A stretch of 63,999 nt of DNA, filler included, from Basidiobolus ranarum (Eukaryota), in NCBI GenBank assembly GCA_040143965.1. It is 3 parts of 3 records of this genome, joined end to end, with 100 filler letters (N's around TTAATTAATTAA, not from the genome) between each part and the next. Parts side by side here need not be neighbours in the genome. Positions count along the whole stretch, not along the records: positions 1 to 23,256 come from JASJQH010007045.1; 2 more parts are not named here. One strand, written 5' to 3'. Both the position numbers and the translations under genes were made by a program. Below are positions 1-63,999 of the stretch, in pieces (within the stretch, counting starts at the first letter, position 1; each line of letters starts with the position of its first letter). Below the pieces are notes generated by a model. The model was not told where the DNA came from, did not search any database, and worked only from the letters and a program-made list of their open reading frames with translations.

Positions 1-729
1 TCCTCTGAGCTTGATTACATTGGTCATCAAGTTAAGTATAAATATGATCCAGTATTGTCACAATATCTTAAAAGATTGATGTCTTGATTGTCACTTTGTT
101 TAGATTAGTATATAAGCTAAATAAAGTCCACACCATCTGGTGTTTTTCATCCCCCACTAAGTATATTAATTCAAACACAAAAAACTGATGCACAAAAAAG
201 CAGGGAACAATGGATATCCTATATGATTTTTTCTTAAGCTTATCCTACTTGCAGCGGTATTACCGAATGGATTTGCTTTGTCTGCATCATAGTAGAATAT
301 TATAAATAGAGGTGTGTTGACAGAATCCGATCATCAAGTTTAGCTATGAATGAGAACACAACATGTATTTCCGACAAGTATAATCGATCAACAATATTAT
401 TTATGCTTGGTGACTTTCACCAACTCCCTCTGCCTTACAGCACTCAATGCTGCAGGAACAAGTAGCTAGATTTGAGTAGACATCATTGTACAAGTAAAGT
501 TTCAAATAATGATGACCGCTCCTTTTACTCTGTGTATAATAGGGGAAAGGGGTTCAGTGGTTTCAAATTCTCAACTCAATTGACCCCATAAAAAATCAGT
601 AATTACTTGGATAATACTTAGGGTTAGGTAGTATTCTTTCTATATAACCCGCGCCCGCTCTATTCGCATTTACAAGCTGGATAATTTTACAACAGCTTAC
701 AGGATCTGCTTAACTACTCAATATCTGTT

Positions 730-2692
730 ATGCTTACCCTTGTATCAGAGAACCTATCCAACCACTTGTTGGAGGCTATCACGGTGAGCGTTGGAGTAGC
801 TTCGATTGCTCTTTTTACTGCCAAGATGGCCTCTTCGCCAGCGCATAAAGCTTTTGCGGAGGTAACTCACAGAAATTTTTGTTATGTCCTATTCCCGAGT
901 CAACTGAAATTCCACTTGTCGTAGGTGCCAATGGTTCCTCTCACAGCAGGTGCAGTTTCCCACCAGAAGGAGTATGAGAAAGACCGAAGTGGTTGGATCG
1001 AAAAGAACCGTGCTCAATATGGAGACATGTTTAAGGTTAAATTATATGGACGAACCTTTACCGTTGTTAGTGGTGCCCTAATCCGAGAGGTGTTTCTTCA
1101 TGAGCACCTGAGTTTTGCAGACGCTTTGAATGAGGTACATATATCAAACTAGTGCTTTTAACTGATTTCGTTGAGACTGATTACCATTAGATGACGGGTA
1201 CGAGGCCATTCATACACAGTGTAATCAAAAGTAACAAGGAAGATATCAATTCATTCGGAGCCAAACTCACGCGCGATCTTGTTTCACCAAACCTGATATC
1301 ATTCACCCCCAGTATTGTAAAGCAGCTACAGTACACCCTTGACAAGAATATAGGCCACGGTAATGGCAAGTATACCCGATTAATGGAGTGACAGAGCCCC
1401 CAGACGAGTACTTGACTTACTAACTCCAATTTTATTGCATTAGGAAAGCTAGTAAAAGATCCACTCTTGGTGTTCCGGGAGTTGATATCAAGAGCAAGTA
1501 GGTCATAGATATTACAACCCCTATACCAGTCATAACATAGGTTTCCTCATATAGTTCGCTCTTCTTTGCATGGTGTTTTTTGATTCGTTCTGATCAAATG
1601 CTTTATTGTTTACTTCATTTGTGTAGTGGTTGTTATTTTTATGGGTTCTGAGCTTGCCGCCAATGAAGATGTCTTGAATACATTTATGAATTGCACACAA
1701 GAATTCAGTGATCTTTTTGGCAAGAGTCAACGGTCGAACACTGACTCTTGGACCTCTTGGTTGAGGAAAAAGAAGCATACATATATCTCACCAATGAGGA
1801 AACATGTCGATGTTTTAGTTGCCGCCGCTACGCCTCTGATTCACGAACGAAGACGCCTTGAAGCTGAGGAAGGTGAAAGCTATCAGCGACCTGTAAGTAC
1901 CCTTTAGTCACTAGCTTGATACCTGACAGAATCAACAAAAATGCTTTCATCAACATTCTAAACAAACATATTTCGAAATACTGCTAGAATGATGTTCTAC
2001 AACAAATGTTGGACAAATCTGAACATTACAAATTAGTTGATCTCGAGGATATTTGTGGTTTTCTCTTAGCGTTGGTCTTTTCCGGGGTGAATACGACGGC
2101 AGACTTTGCAACTTATATCTGCTATTATCTTGCTGCTTTTCCACAATATTATGAGACCTTGAACGAAGAAATTAATCGAGTCTTGGATGAAGAGGCCAAG
2201 GAGAAAGGAAGCACATCGCGAGAATGGACAACAACTGCTTTGAAAAAGATGGTCTATTTAGACTCATTTGTACGAGAATATATGCGTTACCGACTCAACA
2301 TGCTAGATCTGGCACATTTAGCACAAAAAGACTCTCAAATGTCGAATGGTGTTATTATCCCAAAGGGTCAGCTCGTGATCTGTAACCTGTACTCAGCCCA
2401 TTTCAACAATTCCTTGGGTGAAAATCCACTCGATTTCAATCCCTGGAGATTTATAGGTCAATCCAAGGCAGCATCGACAGTAGGAGCAGACTTTCTTCCA
2501 TTTGGCCTGGGAAAACGAGCCTGCCCTGGTCGATTCTTGTCTGTACAAGAAATCAAGATAGCTATTGGCATGATTGTCACGTCGTACTCTAAAATCGAGT
2601 TTGAGGATCCTGTCGTGGGCGCTCAATCCCTTCATAGTAGATTTGGTGCACCAGTCCAGACCGGCTTAATCTTCACTAGCCGTCAGGTCTAG
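730..2692 (+). CDS. Cytochrome P450, multi-exon
   Basis: ORFs 730-924, 925-1152, 1191-1391, 1626-1907 and 2006-2692 are joined by GT-AG introns. N-terminal hydrophobic anchor, ExxR (EYMR), PERF-like FNPWRF and heme motif FGLGKRACPG. TATATAA at ~641. Confidence 0.93.
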
Positions 2693-3030
2693 TTTGACAA
2701 GATGTGTAATCAATATTCTTTACCATCTTATTTATCCTATACTGCTCGCTCCATGTTCAGTACTGACACAGTAAGAATTTGATAGAAGGCATGCTGTCAT
2801 TACGCATGAATGTTAGTTTTACTAAGGGATGTAATTCACCTCCCTGCGTTAATAAACATATAGACTCATTGGTAAACAACATTTATAACTTTTTTCTATG
2901 CTATCACTCCATATTTTTGAATCATTGTCAGGCTTGTATTTATTGGGGGTATTTAAAACCAAAATACTAGCCATGATAAAACGCTTAACACTAAAATTGA
3001 ATGTTAAGAATTTTACATAACACCAATTAT

Positions 3031-4128
3031 TTACTCGTAATGACGACCAAGACGAGAATTGCTTTGTTGGCCATGTCTTTCATTAAAGCCTCTTTCGTAC
3101 TCATTATCCTGCTCTTCTTGATCATACTGACGACCAAAGCGAGAACGGGAGTTATTTTGTTGGCCACGTCTTCCGTTGAAACCTCTTTCGTATTCATTAT
3201 CCTGCTCATCTTGCTCATACTGACGACCAAAGCGAGAATGAGAGTTATTTTGTTGACTACGTCTTCTGTTGAAACCTCTTTCGTACTCATAATCCTGTTC
3301 ATCTTGATTATACTGACGACCAAAGCGAGAGCGAGAGTTGTTTTGTTGGCCACGTCCTCCAGTGAAACCTCTCTCGTATTCATTATCTTGCTCGTATTGG
3401 CGCCCAAGGCGAGAGCGAGAGTTATTTTGCTGGCCATGTCTTCCATTGAAGCCTCTCTCGTACTCATTGTCCTGTTCATCTTGATCAAGTGGACGGCCGA
3501 AGCGAGAGCGAGAGTTATTTTGCTGGCCACGTCTTCCGTTGAAACCTCTTTCGTACTCATTATCCTGTTCATCTTGATCATACTGACGACCAAAGCGAGA
3601 GCGAGAGTTGTTTTGTTGACCGCGTCTTCCGTTGAAATCCCTTTCGTACTCATCATCTTGCTCTTCTTGATCATACTGACGACCAAAGCGAGAGTTGTTT
3701 TGCTGACCACGTCCTCCAGTGAAACCTCTCTCGTATTCATTATCTTGCTCATATTGGCGCCCGAGGCGAGAGCGAGAGTTATTTTGCTGGCCATGTCTTC
3801 CATCGAAGCCTCTTTCATACTCATTATCCTGCTCGTCTTGGTCATATTGACGGCCAAAGCGAGAGCGAGAATTGTTTTGCTGGCCATGTCTTCCATTAAA
3901 ACCTCTTTCGTACTCATTATCCTGCTCGTCTTGATCATATTGGCGGCCAAAGTGAGAACGAGAGTTGTTTTGTTGCCTACGTCCTCCGTTCAATCCTCCT
4001 TCAGCTTCACTATCTTGCTCATATTGGCGACCATAGCGGGAACGAAGGTAGTTTTGCTTACCACGTCTTTCATTTAAATCACTTCCATACTTGTGACCAT
4101 TTTGGGATGAAGGTTGTTGGGAAGGCAT
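3031..4128 (-). CDS. Intronless low-complexity tandem-repeat protein (R/G/Q/N/E/Y-rich), ~365 aa
   Basis: ATG at 4128 (MPSQQPSSQN) with TATAAAA ~85 nt upstream. About 12 units of ~29-32 aa (RFGRQYDQDEQDNEYERGFNGRRGQQNNSRS). No signal peptide. Confidence 0.7.
   Translation of the reverse strand: MPSQQPSSQNGHKYGSDLNERRGKQNYLRSRYGRQYEQDSEAEGGLNGGRRQQNNSRSHFGRQYDQDEQDNEYERGFNGRHGQQNNSRSRFGRQYDQDEQDNEYERGFDGRHGQQNNSRSRLGRQYEQDNEYERGFTGGRGQQNNSRFGRQYDQEEQDDEYERDFNGRRGQQNNSRSRFGRQYDQDEQDNEYERGFNGRRGQQNNSRSRFGRPLDQDEQDNEYERGFNGRHGQQNNSRSRLGRQYEQDNEYERGFTGGRGQQNNSRSRFGRQYNQDEQDYEYERGFNRRRSQQNNSHSRFGRQYEQDEQDNEYERGFNGRRGQQNNSRSRFGRQYDQEEQDNEYERGFNERHGQQSNSRLGRHYE
3035..4075. repeat. Coding minisatellite, ~87-96 bp unit, ~12 copies
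   Basis: Recurring gacgaccaaagcgagagcgagagttattttg...gaaacctctttcgtactcattatcctg units are visible directly. Confidence 0.95.
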
Positions 4129-4717
4129 GTTAGATAGTGGCTGTTTTGGGTGATTACCAATGGCTAAGAAGATAGTCAAGTGTATCTCTCTTTGGTTTTT
4201 CTGCAAGCTTTTTATACAAGCAGGGTGGCTTGTGTAGTGAACTATTTTTTGACTTAACTCCGGCCAAGCCACCTTACGTATAATCGTTGTCGATGGCGAT
4301 TTTTTGTAACTAAGCCTTTAAGCATGTGTTGAGCAATTTTTCATAATTTACAACGGTTCATCTATTCTAAAATCTTGCTATCATGTACTATCAATACGAT
4401 GATAACTCGTTGGAATGCTGTTACATCTCAGTCATCATCATTAGAAAATAGTACTCAAAAGAAGTATAAAAATAGAGGGAAAATACTGATCCATATGTGA
4501 TTACTACTGTACAGCTCTGGTGTATCTACAGCCATGCTACTTCATTACCACTCACAGCAACTTTGCTACAAGGCCGCTGTCTTAGTAAGAAATGCTACAA
4601 AAATAACTGTTATCGGGTTGTTCATCAAGACATAAGATATTACTTATCAACGATTATCCACGACAGAACTCAAATCAGTTTATTTATAAGAAGAATTAAC
4701 TGAAACATATTTGAAAG

Positions 4718-5320
4718 TTAAGCAGACAGTTTACCCTCTTGTTGCCAACGGCGAATAGTCTGGTCGGCAACCTCGAAATGCATTGCATCTTCACTAGCTC
4801 CACTAAATCCTGCACCCCAGTAGAATCCTTCAGCATGGAAATAAGGATATAATGTGTGAAGACCTAGTTGAGCCTTCCCATCACCACGTGGATCTAATAC
4901 GTCATTGATAGAAAAATCAACAGCTGTTCCCCAAGAATGGTTAGACGCTTCTGTTTTAGAGTTACGAATAAGACGACAGCAAAGCATGCCAGCCGATTTG
5001 ATCACTTTAAAAAGGGCAGGATTTTCTTTTTGAACCTTGGTTAGAGCACGAATAGCCGCCTCCACAGCTGGCTTAATCCCAGTGAGCCCAATATGGCCAA
5101 CTCTACCGGTGATAGTGAGTTTCTTTATCTTTTCATTGGTGACTGGGGAACAATCAGCCTTCAGAGTACAGGGTTTACCGAGGATGGAGAGCAATGTAGA
5201 AGGAGGGCAGTACTTAAGGCCACCTTGATTCAAATTTGGGATCGGCTTTAGACTACCAAAATCCTGAGCACCAACTGCAGCCAAGGCGAAGAAGGCTAAG
5301 ACAATACGAGTGAGTTGCAT
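4718..5320 (-). CDS. Secreted M15-family zinc metallopeptidase (D-Ala-D-Ala carboxypeptidase / L-Ala-D-Glu peptidase-like), bacterial type
   Basis: ATG at 5320 gives signal peptide MQLTRIVLAFFALAAVGA. Catalytic motifs R...SNHSWGTAVD (SxHxxGxAxD) and EDAMHFE. Intronless, 200 aa, TATA upstream. Confidence 0.88.
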   Translation of the reverse strand: MQLTRIVLAFFALAAVGAQDFGSLKPIPNLNQGGLKYCPPSTLLSILGKPCTLKADCSPVTNEKIKKLTITGRVGHIGLTGIKPAVEAAIRALTKVQKENPALFKVIKSAGMLCCRLIRNSKTEASNHSWGTAVDFSINDVLDPRGDGKAQLGLHTLYPYFHAEGFYWGAGFSGASEDAMHFEVADQTIRRWQQEGKLSA

Positions 5321-6486
5321 GTTGTTACTGATTGAATGACGATTCTGGAGTGCAAGCGTATCTTTTATAGAAAACCATGGCTGGTTATTTGGTGCGAGTT
5401 GATGCAATGTAAAAACCAATATGGACAGATTTTCTTAGTGGTACGTTTGTACATTACATACGATGAAATATACATGAGACCGAGGCTATCACGAAAACCA
5501 GTTATTTCGTCATTGGGGAAATAGAGAAGTTCGTGATATTGGATATTAGATATTGGATATACTGGTAAAGTCAGGTTTCCAATAAAGTTTCACTTCGGTC
5601 GGTCTAGTCTATACACTACACTAAACTCTCGAAATGGCAATTGGAGTAATAGTTAGCTAGTTTAGAAAGAAAATAAGATTGATGTGGGAGCCCGAGGGGA
5701 CGCGCTCTTATTCATTAATAAATTACTAGCTTGTAGGTTTCTAAAGGATGTTTACTGGATGAGGCCTCCTCTGCCTCTATTTCTTCTACCAGTATACCAA
5801 TCTAGAGTTATGAGTACAAATCTCTTTCGCTATTTTTGAAAAAGGGTTTTTTATAGTAGAATCCACCTACACAAGCAGGCTTAAATATTTTCCTTGTACT
5901 AACTATTTGACTAAGAGCAGATTTGATCTTGCGTTTACTAAACATTTAACTATCATTTTTCCGAAGATACAGAAAATATGGTTTGGAATCTTGAAAAGAA
6001 GAATCTTCAACTTGAATAGAGCATCTCTTTACTCTTATTACTCCATTAAGTTCCCAACTATATTTTTCTCCAGGACATTGTCATTTGAAATTTAGAGCGT
6101 TAATGGGCAAAAAGGCTTTGCTTAAACTCGCATACATTACGATGAGTATGTTGTGATTTCGCCCTTTTCGAGATTGAATGAACGATTAACTAGTCACATA
6201 AAATATAGGCTTATGATTGGCTTAACTCTAAGAATAACTCAACCCTGAAGTCAGGCATATCCATAAATAGAAATATCTACTTCTCCACTAATCAACTTCC
6301 CCTAACCCCCACCCAAATCACAAAAAATCAAAGGGTAACTAAAATTTTGACATTGATCAAAGCTAATCATTCAGGCAACCCATCCCAACGGAATGGAAAT
6401 TTTTTACTTAAGAGATTGAACACCAGCACCAAACTTAATTTCGAGAGTTCACCTTGCTATCAGGTCTATTGTTCATTATTATAGAA

Positions 6487-8226
6487 ATGTCCATGAACTC
6501 AGCTTTTAGAGGTATTTCTCGCATTGCTTTGCAGATTCCAAAGAGAACTCTTACCAGTTCCGCCTTGAGACAGAGTAAGTATCACATACTAGCCTCTCTC
6601 TTATTGCTCTTGAATACTAAAGTCGGCCATATTCTCTCTCAGATCAAGTTCAGTACATCCGACCCGCAACTAGATACGGAAAATCTGGCTTCTCGAGCGA
6701 TCCCAAAAGTCCTTTGGATGCGTATAACCAAAAACTTCAACATAATAAAAATGACTTCGCGGAGGTTATGAAAGTTTTCAATGATATGAAAGTATCCGAC
6801 GTAAAGCCTGACCTTAAGACTTACAACCTATTGATTGCCTCCTGTATGCGCTCTGGAAATCAAGAGAAAGTTCTTGAGACTCTTGCTGAAATGAAAGAGC
6901 TTGGCATTGCCCCAACTGTGTCTACATACGACTCCATGTTACAGGTAACACATTAATACTGTCAGCATTAATTCTACATGCACGTTTCGCTAATATTCAT
7001 TGTAGGAATCTATCAGAACAGTTGCTAACATTCCCTTCATCATGGACTTGATGGAAAAAGATCAAATTCCTTTGACTCAGAACTCCTATGAGTACTTGAT
7101 TCACTCAATGGTATGGAATAAGCGCTTGGAACGTGCGTTGGACATCTTTGACTCTATGAAAGAGCGTAAAATCAGACCAACCGAGACCACATACTCTCAT
7201 ATCATTAACGGCTGCATTGATGTTGATGAGACCAAGTTGGCTTATGATTTCTTGAAGGATTCAGAGGCTAAAAGCATGTTTATTCCACGCGGTACATATA
7301 TTCGTACCTTATATGCATGCGCTCGTAATCAAGAAGATAATGTAGAAGAACTTTGGAGAAAGGTCATTGGTGCTCTCAGAATTAAACCACTCGAGGGTCT
7401 CTGTATGGAAGTGTTGAATTATGCTTGTAAAGCTGGCAAACCAGACCTTGCTGCTGAGGTACTTACCTCCCTTACTCAAAATAAGATACCTTGCAAGGAA
7501 CAGCATTTTGCACCCTTGTTTGAAGCTTTCATTTCAAACAAAGATTGGAAGAGTGCTTTGAGCATCTTAGATGTGATGGTCAACTCCAGAATTGTACCTG
7601 AACCAACATTCATGGAACCCTTCAAGAACGCAATCGAGAAGAATGCTTCCGATTTGGATGATGCCTATATGGCTATTGAGAATCTTAGAGAGGAAGGAAA
7701 GCAGGTTCACATTTCTGCATTCAATACTATCGTTAGCGCATGCGCTCATTTGGGTGATGTTAAAAGAGCCTTCGCTGCCGTTACTGATGCACCAAAGTTA
7801 GGCATTCAGGCAGATGTTGAAACCTACAACGCCATCTTAGAAGCTTGCTCTAAATCTTACAACAAGGAGATTGCCGAGAAAGTCTACCACGAGATCAAAG
7901 CAACTGGTCTTAAACCTAATGCTGAGACCTTCTTCCGTTTGATTGCAGTTTCTTGCCAACAAAGTGACTATGAAGACGCTTTCGCTTACCTTGAGGAGAC
8001 TAAGGAAAACAACATTGTACCCCCAGCTGCTGCATACGTCCTTCTAGTGCGCAAGTGTGCACGTGAACGTGATTCTCGGGCTCGTATTGCTATGGAGGAG
8101 ATGGAAGTGTTCGGATACCCAGTGACCAACGAGCTCAAGAAGTATGTTGAAACTGGAGGTATGGCAGCCGCTAAGATGTTCACCAAAAGACCTAGACATT
8201 TCGCCAGTGGGAAAATAGATCTTTAG
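6487..8226 (+). CDS. Pentatricopeptide repeat (PPR) protein, probably mitochondrial
   Basis: Repeated ~35-aa PPR motifs (VKPDLKTYNLLIASC, IRPTETTYSHIINGC, IQADVETYNAILEAC). N-terminus resembles a basic presequence. Introns at ~6575-6642 and ~6945-7006. Confidence 0.9.
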
Positions 8227-8607
8227 AGAGATTTTGAAGCAATCTCGGAAGCTATTCTGATGCACTCATTTTCATAATTAGTTTTATTTAGTTCTGTCAC
8301 TATTGTTACCATCTTCATATCATGGAAATTTTCTCGGCAGTAGTTGCTTTTATATTTTTCTCTTGCCTCTTGTTTCTTAAATCACGATCATCATAGCCAT
8401 CTCATATTACGATCACCATCATAACCAATTCGCATAACTTTGTGACTTCAGTATATAAAGAAATTGCCACTCTTACATAAGTGTTTGTGCTTTTAAAGTC
8501 TAATTTACTAAGTAGGATTCTCACAATACATATACAGAATTAAGTAATTAAACGGAAAGTAGAGTACAGAGTCGGTTGATTTGATAGGTAGAGTGTAGGC
8601 TAAATTT

Positions 8608-9857
8608 CTAGATGTTATTTCGTACCATTACAGTGATGAGCTTAATGCTAGCGTCTCCCAGCTGATAATAATGATGGTTTATATTCGGATTGAACATGGT
8701 GGTGTGCGCATCAATTTCATCTGACGCGGTTGAATCAATGGGTGTAAAGAATTCAGCAGTTGTTTCTGGTGGAGGAACTATAAATGTTCTGGTGTAACCG
8801 GTGCTTCCTTTGATCTATAACATAGGGGTTAGTTCTCGTCCAAGATACTATAAATTCAGCTACTAACCTGCATGTAATAACAATGAAATATAATTTCATT
8901 ACTCATTTCTTTTAGTTTTTGAACTCTATATATAAGCCATTGTGAGTTGAAGTTTGTGTTTACAAATCTCTCTTGATATATACCTTTCTTTCAATTGTTC
9001 TTCCTTAGTTAATGCTTTCACGAATTCCAAGTGTTCTGTAACATAATCAACACCACTCTGAAGCCTTTCTCTTTGCCAATATGCGGTTGCACCTGCGGCA
9101 GCAGTTGCTGCAACTACTGCTCCCAAAGCCCCCCATTTAAATCTCGAGCCGGCTGTTGTAACTGTCTTGGTGGCCACTCTAGCAACTGCAGTACTAGTAG
9201 TAGCAGTTTTGGCAGCAGCAGCTAATGTTGATACGAAAGAGATAGTAGAGCCATATTTACTATGAAGAACAGTTGCCCTTGTTCTAGCAGTTTCGGCAAA
9301 TAAGTTTGATTCTACTCCGTAGTAAGGAGTGTCATAAGTTAGAATACCAATTATTTTTGGTATATGTTTTCTTTCCTCCTCTGTAGCGGCGATACTGGCC
9401 TCCTTAAGATTGAAATATGCGTCCGCCGCTTAATGAATGAAATTATTTAAGTTTGAGAACGTAAGAAATAGAAGAATAGACCAGTATATTACCCAAAAGA
9501 CCTCCCATAGAGTGTCCAAGAAGTACAATCATCGGCGGTGGGAGTCCATGCTCACCACGCTCTTCGCCAATATCTTTTATCCAATTACACAAATTAGCGG
9601 CAGAAGCTGTTAGGTCGCCTCTAGTTTCATAACGAGGATAAATAATAACGTCCACGTCAACAGCGATTAAGGAGTTCGTCAATACAGTTCTTAAACGTTC
9701 AGGAAAGTCCTATTTGGCACTATATCAGTCAACCATGAAAGGAGCCATGTAGAGGTAGAATAAAACAAAGAACATGGAATACCTCGAATGTTTTTTCATT
9801 TCCTTTAAACCCATGAATGAACACTAACAGTAAACGGTTGTATCGTTGAAGCTCCAT
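8608..9857 (-). CDS. Alpha/beta-hydrolase (DUF676/lipase-like), multi-exon
   Basis: Exon 1 from ATG 9857 reads MELQRYNRLLLVFIHGFKG. Nucleophile elbow GHSMGG, then YDTPYYG, and C-terminal DEIDAHTTMF with stop at 8608. Confidence 0.82.
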
Positions 9858-10132
9858 TTTGACAGGTTTCTTAATTTAAGAAATTTAGGGTATATAATCA
9901 TCACAAGAACTGAGGTATTTATATTCATCTGATGCTTCAAAATCATATGATTCTGGTGTTGGACTGCGGTAATGTTTTCTTGGCACCCGGAAATTATCTC
10001 AAATGATGATGATGTTTGGAGATCTAACTTTAACAAGAATAAGACACTTAGTAAACTAAGCGACTAAGCGTAGTAGGTGAGTTATTTATGAGTTACTAGA
10101 CAAATTGAAGTATTTTGGGTAATGGTAATTCT

Positions 10133-10723
10133 CTAACCCTAACCCTAATTCTCTAACCCTAACCCTAGAGATCAAGTAGTGCTATTGTTAACGTGAGAAA
10201 GCTTCATTGGTAGATCATCTTGAGATCACCAATCGAGCTGGCATTACGCTTAGATATTTAAGAGTTCAACTGGGTACAACCTTGGCTACATCTAGTTCAT
10301 TAATGAGTTTTACATGGAGGATGAGACCAGCATATGTCATAATTGTAGGTCAGCAATCGCTCAGTAATCGCTCAGTAATCGCTCATCAATTGAACTTTCT
10401 TTGAGATAGTAATTGAATCGGAACTTGATTCTAGACCAGAGCCTGTTCCAGTGGGTTAGGGTTAGGAATTGGACCCAGAATGGACTCAGAATGAAGGTTC
10501 TCTTCAAAAGACCTAACCCTAACATCATTCCGTCATCAAATCCCAATCTCAATCCCATCCCATTGCATGGCAAGAGTAAGCCAAATACCCTAACCCTACT
10601 GAGGTTCGACCAACAGGTCCCATATAATATAATACATACATAATACTATACGATACGCCCACCACCCCATTGAGATTGAGGTAAAAAGGAAATTTTCTCA
10701 AAAATATGGATATTCTAACCCTA
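10133..10723. repeat. Cluster of short interstitial telomere-like (TTAGGG/CCCTAA) motifs in a divergent promoter
   Basis: ctaaccctaacccta at 10133 and 10153, gggttagggttagg at 10453, ctaaccctaac at 10513, ccctaacccta at 10588, ctaaccctaa at 10715. Confidence 0.7.
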
Positions 10724-11073
10724 AGATCGAAGGGCTTACTACTTGATATTAATCAGTAGTCTTAAGCCCTCCAATCTGACCCTGAACATTTAAAACTTCT
10801 AGACTTTACAGTTAAAAGTAGGTCTTCAGTTTTTTGGTATTTTTCGAGGTAATATCGTGTGGGTTTTGGGTTCAAGTGTATCTTAGTCCCATATTCATAT
10901 ACTTTTCATTCTTGATTGACGCTTCACGTTAATTCTGTAATTTTACCCTGCTTATCTTTAACACATAATCCGAAACTTCATCTCCTTTTTAACCATTGCT
11001 GGGTTAGAAGTTAAAAGCGAATAACCTCCATCTAAACCATTCTAACTTTAAACACGCAAGTGCGAGAGAAACT

Positions 11074-13255
11074 ATGTCGTGGAAGATCTCTGGTTTCAAA
11101 AGTATGTCTTTACTTTTTGACAAGCAAGTCCTTTCTCAATCAATACAAAAACCAACTCTTGAATTTATCTTTAGAAAATAAAGAAACGCCTGTTCCAACC
11201 ATATCGGCACCGATTTCAACTCCAGTTCGACAAAAAAGTCCAAAGTCTGGAACTTTACTGATTCGTGTAGTCGAAGCAAAACATTTACGCTTTCCATCTG
11301 AAGTTTCGTTGCCTTCCGGACGTATAGAAACCTGGAGACTACCCTACGTAGTTTTGGAATATGACAGAAATGACTTGCTGATTGAGGCCTTAGGTGGTGA
11401 ACTAGAGAACCCAGTTTGGAAATATAAAGCAAACTTGTAAGTATTTAAACCATCTGTTGCTCACCTAGATGAATGACTAGATTACTTTGTCATCTATGTT
11501 TGGTATATCTACGTGTTCAATATTCTTTTTGTGCTCATCTACTCCTGTTATTGTTTCTTAGCGATGTATCTCGTGAAAGTGAGGTAACAGTATCGATTTA
11601 CACTCGTACGGAGGATCCAAAAAAGACTTCTGGTAAATCAGTATTTTTGGGTGCCGTGATTCTTAATCCCGAATTTAGTGGAGTATGTTTTGTTGTAGTG
11701 AGGTTGAATATTGAATGGCACATTAACTGCTATCTTAGAGGTTACAAGATGAGTGGGTTCCACTTGCTGGTGGGTCAGGCTATATTAGAGTACAGCTATG
11801 TTACAAGAAGACTGAGGTTTGACATTATTATTTGATGCATTCATTGAGTGGTTCTTTTTATATTTATATTTCTGTGAATTTTAGAGAACTACTCCACTCT
11901 CCATCGACGAGTTCGATCTCCTGAAAGTGATAGGAAAGGGAAGTTTTGGAAAAGTAAGCACATTCGTATCTGTTGATTGTTAAAGGTTTTTGTATTGATG
12001 GGGCGCATCTTACTTTATTGAATTAAGGTGATGCAAGTTCGCAAATGTGATACAAACCGTATCTATGCTATGAAAATTCTCAACAAGTCGAAAATTGTTT
12101 CCCGTGATGAAGTAACACATACTTTGGCAGAAAGAACTGTCCTTGGTCAAATCAATCATCCATTTATTGTTCCATTGAAGTTCTCCTTCCAAAGTCCCGA
12201 AAAACTTTATCTCGTTCTTGCATTCGTTAATGGTGGCGAGTTATTCCATCATTTGCAACGCGAGGGGAGATTCGAGGAAAAGAGAAGTCGATTCTACGCT
12301 GCCGAGTTGTTAACTGCCTTAGAACATCTCCACAGCTATAATGTCATTTATCGGTAAGTATCTCAATACACCTTGCGAATGGTGAATGCCTCATATTAAT
12401 TTGACTATTGATTAATCTTAGCGATCTAAAACCCGAGGTTAGATTGAATTTAGTACTGAGTGACTGACTGAATTCTTACATTTCATTTCACTAGAATATT
12501 CTATTGGATTACAATGGCCATATTGCCTTGTGTGATTTTGGGCTCTGCAAACTCAACATGGCGGAGACCGATACGACGAATACTTTCTGCGGTACGCCTG
12601 AATATCTTGCACCCGAGCTTCTCTATGGGCAAGGATACACAAAGACAGTTGATTGGTGGACATTTGGTGTGCTTTTGTTTGAGATGCTTACAGGGCTTCC
12701 ACCTTTCTATGACGAAAATACTCATGAGATGTATAGAAAGATCCTGGAAGATGAGTTGAGGTTCCCAGACCATGTTGGCTCACATGCTAGATCCCTCTTG
12801 AGAGGAGTAAGTAACGTGAATTGAAATTTTATTATGTCAATCCATCATTAATTCGCTCTGCGTAGTTACTTGAAAGAGACCCCAACCAAAGACTGGGTAA
12901 TAACGGTGCTGATGAAATCAGGCGTCATCCTTTCTTTGCGGAGATCGAGTGGCCCAAGTTGCTGGCGAAGAAGTACCAGCCACCATTCAAACCCAATGTG
13001 GTAAGTCACTCTATGGGTGGTTGCATTGTACTTGAGATTAAAGGAGCTTTATTGGTATTGTAGGCCTCTGCTTTTGACACTTCCAACTTTGATGAAGAGT
13101 TCACCTCCGAGATTCCACATGATTCAGTGGCAGAAGATTCCAAACTTTCTGAAACTATGCAACAACAATTTGCTGGATTTACGTACGAAGGTGATGGTGC
13201 TTTATCTTTAGCTACCAGTCTGGGTGGGATGGGTATGGGACGGAGCATCAATTAA
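11074..13255 (+). CDS. YPK1: AGC-family Ser/Thr kinase Ypk1/Gad8-like with N-terminal C2-like region, multi-exon
   Basis: Start MSWKISGFK, GKGSFGK, HTLAERTVL, YRDLKPEN split over a micro-exon, DFG, TFCGTPEY, and hydrophobic motif QQFAGFTY. Confidence 0.93.
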
Positions 13256-14123
13256 AATTCAGCCAAGCCAATCTCACGAGCATTACAGAAGAGCTCAATA
13301 GCCAAGTAACTTTGGTAGACTCATCCATACTTTCTTACACATGATATCTTAACATTTCCCTTTGAATGGGCATTATCCTTCATTTGGCCTCATCTTTCAG
13401 TGTTTTCTATTTTATACTACTGTTCATTATAAAATCCGAAAAATTCAATAAAACCTACCAAATATGCTAGTAGTTGATGTTGATTATATCTGTGGAGGGA
13501 CAGTAAGCCACGAAGGTGCAATATAGCGTTAAGATTGCGCTACAGAGTGAAGTAATAAAACCCTCCTTCACTCCTCAACAAGCTCTTACAAAAGTGCCCT
13601 GTGGGGTTTCCCAGGTCTATGTTAACCTTAATCCAGATGCATCATCAATGATCATATGGGAGACGCCACGCAAGATAGAATGGAACTCGACTGTACGCAT
13701 ACTTACATGTACAGCCTCTCCTGCATGTAAATGTATCTTAGAATAAAGGGGAGTAGATTCTGTCGTTGAGCCATCCATCTTGTTCTATAAAGTTGTTCAT
13801 CACAAAACTCCATTGGTTAAATACATGCACATCTCCTCGACATCATACCTAGTATCAAATACAGTACGTTGTTCATGTCCGAACGTACCTTTAATAGCGT
13901 CACCATGGCCTAACCCTAACTCCAGATTATTAAAACTAACGATCATAACAAATAAATTAAGATCACATGTAGATAAATCAGTGGCTGTACTTTTGGAAGC
14001 CCTATTTCCTTAATAAACCCATTTCAATCGTTACCTTGTTCGCTTTACTTTTATACTTGCAACATTGTACGTGTTGACCTTTCCCTCTTGCTGTAATTAA
14101 GACACCTTTTGCTATTGATTGGA

Positions 14124-15607
14124 ATGAGAGGAGAAACTTCAATCTCAAAGCCTATCAAGCTCCTGTTCATCTTATATATATTACTTTCCTTCCTTTATAT
14201 ATTCCATTATTTCTATGAGGTACCTAATCAAGGTAAGTTGATCTCTCTACTGTATATTGAGTGAGCTTTCTTTAACACAATATCAGGCGCATTAAGATCA
14301 CCGCAACACACCCAAGAATGGATTCTGGAAGATACAGGTAAATAGACTCGTGTTATCGTGTAAAGAATAAGATACCAATCACTTTTCTTATCAATCAACC
14401 TATAGACGCTACAGTGTTCGATAGCCACAATAATCAATACATCTACTCGAAATTGTTCTCAGACGCTATGCAACCAACGGATTTAAAGGCATTCTATATC
14501 CGGGCTAAATCCATACATTCCCCTGATGATATCACGGTTACAACGTTGATTACCCCTGATAGATTTGAAGTATTTGAAAAGTTGATCAATAATTATCAAG
14601 GTAAGCTCTAGCAAAGATATCCTTTGAGAAGTTAACTCTAACGTATGTGAACCCAACTAGGTCCCATTTCAGCTACCCTCCATATTAATGATACCCCAGA
14701 AAAGGTGGAGATACTTGAACGACTCAACGAAATGTACACTAGAAATCCGTTGATGCGAAAGTATGTGGACGTTCATTTGATCGTGGACTCGTTCGAAAGG
14801 CAATTCAACTATTGGCGTAATGTGGCCCGATTCTTTGCTCGTACAAAATACATATTGATGCTGGATATAGACTTCTTCCCTTGCACTGATCTACGTCAGA
14901 ATCTACAACGGTATCCAAGATTGCTGGGCCAACTCCGTGAAGGAACCGCTGCGCTAGTGATTCCGGCATTTGAATATGAAGCCCTGGATGAAGGCCGGAA
15001 TTCAGACTACTTTCCACGCAATAAAAATGCTCTGATTAGATCAGTAACCACGGGGCATATCGATATGTTCCATAAAATTTGGCTACCAGGACATGGATCT
15101 ACCAATTATACTCGTTGGTACTCTTCGGAGCAACCATACCTTGTCACTGATTACAATCATAGTTACGAGCCATATGTGATTTTTAAAAAAGATGCGGTGC
15201 CCTGGTGTAACGAAAGATTTATCGGATATGGTGCCAACAAAGCCGCTTGCTTGTATGAGATCTATTTATCCGGAATCGAGTTCTGGGTCTTACCGAGTGA
15301 TTTCTTGATACACCAAAACCACGATTACCCAGAGACCACTCGTAGAAATGAGGTAGGAAGCGATCTTTACATGACAACTGAGCTGATTGATCTTTACATG
15401 ACAACTAAACTGATTGATACTGACATTCATTTGCAGAGAAAGTTAAACAAGAATATCTATGCCAATTTCCGTGAAGAAACCTGCTTTCGTTATTGGCGTA
15501 ATGCATTGGCACTTGGTACCTGGGATCAGCCACGTTCTAACAATGCTAAACAAGAATGTGGGAAAATCCCTGGATTTTTGGAGATACTAAATGAAGTGGA
15601 GTATTAA
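14124..15607 (+). CDS. Glycosyltransferase family 49 (LARGE/B4GAT1-like), type II membrane protein
   Basis: N-terminal TM (LLFILYILLSFLYIF), NYWRNVAR, DxD motif LDIDF, ALVIPAFE, YEPY, NERFIGYGANK. Confidence 0.88.
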
Positions 15608-15720
15608 TAGTCTCGTGTTTGATTGGTCCAGTTTCTTTGAAATATCCGAATATTCCCCCTCTCTTCCTTACATGTGACATAATTTTGTAACGAAGGCATT
15701 TATTTATTCAATTCTATGTT

Positions 15721-15842
15721 GACTTTCCCTTACGCAGGTATTACCCTGTTCAGGTTCAAAGGGTATGATCTCAGTCCATTTGTAGTATCCTGTTGACCCT
15801 TACCTAGGCCACCATCCAAAATACCACAGGACACCCCTAGTC
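15721..15842 (-). ncRNA. TPP (THI-box) riboswitch aptamer in the 3' UTR of THI5/NMT1
   Basis: The minus strand reads GACUAGGGGUGUCC...GGACUGAGAUCAUACCCUUUGAACCUGAACAGGGUAAUACCUGCGUAAGGGAAAGUC. P1 GACU/AGUC, P2 AGGGGU/ACCCUU, long P3 (UGUGGUAUUUUG/CAGGAUACUACA), conserved CUGAGA, and P4-P5 with UAAU loop and GCG. Lies ~97 nt after the THI5 stop. Confidence 0.95.
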
Positions 15843-15938
15843 TCCAAAAGAATGTTTCAAATAGATTCAAATAAAATATAGAGTGGGTTTATGGTCAACA
15901 CTTAGTCTTCGTTAGTAAGGGTTGACCCACTCCAGTGC

Positions 15939-17153
15939 TTAGGCCTGGATGCCTGGATTGACCAAAGGTCTGCATGATTGGCATTCCTCCAAATCCCCAT
16001 TGTTAATACCAGTTTTAGTCTGTTCGGGAACATTAGGGTCAATCTCAGCTAACAAAGGCCAAGAAAGGAAGGAATTGGTCATGTTTTGCTTGAAGGCATC
16101 ATCAACAATACCTAAACGTTTACAATAGTTGGTAACTTTGTTCCAATCACGTTGAACATTCTTGAGATCTTTAGAGAAATAGACGAAAGAGCGATCGAAA
16201 ATCTTTCGATTGACTGGAGTGTTCATAGCTGGCTTGAGATCTATCAACAATTCGTACGCTTCCTCAGGTTTACCCTGAATGAAGTCCATACCTCTTTTGA
16301 TGGCTTTCATGAACTTCTCTACCTTTTCTGGATTCTCTTCTATGAATTTTTCATTTCCAATGAAAAGAATCTACTCAAAGCAAAAGTGGTTAGTGACAAA
16401 AGGAAACCCCATCAGGAAAATCTCCGAATTACCGAGCAGAAGCAGCAGCAACCGAGTTTAGCCAGTTCGTCGATTCGAAGCATGCGAACATCATCACGCT
16501 TGCGTCCTTGTTCGACACTCCACTCTTCCAGTTCGACCATTTGGACATTCTCAATACCTATACCACCATCAATCTCACCCTTCTGAATGGCTCTTGTCAC
16601 ATTCATACCAACACGAACAGGAGTGTAGTCTTCGGGAGTCATACCAAAATGACGAGTAAGTTCATCCAATTGAATCTTACCAAACTCCCCTACATAACCA
16701 ATCTTCTTTCCACGAAGAGATTGAAAGTCCGTAGAGATGCCCTTTGCAGATTCCAAATAAATCACACCAGTGAATGGTTCCTACATCGAAGGTACTCGTT
16801 AAACTCTAACCACTTTCTTTCATCTTGGTCATCATAGTTACATCAAGTAATGTTCCAATAGATTTGATTGGGAATCCTCGGGCTTTTCCTGCGATAGTAT
16901 GGATCATGGCCTTCAATCCAAGGTCAGCTTTACCACTGCCGATGATCTCAGTGACATCTACACATTATATGGTTGGATAAAGTGAAGTTCCAATGCAATC
17001 GAGGGACTACTTACCAGATGGATCGTTAGGCTCCAATATAGCCACCTTAATACCTTCATCTCCAAAGTATCCAAGCTTATGAGCGATGAATAAAGGAGCA
17101 TGGTAAGGAGTGGCATGCCAGTTGAGTAAGCAGGTAATCTTGTCGGTGGACAT
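15939..17153 (-). CDS. THI5: HMP-P synthase THI5/NMT1 (thiamine pyrimidine synthesis), multi-exon
   Basis: [29 protein letters not shown] (Lys/His motif), [20 protein letters not shown] motif. Confidence 0.96.
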
Positions 17154-18631
17154 ATTCAAAGAATCTAAAAAAATCAAGTTAAGAATATCTTGTTGATAGT
17201 TAACTGTGTTATGTCCATCAGCCTCTTCTTTTATACCTTCAACGGGCGCAGTGTTTGGGGAGATATTACGCATAGTGATGAGATGTGATATTTCACTCAA
17301 TTAGGAATGACTCGAGTCAGACGTATACCATTCCTACACTGTTTTCAACATCCCTAGGTGATTCAACCCTCGAAAAAAACCAGAAATCCTTTGCTGGAAA
17401 CGATCGACCATGCCGAGTGAAAGAAAGAGGATATAGTTGGTTGGAAATGGTATGATAGGATGGCTTAGCAGTACACCATGGTTTCACTAAATGCCAACTA
17501 ATTCCCAGTTTTGTTAGCAAACGCCACCTGGTTGTTAGTCACTGATATATCCATCATCTATCAACATCGAGCACATGCCTCCATAAATTTCAATTTTCAC
17601 CAATCATCGTCCTCGGTACTATATCTCAAATTTCTGTTGGGATCATTCACATCAATAGTGAGTGATATCTCTGCGAATACTAGTTAATTGTAGTATGAGA
17701 ATTTCTCACACAAGAGAGTCACCTCATCGCGAATCATAGTCAAAATCTGCTTCAATAGCAAGGTGAAACGGCTTTTAAAGCACGGATCAGAATGAAATAT
17801 AGCATGTAGCATAATCAAATTACTCATATCTAAGTATGTGGGACTATATCAATCTTTCCGATAGAAGGTACTTAATCCTCACTAGTCTTCAATTATGGGT
17901 ATTCTATAATTAAATGCTACTGCAATGACTTATTCTAGAAAGCTACATCCACATACTCTACCAAGGGTTTCTGCGAAGGTGCCATTTAAGGCTTGGAAGG
18001 GACATTGACTGTGTGATTCACAGCAAATCCACTCTATATGGGTTGAGAGGAAATTTTCGTGTGATGCATTGTGGGGTAAAGATTCACACACAATGTAATT
18101 ACTAGAGGAGTTGCATAGAGGGGAGCATAGCTATTGTTAATACTGTAATAGGAGAAACAGATTGTATCATGAAATTTGCTACCATTGCTAGAAAAAGTGG
18201 GATAATAATGGCCATGGAGTTGATTATCTTTCATCTGGAAGAATGATTGGGTTTGGTGTAGGTAATAGTGCCTGATGGATGGCAAAAAGTTACTATGTGT
18301 ACAGAGTGGATTATATTACTGTTGGAAGAAGATATAGCATTAGTGCTTAATGTCATTCATATATAGGTAGCAACCCAACCGTGTAAGTGTGGATATTCAT
18401 CTCTCTGAAGATATGTATACTGCAGAATGATCATCCTCAATCGACAATGATAGGAAATTTATTTGTGCATAGACAGTAGTGGTGCAGTGGTGCATAATCC
18501 CGTCGATTTCATACTGCTTTTACAATAACCGGAGCAATGACCACAAAGAAAATGTTGTGGATATAAAAGATGAAAGATCGCACCCATTGCTAGCCAAGAT
18601 CTACATTCCCTCCACAATAACTTTAAACAAC

Positions 18632-19294
18632 ATGCGTTTCGCCACCAATGCTGTTATCTGTTCACTAATTGCTGCCACCTGGGTAAATGCTGCTCCAACT
18701 CCAAGAAATGAAGCCAAGTACAGCCACACTAAAGAGTATCAGAATGCTATTCGCAATATCTATGAGCCACAAACTTATAAAGAACATAAATATGATGCTG
18801 ACAACCACAGGATTTACAGCAAACCTTCGCTATCTCGTGATGAGCAAACCTACGGAGAAGATGAATATATTAAAAGGAAGTTACAACTTGATGGAGAATC
18901 TGGGGGCATCAGCACGCCTGTCACTGATTTGGATGACAAACCGGATAGTAAGCAAACAACAGGGAATACCGACCCAACTAATGATGTGCTCAGCCCCATA
19001 GATACAGATTCCAACAACTGTTCAAATATCAAGGCAGCTCTAGTTTCGCAGGGTCTTCATGCGGAGGCAATTATTTGTTTAGATAAACTTCTGGTGATCT
19101 ACCCCTTCAAGGCCGTCAGCGATGAAAGTCAGCAAGAAATGTTGGCTCAAGTTGTATCGTTAATAGGAGGAGGAAGTTCTAGCGATGAGAAGGAGCTTTT
19201 AACTTGTAGTGCTATTAGAGCCCATCTTAGAGTTCTTGGAATACAGGTGGATGCGGAAGTATGCTTGACTGGGCTGATCCAAATCAATTTGTGA
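18632..19294 (+). CDS. Secreted hypothetical protein with two Cys-bounded C-terminal repeats
   Basis: ATG at 18632 gives signal peptide MRFATNAVICSLIAATWVNA. TATAAAA at ~18562. Internal KR site. Intronless. Confidence 0.75.
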   Translation: MRFATNAVICSLIAATWVNAAPTPRNEAKYSHTKEYQNAIRNIYEPQTYKEHKYDADNHRIYSKPSLSRDEQTYGEDEYIKRKLQLDGESGGISTPVTDLDDKPDSKQTTGNTDPTNDVLSPIDTDSNNCSNIKAALVSQGLHAEAIICLDKLLVIYPFKAVSDESQQEMLAQVVSLIGGGSSSDEKELLTCSAIRAHLRVLGIQVDAEVCLTGLIQINL

Positions 19295-20126
19295 AGTATA
19301 AGGATTGATTTATAACTTGTCTCATTTTATTGGCACTTTGCGTTCATTTTTATCGAGTATTTGCATATTAATAAATATATTTTGATTTTTTCCTTGAAAT
19401 GTAAAATGTCTATACTTAACGACAGAGGCAATTCCAAAAGCAATACCATGACAGTTGTGGACAAGTAAATTCCAACTACTGAATATCCATATTCATTTAA
19501 CCCACATATCCATCCATATGTTAGTCCGTTCGTGTAACAATGCTGTTTACTTTGCCTAAAAATGACTGCTAGAAGAGAGCTCATCTATAGTGATGGATTA
19601 ATACTAATTAAACAAATTCATTTGTATGGTTGATTTTGATTATTGATTTTAATATTTTGTACATGCACCGGTAACTACATAATGGCCCAAGCACCGTCCA
19701 TTCTGAGCGAACCTTTGTTACTAATTGGCTAGCAATGGATAGGATTTCCTAGATATAGTAGCTCCATTGAGTTCTCTTTGAAAACCTGTAATGCTAGTTG
19801 TTCAGATTCAGTAGATGATAAAAGCTCTACCTACTGCACATTAGTTAACTCATCTGTTTATAATAGTAGAATCTCTGATATATACTGAGGAACTAATCTT
19901 CAGTTCATTTTTATGCAGCAAAGAGTAATAACTAGCACTGCAACTTGCGTTTGAATATAAATCTTTCACTTGTCTGTCAGAGAATTTTAAATATTCTGCT
20001 CAATAATTCCACTTTTAGAAAATGTTAATCTGCTTGGATGTATTCATATCAGTTGTGCTTTAATAGTAATCTTCGACATTTACTCGGTTAATTAAACGGT
20101 TCAAAAAGGAATACATTATCACGACC

Positions 20127-20648
20127 TTAGGCACCAAATACTTGAGTCCAATAATTCCCATTGGCAACATATCCAGAACCAAAGGAGGTAAACTGCGGAT
20201 TCAAAATGTTTTGTCGATGTCCAGCAGAATTCATCCAACCTTCCATAACGAGATCTATACTAGTGTAGCCCATGGCTACATTTTCTCCGATAGCACTCCA
20301 TTTAAATCCAGTTTCAGTGACTCGTGTACTCAAAGGTCTTCCAGGTTCATCATGGGTCATTTGGCCAACACGAGCTTGATAATCAGTATGCTTCTGAGCT
20401 GCTTGCACCAAGTTGATGTCCAGCTTCAGAGGTTCACCCCCATTTTGTTGACGTTGCTGATTAACTAAAGCGAGCATTTTTTGAAGATCACCATTTTCAG
20501 AGACTGTTGCGCTTACTGGAAATATCTTTCCTTTCCTTTGACGTCGGTTAGGGTGTTGAGTAAAACTAACATCTTCAGGGCCAGTAATAGCCTGTATAGC
20601 TTGTAGGAGAAGAAAGGTTAAGCAAATAAGGGTTATCCAGCTTTTCAT
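20127..20648 (-). CDS. Secreted CAP/SCP domain protein (bacterial YkwD-like type)
   Basis: Signal peptide MKSWITLICLTFLLLQAIQA. Motifs VNQQR, AAQKH, GENVAMG, WMNSAGHRQNIL, YWTQVFG. Intronless. Confidence 0.92.
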   Translation of the reverse strand: MKSWITLICLTFLLLQAIQAITGPEDVSFTQHPNRRQRKGKIFPVSATVSENGDLQKMLALVNQQRQQNGGEPLKLDINLVQAAQKHTDYQARVGQMTHDEPGRPLSTRVTETGFKWSAIGENVAMGYTSIDLVMEGWMNSAGHRQNILNPQFTSFGSGYVANGNYWTQVFGA

Positions 20649-21790
20649 GTTGCTCAATAGGATATATAGCTCTGAATTTGTGATTTTGGTGTATCTTTAG
20701 AGTATGCCCTCGATGATTTTATATATGTCCAGGTAACCAACTTTGTGGTTCACTCGCCTACTCATAAAAGCAAGCAAAATTAACGGTTGAACCGGATGAC
20801 TTCCTAATGAAGCTTCTATTTTATTGAAAATGCAGCAGTAAGATTTATGGCTTCACTGAACATTAAACTTAAGGTGACTGGGATCTCCACAAGCACCTCT
20901 TCAGACTCCCGACTTGTCTGCGTATAGAAATAAGTCTACACAGGTACCAACACTATCGCACAAGAAAAGGAAACTAACCATAGAATGGTGTAACCATGAA
21001 GCAAAGAACTGCATTCTACCCAGCACCAGTCTTATTTCTCAATTATTAAGTTGACCTTATTATTAGATTGGCAAAACCTTCTCTTTCTATCATAAATTCA
21101 GTAAGAAGTTAGAATATGAACACAAGGAGATAAAAGTATCATACTTTGCATGTTGGATGTATATATAAATAGAAGCAAGAGTTTATTTTGAATAGTGGTC
21201 AATTCGAATGATCAAACAAATCGAAGTAACAGTCATTCGGTTTTGGCGATTAAAACAACCATTGATTGTTACCGTACAATCATAATGAAATTGAATTCAG
21301 AAGGAAATACTTAAGCAATATCTAAAAGATACTCGGTGAGCCATATTATCTCGAAGAACCAAAATCAGGCTGACATCTTCATGCCATTATCCTTACCGCC
21401 ATTGACTGTTTGGCTATATATAAATCTCCGCGGCATGATTCAGAAGTAAATGGAGACGCCGAGAATTCTGAAGATCTGAAAGGAATAAAAGAAAAGAGTG
21501 AGAAGATTATTCTCGAAACTCAAAATACTGTTGGAAAAGCTAGTAGGCACTTCACGCTCTTGGGTGACAGAAAACCCATCTTGGAAAATGTTAGTACTAA
21601 CGATATTCATTCTGACATGTTGAGAAATCGTTAAAAGTTAGGAAGAAAACTGAACTTTGTCATACAAAATTCAAGCAATTATTTCTGCTATTTCCAATCT
21701 TGATTTGACCATCTGCATTTAACGAAGTGCTTAATCTTATCTAGTTGAATCCTTTTTAAGATTTCATCAGTATCCAAAATCACACCTATT

Positions 21791-21938
21791 TTGCATACCG
21801 AAATGGAGTTGCTAAAACTCTACTCATGGGTGCGTTGTCTGTTCTTGTTTCGGAAGAATCATCCAGCTTTTCAATATTCAGTCGGTAGTGAGATGGTATA
21901 GTGCATTTGAAGATGAATCGAGCTATTATTCAGCCTGA
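21791..21938 (+). pseudogene. Possible decayed protein-kinase fragment
   Basis: LHTEMELLKLYSW, an in-phase GT-AG intron (21830-21881), then SVVRWYSAFEDESSYY, resembling kinase subdomains III-V. A stop follows and no intact ORF surrounds it. Confidence 0.3.
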
Positions 21939-22580
21939 AGTTCAAGATGGAGAGAAATACAAAGCTTAGGTGTCCAAACAGGCCAAGCTAATCATGCCAT
22001 TTTACGCTTCGAACCCTTTGCTTACTTAGATTGTCACATAGGGGCATATAATAAAGATAAAGGGTTGCTGATCTTGAATGCACTCTGCTGTAGGATGTTA
22101 TTCACAAAATATCTTAGATCCGTACTCCTTTGAGCCCAAGATAATACACTCCTCGGAACTAGAACATTCAAGTCGCACATTGTGCTTATCAACGCACGGA
22201 GATATTTCGACCCTTCAACAAAGAGAAACCCTTGCTCAATGTTGAACAGCTGCAACAGTAACATATATAAAGCCACAACTATTCTTTGAAATTTCTTATC
22301 ATTACTCCTGTTCTAGTTTTATCTCAGGTTAGTCTTTCTATTTTTTTCTCAGTATTAATACTATCACAATTGTAGGCCAATACGGTTTTTATGTTTCTTC
22401 AATGAATCAACAAATTTCCCTCTTACTCAACTTCTAATTTCTAGACCACATAAAGCCTCTCTCTAATTACGCACCACCTGAATTCCAAGAAACACCGCTG
22501 AGTTATATGTAAGATCTTCGTAAATATTATCTATATTTCTTCTTTTCTTACCCCATTTTTTTTGCCCTGGCAGTGTCATT

Positions 22581-22868
22581 ATGATGTTGAAATGTTTGAT
22601 CGTCACTGCTTGCCTTGCTGCCACAGTATATGGACAAGTCAATAGTATTTTTTGTCAGGCTAGATATATCACCAATGTTGCAACATGTGTAATCGGTGTG
22701 AAAGAATGTAACGCTGTAGAAGTCTTCAGTTCATGTGTTTGCGCCAACACTGGAGCAAAAGACAAGCTTCGATTATGCCTAGTTGCGTTGCTGAGTGATC
22801 CTAACTTTAGAGGAACTTTGACAACAGCTGATATCAATAGACTTGGGTCCGGCAATGCCAGAAGATAG
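22581..22868 (+). CDS. Small secreted cysteine-rich protein (95 aa)
   Basis: Signal peptide MMLKCLIVTACLAATVYG and 6 Cys in the mature region. Confidence 0.65.
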   Translation: MMLKCLIVTACLAATVYGQVNSIFCQARYITNVATCVIGVKECNAVEVFSSCVCANTGAKDKLRLCLVALLSDPNFRGTLTTADINRLGSGNARR

Positions 22869-23256
22869 AACTGAAATAGACATTACTGCAAATTCAAACT
22901 TTCTTCTAGTTGCGATGATACTAATGTTATGTGAAATACCACTCAAACTTCCAATCATTCAACTCTTTCCATGTCATCTCATGAATGATTTTATATCAAG
23001 CCTTGTTGATCATCCCCATTTATACTCTAGGATAAATCTCATAATACAGTGTTTTAATCTAAAATGAGAGATTTAAAACAATCAATAATAAATGTCATTT
23101 CATAAAATAAATGGTACGATCGCAAAAAATTGGAGATGAGTGGACAAAACTGATAAAAGTGTTTAGGGGATTTGGAAGTGTTTTGGACAAGATTTGGATT
23201 TGTGAATTAGACACTTAAGTTTTATTGAATTGAATATGTCCTATTTATAGTTTACT

Positions 23257-23356
23257 NNNNNNNNNNNNNNNNNNNNNNNNNNNNNNNNNNNNNNNNNNNN
23301 TTAATTAATTAANNNNNNNNNNNNNNNNNNNNNNNNNNNNNNNNNNNNNNNNNNNN
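23257..23356. other. Assembly gap with artificial TTAATTAATTAA linker
   Basis: 100-nt N run with a central six-frame-stop linker at 23301-23312. Confidence 0.98.
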
Positions 23357-37435: not shown

Positions 37436-38233
37436 TTAATTTTTGGAATCAGCAATGTTCCTGCTATTTTCTACTGCTACTTTAAGCGCAGAGAGATCTT
37501 TAAGATAATGGTATCTAATCTGTTCATCACAGTATCGCCACTGTTGTGTAGAACAAGCTTCACCAACCCTATCTCTAAGAGAAACCCATTGCGTCCAATA
37601 TTTTTCCCAGGTCCATTGGGAATCTTGTTTCCATTGAGCTCTTAGAGTAGTCATCTCTAACTCCAATTTTCTAAGTGTCTCTGAAGGGATCATGGATATT
37701 TGCTCGGGGCTACAGGAATCAGCAGTGAGAGATTCCACATCGCCTACAATCACTACTCCACGTAAGCCTATCCAAGGACCATAAGTAGGATGTAGGCAAA
37801 ATCCTAGGTCAGGATCATATTGAAGCCCGGCTAGTCGACCAGCATGTTGAATAGCAATAAAGTTATCTCCTGTATGAACATGAGAGAACCTAATTTCCGT
37901 TTTCTTTTCACCTAAAGAACGTTCGACCGCAATTTGTAGATAATTTGCTATATAGTCATCGAGCGGATTGTCCTTATGTTCCCAAAAATCTTCAGTTTTC
38001 TCACTTAAATAGTCGATAAAGTAAGGCCACAAATACTTGGTATTACCTATCAGTAAACCTAAAGAATTTTCTTTTGAAGGGAGTGGCAAAGGTTGGAAGT
38101 TATGCTCGATTGCAAGGGAATTATATTTCGTTACTGAGAATGGAAGAACAAGGTCAAGCCCATATTTCATGAGTGAACTGGACAATGAAGATATAACATG
38201 CTCTACTGAGGATTTCATCAGTTTGATAGTCAT
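37436..38233 (-). CDS. MMACHC: MMACHC/CblC-like cobalamin-processing protein
   Basis: LGLLIGNTKYLW, NPLDDY, IQHAGRLAG, CLHPTYGPWIGLRGVVI, W..LRD and Y..EQIRYHY fit the CblC family. Confidence 0.8.
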   Translation of the reverse strand: MTIKLMKSSVEHVISSLSSSLMKYGLDLVLPFSVTKYNSLAIEHNFQPLPLPSKENSLGLLIGNTKYLWPYFIDYLSEKTEDFWEHKDNPLDDYIANYLQIAVERSLGEKKTEIRFSHVHTGDNFIAIQHAGRLAGLQYDPDLGFCLHPTYGPWIGLRGVVIVGDVESLTADSCSPEQISMIPSETLRKLELEMTTLRAQWKQDSQWTWEKYWTQWVSLRDRVGEACSTQQWRYCDEQIRYHYLKDLSALKVAVENSRNIADSKN

Positions 38234-38644
38234 TACGACACAACGTTTAGGGAAAAGGATTCCTTCAGATAGATATCAGAAATAAGAATCCGACTCAGAT
38301 TTTTGGAATTTTACATGCTAAAATGGAATTCCAATTTGTAATTATAATGTTTCATGAGCATTGAAACAAAATTCAATGTGTTTCTTATGATTGCAACCAA
38401 AGGCGAATAAATGCTCATCATCGTAGTGAGCTATGGAAAAAAAAGGTACACTAAAAAATGCACCACGAAAGGAAATTACTTCAAATTTAACCAACCAGGT
38501 ATAGACCCTTTTTGAAAGGTTTACCCTCGAGGAAAAATAAACACAAGTGCTTGGTTTTAAATACGTCGCCAAAAATTCCCAAAAAATATTAGCACCAATA
38601 TTGTACACATTCGTAGACGTCCATAGATAAAACTTATTTTCGGG

Positions 38645-41124
38645 ATGTCTTGTCGACAATGTGGGGAATCGATCATTGAGTTCGATTCTACGCAAGGTAA
38701 CTCCGTGTGTACGAACTGTGGTACTGTAAGTACTATCTAGAATATCTCTAAATACACTCACGGCCTTTTTTGAAAGTTCTGGTTCAATCCAAGTGATGTA
38801 ACCTTGACATTCTAAAGTCGAAGTCAATTTTTCCTTTCTGATTTGAAGTAGTGCTAACGATATTTGACGCGACTTAGGTTATTGAGGAAAACACCATTGT
38901 TTCTGAGGTCACTTTTGGAGAATCTGCCAGTGGAGCTGCCATTCTACAGGGATCATATGTTGCAGCAGATAAAGGTTAGTTTGGTAATATGGTATACGAA
39001 TCGCGTAGTTGAGAACTAATTAGAATTCTCGTAAACGTTTTCAGGTAGAGCAGCAATTGGTTCATATCGACGACAAAATGCTCTGGAATCTCGAGAAAAA
39101 ACAATTGCCGAAGGTTAGAAATTCACTGACTTCTCTCACAACTTGAGCTTTACTAAAAGTATGTTTCAATTCTCTCGCGTCTCATAGGTCGTCAAAGAAT
39201 TCAAAGTATTGCCACTGCCCTTCGATTATCCGAAAGATTTATGGAGGCTGCGCAAAGATATTTCAACCTTGCCATTGCCAACAATTTTTTACAAGGAAGA
39301 AAAACTCAGAACGTAGTGGCTGCATGTTTATACGTAGTTTGTCGTATGGAGAAGACCAGTCATATGTTGATCGATTTCTCGGATATTCTTCAGGTTTCTA
39401 AATATTTCATGGACTTTTTTCTGTTCCTGTTTATATCTATTGTGTTAGAATTATTCATTGATATTTTTATCTCGATAATTTGTAGACCAACGTCTTTACC
39501 TTGGGTAGTACCTTTTTGAAGTTGGTTAGAGAACTCCATTTAAATCTGCCATTGGTCGATCCCAGTTTGTATATTTCACGTTTCGCAGCTATGTTGGAAT
39601 TCGGAGATAAGACTCATGCAGTGGCTGCTGACGCTATGCGCTTGGTTCAAAGAATGGACAGAGATTGGATTCAAACGGGACGTAGACCAGCTGGTATTTG
39701 CGGTGCTTGTAAGTTTGTCTTTGGATTTTTTAACGCAGGATAAGGAAGGCGCATAACATTAAATGCTCTCCATCATATTACTTTAGGCTTACTCATTGCT
39801 GCTAGAATGCACAATTTTCGAAGAACCCAACGTGAAATCATTCAAGTTGTGAAAATCGCCGAGATCACTCTTAGAAAGAGGTAGGATATATGGTGTTCAA
39901 AGAAAGAGTGAATCGATTTGTGGTATTAACATGAACTTGAAATGCTTTAGATTGGATGAATTCAAAGAAACTCCTTCAGGAAATTTAAGTGTTTCTGACT
40001 TCCAAAATCTCTGGTTAGAAGAGGCATGTGATCCACCGGCATTCAAACGGGCACGAAAGAAGCACAAAGATGTGACGGAAGGGGATGAGGAGAATGATGA
40101 ACAAGACCAAGATCAAAAAGTCAAACCTGAAATTCAGAAAGCACAAACCATAGAGGAAGGAACGATGAAGGAGGAGAAATCATCACAAAATTCATCGGAA
40201 GCCGAAGAAACTGACGAAGAAAACCTTGCTGCTGAAATGAATGAATACCTTCATGGTGAACAGCTTTTGGAGCTTGCCAAGGATATGAATGGTACGTTCA
40301 TTCACAATGGTTGCTTCTTTTTGTCTATTTTCTTTACTAACTGAGCTGATTCATGTTTCAGTTAAAGATATCGATGAAGAAGTGGAAAATTGGTCAGATA
40401 TTGATGACGATGAGATTCGTAATGTAATTTTGGATGATGAAGAAGTCAAGGTGAAAACCGAGGTTTGGACCGAAAATAACAAAGAATATCTCGAGCAATT
40501 GGAAGGTAATTTAATCACATGTCAATAAGAATTACCAACCATATATATTAAATCTAACACTTTTGGTGGTCTTTTATTAGCTAAACGCAAACGTGAAGAG
40601 CTTAATCAACAGCTTGGGATCAATACTAAAACTCATAGAAAGGTTTGCATTTCAACTATAGATTATTGTTCAACATTACAGTTAGTAACTCATTTCAAAT
40701 TATCTAGCGAAGGAAGAAATCCAATAAGCCCACCGCACCAGCAGAAACGGTTGTGGAAGCTGCAAAACAGATGCTTAATACCAAGAAAGTGTCCAAGAAG
40801 ATTAACTATGCGGTTTTAGAATCCTTGTTTGAAGACGGAACAGGCAAGAACGTAGACAATAAAGAAATGATCATTAAAGCCGAAAAAATATCACAGTCAA
40901 ATATAATTGAGGAAGTGGTAGAAGAGTTCTCAAAACCAGAATCCAAAGATGATGTGATACGAGAGATTGTTGAAGAAGAAACACTGCCGCTACCAACAGC
41001 TCTGCAGAAATCGCTAGCAATGAATGATGAGTACGAAGATGATGACGAAGATAATGCATTAGTGGCTCACATCTCTGGAGATGAATACTGGTCTGAAGGT
41101 GATGGCGAAGTTGATGAATGGTAG
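38645..41124 (+). CDS. BRF1: TFIIIB subunit Brf1, multi-exon
   Basis: Zn ribbon MSCRQCG...CTNCGT, cyclin folds ([25 protein letters not shown]), [15 protein letters not shown]. Confidence 0.95.
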
Positions 41125-41919
41125 CATCCTTTTTGTATATTTGTGGAGGCACGCGCACCTTCAATAATATTTTTTCTTCGTATATTTTCCGTTGATTTTC
41201 CGTTGATTTTCTTTTAAAAAATACCGTAAGAATTAGCTAGCCATCAGAACCAGCAACACAATACCTAAATTCAACAATGACTTAATAATTTACGAGAAGT
41301 TGTCATTCTTACGAGTATTTCTCAATTCCCTTATCGAAACACTCACCATAGAAATTAGGTGAATTTCTTGAAAGTCGATTATTTCAATAAATTTCGCGAT
41401 TTTTAAGCATCTCTACGATTTAACGGATATAGCTTCGGGAATGCCCATGTTCAGTAGAGAATAATGGATCTGTTTATTTGAAAATAGAGCTTTAACGTTG
41501 AATACCACACTCGTGAAAAATAAGAATAATGCATATGTTGGAGGAAAAAAGAGAATAGGCTTCGGAATGGAAGAAAAGTATCGTTCACAGTAATACGATA
41601 GAAACCTCAACAATACCGTGGAATGGGATGGGGTGGGATGTACATAGTCTCACTATTACATCAATGAAAAATAAGAAATGATGCTTTCTTTTCTTCCGCA
41701 AACACCAGTTTGGATATGGGTTGGTCAGTGTGAATATGAAATACATACTAACTCCGCTAACAAACCAAATAAATCTAGGTGGAGGTGCACCGCTTTATCA
41801 TAAGATGGCAAGAGACGAGTAATATCTCGAGGAGATAGACTTCTCTCACCTTTTTATACGCGATTGAGAAGAAAACACCGGTTTAAAAGTTAAAATCAAA
41901 GAGTGGGTATTCAACGCTA

Positions 41920-42603
41920 TTAGCTAATCAGAGGATGTGTATTGTCAGTATGTAGAAGTTTGGTTTTGTGGTTTAGTCGAACTTGGCAAGGCTCGTTAAA
42001 CTCCAGGGGTGTATCGACCATAGGAATATCTGAATCGTCCGGAGACCAGTCGTTCGTCTCTTCGGGTTCAAGAATATTCTCCACCGTTTTAGTATGTAGT
42101 TGGTTTCGGATAGTAATAAAGTGTTCCAAAAACTTCAACCAGTTAAAATAATCATCCTTGATTACCACCAAACGATACTCAACAGCTGCTAAGAAACCAA
42201 GCTCCATACGGTTTAGTTCGTTAATTGGGATACCACTGACTCTAGACCACATTCGTTTATTCAAAACCTTATCATCAAGGTATTTGTTAGCCAAAATTAA
42301 GGCCACAGTAAATATCCCAATTTCTGAGCCTGGTTGGCCACGAAGTTGTCCATTCAAATATTTCAAACGTTGTATGTATTTTAGGGCGAGAATTATGACC
42401 GAAGAGGAAACCTTGGTAGTAAGTAGCATGTTTTGGCAATGTTTTCTGAAAACACTACTGGCACTGCTACTCATAGGGTCCAACTCGGGGTACCACGTAA
42501 AAGTAGCCACATCCGCAGCAAAGGTGGCGAACTGAGAAGCGGCCAAGTCGTGAGTGAAGTTGGTTGGCGACTCCAACCGCTTGTTGAAGTCAACACCAAA
42601 CAT
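41920..42603 (-). CDS. Pho80/Pcl-family cyclin
   Basis: VIILALKYIQRL, FTVALILANKYLDD, WSRVSGIPINELNRMELGFL. Confidence 0.88.
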   Translation of the reverse strand: MFGVDFNKRLESPTNFTHDLAASQFATFAADVATFTWYPELDPMSSSASSVFRKHCQNMLLTTKVSSSVIILALKYIQRLKYLNGQLRGQPGSEIGIFTVALILANKYLDDKVLNKRMWSRVSGIPINELNRMELGFLAAVEYRLVVIKDDYFNWLKFLEHFITIRNQLHTKTVENILEPEETNDWSPDDSDIPMVDTPLEFNEPCQVRLNHKTKLLHTDNTHPLIS

Positions 42604-43715
42604 CGAGAGAAACGCAAGCTAATGATGAAATTTCTTTTGTCAAGACCGATTTATATGATTATATAAATAGGAAAATTTATCGAGTCTCATGTTCTTATCC
42701 GGACGATAACCCGACCTTGGATGAAATTTAAAAGCAAGATAATCAGTTTACTAATCTATATCAGTGAGGCCGGAAGGTTGCTCGGAAGGATCATCTGAAT
42801 TTCTCTGGATAATCTAGATTTATCTGACCATTGATTGGTCAAGTCCTTCAATGGAATCACCTGTAACAGTACTAATTAGAGACCATCCCAACGTTGAAAT
42901 TATGCTGGTCTAATCCTACTCTGGCTTTTACCAGGAGACGAGGATCTGGATAATATATTAAGAATAGGCTCATTTCTGATGATCCGAGTATAGAAGACCA
43001 CTCAACGATCGGTAGAGATAATGATGTTACATATGGACAGGTACGCAACTATATTGCAAGTAAGTTTCCCACCAGATATCTCCATTTTAGTAACGCGATC
43101 TATAGATAATCTTTACCCCCTCCGTTGAATATGTAATGAATGTTTCCTTTTTGGTATGGGCTCTTGCTGGATAATACTGGCCAGACCGTCTCTATAACAC
43201 AGCACAACGTGAACTTTAAATGGATATGCTTGCATTGAAAATCAACCTAACTTTACTTAGTTAATAGTTAAACCACTTGACTTAAATGTGAATCAGCATA
43301 GTTAACCACTTTGCTTAAAGGTGAATCACACAGCTAACAGTTAATCAATTTACTTAAAAGCTAATCGATTTGAGCGCATTTAGATTAAATGCATGTTAAC
43401 AAGTCACAACAGATGTTAGAGGCATATTATGCAGTATGCACATCAACAGTGTTTGCCTTTAGAATGTAAACGTAGATGCTCTCAATCGAGCTCTCCATAC
43501 AGTAATCAGTATTTTTAATAATGTGAGTGCCAAGTTGGCTGAGCTGTTTCGCAACAAAATCTATTTTTGAACATGATCAGCTTTAGAACTATGCGATTAA
43601 CATATCCGTGATTCTCCACAATTAGGATTGGCAGCTTAGATTGAGATTGAGCGGTCCAGTATAATCCTAGGAATCATTAGACAGAAGACTTTATACTTCA
43701 CCTACCACTGTTAAA

Positions 43716-46565
43716 ATGAGTCGGCGAAATACATTATTTTTAATACTCATATGCTTCTCAGTAATCTCCCTTGCTACTTGTGATTCATTTTCTTTTCCAG
43801 AAGTGAAGTTGGCCACTGAAGAGGTATCAAATGCGTAGAAATTCTTTCGTTCCTTGTACACTCTCATTAGTGGATCTATTCAACTTTATTCTTCATATAT
43901 TTATAGTGCGAAAAGATCTCTGATCATGCTGACAGATGTGCCTTTGTTCGAGAAAACTGTAACGATTTACAATCGGGACTTATAAATTATTTGGAATTCT
44001 ATTATTGTGGGTTCCATTCGGTTCACTTCATCGCTTTCTTTATTCTGGCAAGTATAGCGGGTTAAACAAGTTTTACACGAAAAGAATACCAACTAAATGC
44101 ATTTATAGGCTGCTTGGTTATTATTCCTGTTCGCATTTGTTGGAACAGCTGCTTCCGACTATTTTTGTTCGTATATAATTATGTTGGTTTTTATTTGAGA
44201 AGAAACAAAGGTATTGATTTTCTTTCTCTCGAAAACAATAGGTCCAAACCTTAGTTCTATAGCAACTACTTTAAACCTATCTGAGAACATGGTAAGTTCA
44301 AAATCCTATTGACTTCACCAAATTATTATTGACTTTCTAATACTTGTTTGCGTGCGTTAGGCGGGTGTTACTTTTCTTGCTTTTGGTAATGGAGCACCTG
44401 ATGTATTCACTACTTTCAGCGCATTAAAAGCGAATAGCAGTGGTTTGGCGTTTGGTGAACTTATTGGTGCAGCAGCATTTATTTCTTCTGTGGTGGTCGG
44501 GAGTATGGCCATCGTAAAACCATTTCGCGTCTCTTCAACTGCTTTCCTGCGAGATATTTTGTTCTTTACAGGTGCTATCATTGCTATATTAGCATGTTTA
44601 TGGGATGGAAAGGTGTCAATTTTTGAAAGTGTGGGATTGATCGTATACTATGCTATTTACGTATCAGTAGTAGTGTGGAAAAATTGGATGGAGGTTCGTG
44701 GAGAGCAGTACAAAACACTGATTCAGAGAGCACGCGCAGAGTATGCACAATGGGATGATGAAAATGAACCATATTCTCTAATTTCAGGAAATCATGATGG
44801 TAACTTAAGCCCGTAGTTAATGGAAGAAAGTCATCAATTCTAACCATCATACCTAGTTTTCTTTGGAAGAGTCTCGGAAAGTCATGAAGAGGATCCTCTT
44901 TTAGCTGATGAACTAGAAGAAGACCAAAGATCTCAAGGAATATCTCTTGGTAGTCAGAATACATCGTTAAATCCTAGGCCAGCACCTGTCAGACGGCGTA
45001 AATCACTGCTTAGTGCTATCGAGGTGAGATTCGTGATAGTGAAATAGGTATTGACATGTTCTAACCATAGAAATATTAGTTTCGTGATGTGGTACAAAAT
45101 CTGCATCCATACACACCCAATAGCTCATCAAGCTTTACTCTTGCTCGCACCAATTCCATCTTGTCTCGAAGATCTAATTCATATCCTAGAATACAAAGTG
45201 AAGAAGACATTAGTGGAGAGTCCGTAGTCCCCAGTCATGGTCTCTCTATTATCATTACCTCTGAGAATGATGGATCCACCCCCCTTACCGACTCGCCTCT
45301 TCCTCTTTCACCTATGCCTAGTCCCCACCCAGATGAACCCAGAGTGCGAAGAGTTTCATTTGGAGACCCAAACACATATCACCCCGCTGATGTTCAAGCA
45401 TTAATTGCCTCACCAAGTGAATCACCCAGCTCCACACCTCTTCTGACACCAACCTCGCCATTTACCAATACTAAAACGATTCAATCAGCTCAGAATGTCA
45501 TTCGCATTCTATTCCCTGGTGTATGTCAATGGAAACAGAAATCAACGTTCGGAAAAATGGCTGGTTTAATTACCCTCCCAATACAGTTACTGTTAAAGTG
45601 CACAGTACCGGTTGCGGAAGAGGTATACGAGACGGAAGTAGACATCTCACCCAGAACAGAGGATGGCGAAACAATAAATGAGAGTGTCTATTTGGAGGAG
45701 GTTAAATCTAAGACATGGGTTAAATGGCTGGCAGTACTTCAATTCCTCACTGTCCCTATGTTCATATTTTTGGTGTTTTTCAGTAAGTATTTATTCATAA
45801 CTTAGTCGAAGTTCAATACTAACAGGGCTCTAAATACTTCAGATGAAACACCTGCTTTCAAATACGTTTGGATTCCACCGATCATTGGCTTCGTATTAGC
45901 TGGGTTATGTTACTTGTTGACAAAGTCTTATCAAGCACCTGCGTATTATCATTTGGTGGCCTATGTGGGATTCCTCTCGGCCTTAGGTTGGATTTATCTA
46001 ATTGCCAATGAAGTAGTCGGACTACTCCAGGTACTTATTAAATCAACATTATTTGAAAATACTTAACTAACTTGAACATTTATCAAAGGCAATTGGACTC
46101 ATCCTTGGCTTAAGTGAAAGTATTATTGGACTGACAATCTTCGCTATGGTAAGTTTGTTCATCGAATAGTCAATAACTTTCATTAAAGTAACATATGGGA
46201 CTCTCTCCTGCAGGGAAATAGCTTGGGTGATTTTGTCGCAAACGTTACAATGGCTAGAATGGGCTTTCCTATGATGGCTGTTAGTGCATGTTATGGAGGA
46301 CCTATGTTGAGTAAGTTGGCTAGTTATATTCTTGACTCATCAAATACTCATCTATTTGCCTTTAGATATCCTAATCGGGATTGGTGCCTCTGCTACATAC
46401 ATCATCGCAAGCACGGGTAATGACTATCCCATCAACCCGTCCATCACTGTGTTCGTTTCCGGTTGCGGTCTTTTACTGACATTACTAACCGCACTCATAT
46501 ATCTCCCACGTAATGGTTACCATTTCACTAGACAGTATGGATACTGTTTGATAGGAATCTACTTC
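43716..46565 (+). CDS. Cation/Ca2+ exchanger (CCX/NCLX-like), multi-exon, 3' end lost in gap
   Basis: Signal peptide, FCPNL, alpha-1 repeat GVTFLAFGNGAPDVF, alpha-2 repeat GNSLGDFVAN...ACYGGPML. Confidence 0.9.
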
Positions 46566-46665
46566 NNNNNNNNNNNNNNNNNNNNNNNNNNNNNNNNNNN
46601 NNNNNNNNNTTAATTAATTAANNNNNNNNNNNNNNNNNNNNNNNNNNNNNNNNNNNNNNNNNNNN
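46566..46665. other. Assembly gap with TTAATTAATTAA linker
   Basis: 100-nt N run with linker at 46610-46621. Confidence 0.98.
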
Positions 46666-47264
46666 TTTGAGGATGCGAAGAAGTAATCGCTCTTTCTTAT
46701 TTGTCGAATCTTCAAAATACATATTACTGCCTTCTCTCCACCAGAAGGATACCATTTTGACTTTCTAGAATGACTCTGCCACCTCTTTTCCATCTCCGTA
46801 TTATTTCGAACTGATTCCCTCGATCGATGTCTATCAATTAGTGAACCATTTTTCCCTAATATAACCCTAACCCTCTAGTGGAAAGGAAGGTCAATAATTC
46901 ATGGGATGCGATGCGGAAAGAGATACCTCCCCTCTCTCCCCATCTTCTCTTACGCATCTCCCCTATATTTACTTCATTTTCTGTACCTATTTCTTAAACT
47001 TGGCTCAGCCAAACTTTTACCATCTCCATGAGTTCAATAAATAGTCCTAGTATATGATGTGTTGAAACTTGACTTCCAACGATCGGAATAATCTATACTG
47101 GAATATATGAAGCGTGAAAAAAATCTTATTCTGATTCATCCAACAGTCAACAATGCAAGGGTCTATTTTTCGTCACGTTTTTTTTTCTATTTTCAGATTT
47201 CAGGTTGACATATAGACAATTTAAATAAGCGAATCCCTTTTTCTTTCTATCATTAAGTTCAAAG

Positions 47265-47665
<401 letters not shown>

Positions 47666-47775
47666 ATTCGCGTACACACTTCGTACGAACCATTTATCGT
47701 GTCACCTAATTATAATAAAATAGGGATCTTTTTTTGCCAAAGAGATATTTTTATTATATATATAGTGGAAGATAT

Positions 47776-48924
47776 TTAAACGTTGCATACTAAAGCTCCG
47801 TTTTCATATAATCCTGAGATAACCATGAATCCTCGAGCATAATCAATAGCTGCACTAGAACTAGTGGCATATTTGGCCCCAGAGTCACTGAACACTGTTT
47901 CTACGCGAGATTGGTTTTCTGGATTAATTACGCGTACCACTTTACTTGGAGAATTTACGCTCTCTCGGTCTTTCACAAATTGCAAGAAATCCAAAGCTCT
48001 GGGATGTCCAGCAGCAAATATCTCACCAGTAGATGGATCAACATCTATATTGTCAACACTCATATCCACTGGAATAGATAAGGTGGAGTTGAAGTGAAGT
48101 TTGGGGAAATCCCCGCCATTCTCAATGTTATATCCGAAGATTTGGTTGGCCGAAGTGGAGGATACGAATAGGATTTTTTCACTTTGACTAAGTGCGATAC
48201 CATTCGCGAATTGAATATAATTAGCTACAACTTTAGCTGTCTCTCTCATTACATTGTAATATACCACATTACTCAAGGGGAACCCGAGAAGTGTTTCCAA
48301 GGTATGCATAATAGTATTGGTAGTGGAACCGTGATCATTGGATACATAGAATGAATATAATCCCTCGGAATTAGGCTCTCTAGTTGTATCTATGTCTAGC
48401 TCGTTCGGATTTTTTATCAGGACATGTTGTATAGTACGAATATATTCCAAAGAACTTGGCTTTTGAAGGTTCGTTTTGAAGATTTCGACAACCTTGGATG
48501 CCCTACGAAGGTTTACGACGTAAAGTAATAAAGTATCTGCTTCATGAGGGTGTTTAGTTATCGACATACCCAGAGGATGGAACTCTTCTACAAAGTTTAC
48601 AAGTTGTAACTGATGTGGTGTTTTGGTTGAATCAGTCAAATTGTACACCCAAATAGAACCACTCTGTTTATCTACTCTCTCATCCAAGCGTCCCATTACC
48701 GGGTTCCATCTATCACGCTCTACCTCACAACTTAAATAAACCAAACCAGTTTCCCGCTCAATTTGTAAGCTCTCGCAGTACCTCAATTGTTCAATCATTT
48801 CACACTTCTCCATTCCGAAATCTTGAACTTTACGGAATACCCCTGTCATGTTCATCAGGTTACGCACATAAGCGAATAGTAAAGCTACTATTACAACCAA
48901 GAAAATCTTCGGTTTGGATATCAT
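47776..48924 (-). CDS. Paraoxonase/arylesterase-like six-bladed beta-propeller
   Basis: N-terminal TM, CE motif, FHPLGM, NPNE, SNDH, FANGI, VDNI, AGHP. Intronless. Confidence 0.88.
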   Translation of the reverse strand: MISKPKIFLVVIVALLFAYVRNLMNMTGVFRKVQDFGMEKCEMIEQLRYCESLQIERETGLVYLSCEVERDRWNPVMGRLDERVDKQSGSIWVYNLTDSTKTPHQLQLVNFVEEFHPLGMSITKHPHEADTLLLYVVNLRRASKVVEIFKTNLQKPSSLEYIRTIQHVLIKNPNELDIDTTREPNSEGLYSFYVSNDHGSTTNTIMHTLETLLGFPLSNVVYYNVMRETAKVVANYIQFANGIALSQSEKILFVSSTSANQIFGYNIENGGDFPKLHFNSTLSIPVDMSVDNIDVDPSTGEIFAAGHPRALDFLQFVKDRESVNSPSKVVRVINPENQSRVETVFSDSGAKYATSSSAAIDYARGFMVISGLYENGALVCNV

Positions 48925-49602
48925 AATGTACTTGAAGGAAAAGGGGAAACAGGGGAAATTGACATTACAGAGGAAACGAATGGAATTGATTTATACTACT
49001 AAATCATGTATATCAGGGGATCGAAACAATATGCATACTCATGTTACTATAAAGAACTCTCACGTCTTAAATAGGTGCATTCTATTTTCTAGCAAACAAA
49101 AACATACTCAGTCTTGGATAATATATTGCTTGTAAATCAACGGTTGTTTTGATTGAGGTATTCCAACTCCACGTCGTATAAGAACTTCCTATAATGGATA
49201 CAACCGCATAAACCATCATTCAACAATCTAATCTGGTTATTTTTAGTGACCAATCAACGGAGATATTTTACCAGAGTTAACCCATGGCGTCGTCGAACCA
49301 AATGACGCACGGTGATTAGTAAATTGGTGCATCATATGTCTTGTGTTTTGTATATATTTGAGATAGTGATTTTACAGAGGTAATTCGAGGCATAGTTCAA
49401 GTTGAGCAAATCAGAGAATAAATGATAAATTAGTTAATGTTAAAATTAGATTGAAGTATAAATAGTTCTTTGTTCCTTTTGACTACAATTTATTTTTATC
49501 TCATTTTAGTTCGTGTTTAATTTCTCTTCTTGGTTGACGCTCAGTTACCTTGTGTGTATTTAACAAGTCTAGTTAGCGGCACTACGTAAACTACTTTCTG
49601 CA

Positions 49603-50746
49603 ATGGATCCCAATACCTATTCTACTGCGATACCTACGTCAGCCATGAGTGCACAATACACCTATTACTCGGATCAACAGTTACAAATGCATTTATATCA
49701 GAGACAGTCACAACAACAACAACTAGAATTACAACAAGAGCAGTTACAGCAATTGCAACAACGTCAACAACGACAATTAGAGCAGCAAATCCAGGAACAA
49801 CAAGTTCAGGAGTTGCAACAACAATATGTCCAGAAGGCTGCTTCACCACAGGTACCATCCCAGACAATCTCTCAGAATATTGCAACCCATATGGACTTCC
49901 AGAATATTGCTCTTTATTCTCTAAGAGAGATACTCCAAGAATATGCGGACAAACCAGATGTATTGAGGTTTGTTCTAAAAGCTAAAGTTGCTGAAGACAA
50001 AGTAAGCCTCCTTTTATCTATATAATGATGATTTCTAAGTACCCATTGATCTAACTCAGCCTCTGTCGTTCATTATAAATAGAGAATAGGAGAGGAAGAA
50101 CGACAAACAGCTGAGAGATTATACCTAGAGTCCAAAATCATTGAATTGGAGATTATAAAGGAGCACCGAAAAATGGCAGCTAGTTTTGCATCCCCGATGA
50201 CTGGTCTATATACAGCAAGGTATAGTTACCTCCATTCAAATATAAACTGGATATTCCTTAATTGATATCATCTCTAGAAATGAAATAGATACGACTGGAA
50301 ATCCGTCTGGATACTCCACTTCAACAAGCCCAATGTCTTCTTTAAAGGCTTCCACTATAGAATACATGTCTGCAGGAGTTACGCCACAGACTGGTTTATT
50401 ATCTGAGCAAATCAATCCCCAACAGCAGGTAGTATCATCCAACCTTTCGCAGAATCCCAATACTGCGATCTCTATAAGCGTTTCGACGCCTGGCAATATT
50501 AGTTTGACTACCATGAGCCGTTCGAATTCCCAACCACGCACACCCCGACAATTTCCCTCCCCATCTCGAAAGAGAAGCGCATCTCAAACTGATAGCTATT
50601 CTGACGACGGAACTATGTCCATTCACCAAGCAAACGAGAATGAGGGGAACCCTGTTGTTGGTAGACGAGAGCGTTCACACTCTCATGCAGAAGTTATGGA
50701 AGCCTTGAGGAATAAGATCCGTACCAAAAGCAAACTTGCTAGTTAA
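49603..50746 (+). CDS. Glutamine-rich hypothetical protein, 3 exons
   Basis: Q-rich tract, PDVLRFVLKAKVAEDK, introns at ~50002-50082 and ~50220-50277, C-terminal HAEVMEALRNK. Confidence 0.7.
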
Positions 50747-51719
50747 AGGACATGAATGGATTTGTTCGAATCTCAAAGCTTGGAGGAGTTGCTTACGATC
50801 AGGCTTTTGGTTTCATATATCAACATCTAGAACAAAATCAAATAGGTTTCCATTTTTTGCATTTATCTTTATTCTCACATGTAAAATATTATTATTCTTT
50901 CAGTTTCATGTAATTTGTTGAAGTAAATTGTTTTTGGGATAACATAATGTTTATCCTAGTTTTTGTCACTGACTATACTATTCGATTTGAGCTTTATAGG
51001 CTAGAATTCATGTTATACCAGTCCTTCTATTTTACCAAAAATTGCTGAATTGTCTATATGGCTGTGTGTGGTTGTGAATAGGACTTGAAGAATACCAATA
51101 CTCGAGCTTTGTTAGATAGATTTCTTGCTTTCTTGACAATGAGAGAGGAAAAGGGATTGTGACCAATTTAGACTCTACTGACTAACTCCCTACATCAACC
51201 CAAACCATCACTCGTTGTATTACTTATGCCAACAAATAGAACTCATTCACCGACTTTACGACTTTCCGCGATCACTGATGTCTGCTTGTACAACATTTCT
51301 TTATTGATTCATCCATTGGTCCATGACATACAATGTCTGATTTGTTAGTGTTCTCAGATTTATGCACCTTGTTGGTCATCTGACCGTCATATAATCTTGG
51401 AATTCTTATATATTTTAGTACTAAGCCATGTCTAATTTGGTTAGTACTGGAGATAAAATACGTAGCAACATGATTAAAGTAACAATCTCGACTTTATTTC
51501 CAAAAAAAAATCCGACAAAAAGCATGAAGTTTACCCAAATAATCACCAAAATTCCCACCAACTAGATTTACTAGTTATGTGCTAAAAAAAAATCCACTTA
51601 CTCTGGATATGTAAGTTCTATTGGTTTTTTTTCTCTGAATTTATTAAAGAGGCCATACTATCATAGTATACTTGGAACTAAAAATACCCTTTTGTTCGAA
51701 ATATCTAGCTTCTTATTCC

Positions 51720-63999: not shown

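Follow-up and report, generated by a model that had tools for sequence, protein, structure and literature searches.

A TPP aptamer behind the stop codon of THI5/NMT1 in Basidiobolus ranarum, with a candidate splice donor in its P3 loop

The window analysed here, a stretch of 63,999 nucleotides joined from three records of the Basidiobolus ranarum genome assembly GCA_040143965.1, carries a THI5/NMT1 (HMP-P synthase) gene on its minus strand (Table 1). Four coding exons (17153-17015, 16957-16842, 16780-16433 and 16370-15939) encode 344 amino acids and end in a TAA stop codon at 15941-15939. The translation is 100% identical to a public B. ranarum protein (P0041), and a second public isoform (P0042), which starts at Met64 and is otherwise unchanged, ends at the same stop; the position of the stop codon is therefore secure. 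The B. meristosporus protein is identical at 301 of 344 residues (88%). The product matches THI5/THI13 structures with E values of about 1e-130, and it is placed among the THI5/NMT1 HMP-P synthases by PF09084, by the close THI5 structure match and by the presence of Lys62, His66 and a CCCxC motif, which we take to be functional residues of THI5.

The neighbouring glycosyltransferase-49 gene is convergent with NMT1, limiting the space for an NMT1 3' UTR. Its stop codon (15605-15607, plus strand) lies about 110 nt beyond the aptamer described below, and its true last codons come after an intron within the main reading frame given in Table 1. From this stop, the first AATAAA (15870-15875, plus strand) is reached only once the whole aptamer has been passed, so that both 3' UTRs may cover the aptamer, in antisense overlap. 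A near-duplicated unit of about 30 nt is found at 15382-15419 (plus strand), where the glycosyltransferase gene has its last intron-like stretch.

Table 1. Features of the NMT1 locus and the two other aptamer loci of the genome; positions are those of the window unless a locus is named.
Feature	Position	Strand	Basis
THI5/NMT1 (HMP-P synthase) gene	15939..17153	-	Pfam PF09084, exon model, public protein
Spacer hairpin between stop and aptamer	15879..15934	-	folding
TPP riboswitch aptamer (RF00059)	15848-15708; P1-to-P1 15842-15721	-	Rfam match
Extended P3 arm, 59 nt, in register with the SSS-aptamer P3	15774..15832	-	folding, alignment
12-nt P3-apex motif with 5' splice-site sequence AG/GTAAGG	15794..15805 (GT 15803-15802)	-	alignment
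CUGAGAU pyrimidine-binding junction J3/2	15768..15774	-	Rfam consensus match
P4-P5 pyrophosphate sensor, UAAU loop, GCG, G-G spacing 18	15728..15754	-	Rfam match, PMC5882874 criteria
Overlapping AATAAA hexamers, candidate poly(A) signal right after P1'	15699..15708	-	motif search
Candidate branch point, pyrimidine tract and TTTAG acceptor	15587..15608	-	motif search, speculative
Glycosyltransferase-49 main reading frame	14651..15607	+	PF13896 E 6.8e-46, ORF list
Aptamer of SSS-family transporter gene	L004, 141 nt after stop	sense	PF00474, Rfam match
Aptamer of single-exon sugar-porter MFS gene	L005, 140 nt after stop	sense	PF00083, 52.5 bits, just below cut-off

A cmscan search of the whole window returned a single Rfam match at gathering level, the TPP aptamer behind NMT1. 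The match scores 59.7 bits against a gathering cut-off of 54.3 (E = 3.4e-09) and spans the full model (1-105), with a 46-nt insert in P3 relative to RF00059. An earlier note, made from the sequence alone, had placed a complete aptamer here about 97 nt after the stop on the coding strand; its endpoints coincide exactly with the P1-to-P1 span, and the distance from the stop to P1 is 96 nt, with the gene confirmed by its Pfam domain, the public protein and the THI5 structures. All of the binding motifs are intact: CUGAGA(U) in J3/2, UAAU in L5, GCG, and a G-G spacing of 18 nt. These criteria, and the roles of J3/2 and P4-P5 in fungal TPP aptamers, are those set out in the accessible portions of PMC5882874. 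By every sequence and structure feature tested the element belongs to the TPP aptamer family, and it is linked to a thiamine gene on the sense strand, in non-coding sequence. As the note had also held, no aptamer appears upstream of the ATG: a permissive Rfam scan (E up to 10) of 15900-20500, which covers the NMT1 gene and 3.3 kb upstream, gave no TPP match.

Because the neighbouring gene is convergent, the aptamer is not the leader of another gene and can be assigned to NMT1 only. We infer that it is included in the NMT1 transcript, since none of the eight poly(A)-type hexamers tested occurs between the stop and the aptamer, while AATAAA first appears beyond it, in two copies at 15708 and 15704. 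A CATAAA variant is present upstream of the aptamer, in the bulge of the hairpin that occupies the spacer, and fungal poly(A) signals are degenerate.

To our knowledge, no riboswitch class other than TPP has been validated in eukaryotes, and all the characterised fungal examples that we know of act either from the 5' end or from within a coding intron. The Neurospora NMT1 and THI4 riboswitches are located in 5' introns, and that of NCU01977/DUR31 in a coding intron, according to the parts of PMC5997356 and PMC3597705 available to us; the contrast that had been drawn with the 5'-intron riboswitch of Neurospora NMT1 is likewise borne out by the accessible text of PMC5997356 and PMC10226581. In the available sections of a survey of fungi (Mukherjee 2018, PMC5882874) Types I-IV are described, all of them 5' of the open reading frame or in a coding-region intron, and none 3'. 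The Basidiobolus NMT1 aptamer shares with the NMT1 and THI4 riboswitches of Types I-IV, as those sections present them, the ligand class, the gene, the binding motifs and the 18-nt G-G spacing, but it lies 3' of the stop and so belongs to none of the defined placements (5'-UTR intron, coding intron, 5' UTR of a single-exon gene). Placement within a coding intron followed by an alternative last exon was considered and rejected: both public isoforms share the stop, and relatives share the type of tail.

Three TPP aptamers were found in the B. ranarum genome, and all three are on the sense strand and 3' of a stop codon, behind NMT1, an SSS-family transporter gene and a sugar-porter MFS gene. The Rfam search scored 49 of 2,030 candidates; a search with a P4-P5 core pattern, allowing up to three mismatches, recovered the same three loci and had no matches in controls. 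Since all of the aptamers found stand behind the stop codons of three unrelated gene families, the position is a trait of the lineage and not an accident. No TPP aptamer was detected in the examined flanks of the two THI4 copies (G000:C135 and G000:C2324/C1094; loci L006, L007 and L009) or at five SSS paralogue loci. Mucorales THI4 is listed with an aptamer in the part of the published table available, whereas both Basidiobolus copies are without one. The SSS, NMT1 and sugar-transporter gene classes are all known to bear TPP riboswitches in other fungi. The best relatives of the MFS protein outside the genus are Mucorales transporters (62-70%).

The SSS gene has an in-frame TGA at L004:2743-2745 (G000:C7446), 99 codons before its normal stop. 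The frame goes on past this codon and aligns without gaps to three paralogues, so the gene may be a broken (nonsense) allele, or the TGA may be an assembly error.

The NMT1 and SSS aptamers can be aligned almost without gaps. All 32 named pairs of P1-P5 are kept in both, with six two-sided (compensatory) changes, five of which are among the 16 pairs of P3; the changes fall in P3 and P1. This was matched in 9 of 500 shuffles, and slid controls were 37-55% paired, in a test that rests on two sequences and on a pair list named by the analyst. The retention of every pair through these changes suggests that structure has been under selection since the two aptamers split. The NMT1 P3 arm folds at -22.2 kcal/mol, and a fraction of 0.004 of 1,000 shuffles was as stable. 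The sequence and length of P3 vary among fungi (PMC5882874, in the portions available), yet its register is common to the two Basidiobolus aptamers, which argues that they are copies of a single aptamer, transferred between unrelated genes and afterwards selected for structure.

The compensatory changes in P3 and P1, together with the intact binding motifs, speak against the reading that the aptamer may bind TPP but exerts no thiamine control over NMT1, being a relic or serving some other role, with a loop motif inherited by chance. A further point against it is that the aptamers are confined to NMT1, SSS and sugar-porter genes, all of them gene classes with TPP riboswitches elsewhere among fungi. 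We consider such a non-regulating aptamer unlikely, while acknowledging precedents: in diatoms the 3'-UTR aptamers of THIC and SSSP show no response despite their conservation (bioRxiv 2022.01.04.474978, in the sections available), no structural switch is predicted for the NMT1 element, the sister SSS gene has an in-frame stop, and both THI4 copies are free of aptamers, so that another form of control may exist.

At the apex of P3 the NMT1 and SSS aptamers share the sequence AGGTAAGGGTCA, which includes the 5' splice-site sequence AG/GTAAGG (the slash marks the splice point). Given that 36 of 53 P3 columns are identical, the probability of a 12-nt identical run is 0.08. The interaction of AG/GTAAGG with the 5' end of U1, taken from B. 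ranarum's own genome, is predicted at -9.9 kcal/mol, the best of the 17 GT sites between the NMT1 stop and 15600. In 116 kb of DNA from the same genome, donors that match U1 this well have a density of 0.121 per kb, which corresponds to a probability of 0.007 within a 59-nt P3. A strong donor is present no more than 400 nt after the stop at three of three aptamer loci, compared with none of six aptamer-free THI4 and SSS paralogue flanks, a comparison in which the threshold was set after the site had been seen and two of the three aptamer loci are homologous. The MFS aptamer has no donor in its P3 loop; its strong donor lies about 95 nt after the aptamer. The P3-loop AG/GTAAGG is thus a candidate splice donor. 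If it is used, the platform would be unlike P4-P5 masking, P1 long-range pairing and P1 acceptor masking as published in the accounts accessible to us, and P3, usually deemed dispensable, would gain a function. In two Neurospora riboswitches P3 is in fact dispensable (PMC3597705, in the part available).

AGGTAAG was not found in the three supplement files of PMC11683625 (378 fungal aptamers) in the form in which these were available, where line breaks could hide a few, and the P3-loop donor is absent from the Mucorales aptamer sequences examined. In metagenome contigs a pattern combining the loop donor with CUGAGA had two matches, both of them chance, inside a bacterial glycosyltransferase gene and without an Rfam match. 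Viral contigs yielded no pattern matches, and no relatives among 35 candidate stretches; genome contigs returned 42 loci, all bacterial by their titles.

Two candidate acceptors lie downstream of the loop donor. The better-looking one, at 15587, has a good pyrimidine tract and would define a 217-nt candidate intron, and it is antisense to the last codons of the glycosyltransferase gene; sites of this type are found in 2.5% of random 220-nt windows, by criteria that were picked after the site had been seen. Another candidate, 15714, coincides with the end of P1' and has a poor pyrimidine tract. With loose criteria (a branch point and a YAG), 70% of random positions have an acceptor in the next 300 nt, and a de novo intron model derived from 116 kb was too weak for choosing an acceptor. 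A cassette exon bounded by the P1/P2 acceptor on one side and by the loop donor on the other is conceivable; it would measure 33 nt in NMT1 and 27 nt in SSS.

At the MFS locus a strong branch point and acceptor are situated 69 nt after the aptamer, a combination present in 0.6% of random windows, and this locus is the nearest of the three to plant geometry. Within L005:4383-4711 (G000:C7128) the acceptor at 4564 is followed by a 26-nt stretch, the strong donor at 4591 and an acceptor-like site at 4711. A 14-bp helix (4530-4543 with 4608-4621) encloses the acceptor and the donor, and an AATAAA is found at 4291, upstream of the MFS aptamer.

The interpretation we prefer, tentatively and with a little less than even confidence, is that TPP-dependent splicing of the 3' UTR from the P3-loop donor competes with polyadenylation and leads to decay. 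With little TPP, cleavage after the AATAAA just behind the aptamer would yield a stable mRNA whose tail is short and unspliced. Once TPP is bound, the aptamer in its closed form would hold the AG/GUAAG donor in the P3 loop, the P1 extension would cover the AATAAA, and the closed state would last long enough for splicing to a downstream acceptor. Splicing at 15804 would place an exon junction 135 nt after the stop, or remove the poly(A) signal, or both, and so lead to nonsense-mediated decay (NMD); an acceptor beyond 15699 would also take away the poly(A) signal, as in plants. High TPP would thereby lower NMT1 expression through altered 3'-UTR processing, by a logic that would be that of plant THIC but with the donor inside the aptamer. 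An acceptor within the aptamer, on the other hand, predicts the wrong sign for a biosynthetic gene, because such a site should be buried once TPP is bound. The B. ranarum genome has both Mago and UPF1. NMD of the EJC type operates in Neurospora, where the junction has to follow the stop by 50 nt or more (PMC6173133, which cites Zhang and Sachs 2015, in the passages available), and the accessible part of bioRxiv 2022.01.04.474978 states that all characterised eukaryotic TPP riboswitches act via splicing.

Control by splicing is favoured by the complete sense-strand aptamer, the 3' position at all three loci, the kept donor motif, and the distribution of strong donors between aptamer loci and aptamer-free flanks. 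It is weakened by the lack of a folding switch, the ambiguity of the acceptor, the in-frame TGA of the SSS gene, the absence of a loop donor from the MFS aptamer and the failure to find AGGTAAG in the PMC11683625 aptamer files. The non-significant P1 extension of NMT1 and an AATAAA predicted to be more paired in the free fold (both given below) count against it too. The modest probabilities for the upstream complement to the donor (see below) and for the 12-nt run, the dispensability of P3 in two Neurospora riboswitches and the inertness of diatom 3' aptamers weaken it as well.

Folding predictions gave no switch at the donor, which is 0.86 unpaired whether or not the aptamer is fixed. The predictions describe equilibrium secondary structure without ligand, kinetics or tertiary contacts, and hence neither exclude nor reveal a switch. 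An upstream element masking the donor was rejected as a candidate: the 9-bp upstream complement to the donor was not above shuffles (p = 0.13), and forcing this 9-nt stretch onto the donor raised the ensemble energy from -83.4 to -65.1 kcal/mol, about 18 kcal/mol uphill. Alternative pairings of P4' and P1' had energies of -63.0 and -73.7 kcal/mol, respectively, versus -83.4 kcal/mol.

The same predictions bear on control of the 3' end without splicing. TPP could make P1, together with its extension, close over the AATAAA (15708-15699); in a variant of this scheme, U1 bound at the loop donor would block cleavage without splicing. Either way, transcription would continue into the convergent gene and produce a long unstable tail. 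The first AATAAA does lie directly behind P1', the convergent stop is only about 110 nt past the aptamer, and long P1 extensions into A-rich sequence are found at the SSS locus (p = 0.007-0.018) and the MFS locus (0 of 2,000 shuffles). The NMT1 extension, however, is not significant (p = 0.07 and 0.16). The AATAAA is partly paired in this predicted extension, and its unpaired probability is 0.07 in the free fold and 0.37 with the aptamer fixed; it is thus predicted to be paired in the free fold too, and more so than in the aptamer fold, which is the wrong direction for masking. The same idea also failed for diatom THIC when examined by 3' RACE (bioRxiv 2022.01.04.474978, in the sections available). 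Taken jointly, the two splicing-free schemes seem to us improbable, though worth keeping in mind.

The predicted 3' end just past the aptamer would also agree with retention of the aptamer in the mature mRNA, where TPP would alter cytoplasmic stability or translation. Intron-less SSUA/THI5-like genes of Micromonas and Aureococcus have 3'-UTR aptamers, for which cytoplasmic action is put forward as a proposal only (PMC4260697, in the part accessible). We give this explanation little credence, as it would leave unexplained the strong splice signals at all three loci, and the literature examined holds no validated eukaryotic example.

The earlier note had proposed an analogy with plants, which stands for the 3' position and falls for the geometry. 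In plant THIC (Wachter 2007; Bocobza 2007), as described in the accessible text of PMC10226581 and PMC3597705, a TPP aptamer likewise follows the stop of an HMP-P synthase gene, AG/GG occurs at the P1/P2 junction (here CTAG/GGGTG, 15838-15837), and splice and poly(A) signals are close by. The plant gene, however, is THIC and the Basidiobolus gene THI5/NMT1. In the plants, again according to the accessible text of these papers, the aptamer is preceded by a donor, which P4-P5 masks, and by a poly(A) site, whereas Basidiobolus NMT1 has its one strong donor within the P3 loop and its AATAAA behind the aptamer, and no masking helix is predicted. Measured against plant THIC, the Basidiobolus element has the aptamer after the stop and the AG at P1/P2, and is without an upstream donor masked by P4-P5.

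A strictly plant-like mechanism would have an upstream donor masked by P4-P5 in the absence of TPP and spliced to the P1/P2 AG (CUAG/GGGUG), using the TACTAAC at 15917-15911 as branch point. The AG/GG acceptor of plant and green-algal aptamers is present, the upstream TACTAAC is perfect, and the SSS aptamer has CTGAC just 5' of the same AG. The stretch from stop to aptamer nonetheless contains no good donor, the best reaching -5.4 kcal/mol about 18 nt from the branch A, and no signal of the AATAAA type lies upstream of the aptamer. Moreover, the fold in which P4' pairs with the upstream stretch is about 20 kcal/mol less stable, and a donor in the last exon would delete a Cys-rich tail that is kept in relatives. 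We regard this mechanism as very improbable. The TACTAAC is part of the apical stem-loop of the spacer hairpin, which fills the interval between stop and aptamer, has a predicted energy of -17.8 kcal/mol (a fraction of 0.006 of 1,000 shuffles was as stable) and contains two stretches complementary to the P3 apex.

Aptamers in 3' UTRs are also reported from diatoms and prasinophytes (bioRxiv 2022.01.04.474978 and PMC4260697, in the parts available), and resemble those of Basidiobolus in their 3' position, in their association with NMT1-domain and SSS genes, and in an A-rich P1 by a predicted poly(A) signal. The diatom aptamers, as far as that material goes, are without splice signals and unresponsive to thiamine, while those of Basidiobolus have strong splice signals. 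After the negative outcome in diatoms, Basidiobolus offers an inexpensive way to ask if any 3' aptamer outside plants has a regulatory role.

The note's suspicion that 3' placements in early-diverging fungi might in some cases be catalogued already proved correct in an implicit sense. File 3 of PMC5882874 has one zygomycete row, which gives the Mucor circinelloides NMT1 aptamer at 1391367-1391482 (minus strand), in a gene span of 1391320-1392706, with the label 'Intron, Type III' and without discussion of a 3' position. The aptamer occupies part of the 163 nt at the low end of this span, and the other minus-strand NMT1 rows are at the opposite end. By these coordinates it is at the 3' end of the gene if the gene is on the aptamer strand, the table being without gene strand. 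PMC11683625 assigns each of its 75 Mucoromycota rows to a 5' UTR or an intron. Mucorales aptamers have a P2 of the AGGGGUG type, as do those of Basidiobolus, and the Mucorales sugar-transporter aptamers resemble the MFS aptamer by eye. The Mucor coordinates and these likenesses suggest that 3' placement may extend further, with cases standing unrecognised in tables already published. A labelling error for Mucorales aptamers in the two surveys (PMC5882874, PMC11683625) is likely, and re-annotation would be worthwhile.

Basidiobolus itself is absent from the supplements of PMC5882874 and PMC11683625 in the portions available, and a literature search returned no paper on a Basidiobolus riboswitch and no 3' fungal class; the tables of Moldovan 2018 may hold 3' cases. 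Further cases are possible in PMC11683625, among the 303 rows for Dikarya in file 2, and in file 2, parts 1-3, of PMC5882874, both available in part. The only fungal 3' UTR labels in the portions of PMC5882874 examined are two rows for Postia placenta eIF5B, an unrelated gene, and these aptamers, according to the same portions, were not validated by the authors' own folding test.

The occurrence of 3' TPP aptamers genome-wide in an early-diverging fungus, with a candidate platform that has its donor in P3, would be a new arrangement of an aptamer that is itself known. Such an arrangement may point to a little-noticed way of shutting off genes through the mRNA tail in early-branching fungi. A bolder proposal, which we think rather unlikely, is that a self-contained cassette with a P3-loop donor was copied between unrelated genes and couples TPP to 3'-UTR splicing and NMD, that 3' placement may be normal in zygomycete fungi, with the Mucorales mislabelled in surveys, and that these elements form a fifth fungal type independent of plants.

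Two minor features were seen toward the 5' end of NMT1. Intron 1 (17014-16958, minus strand; 57 nt) keeps the reading frame and contains an early TAG; its retention would fit the public isoform P0042 that starts at Met64, an isoform that would be without Lys62. The interval 17236-17164 (minus strand) has TATAAAAG about 80 nt 5' of the ATG and a stretch that resembles a branch point and acceptor and ends 10 nt before the ATG. This could be the remnant of a 5'-UTR intron without an aptamer, or it could be due to chance.
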